A stretch of DNA of 64,000 nt from Deferribacterales bacterium. GTDB taxonomy: Bacteria > Chrysiogenota > Deferribacteres > Deferribacterales > Geovibrionaceae. Under the pieces are notes generated by a model, which did no database searches, was not told the origin of the DNA, and worked only from the letters and a program-made list of their open reading frames with translations. Location: NCBI GenBank assembly GCA_050253075.1, contig JBFWJS010000003.1:117458-181457 (forward strand). The letters run 5' to 3'. Numbering within the stretch: the first letter of the stretch is position 1; the number at the start of each line of letters is the position of its first letter. The position numbers and the translations under genes were made by a program. This document shows, in pieces, positions 1-64,000 of this stretch.

Positions 1-846
1 GCCGCTATGGCCGGTGCACAGGATCTTAGAGCATCGCTTTTATACAAAATAAAGCTCGGCGAACATGCCGCTCCGGCGGATGTTGTCCTTTATGACGACG
101 GAAGGACGGGCATCTATGATGCATACTCCGGCCGATATACCGTTTATAAAGGGGATGTAAGTGAAGGCGGATTTCAGAGTGAAATGCTGAAGGGCGGAAA
201 CTGCTTTGTCGCAAACGGAAACTATTTCCTTTACTGCGACAGCGTGAACAGCTCTGTAGACATGATCTCTGCTTCCGGTGAGCTTTATAAATCGTTTAGT
301 ATTCCGTCAGATATAAAAGGCAAGTACGACCCTACTGATGCCCTTGTGTCTGACGGTTTTCTTTTTACAGCCGACAACGACAACCACAGGGTTGTAAAGG
401 CTGACCTTGCCACGGGCGAAGTCGCAATGGTACAGGGCGGATACGGCGACAGCAAACTTAAGTTCTGGTATCCGTATGCTCTGTCTATGGACTCTAAGGG
501 AGTTCTCTATGTGTCTGAGGTGCTCAACACCAGAGTGCAGAAGATCACAAAAGAGCTTAAATTCTATGAATTCTACGGAAGCTGGGGTATCAAACCCGGC
601 GAATTTTTCAGACCGACAGGTGTGGCCGTCTATAAAGGGGATAATGTCCTTGTAGGCGACGGATACACAGGCGTCATTCAGTATCTCGACAACGAGGGCA
701 GGTTTACCGGTCTTTTAAAAGACAAGAGCGGAAACAGGCTCAGCCTCGGTTCTGTCACTCATATCAGAGTAAACGGAGACAGGCTCGGCGTCGTGGATGC
801 GTTTGGCAAAACGGTCTATATATTTGAACTGGAGGAGCTGAAGTGA
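1..846 (+). CDS. NHL-repeat beta-propeller protein (5' end probably outside the window)
   Basis: Repeated NHL-like blades (PTDALVSDGFLFTADNDNHRV, YPYALSMDSKGVLYVSEVLNTRVQ, RPTGVAV). The frame is open from base 1. The stop overlaps the next GTG start. Confidence 0.8.
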   Translation, partial: AAMAGAQDLRASLLYKIKLGEHAAPADVVLYDDGRTGIYDAYSGRYTVYKGDVSEGGFQSEMLKGGNCFVANGNYFLYCDSVNSSVDMISASGELYKSFSIPSDIKGKYDPTDALVSDGFLFTADNDNHRVVKADLATGEVAMVQGGYGDSKLKFWYPYALSMDSKGVLYVSEVLNTRVQKITKELKFYEFYGSWGIKPGEFFRPTGVAVYKGDNVLVGDGYTGVIQYLDNEGRFTGLLKDKSGNRLSLGSVTHIRVNGDRLGVVDAFGKTVYIFELEELK

Positions 847-3800
847 AAAAACTGCTAATACTGCTGCCGATGCTCCTTGCCGCTTTTGCGGCTTATTCAG
901 CTGATGTCACAAAGCTGAATCCCGATTCTTCGAAACAGTGTGCGGTCTGCCACTATGAGTGGATGCCTGAGTTCCTCTTTGACCTGAAAGGTACAGAGCT
1001 TGTGGACTATCAGAGCGAAAAGACCGTCGCTACTGAAAAGATGTGCTTCAGCTGTCACAACGGAACCGTAGGCGACAGCCGTATCAGGATATGGTCCGGA
1101 GATATGCATAAGCTCTCCGACAAGATCCCTGAGCACATGAACATCCCTAAAGAACTTCCTCTCAACGGCAACTCTATCGGATGCCGAACATGTCACTCTG
1201 CCCACTCCACAGGAAACCCTGAGAAAGAGGGCGTTGAAAAAAGCGTGTTCCTCCGCATGGAAAACGAAGACTCTCAGCTCTGTCAGGCATGCCACACAGA
1301 CATGTCAAAGGATAAGGTGCACAGCCATCCTCTGAAAGAGATGAAGAAAGCCGGCGAGATAGAACCTAAACTGAAAAAGATGTTCGGTAAGCTGGGAAGC
1401 AAAGATCAGGTAGTCTGCGAAAGCTGCCATACGCCTCACTCACCGAAAGAAAATAAACTTCTCATAAGCGAGCTGACAGACTCGAAGCTCTGCTCTGTAT
1501 GCCACGAAGATAAGGTAAACCCCGATAACCTCACATATGTTAAAGGCGTGCTGAACCACCCTATCAATGTGATACAGGAAAAACCTGTGGCAGATATTGA
1601 GAAACACGGCGGTAAATACGGCAAAGGGGGCGAAGTTATCTGCCTCACATGCCATGCTCCGCACAACGGTAAAAACAAAGGTCTGCTCATTGAAAACAAT
1701 CAGGACAGCAAGCTCTGCCTGACATGCCATAATGAAAAAAAATCTGTCGTCTCCACAAAGCACGACATGAAGACCGTAAAAGGATACAGAACAAAAGACG
1801 GAAGAACAGCACAGGAAACAGGCACATGCGAAAGCTGCCACGCCCCACACGGATGGGCAGTGAAGCTGCCTAAAGGCGAGGGCGACCTCATCTCTAAAAG
1901 CTGTCTTTCATGTCACGACGACGGCGGTGTGGCTGAGAAGAAGGTTATTTCTTCGAAACTCTTTAACCACCCTGTCGGCAAGTCTATCAAAGACGGTGTC
2001 AAAGCGCCGGAGAACCTTCCGCTTTACGGACGCCTGCTGAACTTCCTTACAGAGTTCAGAACAGACGGTGAAGTGAAGAAGACAGTAACATGCGCAACAT
2101 GCCACGATGTCCACTCCAAAGGACAGAACTTCCTCCGTGCCGAAGCGGAAACAGGCGCACTCTGCATCTCATGTCATAATGAAAAAGAGATGATACAGAA
2201 GACGCTTCACGGCGGACAGAAGCTTGAAAAGAACTGTCTCTCATGCCACAAAGTGCACAACAGCGACAACGAGCGTCTCCTCACTAAGGGCGAGAACGAC
2301 GGATGTCTCACTTGTCACAAAGAGGGCGAGATAGGACAGAAAATGCTCACAGGCGAGCACTCCCACCCGGTTAATATGGCAGTAGACCGTAAGCTGGACG
2401 AGCACTTCAAACTGAGCAAAGATAATAAGATGACATGCGTAAGCTGTCACGACCCTCACTCGAGCACAAAGACTGCCAAGCTGGACAGAGACTTTATCAG
2501 AGGCGGATTCGCAGATAAAGATCAGTTCTGTACTGCATGTCACGAAGGTCAGAAAGAGATCATCGGAAGCGACCACGACGTACGAAAGAAAGACAGCGAA
2601 GAGGTTTGCTCTCAGTGTCACGCCGTGCATAAGGCCAAAACCGATAAGAATATAATGGCTCTGGAATACGCCTACAGCACCGAAGATGACAGCTGTAAGG
2701 TCTGCCACTCTGAAAAGGGTTCCGCAGATAAAAAGATAGTCATGGACGGACACAAACTCGGCAAGACAGAGATGCATGAGAAATACGGCAAGTTCCTCAC
2801 TGAAAAGGACGGGGACTACTATATCTATTGTTCAAGCTGTCACACCGTGCACAACAACGGACCGAAAAAGGGCGAGGAAGGAACCATCCGGAACAGCTTC
2901 CTGAATAAGAAACTGTCCGAAAACGGCAGCTTCTGTGCAGGATGCCACGAAGATAAGAAAAGTTTTGCGGCTTCAAAGCACAACGTAAACAGCTTTGAAA
3001 ACCACTCAGATAAAACAGCGAAAGCTAAAGCCGAAGGGGACACATGCGGATCCTGCCACATTGTCCACAACAGCGGCGAATATCTCTTTGCTAAAGAGTA
3101 CGGCGGTAATTTCGAAAAGATGTGCGAGAGCTGTCACGCCAAGGGCGAAGCAGCATCCAAAACAGCTATCGAAACAAGCCATAAGATGAACATGAAGCCT
3201 GAGAAGGTTGACGGACTCTTCCTGCAGGGGGGCAATGTTGTATGTGCCACATGTCACGAGCCTCATGCCGAAAACAAAGGCATGCTACGTGATCTGGGCG
3301 ATAAAAACATATGCGCCACATGTCACAAAGACAAAGATATGGTAGAGCTCTCCGAGCACAACATTGCGAAACTTGACTACATCGAAGGTGAAATAAAAGC
3401 CACAGCAGGCGTGAATCCATGCTATACATGTCATAAGCCTCACAACTTCCACAAAGGAAACAAATACATGTGGGCGTTTGAGATGAAAGATAAGCGCGGA
3501 TTCGCATACGACGTATGCTCTTCTTGCCATGCCGATAAAGGTATAGGGTATAAGAAGGTGCCTGATGCTCAGGTTCATGCCCGTATATTTAAGATTTTCC
3601 CTTACAAAGAGCGCTTTAAAGAGTATCTCTTTGACGAAAAGGGCGAAGTATCCACAGACGGAGCTATCACATGCCAGACATGTCATGATCCGCACGTGTG
3701 GGTGAAAGGCATGACAAAGCCTGAGATAAATGTCGAAGGCGATACTAAGAACAGCTTCCTGAAACTCTCCGTAAAAGACGACTTCTGTAAAGTCTGTCAC

Positions 3801-3950
3801 GGCGAGAAACAGTCCGAAGACCTGTTTAATAAGTATCACGATCAGAAATTCCGCGACGAACTCAATAAAAAGGACAACGAAGCGGAAGTTATGAAAAACA
3901 TACTTATGATCCAGATGAATCTTGAAAAGTATAAGGAGGAGAAAAAGTGA
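843..3950 (+). CDS. Periplasmic 28-heme cytochrome c (paired CxxCH repeats)
   Basis: Sec-type signal peptide; 28 CxxCH motifs counted, mostly in CxxCHxxH...CxxCH pairs. Confidence 0.95.
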   Translation: MKKLLILLPMLLAAFAAYSADVTKLNPDSSKQCAVCHYEWMPEFLFDLKGTELVDYQSEKTVATEKMCFSCHNGTVGDSRIRIWSGDMHKLSDKIPEHMNIPKELPLNGNSIGCRTCHSAHSTGNPEKEGVEKSVFLRMENEDSQLCQACHTDMSKDKVHSHPLKEMKKAGEIEPKLKKMFGKLGSKDQVVCESCHTPHSPKENKLLISELTDSKLCSVCHEDKVNPDNLTYVKGVLNHPINVIQEKPVADIEKHGGKYGKGGEVICLTCHAPHNGKNKGLLIENNQDSKLCLTCHNEKKSVVSTKHDMKTVKGYRTKDGRTAQETGTCESCHAPHGWAVKLPKGEGDLISKSCLSCHDDGGVAEKKVISSKLFNHPVGKSIKDGVKAPENLPLYGRLLNFLTEFRTDGEVKKTVTCATCHDVHSKGQNFLRAEAETGALCISCHNEKEMIQKTLHGGQKLEKNCLSCHKVHNSDNERLLTKGENDGCLTCHKEGEIGQKMLTGEHSHPVNMAVDRKLDEHFKLSKDNKMTCVSCHDPHSSTKTAKLDRDFIRGGFADKDQFCTACHEGQKEIIGSDHDVRKKDSEEVCSQCHAVHKAKTDKNIMALEYAYSTEDDSCKVCHSEKGSADKKIVMDGHKLGKTEMHEKYGKFLTEKDGDYYIYCSSCHTVHNNGPKKGEEGTIRNSFLNKKLSENGSFCAGCHEDKKSFAASKHNVNSFENHSDKTAKAKAEGDTCGSCHIVHNSGEYLFAKEYGGNFEKMCESCHAKGEAASKTAIETSHKMNMKPEKVDGLFLQGGNVVCATCHEPHAENKGMLRDLGDKNICATCHKDKDMVELSEHNIAKLDYIEGEIKATAGVNPCYTCHKPHNFHKGNKYMWAFEMKDKRGFAYDVCSSCHADKGIGYKKVPDAQVHARIFKIFPYKERFKEYLFDEKGEVSTDGAITCQTCHDPHVWVKGMTKPEINVEGDTKNSFLKLSVKDDFCKVCHGEKQSEDLFNKYHDQKFRDELNKKDNEAEVMKNILMIQMNLEKYKEEKK

Positions 3951-4810
3951 GAAAGCTCCTTATAACATGCTTTGCGGCAATGCTTTTCGCTCCGCAGGTA
4001 CAGGCAGAGATGAAGCCTGTATTCGGCAGCGGGCTGAAGATGGACAAGGACTATGGCGTGCTTTATTTCAACAGTGAAAAGAGGCGTGATGTCAGCATAA
4101 TGTCGTCATTCATCAGTGACTGCACAGACCTGAAAGTTGCGTGTATATGCGCAGATGTCTCAGGCAGAAGCACAGACCAGCTGAAAGAAGCATTTCATAA
4201 TGCAGAAGGCAACGACTGCCTTTACAGTACAGATAAATCCGATGAATCGCCCCGTGCAGAGTTTTTTGCAGGCGGCGAATCGGTCGGTAACATAAACGAA
4301 CACGAGAACTTTACTCTGCTGCTCCCCGCATACCTCAAATATGTGGCGAAAGAGATAGATGATAAAGGTCTCGAAGAACAGCTCAAAGCTGCCGCAGGCG
4401 CCGAGGCTTATAAGAAGATCGTCCCCAGGATGAACTTCGTGCTGATGCTTGCGAAAAAGGGTGAGCGTGATGCCGCCCTGCACGAGCTGGACGGTATAGA
4501 TACCGCTATGTTGGATGATAAGGGTATGCTCCTTCTGGGGCAGACGTATCTTCGTCTGAAAGCACCGGAAAAAGCCCACGATATCCTGAAAGACTGCAAT
4601 GATAATGAATGCCGCTTTTATTCTGCTGTTGCACTTCACCTTTCAGGGAGAAACGAAGAGGCTGTTAACGCTTTCATATCTTTGAAAAAAGTATATAATG
4701 ACGACGATAAGATCAATTTTTATTTAAAAGCTGCCTATAAAGCTTTAGGGGACGATGTTGATGCGGATAAGATTAAACTGCCTGACAACTATAATATTAA
4801 TTCTGATTAG
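3947..4810 (+). CDS. Exported protein with degenerate thioredoxin-like N-domain and C-terminal TPRs
   Basis: Signal peptide (PQVQA|EM); TPR-like helices LLGQTYLRLKAPEKA, FYSAVALHLSGRNEEA, FYLKAAYKALGD. Confidence 0.7.
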   Translation: MRKLLITCFAAMLFAPQVQAEMKPVFGSGLKMDKDYGVLYFNSEKRRDVSIMSSFISDCTDLKVACICADVSGRSTDQLKEAFHNAEGNDCLYSTDKSDESPRAEFFAGGESVGNINEHENFTLLLPAYLKYVAKEIDDKGLEEQLKAAAGAEAYKKIVPRMNFVLMLAKKGERDAALHELDGIDTAMLDDKGMLLLGQTYLRLKAPEKAHDILKDCNDNECRFYSAVALHLSGRNEEAVNAFISLKKVYNDDDKINFYLKAAYKALGDDVDADKIKLPDNYNINSD

Positions 4811-5741
4811 CTTTTTTGCCGCAGGAACGGCGACAGCTAAGATGAATATACTTTTTCCTATATCGAATGACGTTAAAGCTGTCAGCAATATTCATATAGT
4901 GGGGATGACAGATACTGATGTCCCCGTGACAGTCACTATAAACGGTGTGAAGACTGAGAAGAAACTTATCTGCGACGGTACCACTGACGCCGGTAAGAAT
5001 ATCTATATGCTGATGACAATACTCAAGCTCGAAGCCGGTGAGAACAAGATACTCATCACACAGGGCGATCAGAGCGAAAGCTATACTATCACAAAGGTGG
5101 ATTCACCTGTCTCTATCACCGACTGGACAAAGAACCTCAGCGGGTTTCATGCCAGCGGTAAAAAAGAGATATGCATGAACTGCCACAAATTCCAAAACCT
5201 CAGTGACTGTGTAAACTGTCATAAGGATAAATTCATCGGTAAGTGGGTTCATAAACCAGTGAAAGAAGCAAGGTGCTTTGAGTGTCATGAAAAAGAGCGC
5301 AACTTCATCCCTGCGGAGCCTTTTGCCGAAACATGCCTTAAATGCCATGAAAAAATGAACAACTCCATAGCGGAAGCTCCATATACACACGGACCTGTTG
5401 CTGCGGGGTTCTGCACCATATGCCACTCTCCCCATAAGTCCACTGATAAGACACATCTGCGTAAATCGGCAAACAGCCTTTGTGCGGACTGTCACGTTGC
5501 GGACGATCAGGGATTCAGCTATCACTCACAGAGCTATATAAAATTCCACCCCGTGGATAAGGTTTTTGTGAAAAAGCTGGATAAGGAACTGGAGTGCAGC
5601 GACTGTCATAATCCTCACTACAGCAACAGCCCCATGATGCTGGCGGCGGAGGATGAGAGTGCTCTTTGTGTCAAATGCCACGACGCATCAGACACCGAAG
5701 CACTGCTTAAGAAGCTGGCAGACGAATATAACAAGGAATGA
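4755..5741 (+). CDS. Octaheme cytochrome c with N-terminal Ig-like domain
   Basis: Signal peptide; beta-rich domain (VTVTINGV...LKLEAGENKILIT); 8 CxxCH motifs. Confidence 0.9.
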   Translation: MLMRIRLNCLTTIILILISFFAAGTATAKMNILFPISNDVKAVSNIHIVGMTDTDVPVTVTINGVKTEKKLICDGTTDAGKNIYMLMTILKLEAGENKILITQGDQSESYTITKVDSPVSITDWTKNLSGFHASGKKEICMNCHKFQNLSDCVNCHKDKFIGKWVHKPVKEARCFECHEKERNFIPAEPFAETCLKCHEKMNNSIAEAPYTHGPVAAGFCTICHSPHKSTDKTHLRKSANSLCADCHVADDQGFSYHSQSYIKFHPVDKVFVKKLDKELECSDCHNPHYSNSPMMLAAEDESALCVKCHDASDTEALLKKLADEYNKE

Positions 5742-5758
5742 GACCAGAGGTTTATTAT

Positions 5759-7936
5759 ATGAAGTTTATAAGATTTCTGCTTTTGGCAGCATTTGTTCTG
5801 TCACTTACAGCTTGTGTCGGTGGCGGTTCTAAGAAAAGCTCCGTTAATGACGACACACGAGTCCTTTCCACTGTGAAAGTCGATGATGAAGGCAAGCTCA
5901 GCTATGTCGGCAGCGGAGACTTAGAAGGATTTGAGCTAAACATAGATGACCCTGCCCTTGCGGGGAGAACAATATATATAGAAAAAAGTGCAGCCGCCTA
6001 TGTAACAGGCGGTTATGTTGCGGTTTCAGATAAATATTCTGTACGCCTTACAGATGCTGAAACATCTGTGGATACATATTACGAAGGCGGAGTGACTGTT
6101 CCTTACAGCGCATCAATGCTGGCTGCCGAGGGCGGTACGGCTGCTGATGTGTCTGTCTGCTCGATGATCAATGGTGTTGTGGTAGCATCTGCCACTACAG
6201 CGGGCTCGGGAGCATATGTGACATCAGGGATAGACTTCCCTGTGAGCTTCTTCGCAGGATACAGAAAGGTCGTAGAGTTCAACACCTCGGGTGTTATACA
6301 GTCCAAAGGTCTAAGCTATGCATCTGCCGATGCTGCGGGTGACTATCTCCAGGACCCTGCGGGGACACTTCATCCTGATGTTTTAAGAGGTCTCTTCCAC
6401 ATTCAGCCGGGTGAGAAAATTCTCCTCGGTATAAACGAAGCAGCCTACGGCGACACTGTTGCGGATGTTCAGTGGAGCATAACATCAAAGCCGGCCGGTT
6501 CTACAGCTGCACTGACTGCTGACGGCGACGACACAATGCTGATACCTGATGTGGTCGGAACATACATCGTACAGGCAGAGATACTCGGCGGAAACGGACA
6601 GACAACGGAAGAATCAGCAAACATAGAGGCGCAGGCATACTCCTATAATGCGGCATTAGGTGACGCATACTGCTATTTTCAGTGCCATACGGGTACTTTC
6701 AGCCCTTCTACAAAAGATCAATACGGCAGAACACTCTTCAGAGATATAGTTTCAATGTGGCAGGGCACAGCCCACTCCACAACATTTAACAGAGTCTCAG
6801 GCTCTGTTGATTCCGCATGCTTTAAATGCCACACCACAGGCTTCCTCTATGCCGACAGAGACAACAACGGCACGGATGAATACAGTATAGCAGACGGCTA
6901 CGACGATACTATCGGAGCGGCAAACTGGGCAACACCCGCTGTGGGCGATGCACATCTCAGAAACGTAACATGCGAAGCATGCCACGGCCCCACCTCTACA
7001 GGTGCTGATATGATAGCGAAACACTACAGCAACACATCGCTCTCCTCCGACACATGCCTTGCGTGTCATGATCACGGCAATATAGGTGGCGGACACTTCT
7101 TCGAATATTCCGATGCCCATGATAAAGCATTCACACTTGCCGACGGCACTGTCGCATCAACTTCAGCGTGTGCAAAATGCCACACGGGCGAAGGTATGAT
7201 GGGACGCATCTTCGGCGTGAACATAAATACTGCAAACAGAACAGACGTAACAGGCGTTACATGTAATGTATGCCACGACCCGCACGGTGAAGGGGGCAAT
7301 AATGCTCAGCTTCGTCTCAGCGGAACATACGAGATAGACCTCGCAGGCGGAACACTCACTGCTAATGCAGGAGATGCTCTCATCTGTTATAACTGCCACA
7401 ATGCCGATATGCAGCTCCCTGCTGTGGGCGTTATGCCTCACAACTCTCAGGCAGAGATGTTTCAGGGTGTGGGCGGATACGACTATGGCGAAGATCTGAA
7501 CCGTTATCTCACAGGCCACTCTATCACAGGAGTTACATGCAACGACTGCCATATGAACAGAAACGAAGGCGTTACACACCAGATGCTGATGACAGAAAAT
7601 ACTGCGGACAGACTTATTTTCTGCAGTACACCTGGCTGCCATGTCAGCGGTTTACCTGAATTTACCGACGGTCACTTTGACAGAGGCGGTAAGCTCGCAG
7701 GTATAAGAGTAAAGATAGACCAGCTCGCAGATACTATAAACAGCAAAGCAGGCTTTGCCGCGGGTACAGCAATATCTGCATCATACGCCGCTGCCGACAG
7801 CGATCTTAAGACCGCTTTGGACAGAGCCGCTTATAACTATAATTTTATTAAGAACGACAGAAGCTTCGGTTTTCATAATCCGAGTTATGCAGAGAAACTT
7901 ATTGACCTTTCTCTTGCTGATCTGGCTAACTACTAA
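5759..7936 (+). CDS. Multiheme cytochrome c lipoprotein (7 CxxCH + CX3CH + CX4CH) with PKD/Ig-like N-terminal region
   Basis: Lipobox LTAC; AGAGG RBS before ATG 5759; WSITSKPAGS..PDVVGTY PKD-like strand pattern; C-terminal helical NYNF..D.S.GFHNP.Y motif seen in outer-surface multiheme cytochromes. Confidence 0.9.
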   Translation: MKFIRFLLLAAFVLSLTACVGGGSKKSSVNDDTRVLSTVKVDDEGKLSYVGSGDLEGFELNIDDPALAGRTIYIEKSAAAYVTGGYVAVSDKYSVRLTDAETSVDTYYEGGVTVPYSASMLAAEGGTAADVSVCSMINGVVVASATTAGSGAYVTSGIDFPVSFFAGYRKVVEFNTSGVIQSKGLSYASADAAGDYLQDPAGTLHPDVLRGLFHIQPGEKILLGINEAAYGDTVADVQWSITSKPAGSTAALTADGDDTMLIPDVVGTYIVQAEILGGNGQTTEESANIEAQAYSYNAALGDAYCYFQCHTGTFSPSTKDQYGRTLFRDIVSMWQGTAHSTTFNRVSGSVDSACFKCHTTGFLYADRDNNGTDEYSIADGYDDTIGAANWATPAVGDAHLRNVTCEACHGPTSTGADMIAKHYSNTSLSSDTCLACHDHGNIGGGHFFEYSDAHDKAFTLADGTVASTSACAKCHTGEGMMGRIFGVNINTANRTDVTGVTCNVCHDPHGEGGNNAQLRLSGTYEIDLAGGTLTANAGDALICYNCHNADMQLPAVGVMPHNSQAEMFQGVGGYDYGEDLNRYLTGHSITGVTCNDCHMNRNEGVTHQMLMTENTADRLIFCSTPGCHVSGLPEFTDGHFDRGGKLAGIRVKIDQLADTINSKAGFAAGTAISASYAAADSDLKTALDRAAYNYNFIKNDRSFGFHNPSYAEKLIDLSLADLANY

Positions 7937-7941
7937 GGGAG

Positions 7942-9192
7942 ATGCTGCCTGTGAAAACACTCAGACTGACACTAACAATTATTATCCTATACATGGCGTG
8001 TGCGACAGCCTATGCATTTAATGTGGACGGCATGTTCAGCACGGCATACGAGGTATACAAAGACGAGGGGGAGGACTCCGAAAGCCTTTGGGAAAACTAT
8101 CTCAGTATAGACAACATGAAGCTTATCGACCCTTATGTAGGCTTTAACTTTTACGGAAGATACGCAACAGACACTGAAACAAATGAAAATCATTCAGACA
8201 TCTATACAGCGTATCTGGACTACAGCAGCTTTCAGGACAAAGTTCAGGTGAAGTTAGGACGTTTCAGCTATGTCGGAAACAGGTTCCTCACTCTGGACGG
8301 TGCTGAAGCGACACTGCGCACAGAGAAATATGTCGGTGCAACTGTATTCGCAGGTAAGCCTGCATACTTTGACGCAGACGGCAAACACATAAACGAATCA
8401 TACCGCCATACGGGAGACAGGCTTTACGGAGCAAAGCTCTTCCTTAACGGTGTTGCAGATACTACAGGTTTTATATCTTTCTCCAGAGAGACAGACGACG
8501 GCGATACTCTTCAGGAGATGCTCGGACTAGGTCTAGGACGCAAGTTCATCGTCGGTAAGGCGAAGCTCGGCGTAGACGGCAAGCTCGAGTATGATACTGA
8601 GGAATCAGCGATATACAAAAGCATGATCAGAGGATTCATGAGCTATGAAAAGCTCCTCCTCAGCGCAGATGTGACCAGCTACGACGTTAAAGACGGTTCC
8701 TCATATGAGAACGAACTGGTCATCAGCAACTTCTCCACAGGTAAGGAAGACAGATATGCTTTTAACATTCAGTACGCTGTCACAGAGCATATCAAACCAT
8801 ACCAGAGCACAGTTTTCTCCCGAATCGAGCTCCCCAGCGGAGAGGTTGAAACAGGTGAGATGTATAAGCTCGGCGTTGATTTCGACTGGTTTAAGTCTAT
8901 GGGGCTTTCATCAAACATCGAGGGATACTACTACAACAGTGAGATATCCAACGCAAAGGGCGGAAGCGTTGCACTGGACTGGAACGCTACAAAGACTCTT
9001 AAGCTGAGCTTCGAAGGCGAGGCTCTCAGGCTGGAGAACACCTCTGTTGAAAAAGATGTCTATTCGCTTTATTTCGAAGCTGCATACGATGTCTTAAAAG
9101 ACCTGACCGTCAGCGCATATGCTGAGAACAACAAGGAGACTAGATATCTCCCTGAAAACAGATACGGCATCAAAGCTGCCTACAGCTTTTAG
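7942..9192 (+). CDS. Outer-membrane beta-barrel (putative porin of a porin-cytochrome complex)
   Basis: Signal peptide; alternating amphipathic strands; C-terminal BAM-type signal YGIKAAYSF; flanked by cytochrome genes. The start may be GTG 7951. Confidence 0.85.
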   Translation: MLPVKTLRLTLTIIILYMACATAYAFNVDGMFSTAYEVYKDEGEDSESLWENYLSIDNMKLIDPYVGFNFYGRYATDTETNENHSDIYTAYLDYSSFQDKVQVKLGRFSYVGNRFLTLDGAEATLRTEKYVGATVFAGKPAYFDADGKHINESYRHTGDRLYGAKLFLNGVADTTGFISFSRETDDGDTLQEMLGLGLGRKFIVGKAKLGVDGKLEYDTEESAIYKSMIRGFMSYEKLLLSADVTSYDVKDGSSYENELVISNFSTGKEDRYAFNIQYAVTEHIKPYQSTVFSRIELPSGEVETGEMYKLGVDFDWFKSMGLSSNIEGYYYNSEISNAKGGSVALDWNATKTLKLSFEGEALRLENTSVEKDVYSLYFEAAYDVLKDLTVSAYAENNKETRYLPENRYGIKAAYSF

Positions 9193-9214
9193 ATAATATT
9201 ATTAAGAGGATATA

Positions 9215-9787
9215 ATGAAAAGGTTTTCATGGTTTTTATTGATAATAATAACTGTTGCGGCGGCAGCCGGATGTGCACAGTTTTACTACCAGTCACCACT
9301 GGCAAAGTTTAATCACGAAAAGCACGTAGACATCCTTTTTCAGCAGAAAAAAGACTGTTTCTACTGCCATCAGCTCCCTGATATCAAGACATTTGTCGAG
9401 CAGGGGGGCGAGCTGAAGATCACCAGCGAGCTGAAAATAGACGGCAAGTGCCACACATGCCACAAAGATCAGGAGACAAAGATAGCGTCTGCTCCGCAGA
9501 ACTGCAGCTCCTGCCACGAAAATATGAAAGTAATGAAGCCTGAAGACCATGTGAACAACTGGACAAACATGCACGCCGTACCGGCTACGCTTGATAAAGC
9601 CAGCTGTAACAGCTGTCATCAGGACTGGTTCTGTGAGAGCTGCCACAGCAAGCAGAACTCAATGGAAAATTTAAGACACTCAAGATCGTTCAAGCTGAAG
9701 CACTCGCTTGAGGCCATGGTTGACCCGGGCTCCTGTGACTCGTGCCACAGGGTGGACTTCTGTATCTCATGTCATAGAAAGGATTAA
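9215..9787 (+). CDS. Heptaheme cytochrome c lipoprotein (c7-like N-domain)
   Basis: Lipobox AAGC; FNHEKH c3/c7 signature; 7 CxxCH motifs. Confidence 0.9.
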   Translation: MKRFSWFLLIIITVAAAAGCAQFYYQSPLAKFNHEKHVDILFQQKKDCFYCHQLPDIKTFVEQGGELKITSELKIDGKCHTCHKDQETKIASAPQNCSSCHENMKVMKPEDHVNNWTNMHAVPATLDKASCNSCHQDWFCESCHSKQNSMENLRHSRSFKLKHSLEAMVDPGSCDSCHRVDFCISCHRKD

Positions 9788-9790
9788 ACA

Positions 9791-10828
9791 ATGAAGATAA
9801 AGGTTTTACTATTTCTAACACTTATAATTGTTTCATCAATACTCGTCGCTTGCGGCGGAGCTAACGTAGGGGACGGCAGTTCACCCACCAGAGTGACAAA
9901 GTCCACCGCACCGCAGCTTCTCGAGCCTGATGACCATGCAGGCGGTTACGGATGGGAGAATGACAAATGCTTCCTGTGTCACCCTGTGGTACAGCTTCAG
10001 GACATTCACTCATTCAGCGAGCCCCTCGGCGACAGCTTTGCAAAAGTAGGTGACGACGACATCGGTGCATGCCTCTATTGCCACGGCTCAAACGGGCTGT
10101 CAGGCATCACTGCGGATACATACCAGTGTGTCACATGCCACCAGAACAGCAGCATAGTATCAAAAGCGGGTATGTTCAGCGGACACAACATGCACGACCT
10201 CGACCACGACGGACAGATATCAAACTCTGACTGTGTGATCTGTCACTCTTTCTCCGATATGAACGGCGTCATGGATCTTTCCATAGACCTCACCGCAGGC
10301 GGTACTGCATATAATGATACTAATGACTTCTGCCTCGCATGCCACGACGGAAACGGCGCTTTCGGCGTCACTCCTCCTGCGCTTTCTGTTGAGACAGAGG
10401 TGAACAATATATACGCTACATACATGGGAGTAGGCGACACTGCAGCCGCTCAGAAGCTCACTGCGGACATCCACGGTATAAAGGATGGCAACGGACAGAG
10501 CTTTGCGGATTTCCGCGGACTGTACGCTGCGAATACGACTGTGTCATGCCTTAGCTGTCATCAGGTACACTCATCTGACAACGAGTACCTCATCACCGAA
10601 AGCGGTGAGAGTGCCGACCTTGCAGATGAAGCAGCTCTGAACGCACACGTAAGCGTAATAGACAGTGATTTCTCTGAGCTTTGTGCTCTCTGTCATGCTA
10701 CGGCAGGCGGCGGTGATACCGCTAACGGTCTGACCGAAGTGGTGCACACCAGCACATACTCAAGCAACTGTATCTCATGTCACTATCACGGTGCAGGCTA
10801 CGGAGCTTCCACCGCAGACCTTTTCTAA
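9791..10828 (+). CDS. Octaheme cytochrome c lipoprotein
   Basis: Lipobox LVAC; 8 CxxCH motifs; acidic composition. Confidence 0.9.
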   Translation: MKIKVLLFLTLIIVSSILVACGGANVGDGSSPTRVTKSTAPQLLEPDDHAGGYGWENDKCFLCHPVVQLQDIHSFSEPLGDSFAKVGDDDIGACLYCHGSNGLSGITADTYQCVTCHQNSSIVSKAGMFSGHNMHDLDHDGQISNSDCVICHSFSDMNGVMDLSIDLTAGGTAYNDTNDFCLACHDGNGAFGVTPPALSVETEVNNIYATYMGVGDTAAAQKLTADIHGIKDGNGQSFADFRGLYAANTTVSCLSCHQVHSSDNEYLITESGESADLADEAALNAHVSVIDSDFSELCALCHATAGGGDTANGLTEVVHTSTYSSNCISCHYHGAGYGASTADLF

Positions 10829-10834
10829 GACCAT

Positions 10835-10869
10835 AAAAAAAGGGGAATCCGAAAAGATTCCCCTTTATT
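10835..10869. terminator. Bidirectional intrinsic terminator
   Basis: AAAAAAAGGGGAATC-CGAAAA-GATTCCCCTTTATT between convergent genes. Confidence 0.85.
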
Positions 10870-10888
10870 GTTTCAAAACATATTCAGC

Positions 10889-11356
10889 TTAAAACGATTG
10901 AACGCCTGAAGTGATCTCTTTGATGAGTTCCTGCATCTTCGGCACATAGTGTCCTTCATAGCCTATTGCGTGGATGATGTTGTTATCCTTATCCAGCACG
11001 ATAGTAGTGGGAAGAGCTATTATGTGGAGCTCTTTCAGATAAGCATGGGGATCGGTCACCGTTACGATGCGTCCTTCGGCTTTCTCTGCTGCCTTTTTAT
11101 CAAGAGCAAGGCACGGAGTCTCTATGCCGGCGCACAGCTCCTGAAAAGCCGTGTACTGCTTCTTACTGAGTCTTTTTTCACTGTCGTATACAAAGAGCAG
11201 CCTGCATGCAGATTTGTCTTTCTGCGGAGCATATCCCTTGTCGTAAGTGAACTTGCCCATATCGAGCTTTGAGCCCTTTTCCGCTCCGCGAAGAGGGAAA
11301 GCGTGCAGTGTCACCACCAGCACGCATATTGATAAAAGTACGGATGTAAACTTCAT
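10889..11356 (-). CDS. Exported thioredoxin/TlpA-like fold protein lacking CxxC
   Basis: Signal peptide; IIALPTTIVLDKDNNI cis-Pro motif of the TlpA/Prx fold; the CxxC position reads DSEKRLS. Confidence 0.65.
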   Translation of the reverse strand: MKFTSVLLSICVLVVTLHAFPLRGAEKGSKLDMGKFTYDKGYAPQKDKSACRLLFVYDSEKRLSKKQYTAFQELCAGIETPCLALDKKAAEKAEGRIVTVTDPHAYLKELHIIALPTTIVLDKDNNIIHAIGYEGHYVPKMQELIKEITSGVQSF

Positions 11357-11364
11357 AATTTTAC

Positions 11365-12498
11365 CTATTTGTTATCGACGGGTGCTTCCCTGTCATAGGC
11401 TTTCGGCTTATGGCATCCCACCACACATGAACCGCCGTTCTCTGTCTGTGTGTATTTGATAGGGAGCATCCATCCGCCAGCACCGAAAGGTACTTCGGCT
11501 CTGATATGTAGAGGCTGTGAAGATGCGTGCACTTCATGACAAGACTTACAGCTTCTGCCTTTTTTATCCATAGTTACGTGTCTGTTATGAAGGTTCATGT
11601 CTCCGTTGCGGAAGTTTGTCTCGTCTTTGGATGTCAGCTTCGCTTCGTCGTGACACTCAAAACAGAGAGCATAGAGACCTTCCTGATAGTCGTTATAAAA
11701 GTTTTCTGGGAAATAGTCATAGAGTATCTTCGGATTCGCAGAACCGTGTACGCTGTGACAAGCGGAACATCCGTCCATAGCAACAGGAGCGTGGACGTAT
11801 TCCATATTTTTAACTCTTTCGCCGATGGTGTCATGACACTCATAGCATGTTTCGGATATTTCGTTACCGAGGAACATCTCATAGTCTGAACCGTGCGGGT
11901 TGTGACAGTTGATACAGCTGTCCTGCACAGGTGCGTGCTGATGTTCTGAGTTCACTATTTCCTGAATATCGACGTGACAGCTGAGGCAGAGGTTGTTCAC
12001 CTCGTCCCTGAGTTGATACTGATTGTCTGATGAGTGTGGGCTGTGGCAGTATGCGCACTGTCCCGCAGCAACAGGTCCGTGAACGTATTTTACTTCGGTC
12101 TTGTTTTCGTGGCACATATAGCATGTTTCAGATTCTGTCGCTGTTGCGAGCATGAATTTGTTTTCGCTTCCGTGCGGGTTGTGACAGTCAGTACAGCTGT
12201 CGTCTGCTACAGGCTGGTGCACATTTGACTTATCTTTGAAAGTCTCGTGGCACATATAGCAGAGATTCTCGCCTTCTGATACGGGCGATTCGAAGTTTTT
12301 GTTGTTATCCGGGTCTTCCTGATGATTAACGATGAGGTTATCATCAGCAATATGACAGTCAAGGCAGGAACCTTCTCCCACAGGCGAGTGCATCACAGGC
12401 TGTTCGGATATGTCGGAGTGACAGTCTGAGTAGTTGCATGTGGCAGCAGCGGCTGATAATGATGTCATAAGGATGACAAGAATAAATAAATATCGCAT
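11365..12498 (-). CDS. Periplasmic multiheme cytochrome c (11 CxxCH + CX4CH + CX3CH)
   Basis: GGAG RBS then MRYLFIL signal peptide; repeated H.PV..G.CxxCHxPH...CxxCH units. Confidence 0.92.
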   Translation of the reverse strand: MRYLFILVILMTSLSAAAATCNYSDCHSDISEQPVMHSPVGEGSCLDCHIADDNLIVNHQEDPDNNKNFESPVSEGENLCYMCHETFKDKSNVHQPVADDSCTDCHNPHGSENKFMLATATESETCYMCHENKTEVKYVHGPVAAGQCAYCHSPHSSDNQYQLRDEVNNLCLSCHVDIQEIVNSEHQHAPVQDSCINCHNPHGSDYEMFLGNEISETCYECHDTIGERVKNMEYVHAPVAMDGCSACHSVHGSANPKILYDYFPENFYNDYQEGLYALCFECHDEAKLTSKDETNFRNGDMNLHNRHVTMDKKGRSCKSCHEVHASSQPLHIRAEVPFGAGGWMLPIKYTQTENGGSCVVGCHKPKAYDREAPVDNK

Positions 12499-12589
12499 AT
12501 TTTTCTCCAATAAAATGAATGATGGGCATGATAGCATTAAAAAGTGTCGCAAGCAAGGACTGTAAGCTGTTTGAAGGTTTTTTAGGTAT

Positions 12590-12617
12590 AAAAAAAGGCG
12601 GGCTTTTACACCCGCCT
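12590..12617 (-). terminator. Intrinsic terminator after lysA
   Basis: AGGCGGG/CCCGCCT stem with a T-run on the minus strand. Confidence 0.75.
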
Positions 12618-12624
12618 GTTATAT

Positions 12625-13869
12625 TTAGAACTTGAGAGTTGCGAAAAGGTCGTCGTATGTTTCCGCTCTTCTTATCATCACAGCCGTTTTATCAGCTTTG
12701 AGAAGGAGTTCTGCGGAGCGGAGCTTTCCGTTGTAGTTGAAGCCCATAGCATGACCGTGTGCGCCTGTGTCGTGGATAATGACGATATCGCCGCGCTCTA
12801 TGGCAGGGAGCTTTCTGTCCACTGCGAATTTGTCACAGTTTTCACACAGAGATCCGACCACGTCGTATGTACATGAAGCAGGAGCTGTCTCCTTGCCCAT
12901 TACGGATACGTGGTGGTATGCGCCGTACATGCCCGGTCTCATAAGGTTAGCCATACATGCGTCTACTGCGATGTATTCTTTATAGATGCTCTTGGAGTGG
13001 ATAGCACGTGTCACAAGGTATCCGTAAGGGCCTGTGACCATACGTCCGCACTCAAAGTATATCTGCGGGCTGAGACCTTTTGCACCGAGTATCTCTTCGT
13101 ATTTGGCTTTAATCTTTATGCCGAGCTCTTCGAGGTTTACTTCGTTCTGCTCAGGTTTGTAAGGTATGCCTATACCGCCGCCGAGGTTGATGAAGTCGAA
13201 AGTGATGCCGACCTCCTCAGCGATCTCTGCTGCCATCTCAAAGAGGATGACTGCTGTCTCAACGAAGTAGTCGAGGTTAAGTTCGTTTGATGCCACCATT
13301 GTGTGCATACCGAATTTCTTAACGCCTTTATCCTTCATTATCTTATATGCTTCGAGCATCTGCTCTTTTGTCAGGCCGTATTTAGCGTCCTCAGGCTTTC
13401 CGATGATCTCGTTTCCGCCTTTGAGAGGGCCGGGGTTGTATCTGAAACATATAGTCTCAGGCAGTCCTGCGCATTTCTCGAGGAAGTCTATGTGTGTGAT
13501 ATCGTCGAGGTTGATGATAGCTTTCTGCTCCATAGCCTTCTGGTATTCGACCTCGGGTGTTTCGTTAGAGGTGAACATGATATCGTCCCCCTTCACGCCG
13601 ACCATGTCGCATATGTAAAGCTCAGCCATGGAGCTGCAGTCTGCGCCGAATCCTTCGGCAGCGAGCAGCTTAAGTATCGCAGGGTTAGGGAGAGCCTTCA
13701 CTGCGAAATAGTTTTTGAAATTAGGAGCCCACTCGAATGCTTTTTTGAATCTTTTAGCATTTGCTATGATAGCCTCTTCATCATAAATGTGAAAAGGAGT
13801 GGGGCATTTTTCTATAATCTTTTCAATTTGTTCTTTACTGAACGGAACTTTCTTTTCTGACATAACCAT
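12625..13869 (-). CDS. lysA: Diaminopimelate decarboxylase
   Basis: YFAVKA PLP-lysine, NLGGG, ECGR, GSLCEN and GAHG..MGFNYN motifs. Confidence 0.92.
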   Translation of the reverse strand: MVMSEKKVPFSKEQIEKIIEKCPTPFHIYDEEAIIANAKRFKKAFEWAPNFKNYFAVKALPNPAILKLLAAEGFGADCSSMAELYICDMVGVKGDDIMFTSNETPEVEYQKAMEQKAIINLDDITHIDFLEKCAGLPETICFRYNPGPLKGGNEIIGKPEDAKYGLTKEQMLEAYKIMKDKGVKKFGMHTMVASNELNLDYFVETAVILFEMAAEIAEEVGITFDFINLGGGIGIPYKPEQNEVNLEELGIKIKAKYEEILGAKGLSPQIYFECGRMVTGPYGYLVTRAIHSKSIYKEYIAVDACMANLMRPGMYGAYHHVSVMGKETAPASCTYDVVGSLCENCDKFAVDRKLPAIERGDIVIIHDTGAHGHAMGFNYNGKLRSAELLLKADKTAVMIRRAETYDDLFATLKF

Positions 13870-14033
13870 TACCTGTATTAATTAATATAAAGTTGATATA
13901 ACTAACATATATACAAAAGACTTTCAATAGTTGAAATTGAGTGTTATGGTTATTAACAATTATTCGCATATTCATTATTTACCGTTTGTTTATTTAGTAT
14001 GATTTTTTTTACATATTCTCTGAGGGAAATTAA

Positions 14034-15905
14034 ATGGATGCCTTGTATGTAAATATAATGTGGGTGTTGTTATGCAGCTTTCTGGTGGCTATCATGCAGG
14101 CCGGATTCGCCTGTCTGGAGACCGGATTCGTACGCTCTAAAAACAACGTAAACGTAGCAGTTAAAAATCTCATGGATTTCTGCCTCAGCAGTATCCTTTT
14201 TACCATAATCGGCTTCGGACTCATGTTCGGAGAATCCAAAATCGGCATGATCGGCGAATTTTCTTACATAAAAATATCAGGCATGACCATAGATCAGGTC
14301 ACATTCTATATATTCCAGCTTATGTTTGCGGGCACGGCGGCCACTATCATATCAGGTGCAGTGGCGGAGCGGATGAAGTTCTCAGGATATATCCTCGTAA
14401 CGTGTATAATGGCCGTAGCCATTTATCCCGTGTGCGGTCACTGGATATGGAATTCCACGGGCTGGCTTAACAGATTCGGCTTTATAGATTTCGCAGGCTC
14501 GACAGTGGTGCACAGTGTCGCTGGCTGGTGTTCGCTGGCTGCCGTCATAATCATCGGGCCCAGGCTCGGACGATTCGGCAGGGGCGGGAAGCCCATAGAC
14601 GGACAGAACCTGCCTATCGCAGTGCTCGGTGTATTTCTCTTATGGTTCGGCTTTTTCGGATTCAACGGAGGCAGTACGCTGGAGCTTAACGATCAGGTTC
14701 CGATGATAATAGCAAATACAACACTCGCAGGTGCCGCAGGCGGTGTCTCTGCGATGATATACAGCTGGTATAAGTATCACATGCCGAAGGTGGAGCACAT
14801 CATAAACGGCGTTGTAGCAGGGCTCGTGGCTATATGTGCGGGGTGCCACCTCTTCAATGAGATGGGCGGTTTCCTCACTGGCTTCGGAGCCGGTCTCCTC
14901 TGCGTTTGGTCTATGCTTTTCCTTGAAAAGAGAGAGATAGACGATGTTATCGGTGCAGTACCTGCACACCTTGTTGCGGGCATGTGGGGTACACTTGCCG
15001 TGGCTCTTTTTGCACCGGTCGAGTCTTTCCCCGTTGCGACCAGCAGGTTCGAGCAGTTCGGCATACAGTTTGTCGGTGTTGCTGCTGCGGGTCTTTTCTC
15101 TTTTAATGTGCTTTACTTCGCAATGCGCATCCTTGAGCGCTGGGTTACATTCCGTGTGACACAGGACGACGAGCGCATCGGTCTGAACATCTCCGAGCAC
15201 GGCTCAACCACCAGCCTTTTAGACCTCATCAGCCAGATGGATCTTCAGGCGAAGAGCGGAGATTTCTCCAGCTATGTGGACATAGAGCCCGAAACAGAGG
15301 CAGGGCACATCGCAACATTTTATAACTCTGTACTTGAGAAATTCCATATAGAAGCAGCCCGCAGGCAGAACGCAATGGACGAACTGTATAAACTGGCTAA
15401 CTACGACTCGCTGACCAACCTCGTAAACCGCAGATATTTCTATGATATCACGTCCAAAGCTATCAGCAGGACAAAGCGAAGCGGTAAAAAGGTGGGGCTG
15501 CTCTTCCTCGACCTTGACGGATTCAAAAAAGTGAACGACACACTCGGGCATGAAGCAGGGGATGAACTGCTCATTCAGGTGGCGGAGAGAGGGCTCGGCA
15601 TCATACGTGAGTCGGACGTTTTCGGCAGAATAGGCGGGGACGAATTCTGCATTGTTGTGGAGAACTTCGAGTCTGAAAAAGACCTTTCCCAGCTGGCTAA
15701 AAAGATAATAAAATCACTCTCTGCTACATACACCCTGAGACCTGCAAAGGCAAACATCGGCGTATCAATAGGCATATCGGTATACGACGGTGCATCAGGG
15801 GAAACTATGACCGCAGACGACCTTGTCAAAATGGCGGACAAAGCCATGTATAAGATCAAAACCGGTACCAAAGGCAATTTCAGCTTTTATACACCCGAAG
15901 ATTAA
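14034..15905 (+). CDS. Ammonium transporter (Amt) - GGDEF fusion
   Basis: MQAGF, FQLMFA, DFAGSTVVH, GFNGGS and AVPAH Amt motifs; C-terminal RESD...RIGGDEF. Confidence 0.93.
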   Translation: MDALYVNIMWVLLCSFLVAIMQAGFACLETGFVRSKNNVNVAVKNLMDFCLSSILFTIIGFGLMFGESKIGMIGEFSYIKISGMTIDQVTFYIFQLMFAGTAATIISGAVAERMKFSGYILVTCIMAVAIYPVCGHWIWNSTGWLNRFGFIDFAGSTVVHSVAGWCSLAAVIIIGPRLGRFGRGGKPIDGQNLPIAVLGVFLLWFGFFGFNGGSTLELNDQVPMIIANTTLAGAAGGVSAMIYSWYKYHMPKVEHIINGVVAGLVAICAGCHLFNEMGGFLTGFGAGLLCVWSMLFLEKREIDDVIGAVPAHLVAGMWGTLAVALFAPVESFPVATSRFEQFGIQFVGVAAAGLFSFNVLYFAMRILERWVTFRVTQDDERIGLNISEHGSTTSLLDLISQMDLQAKSGDFSSYVDIEPETEAGHIATFYNSVLEKFHIEAARRQNAMDELYKLANYDSLTNLVNRRYFYDITSKAISRTKRSGKKVGLLFLDLDGFKKVNDTLGHEAGDELLIQVAERGLGIIRESDVFGRIGGDEFCIVVENFESEKDLSQLAKKIIKSLSATYTLRPAKANIGVSIGISVYDGASGETMTADDLVKMADKAMYKIKTGTKGNFSFYTPED

Positions 15906-17014
15906 TCCAGACTCTTTCTAAACATCATAGATGCCGCAGTTATGAAGAACAGGGCATGAATCGTCTGCCATAAAAGCTGAGTGCTTATCTCTGCTGCTCC
16001 TGCACCCTTCAGCACCACGCCTATGATAGCCTCAAACCCCCACCGCATAGGGTCCAGATATGTAAGGTACTGGATGAAAACAGGCATATTATCAATGGGG
16101 AACATGAACCCGCTGAGTAGAGAACAAGGCATCAGTATGAAAAACGATGTCAGAAGTGCCTGCTGTTGCGTGTACGCAGTGGTGCTAATCAACAGGGCTA
16201 GTCCTAAATATGAAAGTATGTTCAGCCCTACAACTAGTCCCAGAAGCCATATACTGCCGACGATAACAACATCGAAAACCATAAAAGCTATGACAAACAT
16301 CATCGTCGTAGTGATATACCCGGTGATGAAGAACGGGAGTGTCTTCCCTAGGATAAACTCGAATCTGCCGATGGGTGTCACCATCACCTGTTCTATCGTG
16401 CCGATCTCTTTCTCACGGACGATGGCGATGCTGGTCAGCAGGATACTCGTTACCATTATCATCATGGTAATCAGTCCGGGGACATAGTATTTACTGCTGT
16501 CGAGGTTCTGGTTATACAGGTTGCGGTTTTCCACGGACAGCTTCCTGCCGTCTGAGCCTGTCAGTGTGAATATATGCTCTGAGTTGAACTCATTCAGTAT
16601 GGTCGAAAAGTAACTTATGATGATGCCTGCGTCGTTGCTCATTGTGCCGTCGGCAATTATCTGCACATCGACATTCTCATGACGCAGGAGGTCGCTTTCG
16701 GTATTCGGTGCAAAGATAACTGCGCCCCGCACCTCGTCCTTGCCTATCATCTCTTTTATCTCGGTCAGGCTGTTTGAATATTTCTCTATGATGAAATAGC
16801 CTGATGACTGCATCCTGTGGATAATCTCGTTTGTGGTGTCGCTTTTATCCATATCCAGTACGGCGATGTCGATATTCTTAACGTCCAGCGTGAGCGCAAA
16901 AGACATGACGAGCATCTGCACCATAGGTATGCCGAGCACCACCATGCGCATCTTCGGGTCACGGAGCATCTGTTTCAGTTCTTTTATCAGCATAGCTTTC
17001 AGTTTTAACAGCAT
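15902..17014 (-). CDS. ABC-2 permease (YbhR-like)
   Basis: IVREKEIGTIEQVMVTP; six TM helices. Confidence 0.88.
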   Translation of the reverse strand: MLLKLKAMLIKELKQMLRDPKMRMVVLGIPMVQMLVMSFALTLDVKNIDIAVLDMDKSDTTNEIIHRMQSSGYFIIEKYSNSLTEIKEMIGKDEVRGAVIFAPNTESDLLRHENVDVQIIADGTMSNDAGIIISYFSTILNEFNSEHIFTLTGSDGRKLSVENRNLYNQNLDSSKYYVPGLITMMIMVTSILLTSIAIVREKEIGTIEQVMVTPIGRFEFILGKTLPFFITGYITTTMMFVIAFMVFDVVIVGSIWLLGLVVGLNILSYLGLALLISTTAYTQQQALLTSFFILMPCSLLSGFMFPIDNMPVFIQYLTYLDPMRWGFEAIIGVVLKGAGAAEISTQLLWQTIHALFFITAASMMFRKSLD

Positions 17015-17015
17015 A

Positions 17016-18155
17016 TCAGTCCAGCCTCAGTTTCAGTTTGCGCACGGAGAGGAGGATCATCAGCGCAGCATAAATGGATAAAAATGCAAAGTTTGCCAGC
17101 ATCATCTCAAGCCCGACACCTTTCAGGTATATGCTTTTCAGCATGGATATAAAGTATCTGGCAGGGAATACGTGAGTAAGCACCTGTATAGGCTTCGGCA
17201 TGTTCGCAATAGTGAAGATGAACCCGCTGAGCACAAGTGTCGGCAGGAAGCCCGATATAAGGGCTATCTGGTTCGCTATCACCTGATTCTTTAATGTGAT
17301 GCTGAGGAGCAGGCCGAAAAACAGCACGCCCGTCAGGAAGACAGACGCCACCAGTATGACCAGTGCGGGGAGCCCCCTCAGAGGTACTTCGAATATTATT
17401 ATACCGAGCACGGTGGAGATTATAACATCCGCCAGCCCTACGATGTACAGCGGGATAGCTTTTCCCAGTGCCAGCTCGAACCTTGTCACGGGTGTGCTTA
17501 TGAGCTGTTCCATCGTGCCCATCTCCCATTCCTTTGCTACTGTCACGCTCGCCAGCATGGATGCGATAACTACCATAACGATGGCTGTGATACCGGGTAC
17601 GAGGTTGTATGTGCTGGTCATCCCCTGGTTATACCATGATCTGCTGACAGGGTTCAGCATGCCGATGCTCTTTGAGTTTGCAGACAGTTTTTGGTTGTAT
17701 ATAGCGCCCAGAGCGTTCACATAGTTCAGTATTATTCGCCCTGTATTAGCGTCACTGCCGTCTATGTAAAGCTGTATCTGAACATCTGTTCCATTATTAA
17801 TGTGTTTGCCGAAGTCTCTGTCTATGACTATCGCAGCCTTTATCTCTCTGCGTTTTATAGCTTCTTCGATATCTTTATCCCTTTGGTAATAGCTGACTAT
17901 GCGGAAATACGGCGACCCGTCCAGAAGAGATGCGAAGTCCTTACTCTCTTTGCTCATTGACTGGTCATACATGCCTATGGACACATTTTTAAGATCCATA
18001 TTCAGAGCATATCCGAAGAGGATAAGCAGCATCACGGGGATAGCAATGGCAAGGAAGAGACTGCGCCAGTCACGGATGATGTGCGTGAATTCTTTCATTA
18101 TGATAGCTGTAAGTCTTCTGAAGCTGAAAACGCTACTCATCTTTGCCGTCCGCAC
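17016..18155 (-). CDS. ABC-2 permease (YbhS-like)
   Basis: VAKEWEMGTMEQLISTP; IDGSDANT. Confidence 0.88.
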   Translation of the reverse strand: MRTAKMSSVFSFRRLTAIIMKEFTHIIRDWRSLFLAIAIPVMLLILFGYALNMDLKNVSIGMYDQSMSKESKDFASLLDGSPYFRIVSYYQRDKDIEEAIKRREIKAAIVIDRDFGKHINNGTDVQIQLYIDGSDANTGRIILNYVNALGAIYNQKLSANSKSIGMLNPVSRSWYNQGMTSTYNLVPGITAIVMVVIASMLASVTVAKEWEMGTMEQLISTPVTRFELALGKAIPLYIVGLADVIISTVLGIIIFEVPLRGLPALVILVASVFLTGVLFFGLLLSITLKNQVIANQIALISGFLPTLVLSGFIFTIANMPKPIQVLTHVFPARYFISMLKSIYLKGVGLEMMLANFAFLSIYAALMILLSVRKLKLRLD

Positions 18156-20025
18156 TGTCTATGAGAGATACGAAGACATCTTCCATGGATGGGAGTATCT
18201 CGCTTATGGTGTAATTATCTTTTCCGCTCATATATTCTTTTATCTTGTTTCTGACTTTCTCCGGCTCTGCCGTGCGGACGTGTATGCCCGCTCCGAAGAG
18301 TGCGGCGTTGTTTACACCGTCCAGCTCGGATATACCGCCGAGGAGCGTCTGAGGTTTTGGTGTTTTCAGCTCTATTATACTCCCTGACATGGAGTTCTTC
18401 TTCAGCTCCGAAGGTGTCCCTTCGGCTATCATATTCCCTCTGAATATCATAGAAAGCCTGTCGCAGTACTCGGCTTCCTCCATATAGTGCGTACTGACGA
18501 AAACTGTCACGCCGTTAGAGGCAAGGCCGGATATAATATCCCAGAAAAGCCTTCTGCTGGCTGGGTCTGCACCGCTGGTGGGTTCGTCGAGGAATACTAC
18601 GGGCGGACTGTGCAGTATGGCACACGCTAGTGCCAGTCTCTGTCTCCATCCTCCGGTCAGGTTCGATGTCATAGCGTTCTTTCTGTCTGTCAGGTCGGAG
18701 AGCTCCAGTGCCCAGTCACGTCTGTCTTTCAGCTTTTTACCGCTGAGACCGTATATGCGCCCGTAGAACTCTATATTTTCATAGACCTTCAGGTCTTCAT
18801 AAAGAGAGAACTTCTGGCTCATATATCCGATATTCTGCTTTATCATCTCGGGCTGTTTTACGATGTCGAATCCTGCGACTGTCCCGCCGCCTCCGCTGGG
18901 GCTGAGCAGACCGCAGAGCATGCGTATTGTCGTACTCTTACCTGCGCCGTTCGGACCGAGGAATCCGTATATCTCGCCGTATTTTACATTCAGGTTTATA
19001 GCATTTACGGCTGTGAAAGAGCCGAACTGCTTTGTAAGGTTTTCTATGGTGACAGAGCTGCCCGAGTGCTTTTCTATCCCTTCGCTGACGAGGCTTAGCA
19101 GGTCTTCGTCCTTTTTATCCGCCTCCAGAGACATGAAGACATCCTCAAGGTTAGGCATGTCAGAGTCTGTCTGCACCTTAGGAAATTTGTCTTTCAGCTT
19201 TGGTATTATGCCGTCTTCGCTCATGGATGCTATGCGTATCTGCTCGCCGAAGAGGTGCACTTTATGCTCGGGGAACATCGTCTTTATGGGAGCTATCAGT
19301 GATTTATTATCTTGTGACTTTACTGTTGTGATGTATATCCCGCTGTTTTTCAGTATGTTTGCGGGGGTGCCGTTTGCGGCAACTTTGCCTTTGTTCATAA
19401 GTGCAGCGTGGGAGCATCTCTCCGCCTCGTCCAGATATGCGGTGGATACCAGTATGGTAACGCCGTCTGATGCGAGGTCGTAAAGTATACGCCAGAAATC
19501 ACGCCTGCTGACAGGGTCTACACCGTTGGTCGGCTCGTCCAGAAGGAGTACTTTTGGTTTATGAATGAGCGCACATACGAGCTGTAGTTTCTGCTTCATC
19601 CCTCCTGAGAGGTTGCCCGCACGTCTGTCTTTGAAAGGTCGCATATAGCTGAAATCGAGGAGTTCGTCTATGTGGGCTTCCAGTCCGCTTGTTTCTACGC
19701 CGTAAAGCTCTGCATACAGCTTAACGTTTTCATAAACGGTGAGGTCCTGATACAGCCCGAACTTCTGGCTCATATATGCGATGTCGTTCTTGACCGTGTC
19801 CGGTGCTGTTATGCAGCTGTTGCCGTGAATGAAGGCTTCACCGCTGTCTGGGTAAAGCAGACCGGCAAGTATCCTCATGAGAGTGGTCTTGCCTGCTCCG
19901 TCCGGTCCTATCAGTCCGTAGATGTCGCCTTTCTCCACGCTGATATTTACGTCTATCAGTGCTTTCTGACCGCTGAACTCTTTATTTATGTCGATTGCCG
20001 AAATGGCGAATCTGTCGCTTTTCAT
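18133..20025 (-). CDS. Double-domain ABC ATPase (YbhF-like)
   Basis: Two Walker A motifs (GPDGAGKT, GPNGAGKS), two signature motifs and two LDEPT motifs. Confidence 0.92.
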   Translation of the reverse strand: MKSDRFAISAIDINKEFSGQKALIDVNISVEKGDIYGLIGPDGAGKTTLMRILAGLLYPDSGEAFIHGNSCITAPDTVKNDIAYMSQKFGLYQDLTVYENVKLYAELYGVETSGLEAHIDELLDFSYMRPFKDRRAGNLSGGMKQKLQLVCALIHKPKVLLLDEPTNGVDPVSRRDFWRILYDLASDGVTILVSTAYLDEAERCSHAALMNKGKVAANGTPANILKNSGIYITTVKSQDNKSLIAPIKTMFPEHKVHLFGEQIRIASMSEDGIIPKLKDKFPKVQTDSDMPNLEDVFMSLEADKKDEDLLSLVSEGIEKHSGSSVTIENLTKQFGSFTAVNAINLNVKYGEIYGFLGPNGAGKSTTIRMLCGLLSPSGGGGTVAGFDIVKQPEMIKQNIGYMSQKFSLYEDLKVYENIEFYGRIYGLSGKKLKDRRDWALELSDLTDRKNAMTSNLTGGWRQRLALACAILHSPPVVFLDEPTSGADPASRRLFWDIISGLASNGVTVFVSTHYMEEAEYCDRLSMIFRGNMIAEGTPSELKKNSMSGSIIELKTPKPQTLLGGISELDGVNNAALFGAGIHVRTAEPEKVRNKIKEYMSGKDNYTISEILPSMEDVFVSLIDSADGKDE

Positions 20026-21053
20026 CAGTTTTCCAGTACTATCCTGCCTTCCACCGGCATGCCGTATTTCAGCTCTTTGGATGTGTTGTCCACTGTTACT
20101 TTTATCATATACATGAAGTTTATGCGCTCGTCGTATGTCTGCACCGTCTTCGGTGTGAACTCCGCCTCAGATGATATGTATGATACTTTGCCTATATATT
20201 CCTTATCAGGGTATGAGTCGGATTTTATGATAACCTTCTGCCCCAGCTTAACCTTGCCGAGGTAGTCTTCGCTTACATATCCTCTGATCCACATATCTGT
20301 CAGGTCAGCAACGGTTAGCACTGTATTTCCCGTCTGGATGAATTCGCCGTTTTCGGCTGAACGGGTTAGTACCACGCCGTTTATAGGGGAATGCAGCTTT
20401 GTATAAACCAGCTTTTGCTTTGCTTGTTCTAATGTCTGTTCATATATTGATACGTTGGCTTTCGCTTTTTCTATCTCTTCACTGCGTGCGCCTTCCACAG
20501 CCAGAGAAAGTGTTTCTGCGGCCTTAGCTTTCGCCGCTGTTGCTTCCTTGTATGCCTGCTGGGCTGTCTCGTATGCTGTTTCGTAGAGCTCATATGTGCG
20601 CTTGCTGACGCCGTTTGATTCGTAGAGTGCTTTGAAGCGTTCGTTATCAGATTTCGCCTGTGAAAGGGACGCCTCAGCCTTTTTTACACCTGCATCTGCC
20701 ATGTCGAGGGCTGCTTTGGCATTTCGTATCTCCTGCTTTCTGCTCCCTGCGAGCACTTCGGAAAGTGTCGCCTGAGCATAGCTGAGTCCTGCCTCTGCTG
20801 CGGACACGCCGAGCTTTTCATCTGCATCGTCCAGTGTCGCCACAAGGGCATCTTTCATAATTTCATCGCCTTCGTCGTATATTATGCCGTTTATCCTGCC
20901 TGATGTTTTGAAAGAGAGTCTGATGCTGGTGGTTTCTGCCGTACCGGTGAAGAGGTATGCTCCATCAGGGTGTGTGGTCTGTGTTCTTGTTGTTTTGATA
21001 AATACTGCCGCTATTATCAGTATCGGAATCAGTATAAGTGGTATCTTTTTCAT
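20025..21053 (-). CDS. HlyD-family membrane fusion protein (YbhG-like)
   Basis: N-terminal TM, coiled-coil, AEFTPKTVQT. Confidence 0.9.
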   Translation of the reverse strand: MKKIPLILIPILIIAAVFIKTTRTQTTHPDGAYLFTGTAETTSIRLSFKTSGRINGIIYDEGDEIMKDALVATLDDADEKLGVSAAEAGLSYAQATLSEVLAGSRKQEIRNAKAALDMADAGVKKAEASLSQAKSDNERFKALYESNGVSKRTYELYETAYETAQQAYKEATAAKAKAAETLSLAVEGARSEEIEKAKANVSIYEQTLEQAKQKLVYTKLHSPINGVVLTRSAENGEFIQTGNTVLTVADLTDMWIRGYVSEDYLGKVKLGQKVIIKSDSYPDKEYIGKVSYISSEAEFTPKTVQTYDERINFMYMIKVTVDNTSKELKYGMPVEGRIVLEN

Positions 21054-21055
21054 CG

Positions 21056-21688
21056 TTATCCCTTTTTATATCCTTTGAGGCCGTTGATGCTGAATTTGTA
21101 TATGTGCATTGCGTGTTTCTCTATGTCTTCCGTATTATCTTTGATAACAAAGCCTGCTCTGGCGAGAACTTCCCTTGCCAGTACAGGGTGCAGGCACTGC
21201 CCTGCTATGCTGGATATGAAGCGCATGAGCTGTTCGTGACCGATCTCTTCACCAATGACCTCTTTTATCGCCGAACCCATAATTTCCATCATTCTGCTGA
21301 TGTATCTTTCATAAAGGCTGTCCATAAGTTCGGACGAGTTTGTCATCTCTTTGGCTATGAGCTTTATTGCGTGTGGATTCTTCCCCACGCCGTCCTTGCC
21401 TAAAAGCCTGTACAGGAAGAGTCTTATGGTGTTTCTGAGCTTTTCTTCGGGCTCCATGCCGGGTGATACAAATTTCTCCGGTGGGTTTGCTATGAAGGCA
21501 TTATCCATTATTTCAATGGCTATTTCTGTATATAGATTCTGTTTGTTCTTGAAATGATAGTTAACAAGGGCTAAACTTACATTAGCTTTCTTGCATATAT
21601 CTCTGATGGTTGTCGATTTATACCCTTTGTCTCCAAAGAGAATGAGTGCGGCTGTCTTTATCCGCTCTCTAGGTTCTGATGTTTTCAC
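21056..21688 (-). CDS. TetR-family regulator (CecR/YbiH-like)
   Basis: N-terminal TetR HTH (TTIRDICKKANVSLALVNYHFKNK); heads the exporter operon. Confidence 0.9.
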   Translation of the reverse strand: MKTSEPRERIKTAALILFGDKGYKSTTIRDICKKANVSLALVNYHFKNKQNLYTEIAIEIMDNAFIANPPEKFVSPGMEPEEKLRNTIRLFLYRLLGKDGVGKNPHAIKLIAKEMTNSSELMDSLYERYISRMMEIMGSAIKEVIGEEIGHEQLMRFISSIAGQCLHPVLAREVLARAGFVIKDNTEDIEKHAMHIYKFSINGLKGYKKG

Positions 21689-21698
21689 CTGACACCTC

Positions 21699-21712
21699 TA
21701 AACAATTGTTTA
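21699..21712. promoter_or_regulatory. Putative TetR operator
   Basis: Perfect palindrome TAAACAATTGTTTA just upstream of the TetR RBS, with a degenerate second copy adjacent. Confidence 0.6.
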
Positions 21713-21769
21713 AAACAAATGTATAGTTATCTGATTAAAATAACAACCTTTATTTTGAGTATAGGTCAA

Positions 21770-22681
21770 CTATAGCTTTGTGACTCTGTTTTTACCGTCC
21801 AGCTTTGATCGGTACATGGCGGTGTCTGCTCTTTTTATCACCGAGCCTTCGGTATCGTTTTCTGTCACTACGGTGCATCCTACAGAGATGGTTACATACA
21901 GGTCTTCGCCTTCGTCGGTTTTTATCCAGCTCTTTTCGACGAATTGCCTGATGCGCTCGCCCACCTGTTCGGTGGTTTTACCCGTGAGGTTAGGGGAGAT
22001 GACGATGAATTCCTCTCCGCCCCATCTGCACGCCACATCCATTGCTCTCAGTGTGCCTGTGATGCTTTTGGCTACCATCTTAAGCACCTTGTCTCCCGTG
22101 TCGTGTCCGTAGGTGTCGTTTATCCTTTTAAAGTCGTCGATGTCTATGAAAAATATAGAGAAAGGTATACCGACCTCAGTCCATTCGCTGAGGCGTCTTT
22201 CCATTGATATGCTTGCGTATTTACGGTTTCCGATATTAGTCAGAGAGTCAGTGTAGACCTCTTCTTTCAGCTTTTCCAGCTCGCAGATGAGCTCTCCGTG
22301 TGTGTTGGTGGATAGATCGTGGAACATCTCGACAGCACCGACTATCCTTCCGTCGTCGCCTGTGATGGGGGCTACACGGGTGAATACGTGCAGTCTGTGT
22401 CCGTCCTTATGGTGCAGATAGATTGACTTTTCCTTTGTGTCGCCGTTTTTTACGGCGTCGTTAAGAGGGCAGGAGGTTATGCAGAGCTCATTGCCTTCTT
22501 CGTCTATGTGTCTCAGCAGGTTATCCGCACAGCTCTTTCCCATTACCTCTTCTTTTGTATAGCCGGTAATGTTCTCTGCTGCTTTGTTCCAGTATGTTAT
22601 ACTGCGGTCTTTATCGACATAGTATATCCCTTCTGACAGATTCTCTAAAATGCTCTGATAAAGCTTTTCTGACACAATCAT
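21770..22681 (-). CDS. PAS-GGDEF diguanylate cyclase
   Basis: PAS (YWNKAAENITGY); RAMD I-site; RWGGEEF. Confidence 0.9.
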   Translation of the reverse strand: MIVSEKLYQSILENLSEGIYYVDKDRSITYWNKAAENITGYTKEEVMGKSCADNLLRHIDEEGNELCITSCPLNDAVKNGDTKEKSIYLHHKDGHRLHVFTRVAPITGDDGRIVGAVEMFHDLSTNTHGELICELEKLKEEVYTDSLTNIGNRKYASISMERRLSEWTEVGIPFSIFFIDIDDFKRINDTYGHDTGDKVLKMVAKSITGTLRAMDVACRWGGEEFIVISPNLTGKTTEQVGERIRQFVEKSWIKTDEGEDLYVTISVGCTVVTENDTEGSVIKRADTAMYRSKLDGKNRVTKL

Positions 22682-22911
22682 ATTCCTACACCTTGTTTTT
22701 ATATAATAAATATATCATAAAGTTTTTAAATTTAAAGTGTATTAATTTGGTCTTATTACCAGATAAATTTTATTTCTATTCTAAATATATGATAATAATA
22801 AATTAAATATTTCAAAATTGTTGTTGTGTAAACTTTCGCTATGGGCAGTTTCGGAATGTATATTTATTGCTACCCTCAGACATCTGTACTATAATTAGCG
22901 AATAAACACTT

Positions 22912-24771
22912 ATGGAAATTATTATGCTGCAAAAGCTTAGAGCTTCGACCTGTTACTTTTTGCTTATAACGGTTTTCTTCCTGTCTTTGACATTCGGCGC
23001 TTTTGCTTATCCCGTAAAGGTGAGCAACAACAAGGTCAGCTTTAATCTGGGCACCTCTGTCGAGTATTACGAGGACACATCATCCACGCTTACCCTCAAG
23101 GACATCATAGACCTTGATAACGATAATAAATTCAGCACAACAACAAAGCTCCCTTTGAACTTCGGCTATTCTTCCAGCACATACTGGCTTTCATTCTCCG
23201 TGCTTGGTGATACTGATTCTGAGTCGGGCTGGGTGCTGGATGTGCCTTATGCACCGCTGGACTATGTGAAGCTCTATGTGCCGAATGTAAACGGCGAATA
23301 CACAGAGCTGGTCAGCGGGGATAAGATACCTTTCTCAAAGCGTCAGATAGAGTATCGCAACGCTGTATTCATTCTGGGCGATACGCTTCTGCCGTATCAG
23401 CAGTATTACATCAAAGTATCATCCGACGGTGCGATAAACCTGCCGCTGTTCCTCTGGACGGGTGCAGGCTTCACAGAGCATGTTAATGTAGTGCAGACAG
23501 GCCTGGGCATTTATCTGGGCATTATGTTTGCGCTCTTTTTATATAATATATTTCTCTATTTCTATGTTAAGGATAAGGATTTCCTACTTTGCGCTTTTAT
23601 AACCCTCAGCTACTCGCTGGTGCATGCCGCTTATAACGGGATGGCGTCGCAGTTCCTCTGGCCGGATCTCATCTGGTGGGCGAATAACTGCCTCGTTTTC
23701 TTTGCTATATTCATTTTCCTTTCCATTGCAGTGTTTACAAACTCATTCCTCAACCTGAAAGAGACATTCCCTACGGGGAATAAGATAATGAATGGCTTCA
23801 CATTGTATTACTGCCTGCTTTACGTGCTTTATGCCGTGATAGGCTACAGATACGCAAGTGTTGCAACGGCGGTGCCTAGTATCATAATGCTGTTCATTGT
23901 CTTTATGACTGTTCTGATAGTCTACAGCAGGGGATATAAGGCGGCACGCTTCCTTATGCTTGCTTGGTTTTTCTTTATCTTCGGCATGGTTCTCCTTCTG
24001 CTGAAACTGCTAGGTTTCCTTCCGCCGGTATTCATTACGGAGTACTCTGTGCAGATAGGCTTTATACTGAATGCTATGCTCCTTTCATTCGCACTTACAG
24101 ACAGGGTGAACCTGCTGCGTAAAGAGAAAGAGGCGGCACAGCACGAGGCCATGAACCACCTGAAAGCGTCCGAACAGGCGAAGACTAGATTTATCGAGGA
24201 TACCGAAAAGCTGGTCGAAGAGCGTACGAAAGAGCTTGAGCTTGCTAATACGCGTCTTGTGGAGCTGGCATCCGTGGATGTCCTCACGGGGATATTCAAC
24301 AGGCGTGTTTTCAATGAAACACTTGAGAGGGAATTCAGCCGTGCGAAAAGGCAGGGGCAGGAGCTCTCGATAATATTAATAGATATTGATTATTTTAAAA
24401 ATTATAATGACTATTACGGGCATATAGACGGTGATTCGTGTTTGGCAGAGCTTGCGGATATTTTCAAAAAGACCATAAACAGAGCCACAGACACGGTAGC
24501 CAGATACGGCGGTGAGGAATTCGCCGTGATACTCTGCGATACAAAGCTCGACGGTGCGGTCAAGATCGCCGAAGATATAAGGGAAGCAGTGGTCTCCGCA
24601 TGTATACCTCATAAGATGTCGCCTCTGGGGCATCTGACCATCAGCTGCGGCGTTGCGAGCACTATCCCTGCTATGAACGACAAGCTCGAAGACTTTATAT
24701 CAAAAGCAGACAGAGCCCTCTATCGCTCTAAGAAAGAGGGACGTAATATGGTCTCCGTCAGCAGTTTTTAG
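22912..24771 (+). CDS. 7TMR-DISM sensor diguanylate cyclase
   Basis: NFGYSSSTYWL DISMED2-type domain; 7 TM; RATD...RYGGEEF. Confidence 0.9.
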   Translation: MEIIMLQKLRASTCYFLLITVFFLSLTFGAFAYPVKVSNNKVSFNLGTSVEYYEDTSSTLTLKDIIDLDNDNKFSTTTKLPLNFGYSSSTYWLSFSVLGDTDSESGWVLDVPYAPLDYVKLYVPNVNGEYTELVSGDKIPFSKRQIEYRNAVFILGDTLLPYQQYYIKVSSDGAINLPLFLWTGAGFTEHVNVVQTGLGIYLGIMFALFLYNIFLYFYVKDKDFLLCAFITLSYSLVHAAYNGMASQFLWPDLIWWANNCLVFFAIFIFLSIAVFTNSFLNLKETFPTGNKIMNGFTLYYCLLYVLYAVIGYRYASVATAVPSIIMLFIVFMTVLIVYSRGYKAARFLMLAWFFFIFGMVLLLLKLLGFLPPVFITEYSVQIGFILNAMLLSFALTDRVNLLRKEKEAAQHEAMNHLKASEQAKTRFIEDTEKLVEERTKELELANTRLVELASVDVLTGIFNRRVFNETLEREFSRAKRQGQELSIILIDIDYFKNYNDYYGHIDGDSCLAELADIFKKTINRATDTVARYGGEEFAVILCDTKLDGAVKIAEDIREAVVSACIPHKMSPLGHLTISCGVASTIPAMNDKLEDFISKADRALYRSKKEGRNMVSVSSF

Positions 24772-25541
24772 TGTAGAAACATCTCGTAAAGAGTAAGGAA
24801 TATCTCCACCACGATCAGTATCACAATGTACCATTCCACACGCAGAGAGTGAGACTTGTTTATCAGCTCGAGCTGTGTTTCTGCTGTGAGCGATATCAGC
24901 TCCAGCTTTTTCTGCAGGGCGGAGTTACGCTCGGCTATCTCAAATTCATCTTCCAGTTTCAGATAGAATTTCTCAAGCTCGGGGTGCTCCCAGAGTGTTT
25001 CAGGCTTTTCATTCACCTCGACCCTTCCCACCAGCATCTGCTGTATGAGCAGTGTCGCACCTATCCTGTGTATGAGCTCTTTAGAGCGTATCTTCTGTTT
25101 ATATCCCTTCATCAGCCTGCGGGCGAGTGGCTCTATCTCTGTGAAGACAGCCGCCATAGCAGCCTCGTATCTCTCGAGCATAACGCTCTTGGCCAGTATG
25201 TCCGCCATGACGAGTACATTGTCCTTTGTCAGCTCCTGCAGCATGATCTTTTCGCCGTCTATGGCATCTTCGTGATGCCCAAGTTTTATCTGTATGCTCT
25301 CTGCCATGTGCTGTATAGGAGTTTCCAGGTGTGGTTCTATCTCTTTCAGAATGTCCTGAAACTCTTTTTCATTGAGCCCTATGGTGACGATAACTCCGAA
25401 TCGGAAAGTGACTATCCACTGGTTTTCCCCCAGTTGAAAGCTGGACGGCAGATATGACATCCTCTGGCCTAGCTCGAGCTTTTTGGTAAGGATCTTTTCG
25501 CTGATACAAGTTGCTGTCATTGACAGATACATATGACTCAC
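24768..25541 (-). CDS. RMD1 (DUF155) family protein
   Basis: FRFGVIV, LAKSVML, KPETLWEHPELE, C-terminal RVEWYIVILIVVEI. Confidence 0.85.
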   Translation of the reverse strand: MSHMYLSMTATCISEKILTKKLELGQRMSYLPSSFQLGENQWIVTFRFGVIVTIGLNEKEFQDILKEIEPHLETPIQHMAESIQIKLGHHEDAIDGEKIMLQELTKDNVLVMADILAKSVMLERYEAAMAAVFTEIEPLARRLMKGYKQKIRSKELIHRIGATLLIQQMLVGRVEVNEKPETLWEHPELEKFYLKLEDEFEIAERNSALQKKLELISLTAETQLELINKSHSLRVEWYIVILIVVEIFLTLYEMFLH

Positions 25542-25597
25542 CTCAGTGTAGGACAGCTTAATGATAATACTTTTATTATAGAATACAATGGGATTTA

Positions 25598-25894
25598 TTA
25601 GGCAAGAATATCTATATTGTCACCAATGGAGCTTAAAAGGGATTTGTCTTTGTTTTCGGACTCATTTTCTGATTCTGTTTTTATGCCTTTTTTTTCGGCT
25701 TTATATTCATCTTCTTCTTTTTTGCTTATCCTGCCGTCGCCATCCTGATCATATTTGTCATATTCGCTCTTACTCACTCTATTATAGGCGATACTGTATG
25801 TGGTTGCGGTTTTTTCGCCGGATTCGTTTTTTTCATTTCCTCCCGCATGGGGGAAACCGGAATAGGACGACGGGGTAACATCTGATATATTCAT
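25598..25894 (-). CDS. Small EF-hand-like protein, putatively sigma28-dependent
   Basis: DQDGDGRISKKE loop; GAGG RBS; C-terminal GDNIDILA. Confidence 0.7.
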   Translation of the reverse strand: MNISDVTPSSYSGFPHAGGNEKNESGEKTATTYSIAYNRVSKSEYDKYDQDGDGRISKKEEDEYKAEKKGIKTESENESENKDKSLLSSIGDNIDILA

Positions 25895-25924
25895 GCAATA
25901 CCTCTTAGATGTCGGATATAGTAA

Positions 25925-25951
25925 ATATCGTATAAAACCGCTATTTCTTTA
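25925..25951 (-). promoter_or_regulatory. Putative sigma28 (FliA) promoter
   Basis: Minus strand TAAAG-N14-TACGATAT. Confidence 0.6.
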
Positions 25952-26007
25952 AATAATATTGAGGCTGATGTGTTCGTTAGGTTTTTTATTAAAAAGGATA
26001 ATTGAGC

Positions 26008-27858
26008 TTATTTAATATTTGAATCTTCGATGGAGTATCTTTGAAAATACGGCAGTGTGATCTGTATGACGGCTCCGTCCAGCTCGTTGTATGCGGATAT
26101 TTTTCCGTCCATCTGCTCTTCTATCAGCACTCTGGCTATGTGCAGTCCGAGCCCTGTTCCTTTCCCTTCATCCTTTGTGCTGAAGTATGGGTTGAAAACC
26201 TTATCCATCAGCTCGACGGGGAATCCGCCGCCGTTGTCGGATATTTTCAAAATGATTTCGTTCACGGTTTTTGTCATGACAAGGCTGATAACACCTTTGT
26301 CGGTCTCGCCCTTTGTTATCCTCTCGTTGATGGCATAGACAGAGTTCTGCAGCAGGCTGAGTATCACCTGTTTGAACTCCTTTCGGTATCCGTACAGGAG
26401 CGTCTGGTCATATTCGCAGTCGGGGAGAGCTATCACGTCGGACGATGTATGGGAGCCCTTTGAGCAGTCGCACATAAAAGTGAAGACTATGCCTCTTGCC
26501 TTCCAGTAGGAAGACATAATGTGCGATATCTCCGCCAGCTCTGTAAGCACCACGAAATACTGCTTGCTCTCGTCGGGTCTCATGGAGCTCTGGAAGTCGT
26601 CTATGATCTTAGACATGTGCATTATCATCTTCATAGAATCATCTGTAAATATGTTTATGTATTCATCTGTAAGCTCACCCTTTTGATAGGCGTCCTGTAC
26701 ATCCTGCACATACAGGCCTATGGCATTAAGAGGCTGACGCCAGTGGTGTGCTATGGCGCATAACATCTCGCCCATGTCGGCGAGCCTCTTCTGATGTGCT
26801 ATGTGAGCCTGCTGTTCGCTGTTTTTCTGAACCTCTTCCTCAACCTTCGCCTGAAGCAGCATGTTGTGCCCGTTTAGCGAGTCGTAGAGCAGCTTATGAT
26901 CTATCTCCAGCTCTTTGATGGATTTCATAAAGCCGAGCCTTGTGACCAGCATTATCATCACCACGAGGAAACCTCCGAGCATCAGAGTTTTCAGAAACTG
27001 TTTTTCCAGCAGTGAGTGTATCTTTGTATTATCAAAGAGGAAAACGAAGTGTCCGACCTCTTTGCCGTCCAGTCCGAAGATGGGGTACTGATCTCTGAAA
27101 TCGTAATATTTGTCTTCGAATTCAAAGTAGCCGTCATTGGCATTGCCGTAAAAAGACTTGTAGAATTCTTTGAATATTTCGCTGTTGTTATTAACCTCTA
27201 CGTATCTGTCTTTGATGATGGGGTGCTCCTCTATCAGCTCTTTCGGCATATGGTCTTTGTCTATCAGAACACTGCTCAGGACTCCCTGCATTCGGTAGAC
27301 TATATTCATGAAGAAGTTTGCGGATACGCCTATTTCAAAGGTTCCGAGGAACTTTCCGTGGTTGTAAAGCGGTGTCATCAGGCGATAGAAAAGCCCGTAT
27401 TTTCCCATTTCGAAAAAGAACATCTGATTATTCTCTTTCTCTTCCATGTTCATGGATTCTCTGTATTCTGCGAGGTTGTCGCCGAAATGATCAGGCTTAT
27501 GCAGACGCAGGAAAGACGTATTATCAGGCAGATGAAACTGCATGATAGTCTGTCCGTAGAAATGGTTTGATATGGATGTATAGTATTTCTGAGAGTGGTA
27601 AAAGGTCTTTTCACGCTCTCTCTTTTCAAAGCTCTCGAGTATCTCTCTGTCTTTGGCTATGTTTGCGGCGTAGGACTTAAGGCTGAAGGTGACGGTCTGC
27701 ATGAACTGGTTGTAATAGTTGTCGAGCACCTGCGTATTCTGCTCTTCGAAAACGGTGTGAACCTGACGGTTCTGATCATTTTCCATCAAAGCATATACCA
27801 AGAGGGTCGTCAGGGCTATCGACAGGATTATCAGAAAGGTCTTACTGTAAATAGACAT
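26008..27858 (-). CDS. Cache-domain sensor histidine kinase
   Basis: 2 TM; SFLRLHKPDHFGDNL Cache motif; H-box IAHHWRQPL; DNGGG and GTGLGL. Confidence 0.9.
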   Translation of the reverse strand: MSIYSKTFLIILSIALTTLLVYALMENDQNRQVHTVFEEQNTQVLDNYYNQFMQTVTFSLKSYAANIAKDREILESFEKREREKTFYHSQKYYTSISNHFYGQTIMQFHLPDNTSFLRLHKPDHFGDNLAEYRESMNMEEKENNQMFFFEMGKYGLFYRLMTPLYNHGKFLGTFEIGVSANFFMNIVYRMQGVLSSVLIDKDHMPKELIEEHPIIKDRYVEVNNNSEIFKEFYKSFYGNANDGYFEFEDKYYDFRDQYPIFGLDGKEVGHFVFLFDNTKIHSLLEKQFLKTLMLGGFLVVMIMLVTRLGFMKSIKELEIDHKLLYDSLNGHNMLLQAKVEEEVQKNSEQQAHIAHQKRLADMGEMLCAIAHHWRQPLNAIGLYVQDVQDAYQKGELTDEYINIFTDDSMKMIMHMSKIIDDFQSSMRPDESKQYFVVLTELAEISHIMSSYWKARGIVFTFMCDCSKGSHTSSDVIALPDCEYDQTLLYGYRKEFKQVILSLLQNSVYAINERITKGETDKGVISLVMTKTVNEIILKISDNGGGFPVELMDKVFNPYFSTKDEGKGTGLGLHIARVLIEEQMDGKISAYNELDGAVIQITLPYFQRYSIEDSNIK

Positions 27859-28105
27859 AATGTCCTTCGTGTATGCGCATATACATAATGTTTATCACCG
27901 CTTAAATATAGAATGATATATATAGCATTACAACAGGAAAATAAGCCCTAATGACTCCGCTGGTTTAAGGGATAAAGTAATGAAAGGTTAAATAGTAGAT
28001 ACTGATTAGTAGTTTAGGAAGAGAAGTGCCGATATCCGGTTTTAAAGTGTTTTATGTATGGTTAAAATATTTAAGTAATAAAACAGTGGAAAATGAGTAA
28101 TGAAA

Positions 28106-28179
28106 CGCCCCCGGCATGACTCGAACATGCGGCCTCTGGATTAGGAATCCATCGCTCTATCCTCCTGAGCTACGGGGGC
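28106..28179 (-). tRNA. tRNA-Arg(CCT)
   Basis: GCCCCCGTAGCTCAG...TGGA TTCCTAA TCCA...GTTCGAGTC; no encoded CCA. Confidence 0.95.
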
Positions 28180-28363
28180 GGCAAGGAAAAACTACTTACT
28201 TGTTCGGTTTTTGTCAAGATTATTCTTAAATTAGAATGTTTATCGTTACTTTGCTTGTAATAAATTTAAATTAGGAGTAAAAATATATTATATCAATTAT
28301 ACGCATTTATTTATTTTGTATTACACGAAGGCTTAACAATTATTGAGGGATTGATTTTCAGCT

Positions 28364-29488
28364 ATGAGTGATTTTAAATTTTATTCTCTGAATCTTGAAA
28401 AGTTCGGAGAAGACAATGACGTCCACAGACGGGTGTACATTATCCATTTCACCATGTCTCTCGGGATAATATTCCTTTTGTTTCTCGGCTCTGTAGCCCT
28501 TTATGAAAAGAATATACCGCTTGCTGTCACAGATTATCTGATAGCTCTTATGGTTATATTAAATCTGGTATATCTGCATAATACCAAGCGGATAGAGGTC
28601 TCTATACTGCTGGGTATAACTATGACCGCATGCTTCTTCTTCTGGCTTTTGATATACGGCGGGGTGGGGCGCACGGCATTTGTATGGTATTACACATTTC
28701 CTTTATATTCCGTATTTGTACTGGGGCCGAAGAGGGGGACTATAATGGCGGTGCTGCTGATAACGGCGGCTGTGATATTCTTTGCCGTTGATAAGCACTT
28801 TCCGACACTTGCCCAATATCCTATGGATTTTAAGATAAGGTTCGTTCCTTCATACCTCATCGTTGCGCTCTTTTCATATCTTTTGGAAAACTTCAGGGAC
28901 AGAACCCAGATAAAGCTCAAAACAGCATATGACACCATGGAGCTGAAAGTGCAGGAACGTACGGCAGAGCTTCAGGAAAAGAATGAACAGCTCCAGATAG
29001 TGTCTCAGACGGATGCCCTGACAGGGCTGAAAAACAGAATGAAGCTGGACGAGATGCTTCAGTATGAGATAGCCATGGCAGAAAGATACCCTGAGAGAAA
29101 GTTCTGCATTATACTGATGGATCTTGACCATTTCAAAAATGTAAACGATACGTACGGCCACATAGCGGGTGATCAGGTTCTGGTTAGGTTCGCCGCTGTA
29201 CTTAAAAAGAATACACGTTCCACAGACACGCTCGGCAGATGGGGCGGGGAAGAATTCCTTATGATATGCCCTTCTATGGATATAGATAATATCTATATGC
29301 TTGCCGAAAAGCTGCGTCGTGCCATCAGTGAAGAGGTCTTCCCTATCGTAGAGAGGCTCACTACCAGCGTCGGCGTAACTTGTTATAAAAAAGGCGATAA
29401 TATAAATTCTATTGTAAAACGTGCGGATAAGGCACTATATAAAGCTAAGGAAGAACGAAACATATGCTGTGTATGCAGCGAAGATTAA
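28364..29488 (+). CDS. Membrane-bound diguanylate cyclase
   Basis: About 5-6 TM; RSTD I-site; RWGGEEF. Confidence 0.9.
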   Translation: MSDFKFYSLNLEKFGEDNDVHRRVYIIHFTMSLGIIFLLFLGSVALYEKNIPLAVTDYLIALMVILNLVYLHNTKRIEVSILLGITMTACFFFWLLIYGGVGRTAFVWYYTFPLYSVFVLGPKRGTIMAVLLITAAVIFFAVDKHFPTLAQYPMDFKIRFVPSYLIVALFSYLLENFRDRTQIKLKTAYDTMELKVQERTAELQEKNEQLQIVSQTDALTGLKNRMKLDEMLQYEIAMAERYPERKFCIILMDLDHFKNVNDTYGHIAGDQVLVRFAAVLKKNTRSTDTLGRWGGEEFLMICPSMDIDNIYMLAEKLRRAISEEVFPIVERLTTSVGVTCYKKGDNINSIVKRADKALYKAKEERNICCVCSED

Positions 29489-29499
29489 AAAGGTAAAAG

Positions 29500-30177
29500 A
29501 TGACATATCCATACATTCTGCTTTCTCAGGACGTGAGGGTAGAGCCTGTGGTCAGACTCAAAGGCAAACCCCTACTTTTCAGCATCAATGCTCCTTTTGC
29601 TAAAAAAGCGATGGAGCTTCAGGGCGATTCTAAAGCTATAAACGACTGGTTCGACGGTATGATCAGCTCAGGCGGAGCCGAATGGGCTCTCGGGCCGTAT
29701 CTGGAAGACAGAGAGAGCATACTGTCAGTATATCCGCAGATGCGTGGCGAGGCGAGATACTTCCATCTGGGTATAGACATATGCGCTCCCGCAGGCATGC
29801 CTGTCTATACACCTCTGGACGGAGTGGTAGAGGAATCGGGCTATGAAGAGGGCGAGGGGAACTATGGCGGATATGCCGTGGTCAGATATGATCTGGCCGA
29901 TTGTGAACCTTTTTATATGATGTATGGACACATGAACAGGTCTTCACTTCCTTCTGCCGGCGAGGCTTTGAAGGCAGGCGAGCAGGTCGCTCTGATAGGT
30001 GATCTGCATGAGAACGGCGGATGGAACCATCACACCCACATACAGATAATCACAGAAAAGGGTAAGTCTGAGGGCTATTTCTTCAAAGGATACTGCAGTG
30101 CGGAAAAGCTGAAAGAGGTCGAGCTTCTCTGCCCGAACCCTATGCCTATCATCACGGCAGGTTTTCAGAATTTATAA
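29500..30177 (+). CDS. M23-family peptidase domain protein
   Basis: HLGID (HxxxD), YGH and HTH (HxH) zinc motifs; no signal peptide. Confidence 0.8.
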   Translation: MTYPYILLSQDVRVEPVVRLKGKPLLFSINAPFAKKAMELQGDSKAINDWFDGMISSGGAEWALGPYLEDRESILSVYPQMRGEARYFHLGIDICAPAGMPVYTPLDGVVEESGYEEGEGNYGGYAVVRYDLADCEPFYMMYGHMNRSSLPSAGEALKAGEQVALIGDLHENGGWNHHTHIQIITEKGKSEGYFFKGYCSAEKLKEVELLCPNPMPIITAGFQNL

Positions 30178-31083
30178 AACAGCCTGATTTGCGGCAGTTC
30201 TGTTACGTCCGCTCGATTTAGCTTTATAGAGTGCTTCGTCTGCGTCTTTTAACAGTTCTTCTGCAGTGTCAAAGAATTTCGAATCTGAAACGCCGAGGCT
30301 CACCGTTACCCGCAGGCTTATAGAGCCGTCTTCTATTACGGCTTCTTCTATCGCTTTACGCAGCCTCTCGGCCACCAGTTCGGCCTGATCCACGCTCTGG
30401 TTTATCAGCAGACACACGAATTCTTCACCGCCGTATCTGGCGAGGAAGTCCTCCGTGCGCAGTTTCTCCTTACACAGCTTTGCCACACGCTGAAGCACAA
30501 CGTCGCCCATCTGGTGTCCGTGTTCGTCATTTACCTTTTTGAAATGGTCTATGTCGAACATTATCACACCGAGTGACACGTCATCTCTTTTATGTCTCTG
30601 GAATTCTTCCTGCAGTCTGTGTTCGAATGTCCTGCGGTTATAAACGCCTGTAAGCCCGTCCACATAGCTCAGCTCTCTGAGGTGCTTTTCGAGTACGGCA
30701 TTTTCTGTCACGTCGTGGATGTTTATCATTATCCCTTCCACTTTCCCCGATTCGTTCTTTATGGGGATGAGGTAACAGCTCTGCTGCATATGCTCAAATA
30801 GTGTGGAGTACGAGCCCGCAAGCTGAAAAGGGAATAGGTATTTATGCAGTTTAGACGATAGGAATACGAGATTTCCAAAGGATAATACGCTCTTACACCC
30901 TCGTACAAAGCAGTTCCTGTTTAGCTCTGGGTATACGTCATAGATGTTTTTACCCATCACTTCTTCTGCGGATTTATCGCTGTAGATGTACATCCAGTTG
31001 TTCCAGTCGGTGATGTTCAGGTCGGTGTCGAGCATCACAATACCGATGTTTATGGAGTCGAGTACCTGTGCATAGCTGCTCAT
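30172..31083 (-). CDS. PAS-GGDEF diguanylate cyclase
   Basis: Start MSSYAQ overlaps the stop of the cheC-like gene; RTED...RYGGEEF. Confidence 0.9.
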   Translation of the reverse strand: MSSYAQVLDSINIGIVMLDTDLNITDWNNWMYIYSDKSAEEVMGKNIYDVYPELNRNCFVRGCKSVLSFGNLVFLSSKLHKYLFPFQLAGSYSTLFEHMQQSCYLIPIKNESGKVEGIMINIHDVTENAVLEKHLRELSYVDGLTGVYNRRTFEHRLQEEFQRHKRDDVSLGVIMFDIDHFKKVNDEHGHQMGDVVLQRVAKLCKEKLRTEDFLARYGGEEFVCLLINQSVDQAELVAERLRKAIEEAVIEDGSISLRVTVSLGVSDSKFFDTAEELLKDADEALYKAKSSGRNRTAANQAVL

Positions 31084-31712
31084 TGGTAGCTCTCCATGAA
31101 TTCGGCGAGTGCCTTTTTCAGAGGAGCCACGGACTCTTCGCAGTTTACAAGGAAGAGGTAGCCCTGCACACATTTTTCGCTGAGGCAGAAGCTGGTTTCA
31201 AGCATGATTGCGAAATCTTCGCTTTTGAATCTGCCCTTGAACACGCTCTCCTCAAACTTCAGCCCGATGGATGTGTGTGGCGGTGTGTATACCACGGGTG
31301 TTTTCAGCAGGTCGAATATCTTGCTGACGCAGGCGCCTATGAGGATGTTTCCCACCTCGGAGAGAACCTCCCTCTGGATGTCGATGAACATGCCGTCGGT
31401 CTCTGACTCGTCCATGTGAAAGAGCGAGATGAACTCTCTCTCTGTACCGTATGGAAAGATGAGATAGGCGACGCCGTTGCTCGCACCCTTATATGCCTGT
31501 TCTATGATGTTGAATTTTAGTAGTTTATTAGTGTTTTCAGATATAGCAGAGGGGAGCTTCTGTACGCTGACAGTCTCCAGCTTTGGGAAGCTGAGCATGA
31601 CAGATACGTCGATGACCTCCGCAAGTTCTGCGGCAGCCTGTCCAAAGGCTATGTTCATAAGTTCCTGAAGAACATCAGTCTCTTCTGCAGAGAAAAATGC
31701 CTTATCGCTCAT
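31080..31712 (-). CDS. CheC-like phosphatase
   Basis: Two ExxN motifs (DVLQELMNIAFG, EVLSEVGNILIG). Confidence 0.85.
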   Translation of the reverse strand: MSDKAFFSAEETDVLQELMNIAFGQAAAELAEVIDVSVMLSFPKLETVSVQKLPSAISENTNKLLKFNIIEQAYKGASNGVAYLIFPYGTEREFISLFHMDESETDGMFIDIQREVLSEVGNILIGACVSKIFDLLKTPVVYTPPHTSIGLKFEESVFKGRFKSEDFAIMLETSFCLSEKCVQGYLFLVNCEESVAPLKKALAEFMESYQ

Positions 31713-31715
31713 CTC

Positions 31716-32093
31716 CTACCCCTTTTTCGATTTGATAAAATCAGCTAATTCATAAACCGCATTGGTTATTGTTTCTTTCGTAGGCGGTTTCTTAAGAAAT
31801 TTATACGCACCGAGGGACATTACAGTTTCGTGTGTTTTTTTCTGTATGTCGGCAGTCAGCACATAGACTATGGCTTTGTTGTCTATCTGTTTCAGCTTTT
31901 CCAGTGCTTCCACACCGTCCATGACAGGCATGGTAAGGTCGAGAAAGACAAGGTCGGGCTGGTATTCGGGATATGTCTCTACACATTCTAGCCCGTTCAC
32001 GCACTCCCTGATCTCGAACTCGATGTCGTCGGGAAGGCTTCTGATAAGGAATTTACGTGCAATGGCAGAATCATCAACAACAAGTATTTTCAT
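31716..32093 (-). CDS. Single-domain response regulator (CheY-like)
   Basis: ILVVDD, FLDLTMP, LTAD, LKKP. Confidence 0.9.
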   Translation of the reverse strand: MKILVVDDSAIARKFLIRSLPDDIEFEIRECVNGLECVETYPEYQPDLVFLDLTMPVMDGVEALEKLKQIDNKAIVYVLTADIQKKTHETVMSLGAYKFLKKPPTKETITNAVYELADFIKSKKG

Positions 32094-32294
32094 AAAAATA
32101 GTCTCGCTTAAAATCAATAAAATATGTGTGTTAGTAAATATTACATAATTAGTCCGTTTTATGCAAGATATACTAATTTACCTAGTGAATTTTATAAGTT
32201 TTTTTCAATGACATCCACCCCCATTTCTGGTATAAGAAAAGCTCCAAAAAGATTGCAAATACAAGAAACTATCAATATAAAAAAGGTGCTTTTT

Positions 32295-32528
32295 ATGAAG
32301 GTTAAAGTTTTCGTAAAGCTGAAAGACGGCGTTCTCGACCCTCAGGGTCAGACAATCCTCGGTTCCATAGGCAGAATGGGCTATGATTTTGCCACTGACG
32401 TACGTGTCGGAAAATTCTTTGAAATAGAAGTAAACGACAAATCCTGCGAGAAAGAGCTGGAAAAGATTTCGGCTGATCTCCTCTCCAACCCTATTATCGA
32501 AGAATATTCGATAGAGTTCGTGGATTAA
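32295..32528 (+). CDS. purS: FGAM synthase subunit PurS
   Basis: VLDPQG, VRVGK, LLSNPIIE. Confidence 0.93.
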   Translation: MKVKVFVKLKDGVLDPQGQTILGSIGRMGYDFATDVRVGKFFEIEVNDKSCEKELEKISADLLSNPIIEEYSIEFVD

Positions 32529-32531
32529 GAT

Positions 32532-33230
32532 ATGAAAGCTGGTGTTGTAGTATTTCCCGGTTCAAACTGTGACCACGACTGCTATCACGTTTTAAAGCAT
32601 GTTATGGGCGTGGAAACTGTTTTCCTCTGGCATAAGGACACAGACCTTCAGGGTGTGGACCTTGTAGTATTCCCCGGCGGTTTCTCTTATGGAGATTACC
32701 TCCGCAGCGGCGCAATCGCAAAATTCAGCCCCATCGTGAACGAGGTTAAAAACTTCGCCGGCAAAGGCGGACATGTGCTCGGCATATGCAACGGCTTTCA
32801 GGTGCTGACAGAAGCCGGGCTCCTCCCCGGTGCTCTGATGCGTAACCGCGATCTTAAATTCATCTGCAAATACGTTAACCTTCGTGTCGATAATTCCGAC
32901 ACACCGTTCTCCCGTATGTATGCATCAGGCGAAGTTGTCGGCATACCTGTGGCACATATGGACGGTAACTACTACATAGATCCAGACGGTCTGAAAAGAC
33001 TCGAGGACAACGGCCAGGTCGTCTTCCGCTATTGCGACGAGAACGGCGAGGTCATAGATTCCACTAACCTTAACGGATCGCTCAATAACATCGCAGGTAT
33101 CGTGAACGAGGCGGGCAACGTCATGGGTATGATGCCTCACCCTGAGAGATGCGCAGAGGGCATGATGGAGACCAGAGACGGATACTTCCTCTTTGAGTCC
33201 ATCCTGAAAGCTATCGGAGGTGCTGCATGA
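32532..33230 (+). CDS. purQ: FGAM synthase glutaminase subunit
   Basis: [29 protein letters not shown]. Confidence 0.96.
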
Positions 33231-35458
33231 GCGTATACGACAGCTTTAACTACCCGGAGGTAACATTCCCCGTAGCGAAAGAGATGGGGCTCTCCGAAGC
33301 CGAGTTTGAGAGCGTTAAAGAGCTCCTCGGCAGAACACCGAACTATATCGAACTCGGCATCATCTCATCCATGTATTCCGAGCACTGTTCATACAAGTCA
33401 AGCCGTGTGCACCTTGCCAAATTCCCTACGGAAGCTCCGTGGGTGGTACAGGGGCCGGGCGAAAACGCAGGGGTTATCTCCGTCAATGACGAAGGTCTCT
33501 GTGTATGCTTTAAGGTGGAGTCACACAACCACCCTTCATTCATTGAGCCGTTTCAGGGCGCTGCCACAGGTGTGGGCGGTATCCTCAGAGACGTGTTCAC
33601 AATGGGCGCACGCCCAGTAGCCGCTATGAACTCTCTTCGCTTCGGCAGCCTTGAGAGCGCAAAGAACAGATACATCTTCGAAGGTGTGGTGGAAGGTATT
33701 TCCCACTACGGTAACTGCTTCGGTGTACCTACTGTCGGCGGTGAAGTTTACTTTAACGACTGCTACGCAGGCAACCCGCTGGTGAATGCTTTCGCCCTCG
33801 GTGTCGTGCAGAAAGATAAGATTTTCCTCGCTAAAGCAGAAGGAAAGGGGAACCCTGTGATATACGTCGGTGCCAAGACAGGACGTGACGGTATTCACGG
33901 TGCTACTATGGCCTCTGCCGAATTTGATGAAAACAGCGAGGCAAAGAGACCAAACGTACAGATAGGCGACCCGTTCAAGGAGAAACTGCTCCTCGAGGCT
34001 TGTCTGGAGCTGATGAAGACAGACTACATCGTAGGTATTCAGGATATGGGTGCTGCGGGTCTGACCAGCTCATCATTTGAAATGGCGTCCAACTCGGGCT
34101 CAGGCGTAAGGCTTGACCTCGACAACGTGCCTATACGTGAAAAGAACATGACCCCTTACGAAATCATGCTTTCCGAGTCTCAGGAGCGTATGCTCATGGT
34201 GGCTAAGAAGGGCTATGAAGATAAGGTTAAAGAAATATTCGAAAAGTGGGACCTAGATGCATCCGTTATCGGTGAAGTTACAGACGACGGATACGTAAGG
34301 CTCACATGGGCAGGCGAAGAAGTTGCCGCACTTGAGGCTGCTCCCCTCGCTAACGAAGCTCCGAAGTATAAGCGTCCATACGCAAGACCTGCTTATCAGG
34401 ACGAACTCCAGAAGGAAGTCGAGGTTGAAGAACCTTCCGACCTTCAGGATGTTCTGGTAAAACTCCTTGCGAATCCGACCATAGCTTCCAAACGCTGGGT
34501 ATGGGAACAGTACGACCACATGGTACGTGTGGGCACAGTACAGCTCCCCGGATGTGACGCAGCGGTTATCAGGCTGAACGAAGGGGAGAACGGCGTAGCC
34601 ATCTCCAGCGACTGTAACAGCAGATACTGCTACCTCAACCCATACGAAGGCGGTAAGGCCGCCATCGCAGAATCAGCGAGAAACGTCGCTGTCAGCGGTG
34701 CGAGACCACGTGCTTTCACTAACTGTCTGAACTTTGGAAACCCTGAGAAAGAAGACATCATGTGGCAGTTCGCTACGGCTATCGACGGTATCTCCGAAGC
34801 TGCTAAAGCTCTCGAGACACCTGTTGTCAGCGGTAACGTGTCACTTTACAATGAAACAGAAGGAACACCTATCCACCCGACACCGACGATAGTAATGGTC
34901 GGCGTTATAGATGATGTGAACAAGCGCATCGGCTCTTACTTCAAAGAGTCAGGCAGCATGGTTTACCTGCTCGGCGAATGCGACGGACACATCGGCGGTT
35001 CCGAATATCTCGCATCTATCCACGGCAAAGAGCTCGGCGACGCTCCGAAGGTTGACCTCGAGCGTGAGAAGGGCATCATCGACTTTATGTGTGATGCTGC
35101 AGAGGCTGGCCTCGTAAATGCTGCCCACGACGTGTCCGAAGGCGGACTTGCCGTAGCTGTCACAGAGATGACATTCGGCTCAGACTGCATCGGCGTGGAT
35201 ATAAAGCTGGAAAACGACATCCGCAGCGACAAGCTCCTCTTTGGTGAAAACCACGGAAGGGTCGTGCTCGAAGTTTCGAACGCAGACTCGAGAGAGGTTG
35301 AAAAACTTGCGGAAAAGTATAACTTACCAATCAGCAGAATAGGCCGTACATGCGGCGACACAATAGTAATATCTGCAGGCAGAGCGAAAGTCATAAGCAT
35401 GCCTGTGAAAGATGCTGAGGCTATATGGAAGAACAGCATCGGGGAAAAAATGAAATGA
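33227..35458 (+). CDS. purL: FGAM synthase synthetase subunit
   Basis: [28 protein letters not shown]. Confidence 0.96.
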
Positions 35459-36822
35459 TTTTTGATAAGTTTCACGAAGAATGCGGTGTAGCGGGGGTTT
35501 ACGCTAATGAAGACGCTGCAAACCTTGTGTACCTTTCTCTCTATGCCCTTCAGCACAGAGGACAGGAAGGTGCGGGGATAGCAGTCAGCAACCGCAGTGA
35601 GATAGCTACAGAAAAAGGGATGGGGCTCGTGGCGGACATCTTCTCTCAGGAGAAGCTGGACAGGCTCACAGGCGACATCGCTATCGGGCATAACAGATAC
35701 AGCACAACCGGTATATCCGAGGTGCAGAATACTCAGCCAATTACAGTTACCATCAACGTAGGTGCGATATCTCTCGCCCACAACGGTAACATCGTGAATG
35801 CAGACGAGATAAAAGCGGAGCTGGTTAAGCAGGGTGCGATATTTAACTCTACATCAGATACAGAGGTCATCGTGCACCTCATCGCAAAGAGCAAAAAAGA
35901 CAACCTTTTCGACTCTATCGTCTATGCGCTTTCACAGCTAAAGGGTGCTTTCTCCCTTCTTATCATGACAAACGACAAGCTGATCGGCGTGCGTGACCCT
36001 ATGGGTATGCGTCCGCTCGTCCTCGGAAAGCTGAAGAGCGGATACATCCTCGCTTCTGAAAGCTGTGCACTCGACCTCATCGAAGCCACAATGGTGAGAG
36101 AGATCGAGCCGGGCGAGATGATCATCATCGACGATAACGGCATGAAGTCAGTATTCCCATTCGAAAAAACAGCACCGAAACAGTGCGTTTTTGAGCATAT
36201 ATATTTCGCCAGACCCGATTCATTCATCTTCGGCAACAGTGTTTATAACGTGCGTAAGCGCATGGGCTATAAGCTCGCCGAGGAGGACGATATCGAGGCT
36301 GATGTTGTTATCCCTGTGCCCGACTCGGGCGTGGTGGCAACACTCGGCTATGCCGAAAAGAGCGGAATACCCTTCCAGATGGGACTTATGAGAAACCATT
36401 ACGTGGGCAGAACCTTCATCGAGCCGAGCCAGTCTATCAGACACTTCGGCGTGAAGATAAAGCTGAACCCTGTTAGGGAAGTGATCGAAGGGAAGAGGGT
36501 TGTCGTGGTGGATGACTCCATCGTCAGAGGAACCACCAGCCGTAAGATAGTGAAAATGCTGAGAGAGGCGGGCGCTAAAGAAGTGCACATGCGCATAAGC
36601 AGCCCTCCGACAGCTTACCCTTGTTTCTACGGTATCGACACACCGACCAGAAAAGAACTTATCGCCTCCACACACACAATAGAGGAGACGAGAAAATACA
36701 TTACTGCGGATAGTCTAAACTATCTGAGTATCGAAGGTCTGATGGAATGTGTGCAGAGCAATAACTATTGCCAGGCATGTTTCACCGGGGAATACCCGAC
36801 CATCCATCATAACGGTGATTAA
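35455..36822 (+). CDS. purF: Amidophosphoribosyltransferase
   Basis: Propeptide ...[20 protein letters not shown]; Fe-S cysteines (CxxC near the C-terminus). Confidence 0.96.
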
Positions 36823-36834
36823 CAGGAGCAGCAT

Positions 36835-37194
36835 ATGGCTGATGTGATTGTTGTCAGAATGTTCGGCAGCAGCATGGAATTTGTTTCCGGCTGAAGCCCT
36901 TCATATTTCCCCTCGGGCTGTGGGGTAAAAGATGATCCTTACGAAGAGCTCTCTTATAAGACCGACGCACTCCTTACCACTGAGTTTGGTAAGGACAATG
37001 TCGACTTTAAGTATATAGATGTCTCTTCACCTGAAATACTAGATTATATCAACGATGTTACCAATATCGTTGAAGGCAGACTGCCTTTCCCTTATATCTC
37101 TTTGAACGACAAGCCTTTGTGCTGGGGGCTCATGGAGCCGCAGGAGATAATGGGCAAGATAAAAGATAAGCTCGACGGCGGGGCGGAAGCGTAA
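36835..37194 (+). CDS. Putative selenoprotein, thioredoxin-like (YuzD/DUF1462-like) fold, 119 aa, TGA at codon 20
   Basis: AGGAG RBS; MADVIVVRMFGSSMEFVSG-TGA-SPSYFPSGCG... stays open for 99 more codons (FKYIDV, LPFPYISLND); SECIS-like hairpin at 36901-36935. Absent from the ORF track. Confidence 0.7.
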
Positions 37195-37276
37195 CATTGT
37201 AAGTTAGTTTTGCACATATGGCGAAATATTGTATAATGGGTAATACAGTGATTATTACTTATTATGTGGTGCTTAC

Positions 37277-38386
37277 ATGATGGATACACAATACGCTCCG
37301 GCCGAAAGAGATGCCGATGATATGATTTGGGCGCAATACGGTAAGTTTTGTGCCAGTCCCGTGCTGAACAATTTTCTAAGTAAGATTGATCAGTACATCA
37401 TCGTCCTGAATAAACGCAGACAGATCATATTTGCGAATGCTTCATTCCTTGCCGATATGGGGGTTTCCGATGTTTACGATGCTCTTGGCAAGCGTATCGG
37501 AGAGCTTCTCGACTGTCGCTTTGCCTGGTGTGTCGCAGGATGCGGAACATCTGAGTTCTGCATGGAGTGCGGTGCCGTCCGCTCTATCCTGGAGTCTCAG
37601 AACGGCATGGATAACGTCAGGGAATGCATCATTCTCACCAAAAATTCCAAAACACTCGAGCTGGGCGTATCCAGTAAAAGGATACATATCGCCGGCGAAG
37701 ATTACACGCTTTTCAGCATTACGGACCTTTCGGAAAGGAAGAATCTGAAAGCTATCGAAGACATCTTTTTCCACGATATATCGAATCTGGCTACCAGTAT
37801 GCATTCCATGATACACCTGCTGCACGATGAGCGTATCCTTGATAAGCAGAAGATACAGGCACAGCTTGTCCGCAGCTCCGAGGAACTCCTCAGCGAGCTG
37901 AATTCTCATAAACTGCTGAAATCTGCAGAGAAGAACGAGCTAGCCGTTGATATGGGCACTTACAGCTCTATCACTATTATGGAGCGTGCCATCGGGCTGG
38001 TGGAGAGGCTGCAGTCCTCCAGAGGAAACATACTGTACATCCACCACAACAGTGCAGAGTTCGATATTAAAACAGATATAAATCTCATTAACAGAGTCCT
38101 TATAAACATGCTTACCAACGCACTGGAAGCCTCATCCTTTGGGGAGAAGGTGACCATCGGCTCAGAGATACTGGGCGAGAACAAGATATTCTGGGTGCAC
38201 AACAGCTCTTACATGAGCCCTGCTATACAGGCAAAGATATTCCGCACTAATTTCAGCACGAAAAAGAGAGGGTCGGGATACGGCACAAGCAGCATAAGGC
38301 TCATAACGGAAAATTATCTGGGCGGGCGGGTGAGCTTCAGCTCGGATAAAGACAACGGAACAGTTTTCAGGATAATATTGAAATAA
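37277..38386 (+). CDS. Cytoplasmic sensor histidine kinase with Cys-rich PAS-like domain
   Basis: LLDCRFAWCVAGCGTSEFCMECG; FFHDISN H-box; NMLTNALEA; GSGYG. Confidence 0.85.
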   Translation: MMDTQYAPAERDADDMIWAQYGKFCASPVLNNFLSKIDQYIIVLNKRRQIIFANASFLADMGVSDVYDALGKRIGELLDCRFAWCVAGCGTSEFCMECGAVRSILESQNGMDNVRECIILTKNSKTLELGVSSKRIHIAGEDYTLFSITDLSERKNLKAIEDIFFHDISNLATSMHSMIHLLHDERILDKQKIQAQLVRSSEELLSELNSHKLLKSAEKNELAVDMGTYSSITIMERAIGLVERLQSSRGNILYIHHNSAEFDIKTDINLINRVLINMLTNALEASSFGEKVTIGSEILGENKIFWVHNSSYMSPAIQAKIFRTNFSTKKRGSGYGTSSIRLITENYLGGRVSFSSDKDNGTVFRIILK

Positions 38387-38395
38387 TGATTCTGA

Positions 38396-38639
38396 TCAGA
38401 TCTTTCGGCTGAACCCTCAGGATGACAGTAGAATATGATATTGAAATAACAAAGGGAGCCTTTCGGGTAAGGGACTTAAAAGATTTGTTACAGAATCTCT
38501 AAAACAAATATAACTACGTCATTCTGAGCGTAGTGAAGAATCTGATACCATTAGAGGATCCACGTGTTCAGATCCTTCGGCTTAAACCTCAGGATGACAC
38601 TAGAATATGATATTGGAATAAAAAAAGGGAGCCTTTCGG
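38396..38639. repeat. ~71-bp imperfect direct repeat (38396-38466 and 38568-38639) containing a REP-like palindromic element
   Basis: TCAGATC.TTCGGCT.AA.CCTCAGGATGACA.TAGAATATGATATTG.AATAA.AAAGGGAGCCTTTCGG occurs twice; GTCATTCTGAG (38518) and CTCAGGATGAC (ends 38598) form inverted ends. Confidence 0.85.
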
Positions 38640-38647
38640 CTCCCTTT
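38620..38647 (-). terminator. Intrinsic terminator after ppiD (probably bidirectional)
   Basis: AAAGGGAGCC-TTTC-GGCTCCCTTT. Confidence 0.85.
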
Positions 38648-38652
38648 GTCGT

Positions 38653-40554
38653 TTACTGGTAGTACTCTGTGTATCTCTGGTTGATTATGATCTCAGCCTT
38701 TGATTTCAGGTTTGCGACATAGCTTTCTACAGCTTGTGTCGACTTTGTGCCGTAGAGTGCGGCTTTTATCTCTGCTTTTTCCTGATCTGACATCAGCGAT
38801 GTGTCAGGTTTGTATATCTCTTTCACCTGAACAAGGAAGACCTTGCTGCCCACAGTGTAGGCATCCTGTATGAACTTGCCTGCTTCGGATGTAAAGATAT
38901 CTCCCATAAGTCTCTGATTTATGCCTAGTCCTGTTATAGGATCGTTTCTCTTAAACTTAGGAGTTGTTGTATATGACTTTTTAAGCTGGTTAGCGGCATC
39001 GTCCATAGTGGCGAGCTGTGCAGCTTCTTTTGCCGTATTCTGTGCAAGCTCAAGGCTCTTAGCTTTCATAAAGTCCGCTGTGACCTGCTCTTTGATGTCG
39101 TTGAGCTCAGGGATGTATGAGTCATACTTCTCTGTCATTTCGAATATCATCTTGTCTTCGCCTACTTCCATAACCTGAGAAAGCTCAGATTTGTTCAGAA
39201 CGAGCAGTCTTGCTGCGGCGTTTGTATTGCCGAGAAGAGGAGCAACATCGCCTGCTGCGGAGAGTCCCTTGATCTCGTGAACTTCGAGTTTCTCTTCAGC
39301 ATCAGCGTTATAAGCTGTGATGTTAGACTTGTTTAATATCTGCTTGTATGTGTCGAAAACGTAAGTTCTGAAAGAAGACTGAGCCTTCTGATCTTTGATC
39401 ATAGCGGCTATTCTGTCTCTTACCTGGTCGAGGCTAGGGTTTGTCTCAGGTACGTATTCGTTTACTTTTATAATGTGGAAGCCGAACTGTGTCTTAACAA
39501 CGTCGGATATTTCACCCGGCTTTGTTTCGAATGCAGCTTTCTCGAATTCAGGAACCATCTGACCTCTGGTGAAGAAGCCGAGCTCTCCGCCTGTCTGTGC
39601 TGTGCCGTCCTGAGAGTATTTTTTAGCAAGTGCAGCGAAATCTGCCCCATTTGCCAGCTGCTCACGTATATCTTTTGCTTTTTTATAAATTTCGTTAGCT
39701 GCCATCTCGTCTGACCAGTTATCTACTTTCAGAAGGATGTGTGCGGCGCTTACTTTTTCAGCTTCTTTGAATGCATCTTTGTTCTGGATAAAGAAAGACT
39801 CGATCTCGCTGTCTGTAGCGTCGAAGCTGCCTTTGTAAGACTCGGCATTGAAAGCTACGTATTTAAAATCAGCCTTTGTAGGAACTCTGTATGCCTCTTT
39901 GTTTTCCTCGTAGAAAGCGTTGAGAGCTTCGTCTGTGAGTTCTACGCCGCCGATGAAGTCGTCTGCGGAGAGTTCAAGGTATCTGATGGATGCTTCTGTG
40001 TTTCTATAAACATATTCGAGGTCGATCTCTTTCGGACTTACCTCGACAGATTTTCTGATGAGGTCATCCATCTTCTGAAGAGTAAGGTCTCTTCTGATGC
40101 TGTCTTCGAAAATCTGCGGTGTCAGCCTGTTTCTTCCGAGGAGCTGAACATAGAGCTGCTGATCAAACTTTCCGTCTGTCTGGAAAGCCTGTACAGACTG
40201 TATCTGAGCCGCAACTTCAGCATCGGAAGCCGGAATGCCGAGCTTCTCTGCCTCGCCGCGGAGGAGTGATTCGTTTATAAGTGTGTCCATAACAGTTTTT
40301 TCGATGGAGTTACCTTCGAGAAGTTCGTCTATATTGTTACCGAAAAGCTGTCTGAACTGGTTTCTTGTATCTTCGACTCTCTGTCTGAATTCCTGATCCG
40401 TGATCATGACGCCGTTAACTTTTGCAGCGTAAAGCTGTTCCTGTGCTTTGTCGCCGACTCCCCAGACGAAGAATATTGTGCCGACAAATGCTGCGATGAT
40501 GAACCATAGGGAAAATGTGGTGAGTTTCTTTTTGTTTCGTAAGCTGGAGATCAT
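38653..40554 (-). CDS. ppiD: PpiD/SurA-family periplasmic parvulin chaperone
   Basis: N-terminal TM; SurA-N domain; parvulin motifs AAHIL, GGELGFF, TQFGFHIIK. Confidence 0.85.
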   Translation of the reverse strand: MISSLRNKKKLTTFSLWFIIAAFVGTIFFVWGVGDKAQEQLYAAKVNGVMITDQEFRQRVEDTRNQFRQLFGNNIDELLEGNSIEKTVMDTLINESLLRGEAEKLGIPASDAEVAAQIQSVQAFQTDGKFDQQLYVQLLGRNRLTPQIFEDSIRRDLTLQKMDDLIRKSVEVSPKEIDLEYVYRNTEASIRYLELSADDFIGGVELTDEALNAFYEENKEAYRVPTKADFKYVAFNAESYKGSFDATDSEIESFFIQNKDAFKEAEKVSAAHILLKVDNWSDEMAANEIYKKAKDIREQLANGADFAALAKKYSQDGTAQTGGELGFFTRGQMVPEFEKAAFETKPGEISDVVKTQFGFHIIKVNEYVPETNPSLDQVRDRIAAMIKDQKAQSSFRTYVFDTYKQILNKSNITAYNADAEEKLEVHEIKGLSAAGDVAPLLGNTNAAARLLVLNKSELSQVMEVGEDKMIFEMTEKYDSYIPELNDIKEQVTADFMKAKSLELAQNTAKEAAQLATMDDAANQLKKSYTTTPKFKRNDPITGLGINQRLMGDIFTSEAGKFIQDAYTVGSKVFLVQVKEIYKPDTSLMSDQEKAEIKAALYGTKSTQAVESYVANLKSKAEIIINQRYTEYYQ

Positions 40555-40582
40555 AATGAAATTACCTCAGATGTTGTTTAAA

Positions 40583-40688
40583 GGACCCGACAGGGTGACT
40601 CCGGCACACAGAGATGCCCACTACCGTTGCTTCCTTCCGGACCTGGCGGGGTTTGCGGGAAATCCGTTGCAGAGGCCCCATCGGGACC
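40583..40688 (-). ncRNA. ffs: Signal recognition particle 4.5S RNA
   Basis: Helix-8 motif GCCAGGTCCGGAAGGAAGCAACGG; the 5' and 3' ends pair. Confidence 0.93.
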
Positions 40689-40720
40689 ATTCTAAATAGT
40701 TTTGTTAAAACAACAAAAAG

Positions 40721-40810
40721 CGGAGAAGGAGGGATTCGAACCCTCGGTACGCGATTAACGTACACACACTTTCCAGGCGTGCTCCTTAAACCTGACTCGG
40801 ACACCTCTCC
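40721..40810 (-). tRNA. tRNA-Ser(GGA)
   Basis: GGAGAGGTGTCCGAG...CACGC CTGGAAA GTGTG; long variable arm; GTTCGAATC. Confidence 0.95.
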
Positions 40811-40824
40811 AGAAAGGAATCAAG

Positions 40825-40853
40825 TTTATATCAGCCTTTTCGCTTTCTGTCAA
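40825..40853 (-). promoter_or_regulatory. sigma70 promoter of the tRNA-Ser/ffs unit
   Basis: TTGACA-N17-TATAAA. Confidence 0.75.
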
Positions 40854-40964
40854 TAGTATACATGACAGTTTTTAATCAATTTTCTGATCAATACTGCTCA
40901 CTGCTAAACATATCACATCCTGAGATAAAATATAATCTTTTCATACTTTAAAACGGAGGAAAAA

Positions 40965-41108
40965 ATGGACGGTAAACGTGAGAACACATTACAGACATGT
41001 CTGTCTGAGGAAGAGAGAGAGGCCGTGATACGTATGGCAGAGGACGAAGGGATAAGCGTTTCGGCTTTCATACGAAGGGCTGTGCGCAGAGACATTAAAA
41101 AGAATTGA
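40965..41108 (+). CDS. Small ribbon-helix-helix (CopG-like) protein, 47 aa
   Basis: GGAGG RBS; TLQTCLSEEEREAVIRMAEDEGISVSAFIRRAV; followed by a hairpin at 41114-41142. Not in the ORF track. Confidence 0.75.
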   Translation: MDGKRENTLQTCLSEEEREAVIRMAEDEGISVSAFIRRAVRRDIKKN

Positions 41109-41140
41109 AACAGAAAACGGGCTGTTTACGGACAGCCCGT

Positions 41141-41557
41141 TTATTTCACAAGCTCCAGTTCGGCTTTCATATCTGTCTTTTCTATCAGCAGGAAATACTG
41201 CTCGGGCTTTTTCTCCTCCGGCTGTGTGCCTCCGGCGGTGACGAGTATCTTCCCGTCTTTTTTTACGACACTCTGAATATCGAGACCGCATCCTTCGCAG
41301 AAGGCGCTCCCTTTATTTATAATGAGTACTGAGTTCTTGCCGAAATCCACATCTTTCAGCGGCTGATGCTCCTTCAGAGCGCGCATCATAAGGAATGATG
41401 TATATTCCGCTTCGGAGTTTATAATCCTTGCCATCGGGGCAGGTTTGTAAAACTGGGTATCTGTGGTGATAATGGTATAATTCACAAGCGTATCTCCTGT
41501 GGCACAGGCATAAAGCATTGATAAAGATAAAAGTGTAAAAATTAATATTTTTTTCAT
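41141..41557 (-). CDS. Lipoprotein with PrcB-C-like domain
   Basis: Lipobox LYAC; VDFGKNSVLII..G......G..IQSV pattern. Confidence 0.6.
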   Translation of the reverse strand: MKKILIFTLLSLSMLYACATGDTLVNYTIITTDTQFYKPAPMARIINSEAEYTSFLMMRALKEHQPLKDVDFGKNSVLIINKGSAFCEGCGLDIQSVVKKDGKILVTAGGTQPEEKKPEQYFLLIEKTDMKAELELVK

Positions 41558-41649
41558 ACCTTCTCCATCTTAAAATCGTATATAAATTTATAACACAAAT
41601 ATAGGTACTATGATATTATATGTTATCGAAACAATTAGGAGACTAGAGT

Positions 41650-43134
41650 ATGTCTGCAAAATTAAAAATTCTATTTTTATCATTATTCATCCTCACTATG
41701 TCCACGGCTGCATTTGCTGAGGGAGCAATTGCTACGCCCCGTATCATAAACGGTACAACGGCATCTGACGGTGAATTTCCATTTCAGGTTGAACTTATGA
41801 GAGACTATGGTGCGACCTATTCAGTGTATTGCGGAGGAACGCTCATCAACAGCAGATGGGTCGTAACTGCTGCGCACTGTATCACAGAGGTCGGCGAGCC
41901 TACTCATATTATATACGGTACAAATACTATATCACCGCTTGATGAAAATCAGACTATGGCAGTGACAAACGTTTATGTCCATGAGGACTACGCCGGTGAG
42001 ACACTCGTGAACGGCAAATACTATATGGACCATGACATAGCGCTCCTTCAGCTGGCATCAGATGTGAATCTGACACCGATGGATTACTTTGCTATGGCAG
42101 GAAACCTCGGCTATGTGGTCGGCACTATGGCGACAGTTTCAGGATGGGGAACAACTGAGTCAGGGCACAGCTCAAACGTGCTTATGAAGGTTGATCTCCC
42201 GGTTTTCGACCAGACACAGTGTACAAACATATATAACGGTACAACAAACCCTGTATCCGACAACATGCTCTGCGCCGGTTATACAGACGGTACGGCTGAC
42301 TCCTGTACGGGTGACAGCGGCGGACCGCTCTTCGTACAGAACTCTAACGGCACAGATACTCTTATCGGTATAGTCAGCTTCGGCGTCGGCTGTGCAGAGG
42401 ACGGGTATCCCGGTGTTTATACAAATGTATCTGCATACATCGACTGGATAGAGTCAAAGACAGGTCTTACACTCGCAGAAGTGACTTCCGATACGACACC
42501 TTCCCTGCCTTACGGAATGGATTCTATCTCTTCAAGCTATGACATAGATGAAACAGAAAGAGTAGTAGAGACAGGAACAATAGATAATGACACGGTAGCA
42601 GTCTATGTATACGGCGGAAGCACCGTAGAGGACTACAGCATAAGCACCAGCTCTGATTTCGTATCCCTCACTCAGGACACACTGCATAAACTCAGATTTA
42701 AGCTCACACCTTCTAGTGATGGCGAGGACGCTGCTGTTATCATAGATTTCACAGGTTCGGGAGATGACGTAGCTGATTTCAACTTTTACATGTGTGACGT
42801 ATTAACTACTTTATGCAGTGAAGTAGGAACAAAAAACACCTCTGAGAACTGGGTTAGAATACTTATAGAGAACAACGGCGACTATGACTATAACGTAGAA
42901 GGGCTTGTCAGCCTGCGTACCGCTGTTTCCGACAGGGCCATAATCGATAAGATCGACGCTGACATATATGTTACCGAAGATAACACTGCCGGCAGCATAG
43001 TGGACAGCATCGGCGGCGGTGGCGGCGGCGGTTGTTCCGCATCCGGCGAAGGTTCTGCCTTCAGCTTCTTTGCTCTACTTTCACTTTGCGGGGTTTATCT
43101 CCTCAGGAGAAAGCTGGGTATAATAAGGAAGTAA
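41650..43134 (+). CDS. Trypsin-like (S1A) serine protease with C-terminal Gly-rich/Cys sorting signal
   Basis: R|IING activation site; TAAHC, DIALL, DSCTGDSGGP; tail GGGGGGGC-TM-RRK. Confidence 0.92.
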   Translation: MSAKLKILFLSLFILTMSTAAFAEGAIATPRIINGTTASDGEFPFQVELMRDYGATYSVYCGGTLINSRWVVTAAHCITEVGEPTHIIYGTNTISPLDENQTMAVTNVYVHEDYAGETLVNGKYYMDHDIALLQLASDVNLTPMDYFAMAGNLGYVVGTMATVSGWGTTESGHSSNVLMKVDLPVFDQTQCTNIYNGTTNPVSDNMLCAGYTDGTADSCTGDSGGPLFVQNSNGTDTLIGIVSFGVGCAEDGYPGVYTNVSAYIDWIESKTGLTLAEVTSDTTPSLPYGMDSISSSYDIDETERVVETGTIDNDTVAVYVYGGSTVEDYSISTSSDFVSLTQDTLHKLRFKLTPSSDGEDAAVIIDFTGSGDDVADFNFYMCDVLTTLCSEVGTKNTSENWVRILIENNGDYDYNVEGLVSLRTAVSDRAIIDKIDADIYVTEDNTAGSIVDSIGGGGGGGCSASGEGSAFSFFALLSLCGVYLLRRKLGIIRK

Positions 43135-43161
43135 TTCAGAGCATTACAAAACTTAACATTC

Positions 43162-43188
43162 AAAAGGGGGCTTTGAGCCCCCTTTTTT
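43162..43188 (+). terminator. Intrinsic terminator
   Basis: AAAAGGGGGCT-TTG-AGCCCCCTTTTTT. Confidence 0.85.
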
Positions 43189-43239
43189 GTTGCAAAAAAT
43201 AAGTTTATATATTTATTTATGGATGTACTGAATCATAAT

Positions 43240-43266
43240 GAACTTTTAGGCGGATAAAAAATCTAT
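43240..43266 (+). promoter_or_regulatory. sigmaE-type promoter (autoregulatory)
   Basis: GAACTT-N16-TCTAT upstream of rpoE. Confidence 0.75.
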
Positions 43267-43288
43267 GTTACATAAAAGCGGAGGCAAT

Positions 43289-43864
43289 GTGAAAGATTCT
43301 GCAATAATTGAAAAGGTGCTGGAGGGCGATACCCAGGCTTTTGAGATGCTCATACTGAAGCATCAGTCAAAGCTGTTTGCCACAGTGCTGAATGTTGTGA
43401 AAAACAGAGAACTCGCAGAGGATATCACGCAGGAAGCATACCTGAAAGGGTTTGACAAACTGGACACACTGAAAAACCGTGACCAGTTCTATCCTTGGCT
43501 TAAGAGGATAGCGCTTAACTTGGCTCTGAACCATTTTGAAAGAGCTAAGCGTGTTATGGATGTAGAGAGTGAAGAGGACGAGACGAGCTTTTTCGAGCGT
43601 ATCCCTGACGGGGAAAGCCCAGAAGAGCTGCTTGTCAAAGAGGAGCTTAAAAGATACGTGAGGATGTACGTGGAGGCCCTGCCTGACAAACTTCGGGTCG
43701 TTGTCGTCCTTAGAGAGATCGAAGACTTAAGCTATGAAGAGATAGCCGAAATGATGAACATACCAATAGGTACTGTTCGAAGCAGACTCTTTAACGCAAG
43801 ACAGATAATAAAAGACAGACTGATAAACCAGGGGTTGGCAGATGGACTGTACAAAATTTCATGA
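43289..43864 (+). CDS. rpoE: ECF sigma factor RpoE
   Basis: GTG start after GGAGG; AEDITQEAY, FYPWLKRIA, LSYEEIAE..GTVRSRL. Confidence 0.88.
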   Translation: MKDSAIIEKVLEGDTQAFEMLILKHQSKLFATVLNVVKNRELAEDITQEAYLKGFDKLDTLKNRDQFYPWLKRIALNLALNHFERAKRVMDVESEEDETSFFERIPDGESPEELLVKEELKRYVRMYVEALPDKLRVVVVLREIEDLSYEEIAEMMNIPIGTVRSRLFNARQIIKDRLINQGLADGLYKIS

Positions 43865-44276
43865 ATTAATTTCACTTTATATCGACGAAGAGACGAACAG
43901 TGTGCAAACACAGGCTCTTGAAAAACACATGGAGACATGCGGCGGATGCAGATCTGCTTTGACAAATCAGCTTAAGCTCCGTGATATGGTGAAAGAGTCT
44001 TTCAGCAAAACATCCGAGATCGATCTGTCTATGTCTATTATGTCTAAGCTGTCTGTTCCGTCATCGGCGAAAAAGCCGTCTATAATGAAGAAATTATCCG
44101 TATACGCAGCAGCGGCAGCAGCCGTTTGCATCATCGCCATGGCTGCAATGATGAGCCTGCATGTGGATAACAATAAAGTCGCAGGAAACGAAAAACTCGA
44201 AGAATACGTCATCGAGCATGTCGGCACAGGCCAGACCGATTTCCGCGGCGAACTCGAAACGGTGAACGCAGAATAA
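43842..44276 (+). CDS. Zinc-finger (HxxxCxxC) anti-sigma factor
   Basis: HMETCGGC; single TM. Confidence 0.85.
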   Translation: MDCTKFHELISLYIDEETNSVQTQALEKHMETCGGCRSALTNQLKLRDMVKESFSKTSEIDLSMSIMSKLSVPSSAKKPSIMKKLSVYAAAAAAVCIIAMAAMMSLHVDNNKVAGNEKLEEYVIEHVGTGQTDFRGELETVNAE

Positions 44277-45004
44277 TGAAAAAACTGATCCTGCTTTTTT
44301 GTCTTGTAGGGTTCGTAGGCTCAGCCTACTCCGCTGAGCAGGTCTATTTCAAAATTGCTGTAAACGAAAACGAATATTCTACTTTCCTTACAGACAGAAT
44401 AAGCACTCAAAAAGAAACTTTACAGCTTCTGGCGGCTAAGATGCGTCAGGAGGTGTTTCATCCCGATCATTTGAACCATGATTACTATCATGTTCACATC
44501 AGCAGCGGGATAAAATATTTCGACAGAAGTGTCGTACAGTATGACATTGTGCCCATTTACGGCGACAGATTCAGGCATTTGGTCATGGTGGACGAAAAGA
44601 ACGGCTATGTTGTGCGTAAAGAGGTTTACGACGATAACAATAAGCTGGTCTTCTCCTTCACCAGTTTGGATGAGACAGGCGAGGAGATGCCTCCGCAGGT
44701 TTCCGGCGCGGCCGCATCCGAACCCATGCATGAGTTCTATAACGGTTTTTACCTTATAGCAGACAGAGAGCTGAAAGACGGGACAAAACACATCATACTC
44801 AGCGACGGTATAAACAAGTTTTCCGTTTTTAGGAAAAATGTTTCCAGCTTTGAACCGGTTAAGCAGGAACGTGTCCTTTACGGAAATTACATTTTCAGGA
44901 AAATAGTAGGCAAAGAGCTCTACACGGCTGTGGGGACGCTCCCTTTCAAAGATATGGAGCACTTCATAGACAAGATAGCAACGCCGGAGGAATCTAAGAA
45001 ATGA
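44276..45004 (+). CDS. MucB/RseB-like periplasmic regulator
   Basis: Signal peptide; SDGINKFSVF resembles the RseB SDGLFSFSV motif; operon position. Confidence 0.7.
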   Translation: MKKLILLFCLVGFVGSAYSAEQVYFKIAVNENEYSTFLTDRISTQKETLQLLAAKMRQEVFHPDHLNHDYYHVHISSGIKYFDRSVVQYDIVPIYGDRFRHLVMVDEKNGYVVRKEVYDDNNKLVFSFTSLDETGEEMPPQVSGAAASEPMHEFYNGFYLIADRELKDGTKHIILSDGINKFSVFRKNVSSFEPVKQERVLYGNYIFRKIVGKELYTAVGTLPFKDMEHFIDKIATPEESKK

Positions 45005-46359
45005 GAAAAGTTAGCCTGATTTTACTTATCCTTTGTGTTTCTGTGACCAGCGCCCTCGCGAAAGGACCTGACGGATTCTCAGAAATCTATAAACAGACGA
45101 AAGACGCTGTGGTGAACATCTCCACAACAAAAGTAGTGACAAGAAAATCTATGTCGCACGACGACCTTTTAAGAAAATTCTTCGGGGACAATTTCCCCGG
45201 TATGCCTAACCAGCAGCAGCAGGATGATACTCCGAAAGAGTATAAGACATCTGCTCTCGGTTCAGGGTTTATAATAGACGCCAGCGGATACATCGTGACA
45301 AACAACCACGTTATAGACGGTGCAGACGAGATAATCGTAAAACTCAATGACGAGCATAAATTTGATGCGAAAGTAGTAGGGCGCGACCCGCTCACAGACC
45401 TCGCACTTATAAAGATAGAGCCAAGCGGTGTGAAGCTGAAGACTCTGCCTCTCGGCGATTCTGACAATGCCGATATAGGCGACTGGGTCGTTGCCATAGG
45501 TAACCCGCTCGGACTCGAGTGGACAATCACAGCGGGCATCATCAGTGCGAAAGGGCGTGAGCTCGGAAGCGGTCCATACGACAACTTCCTTCAGACTGAT
45601 GCATCCATCAACCCGGGTAACTCCGGCGGACCGCTGATCAACATGGACGGGGAAGTAGTTGCTATCAACACTGCCATCATCCCATCCGGTCAGGGGCTTG
45701 GGTTTGCCGTACCCGTAAATATGCTTAAAGAACTCCTGCCTAAGCTGAAGACAGGCTCTGTAAAGCGCGGCTGGCTCGGCGTGATGGTTCAGCCTATCGA
45801 CGAGAAGCTGGCGAAAGGCTTTGGCCTGAAAGAGCCTAAGGGCGCACTCATTGCAGACGTCACAAAAGGCGACCCTGCAGAGAAAGCAGGCGTTAAAGCA
45901 GGCGACGTTGTTATCAAGATAAACGGCGAAGAGATCGAAGACTCAAGAGAGCTAGTAAACAAGATCGGACGTATGAGCCCTAACGAATCAGTGACACTCA
46001 CTGTGCTCAGGGGTAAAAAGCAGACCGATATAAAAGTAAAACTCGGCGAAAGAAAAGACGGTGTAACAAAATCTGAACTAAACGAAGATACACCTGTCAT
46101 AGTAGAAAACCTGACATCTGACGAACTTGCTAAGCTCGGACTTGCGGGCGGTGTAAAGGTAACAGGTGTTGAGGGCGATTCCAATGCATATGGAGCAGGT
46201 CTCCGCAGAGGAATGGTTATAGTAGCTGTGAACCACGAGCAGGTTAGTGACGCAAGTACCTTCTCAGAGAAGTTCTCGGCTGTTAAGAAGGGCGAGGTTG
46301 TTGTTCTTCAGGTTTACCTGAGAGGAAAGACAAACTTCATCGCTTATGACAAGGACTAA
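45001..46359 (+). CDS. degP: Do/DegP-family serine endoprotease with 2 PDZ domains
   Basis: TNNHV, DLAL, NPGNSGGP, PDZ domains. Confidence 0.9.
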   Translation: MRKVSLILLILCVSVTSALAKGPDGFSEIYKQTKDAVVNISTTKVVTRKSMSHDDLLRKFFGDNFPGMPNQQQQDDTPKEYKTSALGSGFIIDASGYIVTNNHVIDGADEIIVKLNDEHKFDAKVVGRDPLTDLALIKIEPSGVKLKTLPLGDSDNADIGDWVVAIGNPLGLEWTITAGIISAKGRELGSGPYDNFLQTDASINPGNSGGPLINMDGEVVAINTAIIPSGQGLGFAVPVNMLKELLPKLKTGSVKRGWLGVMVQPIDEKLAKGFGLKEPKGALIADVTKGDPAEKAGVKAGDVVIKINGEEIEDSRELVNKIGRMSPNESVTLTVLRGKKQTDIKVKLGERKDGVTKSELNEDTPVIVENLTSDELAKLGLAGGVKVTGVEGDSNAYGAGLRRGMVIVAVNHEQVSDASTFSEKFSAVKKGEVVVLQVYLRGKTNFIAYDKD

Positions 46360-46400
46360 TAAACAAAGCAATACAAAATCTCCTGAACGTAACTGTATGG

Positions 46401-46429
46401 AAAAAGGCCGCTCAATGAGCGGCCTTTTT
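46401..46429. terminator. Bidirectional terminator
   Basis: AAAAAGGCCGCTC-AAT-GAGCGGCCTTTTT. Confidence 0.88.
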
Positions 46430-46451
46430 CACGTCTATTAATAAGTAAATC

Positions 46452-47780
46452 TTAGTTTATGTCGAACTTCTCGAGCCTGTAGAGCAGAACGTGGCGGGGG
46501 ATGCAGAGGTATTTAGCTGCTTTGCTCTTATTCCCGTCGAATTTTTCGAGGGCTTTTATCACGATATTCTTTTCCAGCTCTTCCAGATTCAGCTCGTTAT
46601 CGGGCAGATGCATATCCAGACATGACAGCATGTCGCTGCAGAACTCCGACGGGAGCATGGATTCGTCTATCTCGCCGTTTCCTCTCAGGATGCACAGCCT
46701 ATAGACAGTGTTTTCCAGTTCTCGAATATTCCCTGTCCATGAATAATTTATCAGCTTCTGCATGGCATCTTCGGAGAACGTTACCTTTGAGCCGTATTTT
46801 TTGGAAAACAGCTCCACGAGGTCTCTTATGTCCTCACGTCTCTTTGCCAGAGGCGGAACCTCCACGGGGAAGACATTCAGCCTGTAGTACAGATCCTCAC
46901 GGAAATCGCCTTTTTCAGACATTGTCTTAAGGTTTCTGTTTGTGGCGGCTATCACCCGCACATTCACCTTTACGGGGATGGCGGCGCCGACGGGCTGTAT
47001 CTCTGATTCCTGTAGGAAACGCAGCAGTTTTACCTGTATAGAGAGGGGGAGTTCGCCTATTTCGTCGAGGAAGAGCGTGCCTCCGTCTGCTTCTAGTATC
47101 TTTCCTTTGTAGTCTCTGTCTGCGGAGGTGAAAGAGCCTTTTTTATGTCCGAAGAGCTCGCTTTCGAAGAGTGCTTCGGGGACAGCCGCACAGTTCACCG
47201 TTATAAACGGTTTATCCGCTCTGCTGCTGTTGCTGTGTATCTGTTTTGCTATGAGCTCCTTACCGGTACCGCTTTCGCCCAGTACCAGCACGGGGGCATC
47301 AGTGGGGGCGACGGTATCCGCCAGCCTGAGCATCTGCATGAATGCCTCGCTCTTTCCCACCATATTCGGCGTGTTGGACTGCTTCATGTACTGCTTCATT
47401 CGGGAGTTTTCACGGCGCATCCTGCATACCTCTGCGGCATTTTTCACAGAGTTCAGCAGGTCTTCGTTTTCGAACGGCTTCGTCAGATAGTCATACGCAC
47501 CGTTCTTTATAGCTTCCACCGCATCCGGGATGTTCCCGTGGGCGGTGATTATAATCACGGGCATGTCGGGGTATAGCTTCGATGCTCTTTCCAGCACCTC
47601 GTTTCCGTCTATGCCTGGCATACGGATGTCTGTGACGAGCACTTCATACTCTTTCTCCGAGAGCATCTGCATCCCTTCGTATCCGTTCGGTGCGTGGTCG
47701 TTCTCTATCCCTTCGGATGTGAGATACATCCCCACGAGAGTAGCCAGAGATATGTTATCTTCGATAATCAAAACACTCAT
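46452..47780 (-). CDS. sigma54-dependent response regulator (NtrC/ZraR family)
   Basis: Receiver domain; GESGTGKE; GSFTSA (GAFTGA variant); Fis-type HTH. Confidence 0.92.
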   Translation of the reverse strand: MSVLIIEDNISLATLVGMYLTSEGIENDHAPNGYEGMQMLSEKEYEVLVTDIRMPGIDGNEVLERASKLYPDMPVIIITAHGNIPDAVEAIKNGAYDYLTKPFENEDLLNSVKNAAEVCRMRRENSRMKQYMKQSNTPNMVGKSEAFMQMLRLADTVAPTDAPVLVLGESGTGKELIAKQIHSNSSRADKPFITVNCAAVPEALFESELFGHKKGSFTSADRDYKGKILEADGGTLFLDEIGELPLSIQVKLLRFLQESEIQPVGAAIPVKVNVRVIAATNRNLKTMSEKGDFREDLYYRLNVFPVEVPPLAKRREDIRDLVELFSKKYGSKVTFSEDAMQKLINYSWTGNIRELENTVYRLCILRGNGEIDESMLPSEFCSDMLSCLDMHLPDNELNLEELEKNIVIKALEKFDGNKSKAAKYLCIPRHVLLYRLEKFDIN

Positions 47781-48865
47781 TTTTCCCCCTTGCTGATGCA
47801 CATGCCGAATGTACATCCGTCGCCGCTGCAAGACACCGAGAGAGTACCTCCGTGCGCCTGAGCGATCTTTTGTGCGAGAGCAAGCCCGAGCCCTGTTCCT
47901 TTTGCTTTTGTGGTGTAAAAGGGCTCAAATATCCTGTTTATTTCTTCTGTCGGGATACCTTTCCCGTTGTCTGTTATGTTGAATGTTACGGTTTCTTCCG
48001 TGATGTCTGCTGACAGCTTCAGCTTTCCTTTACCGGTCTCTTTGGCTGCCTCTATGCCGTTCATGATGATGTTCAGCAGGGCATGTTTCACGGCGTTTTT
48101 GTCCCATTTCACCGTAATGCCTTCGACATCGTGAAAGGCGTATTCTATCTCTACATCCTGTCTGGCGGCGGCCAGCTTCACCAGCTCGGACATCTCGGAT
48201 ATGAAGTGGCTGAGGCTGAACTCAGTCTTTTCATCAGAGCCGAATCTGGAATACTGCAGAAACCTGCTGATGAATTTATCCAGCTGGTCTATCTCCGTAC
48301 TGAGAATGTCTATGACCTGCTCATTCCCTTTACCTGACTTTATCAGGGATATGCCTGTCTTTATGGCTGCCAGAGGGTTTCGTATCTCGTGTGCCACACC
48401 TGCAGAGAGCTGTCCTATTGCCTTGAGCCTGTTGTCGTGGGCGACCTTGCGCTCCAGCTCCAGCATCTCCTGAGAGACCGCTTCCACCTTTTCCTTCTCT
48501 TTGCGCAGTTTACCGCCGAGTATCCCCGCTGTGAGTGCCACGGCGTATACCATCGTCACCTCTACCATCGACGGCAGGATGTGATGCGGAAAGCTGAGGT
48601 GCAGTGCGTAAATGTATGCCGAAGGGCTGTAGATAAGCGTCAGTATGACGGCAACTATCATCCCGCCCCTTAGGCGGAATCGGTATGATGCGTATATGAC
48701 TATGATATAGAAAGCGTAATAGTGAGAAATATGCACTACGGTGTGGTGTTTAGGCACACCGTAGTGAAAGTATGTAATGATGATCGTCGCAACGACAATT
48801 ACAGATATACTGATGATATTGTCTTTTATGCTATACCGCCCCTGCGGTCCTGTCTTGTTCTCCAC
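47777..48865 (-). CDS. Membrane sensor histidine kinase with His-rich input region
   Basis: YFHYGVPKHHTVVHISHYY; AHEIRNPL; DNGKG; GTGLGL. Confidence 0.9.
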   Translation of the reverse strand: MENKTGPQGRYSIKDNIISISVIVVATIIITYFHYGVPKHHTVVHISHYYAFYIIVIYASYRFRLRGGMIVAVILTLIYSPSAYIYALHLSFPHHILPSMVEVTMVYAVALTAGILGGKLRKEKEKVEAVSQEMLELERKVAHDNRLKAIGQLSAGVAHEIRNPLAAIKTGISLIKSGKGNEQVIDILSTEIDQLDKFISRFLQYSRFGSDEKTEFSLSHFISEMSELVKLAAARQDVEIEYAFHDVEGITVKWDKNAVKHALLNIIMNGIEAAKETGKGKLKLSADITEETVTFNITDNGKGIPTEEINRIFEPFYTTKAKGTGLGLALAQKIAQAHGGTLSVSCSGDGCTFGMCISKGEK

Positions 48866-49520
48866 TGATGTGTCCGTCCTTCATCTCGATGACCCTGTCT
48901 GCATACTTTGTATATTCGAGTGCGTGGGTAACCATCACCACCGAGAGGTCTTCAGAGTTAAGCTCTTTTAGTAATTCTATAATACTTTGCCCTGTATTTA
49001 TATCAAGACTTCCTGTGGGTTCATCGGCAAAAAGAATCTTCGGTCCCTTCACCAGAGCTCTGGCGATGGATACACGCTGCTGTTCCCCTCCGGAGAGCTT
49101 GCCGGGCAGTCTGTTTTCCATCCCCTTCAGCCCCACACGTTCGATGATGTGCAGTGCTTTGTCCTTTGCGGCTTTATTGACGGGAGAAACACCGGAAAGA
49201 AAAGGCAATAGCACGTTTTCCATAACGGTGAGATAAGGGAGCAGATGAAACGACTGAAAAACCACAGAGAAATCCTGCTGTCTGATCCTGTTTATCTCAC
49301 GGGCGCTTGCCTTGCCGAGGTCTCTCCCGTTATATACAACGCTCCCCGAATCGGGGCGTAAAAGGGTGCTCAGGATGTTTAGGAGAGTACTCTTTCCCGA
49401 ACCAGATCTCCCTATGATACAGGTGAAATCACCTGTGTGGATATCAAGGGAGACCCCTTTCAGAACGTTGGTGGTTGTCTCGGATACGAATGACTTTTTT
49501 ATATCTATAGCTGATAGCAT
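48831..49520 (-). CDS. LolD/MacB-type ABC ATPase
   Basis: GRSGSGKS, LSGGEQQR, ADEPTG. Confidence 0.92.
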   Translation of the reverse strand: MLSAIDIKKSFVSETTTNVLKGVSLDIHTGDFTCIIGRSGSGKSTLLNILSTLLRPDSGSVVYNGRDLGKASAREINRIRQQDFSVVFQSFHLLPYLTVMENVLLPFLSGVSPVNKAAKDKALHIIERVGLKGMENRLPGKLSGGEQQRVSIARALVKGPKILFADEPTGSLDINTGQSIIELLKELNSEDLSVVMVTHALEYTKYADRVIEMKDGHISGEQDRTAGAV

Positions 49521-49532
49521 GTTAACTCCTGT

Positions 49533-50696
49533 TTATATCTGGCTGAATACTTCTGTAGGCTGAACCTTTGTCGCCTTCAGAGCAGGTATAACGGCCGAAG
49601 CGATAGACAGAAAGCCGACAAATACGGCACAAAATGCCATGAATCCCGGGCTGAAGGCTATCTGTCCTGCACCTTCGATATCTATCCTTTTCAGCAGTTC
49701 TACACTGCTGACGTAGCCTCCCAAGTATCCTGCGATACCTGATACGATACCGATGATCATCGCTTCGAATCCAAAAATTATGAAGATCTTACTTCCGGAG
49801 TAGCCAACTGCACGCAGTATGCCTATCTCCTTCTTCCTTTCGTTCACTGCAGCCAGCATAAACATTGAGAGCATGAAACAGGCTATGACGAGTATCACGC
49901 CGCTAACCAGCATCACAAGGTGCTTCACATAGTTTATGGTGGTCATCCTTTGTTTTACGATGTTCTGCAGTGCATTTATGTCTGTGTCGGGGAGCTTTTC
50001 ATGTATCTGTGCCACGATGTCGTCGATGGGGCAACCGGAGCAGAGAGCAGCAACTTCAAAGAAGTTTACTAAATTCTCTTTGCCGACAGATTTCTGAACT
50101 GTGTGAAGGTCCGCAAATATGAGGTTGTCGTCTTCTGTTCCGGTTTTGTGTAAAATGCCTGTTATAGTTACGGTTTCGGTGCCTATCTGTACGGGGGTGT
50201 GTATCGAGACACCGAGGAGGTCAGCTGCGCGAGAGCCGATGATTGCTTCTTCCGGGCTGGCAGGCATTGCACCATCAAATGACCAGTAGCTCTTTATGCG
50301 TTTTTCTTCATCCCATAAAACGCCTGTAACAGCGACCGGTTTTTCGTTGTATTTTGCCACGGTGACGAGCTTTGGCGCCACTGTGCTTATGTTTTCTTTG
50401 TAGCCGATGCTTCTGATGGCATCGATGGTCTCTTTCTCAGGCAGGTATTTCACCTGATAGGAGAGACTTCCCATGCTGAAGCCGCCGTAGCTGACATTTA
50501 ACGAATCAGACTTTGGATAGATCAGTATGTTAGCTCCAAATTCTGTCATCTTTTTTTCCAGCGAATGTCCGATGGTCTCGGAAACATTGTAAAGCATGAC
50601 GACAGAAAGTATTCCTACGGTAAAAACTGCTGCGAGGATGCTCGTACGCAGTAATTTTCGTTTAAGGTTTCTGATGGGAAGTGTAAATATGTTCAT
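49533..50696 (-). CDS. FtsX/MacB-type ABC permease
   Basis: ERKKEIGILRAVG; periplasmic LCSGCP. Confidence 0.9.
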   Translation of the reverse strand: MNIFTLPIRNLKRKLLRTSILAAVFTVGILSVVMLYNVSETIGHSLEKKMTEFGANILIYPKSDSLNVSYGGFSMGSLSYQVKYLPEKETIDAIRSIGYKENISTVAPKLVTVAKYNEKPVAVTGVLWDEEKRIKSYWSFDGAMPASPEEAIIGSRAADLLGVSIHTPVQIGTETVTITGILHKTGTEDDNLIFADLHTVQKSVGKENLVNFFEVAALCSGCPIDDIVAQIHEKLPDTDINALQNIVKQRMTTINYVKHLVMLVSGVILVIACFMLSMFMLAAVNERKKEIGILRAVGYSGSKIFIIFGFEAMIIGIVSGIAGYLGGYVSSVELLKRIDIEGAGQIAFSPGFMAFCAVFVGFLSIASAVIPALKATKVQPTEVFSQI

Positions 50697-50708
50697 ATAT
50701 GTTATCCC

Positions 50709-51149
50709 CTAGAAATAGCCTGCGCCGGACTGTATGTCGGCCATAGTTATCACTACGTTTTCGCCTTCGGTTGTCCTGTGCAGAGGCGAGGGGTTGCATC
50801 CGCCTTTTACGATGTTGATACGGCTGGTGTGGAATCTCTGTCCGCAGTTGTTACAGATCATGTATTCGCCGTCCTGTGTGTAGCCTTTCTTTTCTTTGTA
50901 ACAAACGTCACAAGCATCGAATGCCGCTCTGATCACTCCGTCTGTGGATTTCACCACGAAGAATTTGATCTCTTTGCCTGCTGCGTTGATCTTGTAATAG
51001 TGTGCGTTGCCGTCGTTAACCTGTGAAACAGGGATAACGATCCTGCCGTTTTCTGCTTTTGCTTCGGAGTATTTATCTGAAATGCCTCCGCATGCTGCTA
51101 AAGCTGTTATCATGAGTCCTAATAAAATGATTCTGGAAAGGTTTCTCAT
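50709..51149 (-). CDS. DUF2318 Cys-rich lipoprotein
   Basis: Lipobox LAAC; AAFDACDVC, CNNCG, GGCNP. Confidence 0.85.
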   Translation of the reverse strand: MRNLSRIILLGLMITALAACGGISDKYSEAKAENGRIVIPVSQVNDGNAHYYKINAAGKEIKFFVVKSTDGVIRAAFDACDVCYKEKKGYTQDGEYMICNNCGQRFHTSRINIVKGGCNPSPLHRTTEGENVVITMADIQSGAGYF

Positions 51150-51180
51150 CCTGTCCTCCATGTTGTTTGGTTTATAAAAA

Positions 51181-51195
51181 GCAACAGGAGTGCCA
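51181..51195 (-). promoter_or_regulatory. sigma54 -24/-12 promoter
   Basis: Minus strand TGGCAC-TCCTG-TTGC matches the consensus. Confidence 0.88.
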
Positions 51196-51245
51196 GTTTG
51201 TAAATGATTGATAAATATAGCTAGAGGTTTTGCGCTTCGGCAAAA

Positions 51246-51296
51246 GTAGAGAATATTCTGCAATTTTACCTGAGGCGAGTGGAGAATATTCTACAA
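51246..51296. promoter_or_regulatory. Tandem enhancer (UAS) sites
   Basis: GTAGAGAATATTCTGCAA and GTGGAGAATATTCTACAA, 33 bp apart. Confidence 0.7.
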
Positions 51297-51322
51297 AAAA
51301 AAGCCCGCCATGATGACGGGCT
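51295..51322 (-). terminator. pheT terminator
   Basis: AGCCCGTCA-TCA-TGGCGGGCT followed by a T-run on the minus strand. Confidence 0.8.
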
Positions 51323-51386
51323 CTTATATCTATATCAGCCGACCGAAGGAAGGCGGAAATCGAAATGCACAAAAGTGCTGACTTTG

Positions 51387-53756
51387 TTAGCGGAGCTGTG
51401 CTCCGTATTCTTTTGTCATGTTCTCTATCATCTTCTGAAGTATACCGTTGGTCTCTTCGTCTGTGAGTGTTCTGTCCTCAGCGGTGAAGAGCACACGGAA
51501 AGTACGGCTGGCTTTGCCCGCCTCGATTCCTGTGCCTGTGTATACGTCAAAGAGGAAAGCATCCTCTGCGATAGGGCTTGTTGCCATTATGCACTCTATC
51601 AGCTTTTCTGTAGGAGTAGCCATGTCCACCACTACGGATATGTCTTTATAGACGGACGGGAACTTGCTGAATGACGCAAATTTGTATGTGAAAGCAGCGG
51701 CATTCACGAAGTCTTCCATGTCTATCTCAAAGAGTGTCACACGCTCACGTATGTCTGCGTCTTCCGCTTTGGAAGGGTGCAGCTCGCCGATGAAGCCGAT
51801 AGATTTACCGTTCACAATCACCTCGGCAGATTTACCGGGATGGAGGAAGGCTCTCTCTGATTTTACGAATGTAGCTTTAACCTTGTACTGATCGAGGAGG
51901 TTCTCGAGAACTCCCTTCATCATGTAGAAAGGCTCTGTCCCCTTTGGAGCTGCCCAGCCCATAGGCCAGTATTCACCTGCGGATGCACAGGCTAGCTTCA
52001 TGCGCTGTTCGGGGAGTTTCTCACCTGTTTTAACGAAGTTAGAGGCAAATTCGAAGAATCTGACCTGCTTGAATCCGTTGTTCAGGTTGTATCTGATAGT
52101 CGCCAGTACGCCTGGGAAAACCTGTGGGCGCATGGTGTTCATATCTTCGGAAATAGGGTTAAGCAGTTTGACAAACTTTGATTCGTCGTCGAACAGCTTG
52201 AGGAACTCGTCCTTCATGAAGGAGTAGTTCACGGCCTCGTTGAAGCCGAGTGTCTTCAGCTTCTGCGCCATTACCTTGCGTGTGGCAAGGAGCGGCTGCA
52301 TAGGCATAGAGTCTGCGTTTATCTTCGGCAGAGTAGTAGGGATGTTGTTGTATCCGTACATTCTGGCTATCTCTTCTGCTATGTCCTGACGTGTGCAGAT
52401 GTCCACTCTGTATGACGGAGCTGTTATCGTTATGTCACGTCCGTTTACCACAGGCTGAAGTGCCAGCCCGCCGAGTATCTCGATCATCTGCTCGAGTGAT
52501 ACGTCTGTGCCGAGATAGCTGTTTATCCAGTCTGCATTCACAGTGAAGGATACCTTCGCAGGTTCGCTGTATTCGCCGAGCACGCCTTTGCATACCTTTC
52601 CGCCGCAGAGCTCCTGAAGCAGATAGGCTGCGTATTCACACATTTCTTTGGTGTTTACGGGGTCAATGCCTCTCTCATATCTGTATGAGGCGTCTGTCTG
52701 CATGCCGAGCTTTCTGGCTGTCATGCGTGTCTGTTTCGGCTCGAAGTATGCACACTCGAGGAAAACGTCTTTTGTATCTTTGCTGATGCCCGAGTGCTCA
52801 CCGCCCATGACGCCTGCCACAGCGAGTGATTTCTTCTCGTCTGTGATGAGGAGCATGCTGTCGTTGAACTCACGCTCTTTTTCGTCGAGGGTGAGGAGTT
52901 TTTCGCCGTTTTCAGCGTTACGCACGATTATCTTACCGTCGATCTCTTTCAGGTCGAAAGTGTGCAGGGGCTGACCGTATTCGAAAAGCACATAGTTTGT
53001 GATGTCTACGACGTTGCTGATGGGGCGCACGCCCACTGCACGCAGTCTGTTCTGCATCCAGAGCGGCGAAGGCTTGATAATAACGTCTTTGATAACACGT
53101 CCGAGGTATGTCGGACATGCTGTTTTATTCTTTATCTCGACTCCGCCGTAGTTCACTACTGCGTCGTCTGTTTCGTTTATGGTGAATTCGTTCTTTTTCA
53201 GCTCACGTCCGTAGAGTGCCGCCACTTCACGGGCATAGCCTATGATGCTGAGGCAGTCTGCACGGTTTGGCGTGATGCCTATCTCGAGTACTGTGTCGGG
53301 CAGTCCGAACAGCTCGTTAACGGGTGTGCCCGCCTCGAGGCTGTCGTCGAGTATCATGATACCGCCGTGGTCTTCGGAAAGACCGATCTCGTCCTCGGCA
53401 CATATCATACCGAAGGATTCAAGACCGCGTATCTTTGCTTTTTTGATTTTGAAATCGCCTGGCAGTACTGCGCCTACTTTGGCGAAAACGACTGTCTGGC
53501 CTGCGGCTACGTTCGGCGCACCGCATACAACCTGCCATGTTTCCTCACCGTCGAATACTTTTGTGAGGGAGAGCTTATCGGCATCAGGGTGCTTTCCGCA
53601 TTCCATGACCTTAGCCACGACAACGTTATCCAGAGCGCTGAGGTGCTCAACAGCATCGACTTCAAGACCGCACATCGTCAGCTTTTCAGCTATATCTTTA
53701 GGGTCGAGGTCTGATACTTCTACGAATTTATTTAACCAGTTTAAACTTACTTTCAT
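51387..53756 (-). CDS. pheT: Phenylalanyl-tRNA synthetase beta subunit
   Basis: HPDADKL, CGAPN, TPNRADC, FDX-ACB C-terminus. Confidence 0.97.
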   Translation of the reverse strand: MKVSLNWLNKFVEVSDLDPKDIAEKLTMCGLEVDAVEHLSALDNVVVAKVMECGKHPDADKLSLTKVFDGEETWQVVCGAPNVAAGQTVVFAKVGAVLPGDFKIKKAKIRGLESFGMICAEDEIGLSEDHGGIMILDDSLEAGTPVNELFGLPDTVLEIGITPNRADCLSIIGYAREVAALYGRELKKNEFTINETDDAVVNYGGVEIKNKTACPTYLGRVIKDVIIKPSPLWMQNRLRAVGVRPISNVVDITNYVLFEYGQPLHTFDLKEIDGKIIVRNAENGEKLLTLDEKEREFNDSMLLITDEKKSLAVAGVMGGEHSGISKDTKDVFLECAYFEPKQTRMTARKLGMQTDASYRYERGIDPVNTKEMCEYAAYLLQELCGGKVCKGVLGEYSEPAKVSFTVNADWINSYLGTDVSLEQMIEILGGLALQPVVNGRDITITAPSYRVDICTRQDIAEEIARMYGYNNIPTTLPKINADSMPMQPLLATRKVMAQKLKTLGFNEAVNYSFMKDEFLKLFDDESKFVKLLNPISEDMNTMRPQVFPGVLATIRYNLNNGFKQVRFFEFASNFVKTGEKLPEQRMKLACASAGEYWPMGWAAPKGTEPFYMMKGVLENLLDQYKVKATFVKSERAFLHPGKSAEVIVNGKSIGFIGELHPSKAEDADIRERVTLFEIDMEDFVNAAAFTYKFASFSKFPSVYKDISVVVDMATPTEKLIECIMATSPIAEDAFLFDVYTGTGIEAGKASRTFRVLFTAEDRTLTDEETNGILQKMIENMTKEYGAQLR

Positions 53757-53768
53757 TTCATATCCCCC

Positions 53769-54782
53769 TTAGAACTGCCTTAAGAATTTCAGGTGGTTTT
53801 CAAAGAAAGAGCGGAGGTCGCCTATGCCGTATTTCAGCATTGCGATACGCTCGATACCCATTCCGAAGGCAAATCCGGAGTAAACACCGGGCTCGTATCC
53901 CGCATGGCGGTAGAGCTCGTCGTTACACATACCGGAGCCGAGGATCTCTATCCAGCCTGTGCCCTTACACACACGGCATCCCGACCCGCCGCATATGGTA
54001 CATCCCATGTCTACCTCAGCCGAAGGCTCGGTGAAAGGGAAGAAGCTAGGACGGAAACGTACCGGTACGTTAGAGCCGAACATGCTCTGTATGAAGTGTG
54101 TCAGCGTACCTTTAAGGTCTGCGAATGTGACGTTTTTATCGACAAGGAGACCCTCAACCTGATGGAACATAGGTGTGTGGGTGATGTCGTAGTCGCATCT
54201 GTAAACCTTGCCCGGTGCGATGATCTTTATCGGAGGAGTTTTGCTCTCCATCACTCTCGCCTGAACGGGGGAGGTGTGTGTACGGAGCAGAACGTCGTCA
54301 GATATATAGAATGTATCCTGCATGTCTCTCGCAGGGTGCTCCTGCGGGATGTTCAGCATTTCAAAGTTGTAAAGGTCGAGCTCGACCTCTGGGCCGACAG
54401 CCACTTCGAAGCCCATAGAGCCGAAGATGTCTGCTATTTCATAATATATAGACATGATAGGGTGCTGAGAGCCTGTGTGCATAGGGAAGCCTTCCATTGT
54501 GATGTCGAGGGCTTCATTCACGAGCTTTGCGTCCATTTCGGATTTCGCCAGTTCGCTCTCTTTTTCAGCAAACAGAGCTTCAAATCCGTTTCTCAGTTCG
54601 CCTATCTTCATTCCGAATTCTTTTTTATCCTCGTTGGCCACGTCTTTGAGCTGTTTGCTCATTCCGCTGATCAGACCCTTTTTACCGAGGTATTTTACTT
54701 TGACCTGATAAAGTTCGTCAGAGGTCTTTGCGGAGGCTATCTCCTGCTCGTACCCCTTGATACTGCTGATATCTAATTCCAC
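53769..54782 (-). CDS. pheS: Phenylalanyl-tRNA synthetase alpha subunit
   Basis: HPARDMQDTFY, LRTHTS, FPFTEPS, GFAFGMGIER. Confidence 0.97.
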   Translation of the reverse strand: MELDISSIKGYEQEIASAKTSDELYQVKVKYLGKKGLISGMSKQLKDVANEDKKEFGMKIGELRNGFEALFAEKESELAKSEMDAKLVNEALDITMEGFPMHTGSQHPIMSIYYEIADIFGSMGFEVAVGPEVELDLYNFEMLNIPQEHPARDMQDTFYISDDVLLRTHTSPVQARVMESKTPPIKIIAPGKVYRCDYDITHTPMFHQVEGLLVDKNVTFADLKGTLTHFIQSMFGSNVPVRFRPSFFPFTEPSAEVDMGCTICGGSGCRVCKGTGWIEILGSGMCNDELYRHAGYEPGVYSGFAFGMGIERIAMLKYGIGDLRSFFENHLKFLRQF

Positions 54783-54944
54783 TGTAAACTCCGTGAATTA
54801 ATGATTTTCTGAATATAACGTTTTACTTGAATAGACGTACAGTTTCAACAGCAAATATAAGGTCAACAGGTATTAGAGGATAAAATAATAAGATTTATAG
54901 AGGGCAGGGCGGCTGCCTGCCCTATTAGTTATGATGTTTTGTGT

Positions 54945-55487
54945 TTACAGCATCTGTAAAAGCTTTTCGGCGTGCTCTTCAGCTCTCTTGGCAATGTCGT
55001 CTTTATCGCCTCGAATACCGGGGATATAGCCAACATCGTAGGAGACCAGAGCTTCATATTTCATCCCTGTCATCTTTGCCGACTGCTCCATATGTTTCAG
55101 TAAAAGCTCTATTTTGAATGTATCGTCATTTTCTGTTGTATATGCTATTTCTGGAGCGCCTGTTGTCGTAGATATGATGAGCCTTTTTCCGTGAAGTTTT
55201 GTCCCTGTGGAACCGTGGGCAAAGCCGTATGTTAAGACTTCGTCCATCCATTCTTTTAAAATACCGGGAACCGAATACCAGAAAAATGGAAACTGGAAAA
55301 CAACATTGTCAGCCTCCAGCAGGGCTTTCTGTTCTGCTTCGACATCAATTTTAAAATCTGGATAGAGAGCTTTGATGTCTCTTACGGACACGTTCGGGGC
55401 TGTTTTCAGCTTAGAGATAATAGCCCTGTTTGCAATAGATTCATCATTGAGACTTGGGTGACCGGATATTACCAGTGTCTTAGCCAT
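54945..55487 (-). CDS. NAD(P)H:quinone oxidoreductase, flavodoxin-2 (KefF/KefG-like)
   Basis: GHP; QFPFFWYSVPGILKEWMD; TTTGA. Confidence 0.88.
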   Translation of the reverse strand: MAKTLVISGHPSLNDESIANRAIISKLKTAPNVSVRDIKALYPDFKIDVEAEQKALLEADNVVFQFPFFWYSVPGILKEWMDEVLTYGFAHGSTGTKLHGKRLIISTTTGAPEIAYTTENDDTFKIELLLKHMEQSAKMTGMKYEALVSYDVGYIPGIRGDKDDIAKRAEEHAEKLLQML

Positions 55488-55534
55488 TAGTTCTACTCCT
55501 TTGCATGCGCATGCATGCGTTATAGCAAAATTTT

Positions 55535-55972
55535 TTATTTAGAGTTGAGCTTTTCGTCAGCTCTCCTTACTGCTGCTGTTAAAATGTCTGATTCTTCCTG
55601 TCCGAGTATTTCTACATAGTCTTTATAGGTGTCTCTCCAGGCAGATTTTACTTCTAGTATGAACTCTTTGCATTTTTCAGTTGCGGACACGACTGCCAGT
55701 TTTCCTTCCTGAGATTTTTCAAGATAGCCTTCACGTACCATACCGTCTACGAACCTGCTGACGGTGGATTGTGCCAGATGAAGGTGCTCTCCAAGTTCTT
55801 TCTGTGATATCCCCGGTTTTTCTATAGCAAGCATAAGCAGGAATCCTTCAGATGGGCATATTCCTACCTTACTGAAGTTTTTATCGGTCAGTCTGGTTAT
55901 GCTTCTCGCTAACGAGTTCACTGAGAAGAACAGGCAGTTACTAAAGTAATGTTGGAGGTCTAAGTTTTTCAT
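55535..55972 (-). CDS. MarR-family regulator
   Basis: CLFFSVNSLAR; SQKELGEHLHLAQSTVSR wHTH. Confidence 0.88.
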   Translation of the reverse strand: MKNLDLQHYFSNCLFFSVNSLARSITRLTDKNFSKVGICPSEGFLLMLAIEKPGISQKELGEHLHLAQSTVSRFVDGMVREGYLEKSQEGKLAVVSATEKCKEFILEVKSAWRDTYKDYVEILGQEESDILTAAVRRADEKLNSK

Positions 55973-56237
55973 ATCTTCCATGTATGTGCATACATAAGGC
56001 AGCTTTAGAAAAAACACAAGCATTTTTTAAAAAAAGATTATGGAGTTTTTGTATAGATTGCCCGCCTGTTTTTTGCCTAAATGGAGCTAAATGTGGATTA
56101 GAGGCGGATTTAAGCATTTTGCTTTATACCGAATGTCCCTTTTTACTAACGTTTTAAGGGGGATGTAAGGGAAATATGAATTCACATCTCCATACTATCT
56201 GCACAATTAAGACAAAATCTCCTTAATTGCCAATATC

Positions 56238-56264
56238 TTAAGGGATGCTTTTTATTTCCGATAT
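56238..56264 (+). promoter_or_regulatory. Putative sigma28 promoter
   Basis: TTAAG-N14-TCCGATAT. Confidence 0.6.
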
Positions 56265-56300
56265 GACATGCAGGCAAAGAATGCTGACAAGGAGGTCGAC

Positions 56301-56732
56301 ATGAGTATTTCATCAATAGGTATGTCCTATTCAACGTTGCAGCAAACTTCCGCGTTGACCATAAAAGGTCAGGAAAGCGCAACTAACGAAGAAAAGTCCT
56401 CAAGCTCCGTTACCAGTACGGGCAATATGGACACAGTCACCCTGACAGAGGAAGCCTCTCAGGATTATAAGATAGGCAGTGATACTGTTTCAAAATCTGA
56501 ATTTGACCAGTATGACACAGACGGTGACGGAGAGATAAGCGCATCCGAACAGGCCGCTTATGAAGCTGACCAGGCCGATGCCGCTTCTGAAGAGGATTCT
56601 GATCTCGCTCTCATAGAGTCTCTTGAAGAAGATCAGGACGAAGACGAAGAAGAGTCTGCTGCTATGTATTCCCCATACGGGAGCATGAGCGTCAGAGGAG
56701 AATCAGGAGCTTCTGTTAACGCAACAGCTTAG
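56301..56732 (+). CDS. Acidic EF-hand-like protein, putatively sigma28-dependent
   Basis: AGGAGG RBS; DTDGDGEISASE loop; C-terminal GASVNATA. Confidence 0.72.
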   Translation: MSISSIGMSYSTLQQTSALTIKGQESATNEEKSSSSVTSTGNMDTVTLTEEASQDYKIGSDTVSKSEFDQYDTDGDGEISASEQAAYEADQADAASEEDSDLALIESLEEDQDEDEEESAAMYSPYGSMSVRGESGASVNATA

Positions 56733-56805
56733 AACTGATACCATTTGATCCTGTCAAAGTTTAAGAAAGGGGGCAAGCAGCCAGCCCCCTTTTTTATATC
56801 TATTA

Positions 56806-57258
56806 CTACTTATTCAGCTTTTCAGCGACCAGCTTATCCAGAGCGAATTTACCGCCGCCGCTTATAGCCACTGCCAGAGCAAGTCCCACTGCGAGGATAT
56901 GGTATTCATAGCCTTCACCCTGCTGTGTGCCGAACCAGTTCATGAAGAAGCCGTTTGGCAGGTGTACCATCAGAGCACCTATGCCCACTGTTACGCCCAC
57001 GCCTATCGCAGCCAGCCTTGTGAAGAGGCCTGCTATGACTGCAGCTGCGCCCAGTGACTCGGCCAGCACAGCGAGCAGTGCGAATATATACGGTATGCCC
57101 ATCTGCTGTGTGAAGAAGCCCATAGTACCTTCGAATCCGAATCCGCCGAACCATCCGAAAACTTTCTGGAGTCCGTGGGGGAGGATAACTATGCCTAGTG
57201 TCAGTCTTGCCACTAAAGCTGCGTATGAATCTTTTGTTTCAAATATCTTTCTTATCAT
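56806..57258 (-). CDS. DoxX-family membrane protein
   Basis: PHGLQKVFGWFGG, GLFTRLAA, GYEYH. Confidence 0.9.
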   Translation of the reverse strand: MIRKIFETKDSYAALVARLTLGIVILPHGLQKVFGWFGGFGFEGTMGFFTQQMGIPYIFALLAVLAESLGAAAVIAGLFTRLAAIGVGVTVGIGALMVHLPNGFFMNWFGTQQGEGYEYHILAVGLALAVAISGGGKFALDKLVAEKLNK

Positions 57259-57445
57259 TTTATATCTCCTTAAAACATCTAGTTAGATTTAATCTCTGAA
57301 ACTAAATCTAATTAGATATAAATTTTATGCAAGAGGTAATTTTGAAAAAGTTTAGATTTTTATATTGCGTGGCATCTATATCTAGCTAGATTATTGATAT
57401 AGGGGCTTTGCCCGAGTGGTTCATTATTATTATACGGAGAACAAA

Positions 57446-58033
57446 ATGAAGAAAATCTTATTCAGCATAATAGCTTTGGCTATGTTTACGACAGTTGCCA
57501 CGGCATCAGAGTGGGATATCGATCCCGATCATTCTAATACATATTTCAGCGTAAAGCACATGATGATAGCGGATGTGCACGGAATGTTTCCTAATGTGGA
57601 AGGGAAGGTTACCATCGATGATGCAGACATCACAAAGTCTAAGGTAGACGTTGTCATAGGCGTTAACTCCCTTGATACAGGGGTGGAAGCTAGGGATAAG
57701 CATCTGCGAACCCCTGATTTTTTCGACCTTGAGAACTTTCCCGTTATGAGATTCACATCTACAAAGGTTATACAAAAGCCTGACGGCGGACTCACCGTCG
57801 AGGGTAAACTCACCATCAGAGGTAATACGAGCCCCGTCACTCTGGACGTTGCTGAACTTTCAGAGGTCATAACAGACCCGTGGGGGAATAAGCGCAGAGG
57901 TATCAAAGCCACAACAAAGCTGAACAGATACGACTTCGGCGTTTCATGGAGCGGAAAGCTGCCTAACGGAGCAGACCTTGTCGGCAGTGAGATAAACATC
58001 ACCATAGATGCCGAGGTGATCGAGCATAAATAA
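57446..58033 (+). CDS. YceI-family protein
   Basis: Signal peptide; IDPDHS..F.VKH; RDKHLR..DFF; GKLTIRG. Confidence 0.92.
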   Translation: MKKILFSIIALAMFTTVATASEWDIDPDHSNTYFSVKHMMIADVHGMFPNVEGKVTIDDADITKSKVDVVIGVNSLDTGVEARDKHLRTPDFFDLENFPVMRFTSTKVIQKPDGGLTVEGKLTIRGNTSPVTLDVAELSEVITDPWGNKRRGIKATTKLNRYDFGVSWSGKLPNGADLVGSEINITIDAEVIEHK

Positions 58034-58066
58034 ACCATTTAAAGCGGTTCTTCGGAGCCGCTTTTT

Positions 58067-58807
58067 TTATATCATCAGTTTTAAAATTAGTATTGTTCCC
58101 ATGACTAAAAGGAAGTATAGCACTGTCTTTTTATGTGCCGACACAGACATTCTCTGCTGTATGCGCCCGCCTATATAAACAGCACCTAATACAGGGATGA
58201 GCCCGAGTATTGCGGTGATTATCATGTGGGGCTGTATGAATCCGAGCTTCTTCATTCCTATCAGCACGACGAAGCTGGCCATTGTGAAATATATATTTAT
58301 CGACTGTATGAAGAGCTTCTTATCCATATCAAGTGCCAGCAGAAAGGGAAGGGAAGGCATAACCTGTGAGCCTGTGAGACCGTTTACAAACCCTGTGCAG
58401 AATCCTGCAGGGATCTTTAATAGCATTTCAGCTTTTTCAGAGAGTATCGAGTCGTGCTTCGTAAGTGCATATCCTGCATAAGATATCAGTATTATACCCA
58501 GAGCAGCCTTTGCTATCTGCACATTTATAAGAGCTAGTACGGATATGCCGAGAATAAGCCCCGGGATGCTCGCAAGGTATAACGGGTAAAACCGCCTGAC
58601 TGCCTCACGGAAATGTCCTGCCTGTATCATTACCGATATGTTGCTGACGATGGACGGGATTATCACCAGAGGTATAGCTATCTTCAGATCCAGCCTGAGC
58701 GCCATAATAGGAAGACACGAAGTTGAAAAGCCAACGCCCGTGAGACCTTTTATCAAGCCTGCTACAGCGTACGCCGTGAAAATTATAATATAATCTGCTT
58801 CGCTCAT
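58067..58807 (-). CDS. TauE/SafE-family membrane protein
   Basis: AGLIKGLTGVG and GFVNGLTG repeats; about 8 TM. Confidence 0.82.
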   Translation of the reverse strand: MSEADYIIIFTAYAVAGLIKGLTGVGFSTSCLPIMALRLDLKIAIPLVIIPSIVSNISVMIQAGHFREAVRRFYPLYLASIPGLILGISVLALINVQIAKAALGIILISYAGYALTKHDSILSEKAEMLLKIPAGFCTGFVNGLTGSQVMPSLPFLLALDMDKKLFIQSINIYFTMASFVVLIGMKKLGFIQPHMIITAILGLIPVLGAVYIGGRIQQRMSVSAHKKTVLYFLLVMGTILILKLMI

Positions 58808-58886
58808 GTTGTTGTATGTATGAAATTAGATGATTTGGTTTGTAACAAAAAAGGCGACCCGTAAGAGTCGCCTTTGATGGTTTTGA

Positions 58887-59234
58887 TTAGCCTTTTACCT
58901 GCTGGCAGAGTTGCTCGAACTCTGCAGGGGCGTTAATAGCCATATCGGAGAGGACCTTTCTATCCGCTTCGATACCTTTCGCTTTCAGACCGCCGATGAA
59001 GGCGCTGTATGAAAGGCCGTGCTGACGAACAGCAGCGTTGATACGGATGATCCACAGCTTTCTGTAGTCGCGCTTTTTCTGCTTACGACCAACATAAGCT
59101 GTCTCCAGAGATCTCTCGACCTGTTCACGAACCTTTTTATAAACGGTTCTAGTCTGACCTCTGTTACCTTTGGCTTTTTTCAGCCACTCGTTTCTTCTTC
59201 TGCGGGTTTTATACCCACCTTTAGCTCTTGGCAT
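58887..59234 (-). CDS. rplT: 50S ribosomal protein L20
   Basis: MPRAK...[11 protein letters not shown]. Confidence 0.97.
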
Positions 59235-59251
59235 TTCTTACTCCTTCTTTC

Positions 59252-59449
59252 TTACGCGTACGGCATCATTTTTTTGATGGTGGCCGCGTCTTGACCTTGA
59301 AGGATGCTAGGGTGGCGTAAATCGCGCTTGCGCTTAGAGGACTTAGAGGTGAGTATGTGCCTCAGTCCGCTTTTCTTCGCTTTTACTTTTCCGCTTCCAG
59401 TGATTTTAAATCTCTTAGCGGAACCCTTATGGGTTTTCATTTTCGGCAT
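59252..59449 (-). CDS. rpmI: 50S ribosomal protein L35
   Basis: MPKMKTHKGSAKRF. Confidence 0.97.
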   Translation of the reverse strand: MPKMKTHKGSAKRFKITGSGKVKAKKSGLRHILTSKSSKRKRDLRHPSILQGQDAATIKKMMPYA

Positions 59450-59465
59450 TCGAAAACTCCTTAAA

Positions 59466-60023
59466 TTAGTTTCCAGCAGTGTTAACAGGTGATACCATCA
59501 TAACCTGCTGGCGACCCTGCATCTCGGGTTTTTTATCAACAATACCGATTCCCTCGATATCGTTTTTTATTCTATCAAGTAATTCCATTCCCATTTCCTG
59601 GAACATCATCTCTCGTCCGCGATAGCGAAGGACAACCTTCACTTTGTCGCCGCTGGTGAGGAACTTTTTAACGTTCTTCATCTTAACTTCGTAGTCATGC
59701 TCTTCGATCTTGGGTCTGAATTTAACTTCTTTTGTGTCGACCTGATTGGCTCGCTGTTTCTTGCGTGCCTCACGGTCTTTCTTATTCTTTTCAAACTTGA
59801 ACTTACTATAGTCCATGACCCTGCATACGGGCGGTTTTGCTGTTGGAGCGATCTCCACCAGATCAAGACCGGCTTGATCAGCCAGGGAACGTGCTTCTGA
59901 AATACTGCATATCCCGTGCTGTGATCCGTCATCCAATATCAGCCTTACCTCTTTATGAGGTATCTCTTCGTTTATCCTCTCCTTGTCCTCTTTGACAGGG
60001 GGTGCGAATTTACCGCCTCTTAT
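59466..60023 (-). CDS. infC: Translation initiation factor IF-3 (ATA start)
   Basis: GGAGGTGA-CCT-ATA start; extends the track ORF to include RINEEI..EVRLI; LDLVEIAP..PPVCR. Confidence 0.92.
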   Translation of the reverse strand: MRGGKFAPPVKEDKERINEEIPHKEVRLILDDGSQHGICSISEARSLADQAGLDLVEIAPTAKPPVCRVMDYSKFKFEKNKKDREARKKQRANQVDTKEVKFRPKIEEHDYEVKMKNVKKFLTSGDKVKVVLRYRGREMMFQEMGMELLDRIKNDIEGIGIVDKKPEMQGRQQVMMVSPVNTAGN

Positions 60024-60026
60024 AGG

Positions 60027-61940
60027 TCACCTCCACAATTCAAGCGTCTTATTTTTGTCAAGCTCTGTTAATACACCAAGATAGGTGGAAAAATCAAGCT
60101 CATTTTTATTTTCTCCGTTACGAAGTCTAACAGAAACCAGATTATTATCAACCTCGTTCTGTCCAATGATCAGCATATGTGGAATTTTCTCCATCTGTGC
60201 TTCACGGATTTTGAATCCCATTTTTTCGTTGCGCAGGTCGGAATCCACTCTGAATCCCGCAGCCTTCAGTTTACGCTCGAGCTCCTTGCAATAGTCCGCC
60301 TGTGCGTCTGTGACGTTGATAACGCGAACCTGCTTTGGTGCTATCCATATAGGGAAAGCACCTGCGAAGTGCTCTGTGAGAACCCCGATGAACCTGTCGA
60401 CAGAACCGAGGATAACCCTGTGGAGCATAACAGGTCTGTGCTTTTGTCCGTCCTCGCCGATGTAGTTGAGGTCAAATTTTTCAGGAAGGTTGAAATCCGC
60501 CTGAATTGTAGCACACTGCCAGTAGCGTCCGATAGCATCTTTCAGTTTGATGTCGATCTTAGGTCCATAGAATGCGCCGTCGCCTTCGTTTATCTCATAG
60601 TCGAGACCTCTCGCTTTAAGAGCCTCAAAGAGTGCGTTTGTCGCTTTTTCCCAGTTTTCGTCGGAGCCGATGTATTTCTCAGGCTTTGTGGATATCTCAA
60701 TTTCGTATGTGAAGTTGAAAATGCCCATGATGTCGTCGACAAAGTTTATGATGCCGATGATCTCGTCCTGAAGCTGTTCCGGTGTGCATAATATGTGTGC
60801 ATCGTCCTGTGTGAATGCACGCACACGGAGCAGACCGTGGAGAACGCCTGATTTTTCGTGTCTGTGTACTGTGCCCAGCTCAAAGTATCGCTGAGGCAGG
60901 TCACGATAGCTGCGTATCTCAGAGTTGAAAACCATCATGTGCGCAAGGCAGTTCATAGGTTTCACGCCGAAGTCAACGTCGTCTATCTTCGTGAAGTACA
61001 TGTTTTCACGGTAGTTGTCATAGTGGCCGGATTTTTTCCACAGATCCTGCTTGAGTATCTGCGGGCCGTATACTATGTCGTATCCGCGTTTAATGTGCTC
61101 TTCCTTCTCGAATGTCTCGAGAACGTTGCGGAGAGCGCCGCCGTTAGGCAGATATATAGGGAATCCCGCACCGGCTTCTTCGCTGAATGTGAAGAGCTTG
61201 AGCTGTTTACCAATCTTACGGTGGTCACGCTTCTCAGCTTCTTCGAGCATATTGAGGTAGTTGTCGAGATCCTCTTTTGTTGTCCAGCTTGTGCCATAGA
61301 TACGCTGGAGCATTTTATTCTTTTCGTCGCCTCGCCAGTATGCACCCGCCACGGAGAGCAGCTTAAAGTGCTTAATGCGCTTTGTGTTGTCCACGTGAGG
61401 TCCACGGCAGAGGTCTGTGAAGTCGCCCTGATCGTAAAGGGATACGGACTCTGCACCGATGTCTGTTATCAGCTCGACCTTGTATTTCTCATCTGCGAAT
61501 TCTTTAAGGGCATCCGCACTGGAGATGTCTCTGCGTGTGACAGGGATAGCCTCGGAGGCGATCTTTGCCATCATCTTTTCGATAGCTTTCAGGTCGTCCG
61601 GGGTGAATTTTCTGTCGCCCATGTCAAAGTCGTAGTAAAAGCCGTCTTTGATAACGGGGCCTATTGTCACTTTCACGTCTTCAAAAAGTCTCTTTACGGC
61701 ATGCGCCATAAGGTGTGCCGTTGAGTGTCTTATGATGTCCAGAGCTTCGGGGTCCTGCTCCGTTATTATTTTTATGGTATCGCCGTCTTTAAGCACGGCT
61801 GTTATATCTTTTGGTTCGCCGTTGATCTCTGCTGCGATAGCTTTCTTTGCGAGACCCACGCTTATCTGTTTCGCTACGTCGTATCCTGTTGCGCCGTCCT
61901 GTACGTCCAGCTTGGCGCCGTCGGGAAGTAAAATGTTCAT
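60027..61940 (-). CDS. thrS: Threonyl-tRNA synthetase
   Basis: [29 protein letters not shown]. Confidence 0.97.
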
Positions 61941-62095
61941 TTGCACGCTCCCAATGGAATTTGTGAACCATAGAATATACTTGTGTACCATGTTTTTGTC
62001 AAGGTATATGGCGGGTAAATTTGCCTGAAAACCTTATTTGTCTAGGGGCTTTTGGACGACATGAAAAAAAGTTGAAAAAAATTTAAAAAACCTGC

Positions 62096-62124
62096 TTGAC
62101 ATGACGGAGTTGTTAGTGTAATTT
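62096..62124 (+). promoter_or_regulatory. sigma70 promoter with A-tract UP element
   Basis: TTGACA-N17-TAATTT upstream of the tRNA. Confidence 0.7.
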
Positions 62125-62137
62125 CTCATTCTCGTTA

Positions 62138-62223
62138 GCCGAGGTGGTGGAATTGGTAGACACGCAGGACTAAGGATCCTGTGCGAGTCAAATCGTGTGC
62201 GAGTTCAAGTCTCGCTCTCGGCA
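62138..62223 (+). tRNA. tRNA-Leu with anticodon AAG
   Basis: GCCGAGGTGGTGGAATTGGTAGACACG-CAGGA-CTAAGGA-TCCTG, long variable arm, GTTCAAGTC, A73; terminator at 62229-62257. Confidence 0.9.
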
Positions 62224-62474
62224 TTAAGAAAAGCTCAGCGTAAAGCTGGGCTTTTTTCGTTTGTGACAGAATAGATTTCGTCTACTAAGTCAGTGGCTAT
62301 TCAGCAACTACCTAAATGTACATAAACTAAATTTATCCAATACCGTCTTTACATTTAAGCGGCCTCTCTGATACCATACTCTTATCAAAGCCCAAAAGGC
62401 ATGCAGTTCTATTTTGAATATACATACGAAGATCAAGACCTATTATAAAAGGTCGGGACAAAAGCGGTAATTTA

Positions 62475-63731
62475 ATGACAGTTTATGATGTTGTTGTGAT
62501 AGGTGGAGGCCCTGCCGGTCTTATGGCGGCCGGGACTGCGTCTGAGAATGGTGCAAAAGTTCTGTTAATCGAAAAGATGGGTTCTGTCGGTCGCAAACTG
62601 CTTATCAGTGGCAAAGGGCGATGTAACATCACAAACACCATAACTAATACCAAAGAATTCGTAACGCACTTCGGTAAAACCGGAAAATTTTTATATCAAG
62701 CCTTTAACGCCTTCTCTTCCGCTGATACTATAAACTTTTTCAACAAAAGAGGTATGGTTACTAAGGTCGATAAGGGCTTTAAGGTATTTCCCATGTCAGA
62801 CCTAGCAGAAGAAGTACTATCAATTCTTACCAGATATCTGAAAGAGCACAAGGTTGAGATACGCCAAGGTGTAATAATCCATAAGATCAATACTACAGAT
62901 GATAGAATAACCTCTATATCAACCGCAACCGGAGATATCTTGTGCAAGTCAGTGATACTTGCCACCGGTGGTAAATCATACCCTAAGACAGGTTCTGCAG
63001 GGGATGGTTACAATTATGCGAAGAAGCTTGGGCATAATATAATAGAGCCAAAACCAGCACTTGTTCCTGTTATCGTCAAAGAAAGCTGGGTAAAAATACT
63101 TCAAGGGATGAGTCCAAGAGGAGCTCGTTTTTCCATATATCATGGTGGTAAAAAGATTGCTGATGATCTAAACGATGCAGTATTTACAGATAATGGGTTA
63201 TCGGGTCCCGCGATATATAACCTGACAAGGGTAATTGATATTACTCAGGCGGGTTTACAGCTCTCCATTGATTTTAGACCAGATATTGAGCATCACTTGC
63301 TGGACAAAGAGATAGCTGAATATATAAATGAAAATAGCCGGAAAAAGCTAAAAAATATGCTGGACAAATACTTTCAACCAAAGCTTTTGGCACTTGCGAT
63401 AGAGCAAACCGGCATTAACCCGGAAATGCGGTCATGTGACCTGAAAAAAGAAGATAGAAAAAAACTAATCAATATCCTCAAAAATCTACGCTTAAATATT
63501 GAAAAATTTGCAGGCTTCGAACGTGCAGTTGTCACAGCAGGCGGAATAGACCTTAAAGAAATCGACGGTAAGACCATGAAATCAAAGATCATAGATAATT
63601 TATATTTCGCAGGTGAAATCATCAACCTAGACGGTCCGACAGGTGGCTTTAATCTTCAGCTGTGCTGGAGTACAGGTAGGCTCGCCGGTAAGTCGTCCAG
63701 CATGATATATCATCATTGCGATAGGAATTAA
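62475..63731 (+). CDS. HI0933/BaiN-family flavoprotein
   Basis: GGGPAGL, SGKGRCN, ATGG.SYP.TGS.GDG, TGGFNLQ. Confidence 0.92.
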   Translation: MTVYDVVVIGGGPAGLMAAGTASENGAKVLLIEKMGSVGRKLLISGKGRCNITNTITNTKEFVTHFGKTGKFLYQAFNAFSSADTINFFNKRGMVTKVDKGFKVFPMSDLAEEVLSILTRYLKEHKVEIRQGVIIHKINTTDDRITSISTATGDILCKSVILATGGKSYPKTGSAGDGYNYAKKLGHNIIEPKPALVPVIVKESWVKILQGMSPRGARFSIYHGGKKIADDLNDAVFTDNGLSGPAIYNLTRVIDITQAGLQLSIDFRPDIEHHLLDKEIAEYINENSRKKLKNMLDKYFQPKLLALAIEQTGINPEMRSCDLKKEDRKKLINILKNLRLNIEKFAGFERAVVTAGGIDLKEIDGKTMKSKIIDNLYFAGEIINLDGPTGGFNLQLCWSTGRLAGKSSSMIYHHCDRN

Positions 63732-63758
63732 TACACCTGCCTCAGAATAGCAAAATGA

Positions 63759-63983
63759 CTACTTTTTAAAACGGGTGATAAGGTAAAGATCTTCTACCTT
63801 TGTCCTTGCCCATGGTGTTTTTCTTAAGAACTTCAGGCTTGATTTGATACTTGGATTGTCTGTAAAACATTTAATTTTAATCTTTCCGGCCAACCTTTCC
63901 CACCCGTAATGCTCGTATAATTTTGTAATAATTGTTTCGAGTGTAATACCGTGAAGCGGGTCGCCTGATTTAATTTCGCTCAT
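63759..63983 (-). CDS. VF530 (DUF2132) family protein
   Basis: DPLHGITLE...[13 protein letters not shown]. Confidence 0.88.
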
Positions 63984-64000
63984 TATATCTCCAGTCATGT

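Follow-up and report, generated by a model that had tools for sequence, protein, structure and literature searches.

Gene content of the locus

The window, that is, the whole stretch of 64,000 nucleotides of Deferribacterales DNA that was analysed, opens inside a locus of 14 genes with 94 heme motifs. The locus begins 5.6 kb ahead of the window, whose edge cuts an NHL gene that starts with GTG 41 nt upstream and is preceded by four more genes. An earlier note had recognised ten open reading frames in the part lying within the window, and all of them proved to be correctly placed and oriented; its estimate of about 73 hemes likewise holds, as 69 CxxCH motifs (28, 8, 7, 7, 8 and 11) and four CX3-4CH motifs add up to 73, and residue shuffles (500 trials) gave at most two motifs per protein. 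The plus-strand genes are tightly coupled, as had been claimed, with intergenic gaps of -56 to +22 nt; promoter matches overall showed no excess over shuffles (29 versus 30).

The plus-strand series within the window starts with the NHL beta-propeller protein (295 aa, 1..846; PF01436, E 3e-9), followed by a 28-heme cytochrome of the paired-CXXCH type with a signal peptide (1035 aa, 843..3950), a degenerate Trx-fold/TPR protein (287 aa, 3947..4810) and an eight-heme cytochrome with a heme-free N-terminal domain (328 aa, 4755..5741). It continues with a 732-aa lipoprotein carrying 7+2 motifs, predicted to be a surface terminal cytochrome (5738..7936), an outer-membrane beta-barrel (416 aa, 7942..9192), a seven-heme lipoprotein, the predicted filler of the barrel (190 aa, 9215..9787), and an eight-heme lipoprotein, the predicted outer-surface cytochrome of the conduit (345 aa, 9791..10828). 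A bidirectional terminator-like hairpin (10839..10866; 17839-17866 in L002) lies between this unit and the one converging on it from the minus strand, which consists of a Trx-like protein (155 aa, 10889..11356) and a periplasmic cytochrome of the paired-CXXCH type with 11+2 motifs (377 aa, 11365..12498). Lipoboxes in the 732-, 190- and 345-aa proteins bear out the three lipoprotein cytochromes that had been counted. The 'PKD' and 'Ig' labels of the same note were dropped as confirmed domains, Pfam and NCBIfam both being silent on them.

The C-terminal part of the 732-aa lipoprotein is related to PDB entry 6I5B (E 6e-7), which we take to be OcwA, and to PF02335 (cytochrome c552); a motif count found no CxxCK in it. 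In the 345-aa lipoprotein the lipobox cysteine is invariant in 11/11 aligned homologs; this protein has no sequence relative in the PDB, its predicted fold is unusable (pLDDT 40), and its Atlas look-alikes are generic multiheme clusters. The 377-aa cytochrome matches the DmsE/MtrA-like profile TIGR03508 with 130 bits, below the cut-off of 192. Further octaheme proteins are encoded in the genome away from the locus. Both Trx-like genes that had been reported are present, but the CxxC motif is absent from both, and an active thiol-disulfide oxidoreductase was ruled out for them, CxxC being absent in 13/13 proteins examined. The 287-aa protein is a distant paralog of a 313-aa Trx-TPR fusion found in relatives (E 3e-16). 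Relatives also carry the 155-aa protein fused to TPR; it keeps a CX6C motif and, as it has no Pfam or NCBIfam match, its Trx fold is deduced from the sequence pattern.

The four upstream genes (positions on contig C3 of genome G000, all on the plus strand) begin with an accessory OmcA/MtrC-like lipoprotein (791 aa, 9+1 motifs, 111890-114265). It has a lipobox and matches TIGR03507 (E 1e-31, 110 bits, below the cut-off of 209), while PDB sequence searches with it were blank or at chance level; strong matches to the gene occur in 3/68 genomes and weaker ones in two others. With the gene of this MtrC-like 10-motif protein some 3.2 kb ahead of the window, the claim that no MtrC decaheme is present probably fails for the locus as a whole. 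There follow a cytochrome with 6+2 motifs and a C-terminal membrane helix, CbcA-like in topology (357 aa, 114590-115663), a cytochrome b561/FdnI-like protein, the predicted quinol oxidase (298 aa, 115676-116572), and a membrane-anchored triheme protein (285 aa, 116569-117426). The cytochrome b matches PF01292 above the cut-off (E 4e-10), and its His 28, 70, 197 and 212 are among the residues invariant in 11/11 sequences; together with the C-terminally anchored multiheme protein it forms a CbcBA arrangement as far as topology goes.

The barrel and its seven-heme partner

The 416-aa barrel is the ortholog of Dacet_0793 of Denitrovibrio acetiphilus (65% identical over 99% of its length) and the 190-aa lipoprotein that of Dacet_0794 (73% over 99%), the two genes being adjacent and in unchanged order. 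The Dacet pair was filed, computationally, as Pcc group III (Shi et al., 2014, PMC4245776, Table S1), and a published table of the same source puts its two members at 19 and 20% identity with OmbB and OmaB, respectively. A porin-cytochrome conduit, as proposed in the earlier note, is thus the best reading, but it cannot be called undescribed, as the pair had already been listed; orthology was found to the computationally listed Dacet pair, and with the experimentally characterised OmbB and OmaB the published identity is only 19-20%. The porin-cytochrome principle itself is not new. In their text and tables, Shi et al. (2014) name just these two Dacet genes; no Dacet outer-membrane cytochrome is entered in Tables S5-S6, and the 14-gene context around the pair is not discussed there (PMC4245776). 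The article calls Dacet_0794 periplasmic, whereas the lipobox cysteine of the ortholog described here is invariant in 23/23 aligned homologs, none of which matches TIGR03508.

The barrel is not of MtrB size. Its AlphaFold model (pLDDT 88) has 22 predicted strands, inside the range of 18-22 given for Pcc porins. In fold comparison its alignment with TonB-receptor barrels begins only at residue ~140-210 of the latter, which indicates that it has no plug. Fold searches brought up only barrels of a generic kind (Z up to 19.6, rmsd 4-6), with no Pcc porin among the matches listed, and the barrel has no Pfam or NCBIfam match. An NCBIfam scan of 38 of its 49 profile matches gave no informative barrel family, ten of the 49 looked up for OmbB/OmaB kinship were uninformative, and PDB sequence searches with the barrel and the seven-heme protein were blank or at chance level. 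The Atlas look-alikes of the barrel are unnamed clusters.

The seven-heme gene starts 22 nt downstream of the barrel, and its seven CxxCH motifs fall within the range of 5-14 hemes of Pcc partners. It directly follows the barrel in every locus whose sequence reaches downstream of the latter, and the gene order is identical in G023, G029, G030 and L003-L007; in the distant genomes G001 and G003, too, the two profiles match adjoining genes. The adjacency is tight across four lineages. Lipoprotein cytochromes stand on both sides of the pair, their surface location being predicted.

Geobacter OmbB-OmaB-OmcB and ExtABCD/EFG likewise combine a small barrel (18-22 strands) with a small multiheme partner and an outer lipoprotein cytochrome, the outer position being a prediction for the locus described here; unlike in these conduits, the pair has beside it a 28-heme cytochrome and a module that resembles a quinol oxidase. 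That module resembles CbcBA of G. sulfurreducens (10.1101/2021.04.15.440034), which also joins, in a comparison of topology, a b-type membrane cytochrome to a C-terminally anchored multiheme cytochrome c, but it has eight motifs instead of seven and an additional three-heme partner. The porin-cytochrome principle is common to Shewanella MtrCAB, and an OmcA/MtrC-like decaheme gene lies upstream. Membership in MtrCAB was nevertheless rejected: the barrel has 22 predicted strands, against 26 in MtrB, its partner is a seven-heme lipoprotein, no decaheme MtrA adjoins it, and the MtrCAB profiles TIGR03507 and TIGR03508 score under their cut-offs.

A proposed electron path and its alternatives

We give a probability of roughly two in three to the reading that the products of the locus carry respiratory electrons all the way from the quinone pool to the outside of the cell, which they would leave via a Pcc group III porin-cytochrome pair. 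The cytochrome b and its membrane-anchored eight- and three-heme partners would oxidise menaquinol in a CbcBA-like manner, and the 28-heme cytochrome, predicted to be a periplasm-spanning wire, would bridge the periplasm, aided by the 13- and eight-heme proteins. The seven-heme lipoprotein would sit inside the barrel and cross the outer membrane. Insoluble acceptors, of which Fe(III)/Mn(IV) oxides, humics or electrodes are the likeliest, would then be reduced by the eight-heme lipoprotein, the OcwA-like one with nine motifs and, in genomes that have it, the MtrC-like one. A role as scaffolds or chaperones, and not as redox enzymes, may fall to the NHL and Trx/TPR proteins. This path is favoured by the orthology to the published Pcc pair, the plug-less barrel model, the conserved adjacency and order, the CbcBA-like topology, the precedent that PCC3 sets for a cytochrome spanning the periplasm, and the joint absence of the barrel, the 28-heme cytochrome and the cytochrome b from 3/16 genomes of family f1. 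In the literature we found no experiment on any gene of the locus, nor a test of the Dacet_0793/0794 listing.

The mechanism of electron export by Deferribacterota has been called unresolved (PMC6896113), and a single locus, in cultured genera, here unites candidates for a quinol oxidase, a periplasmic wire, an outer-membrane conduit and surface cytochromes. Physiological reports count against the proposed path. The orthologs of the pair belong to D. acetiphilus, which is reported to grow with no acceptor other than nitrate and whose iron test was lost to technical problems (PMC3035293); going by the locus, a latent ability to respire minerals or electrodes would be expected of this oil-field nitrate reducer. 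D. desulfuricans does not reduce iron in spite of its related cluster (PMC2885270), and two other Pcc carriers are described as not using Fe/Mn oxides (PMC4245776).

The conduit could be the same and serve, in place of a metal oxide, the reduction of nitrite, selenium oxyanions or elemental sulfur, for which the 732-aa lipoprotein, related to the NrfA fold, would be the terminal enzyme. Such a role, which we regard as unlikely, would suit the PF02335 match of that protein, the description of Dacet_0792 as partly nrfB-like (Kiss 2010), the ammonification without NrfA by D. acetiphilus and G. thiophilus, and the S0 and Se substrates proposed for non-Geobacter Pcc by Shi et al. (2014, PMC4245776); however, CxxCK is missing from the candidate enzyme, octaheme proteins are encoded elsewhere in the genome, and soluble nitrite should require no outer-membrane wire.

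The 28-heme cytochrome has 28 motifs in all full-length orthologs inspected. Its relatives include proteins of Gallionellaceae and Sulfuricella, and the PCC3 of Gallionellaceae, predicted for iron oxidisers (PMC10734462), also comprises a very large proposed periplasm-spanning cytochrome (21-27 hemes), a porin and an inner-membrane protein; it offers a precedent for such a wire, the likeness lying in the layout of components. Since PCC3 and Uet uptake systems have been proposed for Gallionellaceae and heme wires can run reversibly, the chain might work inward or in both directions, so that nitrate reduction would be driven by electrons which cathodes, steel, partner cells or reduced minerals supply. 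We hold this to be quite improbable, because the inner module resembles CbcBA, which serves outward respiration, because Shi et al. (2014, PMC4245776) found no pcc cluster in known Fe(II) oxidisers, and because 28-30% identity among repeat-rich cytochromes does not show orthology. It is very improbable that the barrel holds no heme chain and acts as an export or anchoring pore for lipoprotein cytochromes, or that the hemes mainly store charge: the lipobox of the seven-heme protein is indeed invariant, which sets it apart from soluble partners of the MtrA type, and for the kind of barrel found in the sister cluster a role in secretion or anchoring has been proposed (PMC13712944), but the two barrels are without detectable homology, the barrel-cytochrome adjacency is tight in four lineages, and a plug-less 22-strand barrel would require an occupant.

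Two proposed exits behind one 28-heme gene in Deferribacterota

The 28-heme gene is found in 25/68 Deferribacterota genomes. Fifteen of these carriers have the 416-aa barrel, in eight its place is taken by a 794-aa barrel, unrelated to it, and an OmcE-like cytochrome, and the remaining two, both incomplete genomes, have neither; no carrier has both barrels, between which we detected no homology. The split between the two putative exits corresponds to a single branch of the tree and hence to one event. In the cytochrome b tree the exit types were not separated (two changes; one change in 8% of bootstrap trees). With the queries used, the OmcE-like tetraheme and the large barrel were not found in G000 or in 15 other f1 genomes, and an OmcE/Osc nanowire reading was rejected for the window.

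We suggest, tentatively and at somewhat less than even odds, that all Deferribacterales clusters of this kind go back to the same old inner module, in which a CbcBA-like quinol oxidase supplies a 28-heme wire across the periplasm, and that this module has two unrelated alternative exits: a Pcc porin-cytochrome pair, present in G040 and G049 beside family f1, or an OmcE-type nanowire with a large barrel, as in the Deferribacter type. If true, Deferribacter would reduce Fe(III) by an OmcE nanowire system, which would supply the route so far missing there, in a phylum for which OmcE is not listed; a quinol-to-surface circuit would also be available in a single locus of culturable strains. The exit swap behind one 28-heme protein would also provide a natural comparison bearing on whether a giant cytochrome does the work of diffusing shuttles in the periplasm and on how nanowires get charged.

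In Deferribacter, a 19-gene multiheme cluster (DEFDS_0741-60 / FHQ18_02900-02990) has been proposed for Fe(III) reduction (PMC2885270, PMC6896113, PMC13186404). The front half of the locus matches it, with a cytochrome b near the front and 28-heme and eight-heme cytochromes, but the Deferribacter cluster is without the 416-aa barrel, the seven-heme protein, the eight-heme lipoprotein and the OcwA-like gene. In their place it has a two-component system, the OmcE-like tetraheme, the 794-aa barrel, additional NHL genes and a PPIase. In order, lengths and heme counts, the clusters of families f2-f5 agree with that of Deferribacter, and they have eight genes in common with the locus described here.

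Gene content and extent of the locus

All ten open reading frames (ORFs) that the earlier note had described are present and placed as described, and its estimate of about 73 hemes agrees with the 69 CxxCH and four CX3-4CH motifs counted in them (residue shuffles, used as control, gave at most two motifs per protein). The eight plus-strand genes are indeed tightly coupled (intergenic distances from -56 to +22 nt) and run towards two minus-strand genes, for a 13-motif cytochrome (377 aa) and a Trx-like protein (155 aa), with a bidirectional hairpin at the junction. Lipoboxes were found in three cytochromes, as had been claimed; regarding the domain labels, Pfam and NCBIfam supported NHL and paired-CXXCH and, weakly, TPR, leaving PKD and Ig without support.

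The locus exceeds the window. Upstream lie four further genes. The first encodes a 791-aa OmcA/MtrC-like lipoprotein and the second a cytochrome with 6+2 motifs that carries a membrane helix at its C-terminus; a cytochrome b561/FdnI-like protein and a triheme with a membrane anchor are the products of the other two. The full locus comprises 14 genes and 94 c-heme motifs, and the 87 canonical ones are part of 165 counted genome-wide (ORFs with at least two motifs). The statement that an MtrC decaheme is missing has to be revised in view of the upstream lipoprotein, yet the latter scores 110 bits against TIGR03507, below the cut-off of 209. Its gene is set apart from the rest by a 339-nt gap with a hairpin, and we regard it as accessory because strong matches occur in only 3/68 Deferribacterota genomes. 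Note also that a perfect TTGACA-16-TATAAT consensus lies approximately 140 nt upstream of this gene (L002:1266-1293 in the extracted source locus; G000 C3:111723-111750 in the source genome). At 14034-15905 (+), the window appears to encode a 623-aa fusion of an ammonium-transporter-like protein with a GGDEF-like domain (sequence reading), and a similar-looking ORF is found behind the cluster of another genome (G023).

The barrel and its heptaheme partner

The barrel (416 aa; 7942..9192, +) shares 65% identity with Dacet_0793 over 99% of the length, and the 7-heme lipoprotein (190 aa; 9215..9787, +) 73% with Dacet_0794. These are listed as a group III Pcc porin and periplasmic cytochrome, a remote assignment according to the figures of the same source: 19% to OmbB, 20% to OmaB, and 16-17% identity between the Dacet porin and other group III porins (Shi et al., 2014, PMC4245776). 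Already known are the central pair and the sister (Deferribacter) cluster; of the "undescribed conduit" there remains the 14-gene layout, for which, as for any experiment on the present locus, nothing was found in the literature searched (few subscription papers; text without figures, including Fig. 1B of Shi 2014). According to Pouder et al. (2026, PMC13186404), 88.9% of the clade that includes the source family f1 has one or more genes of an 'Omc system (PCC)'; in our view this system is probably the present locus. Profile search of 1.84 billion representatives returned 49 barrel relatives, 13 at E < 1e-30; none of the 10 looked up carries an informative name.

The barrel model (37 sequences, pLDDT 88) has 22 predicted strands, counted as DSSP elements. 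TonB-dependent receptors gave its best structural match (Z 19.6, rmsd 4.8, 336 aligned), which covers their barrel but not the plug, a part that the model lacks; a second fold comparison was similar. The 171-residue heptaheme is about plug-sized and may lodge in the barrel. Gene adjacency supports this association: the 7-heme gene is 3' of the barrel gene in all loci with downstream DNA covered, and in two distant genomes the barrel (E 5e-13, 7e-10) and cytochrome (E 3e-11, 5e-14) profiles match neighbouring genes.

Barrel and small partner are constant in G030, G049, G001 and G003, despite changing outer cytochromes downstream (16-, 13-, 10- and 15-heme proteins); in G040 and G049 the barrel gene is directly 3' of the 28-heme gene. 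The 732-aa lipoprotein of the source locus (7+2 motifs) matches PDB 6I5B (E 6e-7), which we take to be OcwA, a surface cytochrome of Thermincola; its sequence lacks a CxxCK motif.

Distribution and exchange of the exit

The 28-heme gene (1035 aa; 843..3950, +) occurs in 25/68 phylum genomes and the barrel in 17 (strong match) plus two (weak), while nine carry another, 794-aa protein, termed 'barrel' on size and context and without detectable homology to the first. Among the 25, the barrel accompanies the 28-heme gene in 15 and the 794-aa protein in eight, never both; the two with neither are 87-88% complete, one having an OmcE-like gene. In three of the 16 f1 genomes, the barrel, the 28-heme gene and cytochrome b are all missing. 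The mutual exclusion is limited to the present barrel family, because D. thermophilus has a separate three-gene Pcc (Pouder et al., 2026, PMC13186404).

Gene-by-gene reading covered 12 genomes or loci, and the front order cytochrome c, cytochrome b, triheme, NHL, 28-heme is the same in all 10 having this part. The synteny check proposed earlier showed that the window order continues through the 8-heme lipoprotein (345 aa) in G023, G029 and G030. The 13-motif cytochrome/Trx-like pair was not found in the downstream DNA covered in two extracted loci (L004, L009) and G030, and therefore represents a variable part.

In G012, G014 (L012:800-8471), G017 and G019, the front part is followed by a two-component system, a tetraheme, a large barrel-like gene, a PPIase and NHL genes; G011 has these on a separate contig in a syntenic cluster. 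The tetraheme matches PDB 7TFS (E 2e-14), presumably OmcE, and OmcE-like genes occur in 10/68 genomes, none in f1. Gene order, lengths and heme numbers of these clusters agree with the 19-gene cluster published for Deferribacter (PMC2885270, PMC6896113), and the set of tetraheme, 794-aa protein, PPIase and NHL fits the omcE kit of PMC13712944, the available text of which names five phyla with OmcE, Deferribacterota not among them. Titles and abstract openings of the literature searched gave no OmcE-Deferribacterota link, and its text without figures (including Figs 3-4 of Pouder 2026) no statement on exchanged exits or OmcE in Deferribacter. Since the tree of the 28-heme protein (16 rows) has a single branch (100/100) between the two exit types, the exchange would be one event, in either direction; with cytochrome b, the two types are not resolved.

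In the G019 cluster (L017/L018), the OmcE-like region is possibly disrupted: it contains a transposase-like ORF (sequence reading), and its OmcE-like ORF stops after three CxxCH motifs.

Proposed electron path

We consider an outward path most likely, with a probability of roughly two in three. A module resembling CbcBA in topology (10.1101/2021.04.15.440034) would oxidise menaquinol, and the 28-heme protein would carry the electrons across the periplasm, a periplasm-spanning cytochrome having been proposed earlier for PCC3 (PMC10734462). The 7-heme lipoprotein would then take them through the barrel, and surface lipoprotein cytochromes would hand them to insoluble acceptors. Counting against this path, D. 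acetiphilus is known to use nitrate only, an iron test having failed for technical reasons (PMC3035293), and D. desulfuricans is not an iron reducer (PMC2885270). That the conduit serves a non-metal substrate is unlikely, and inward electron flow slightly more so; a role in export or storage is very improbable.

The source genome has a second porin-cytochrome-like locus spanning two contig ends that overlap by 127 nt (G000 C1:160-1698, -, and C2:650191-655570, -; L031, L032). It encodes a 479-aa barrel-like protein and a small multiheme cytochrome matching the 7-heme profile (E 3e-12), followed by DmsA-like and DmsB-like subunits and a radical SAM gene, and resembles an extracellular dmsEFAB-type reductase.
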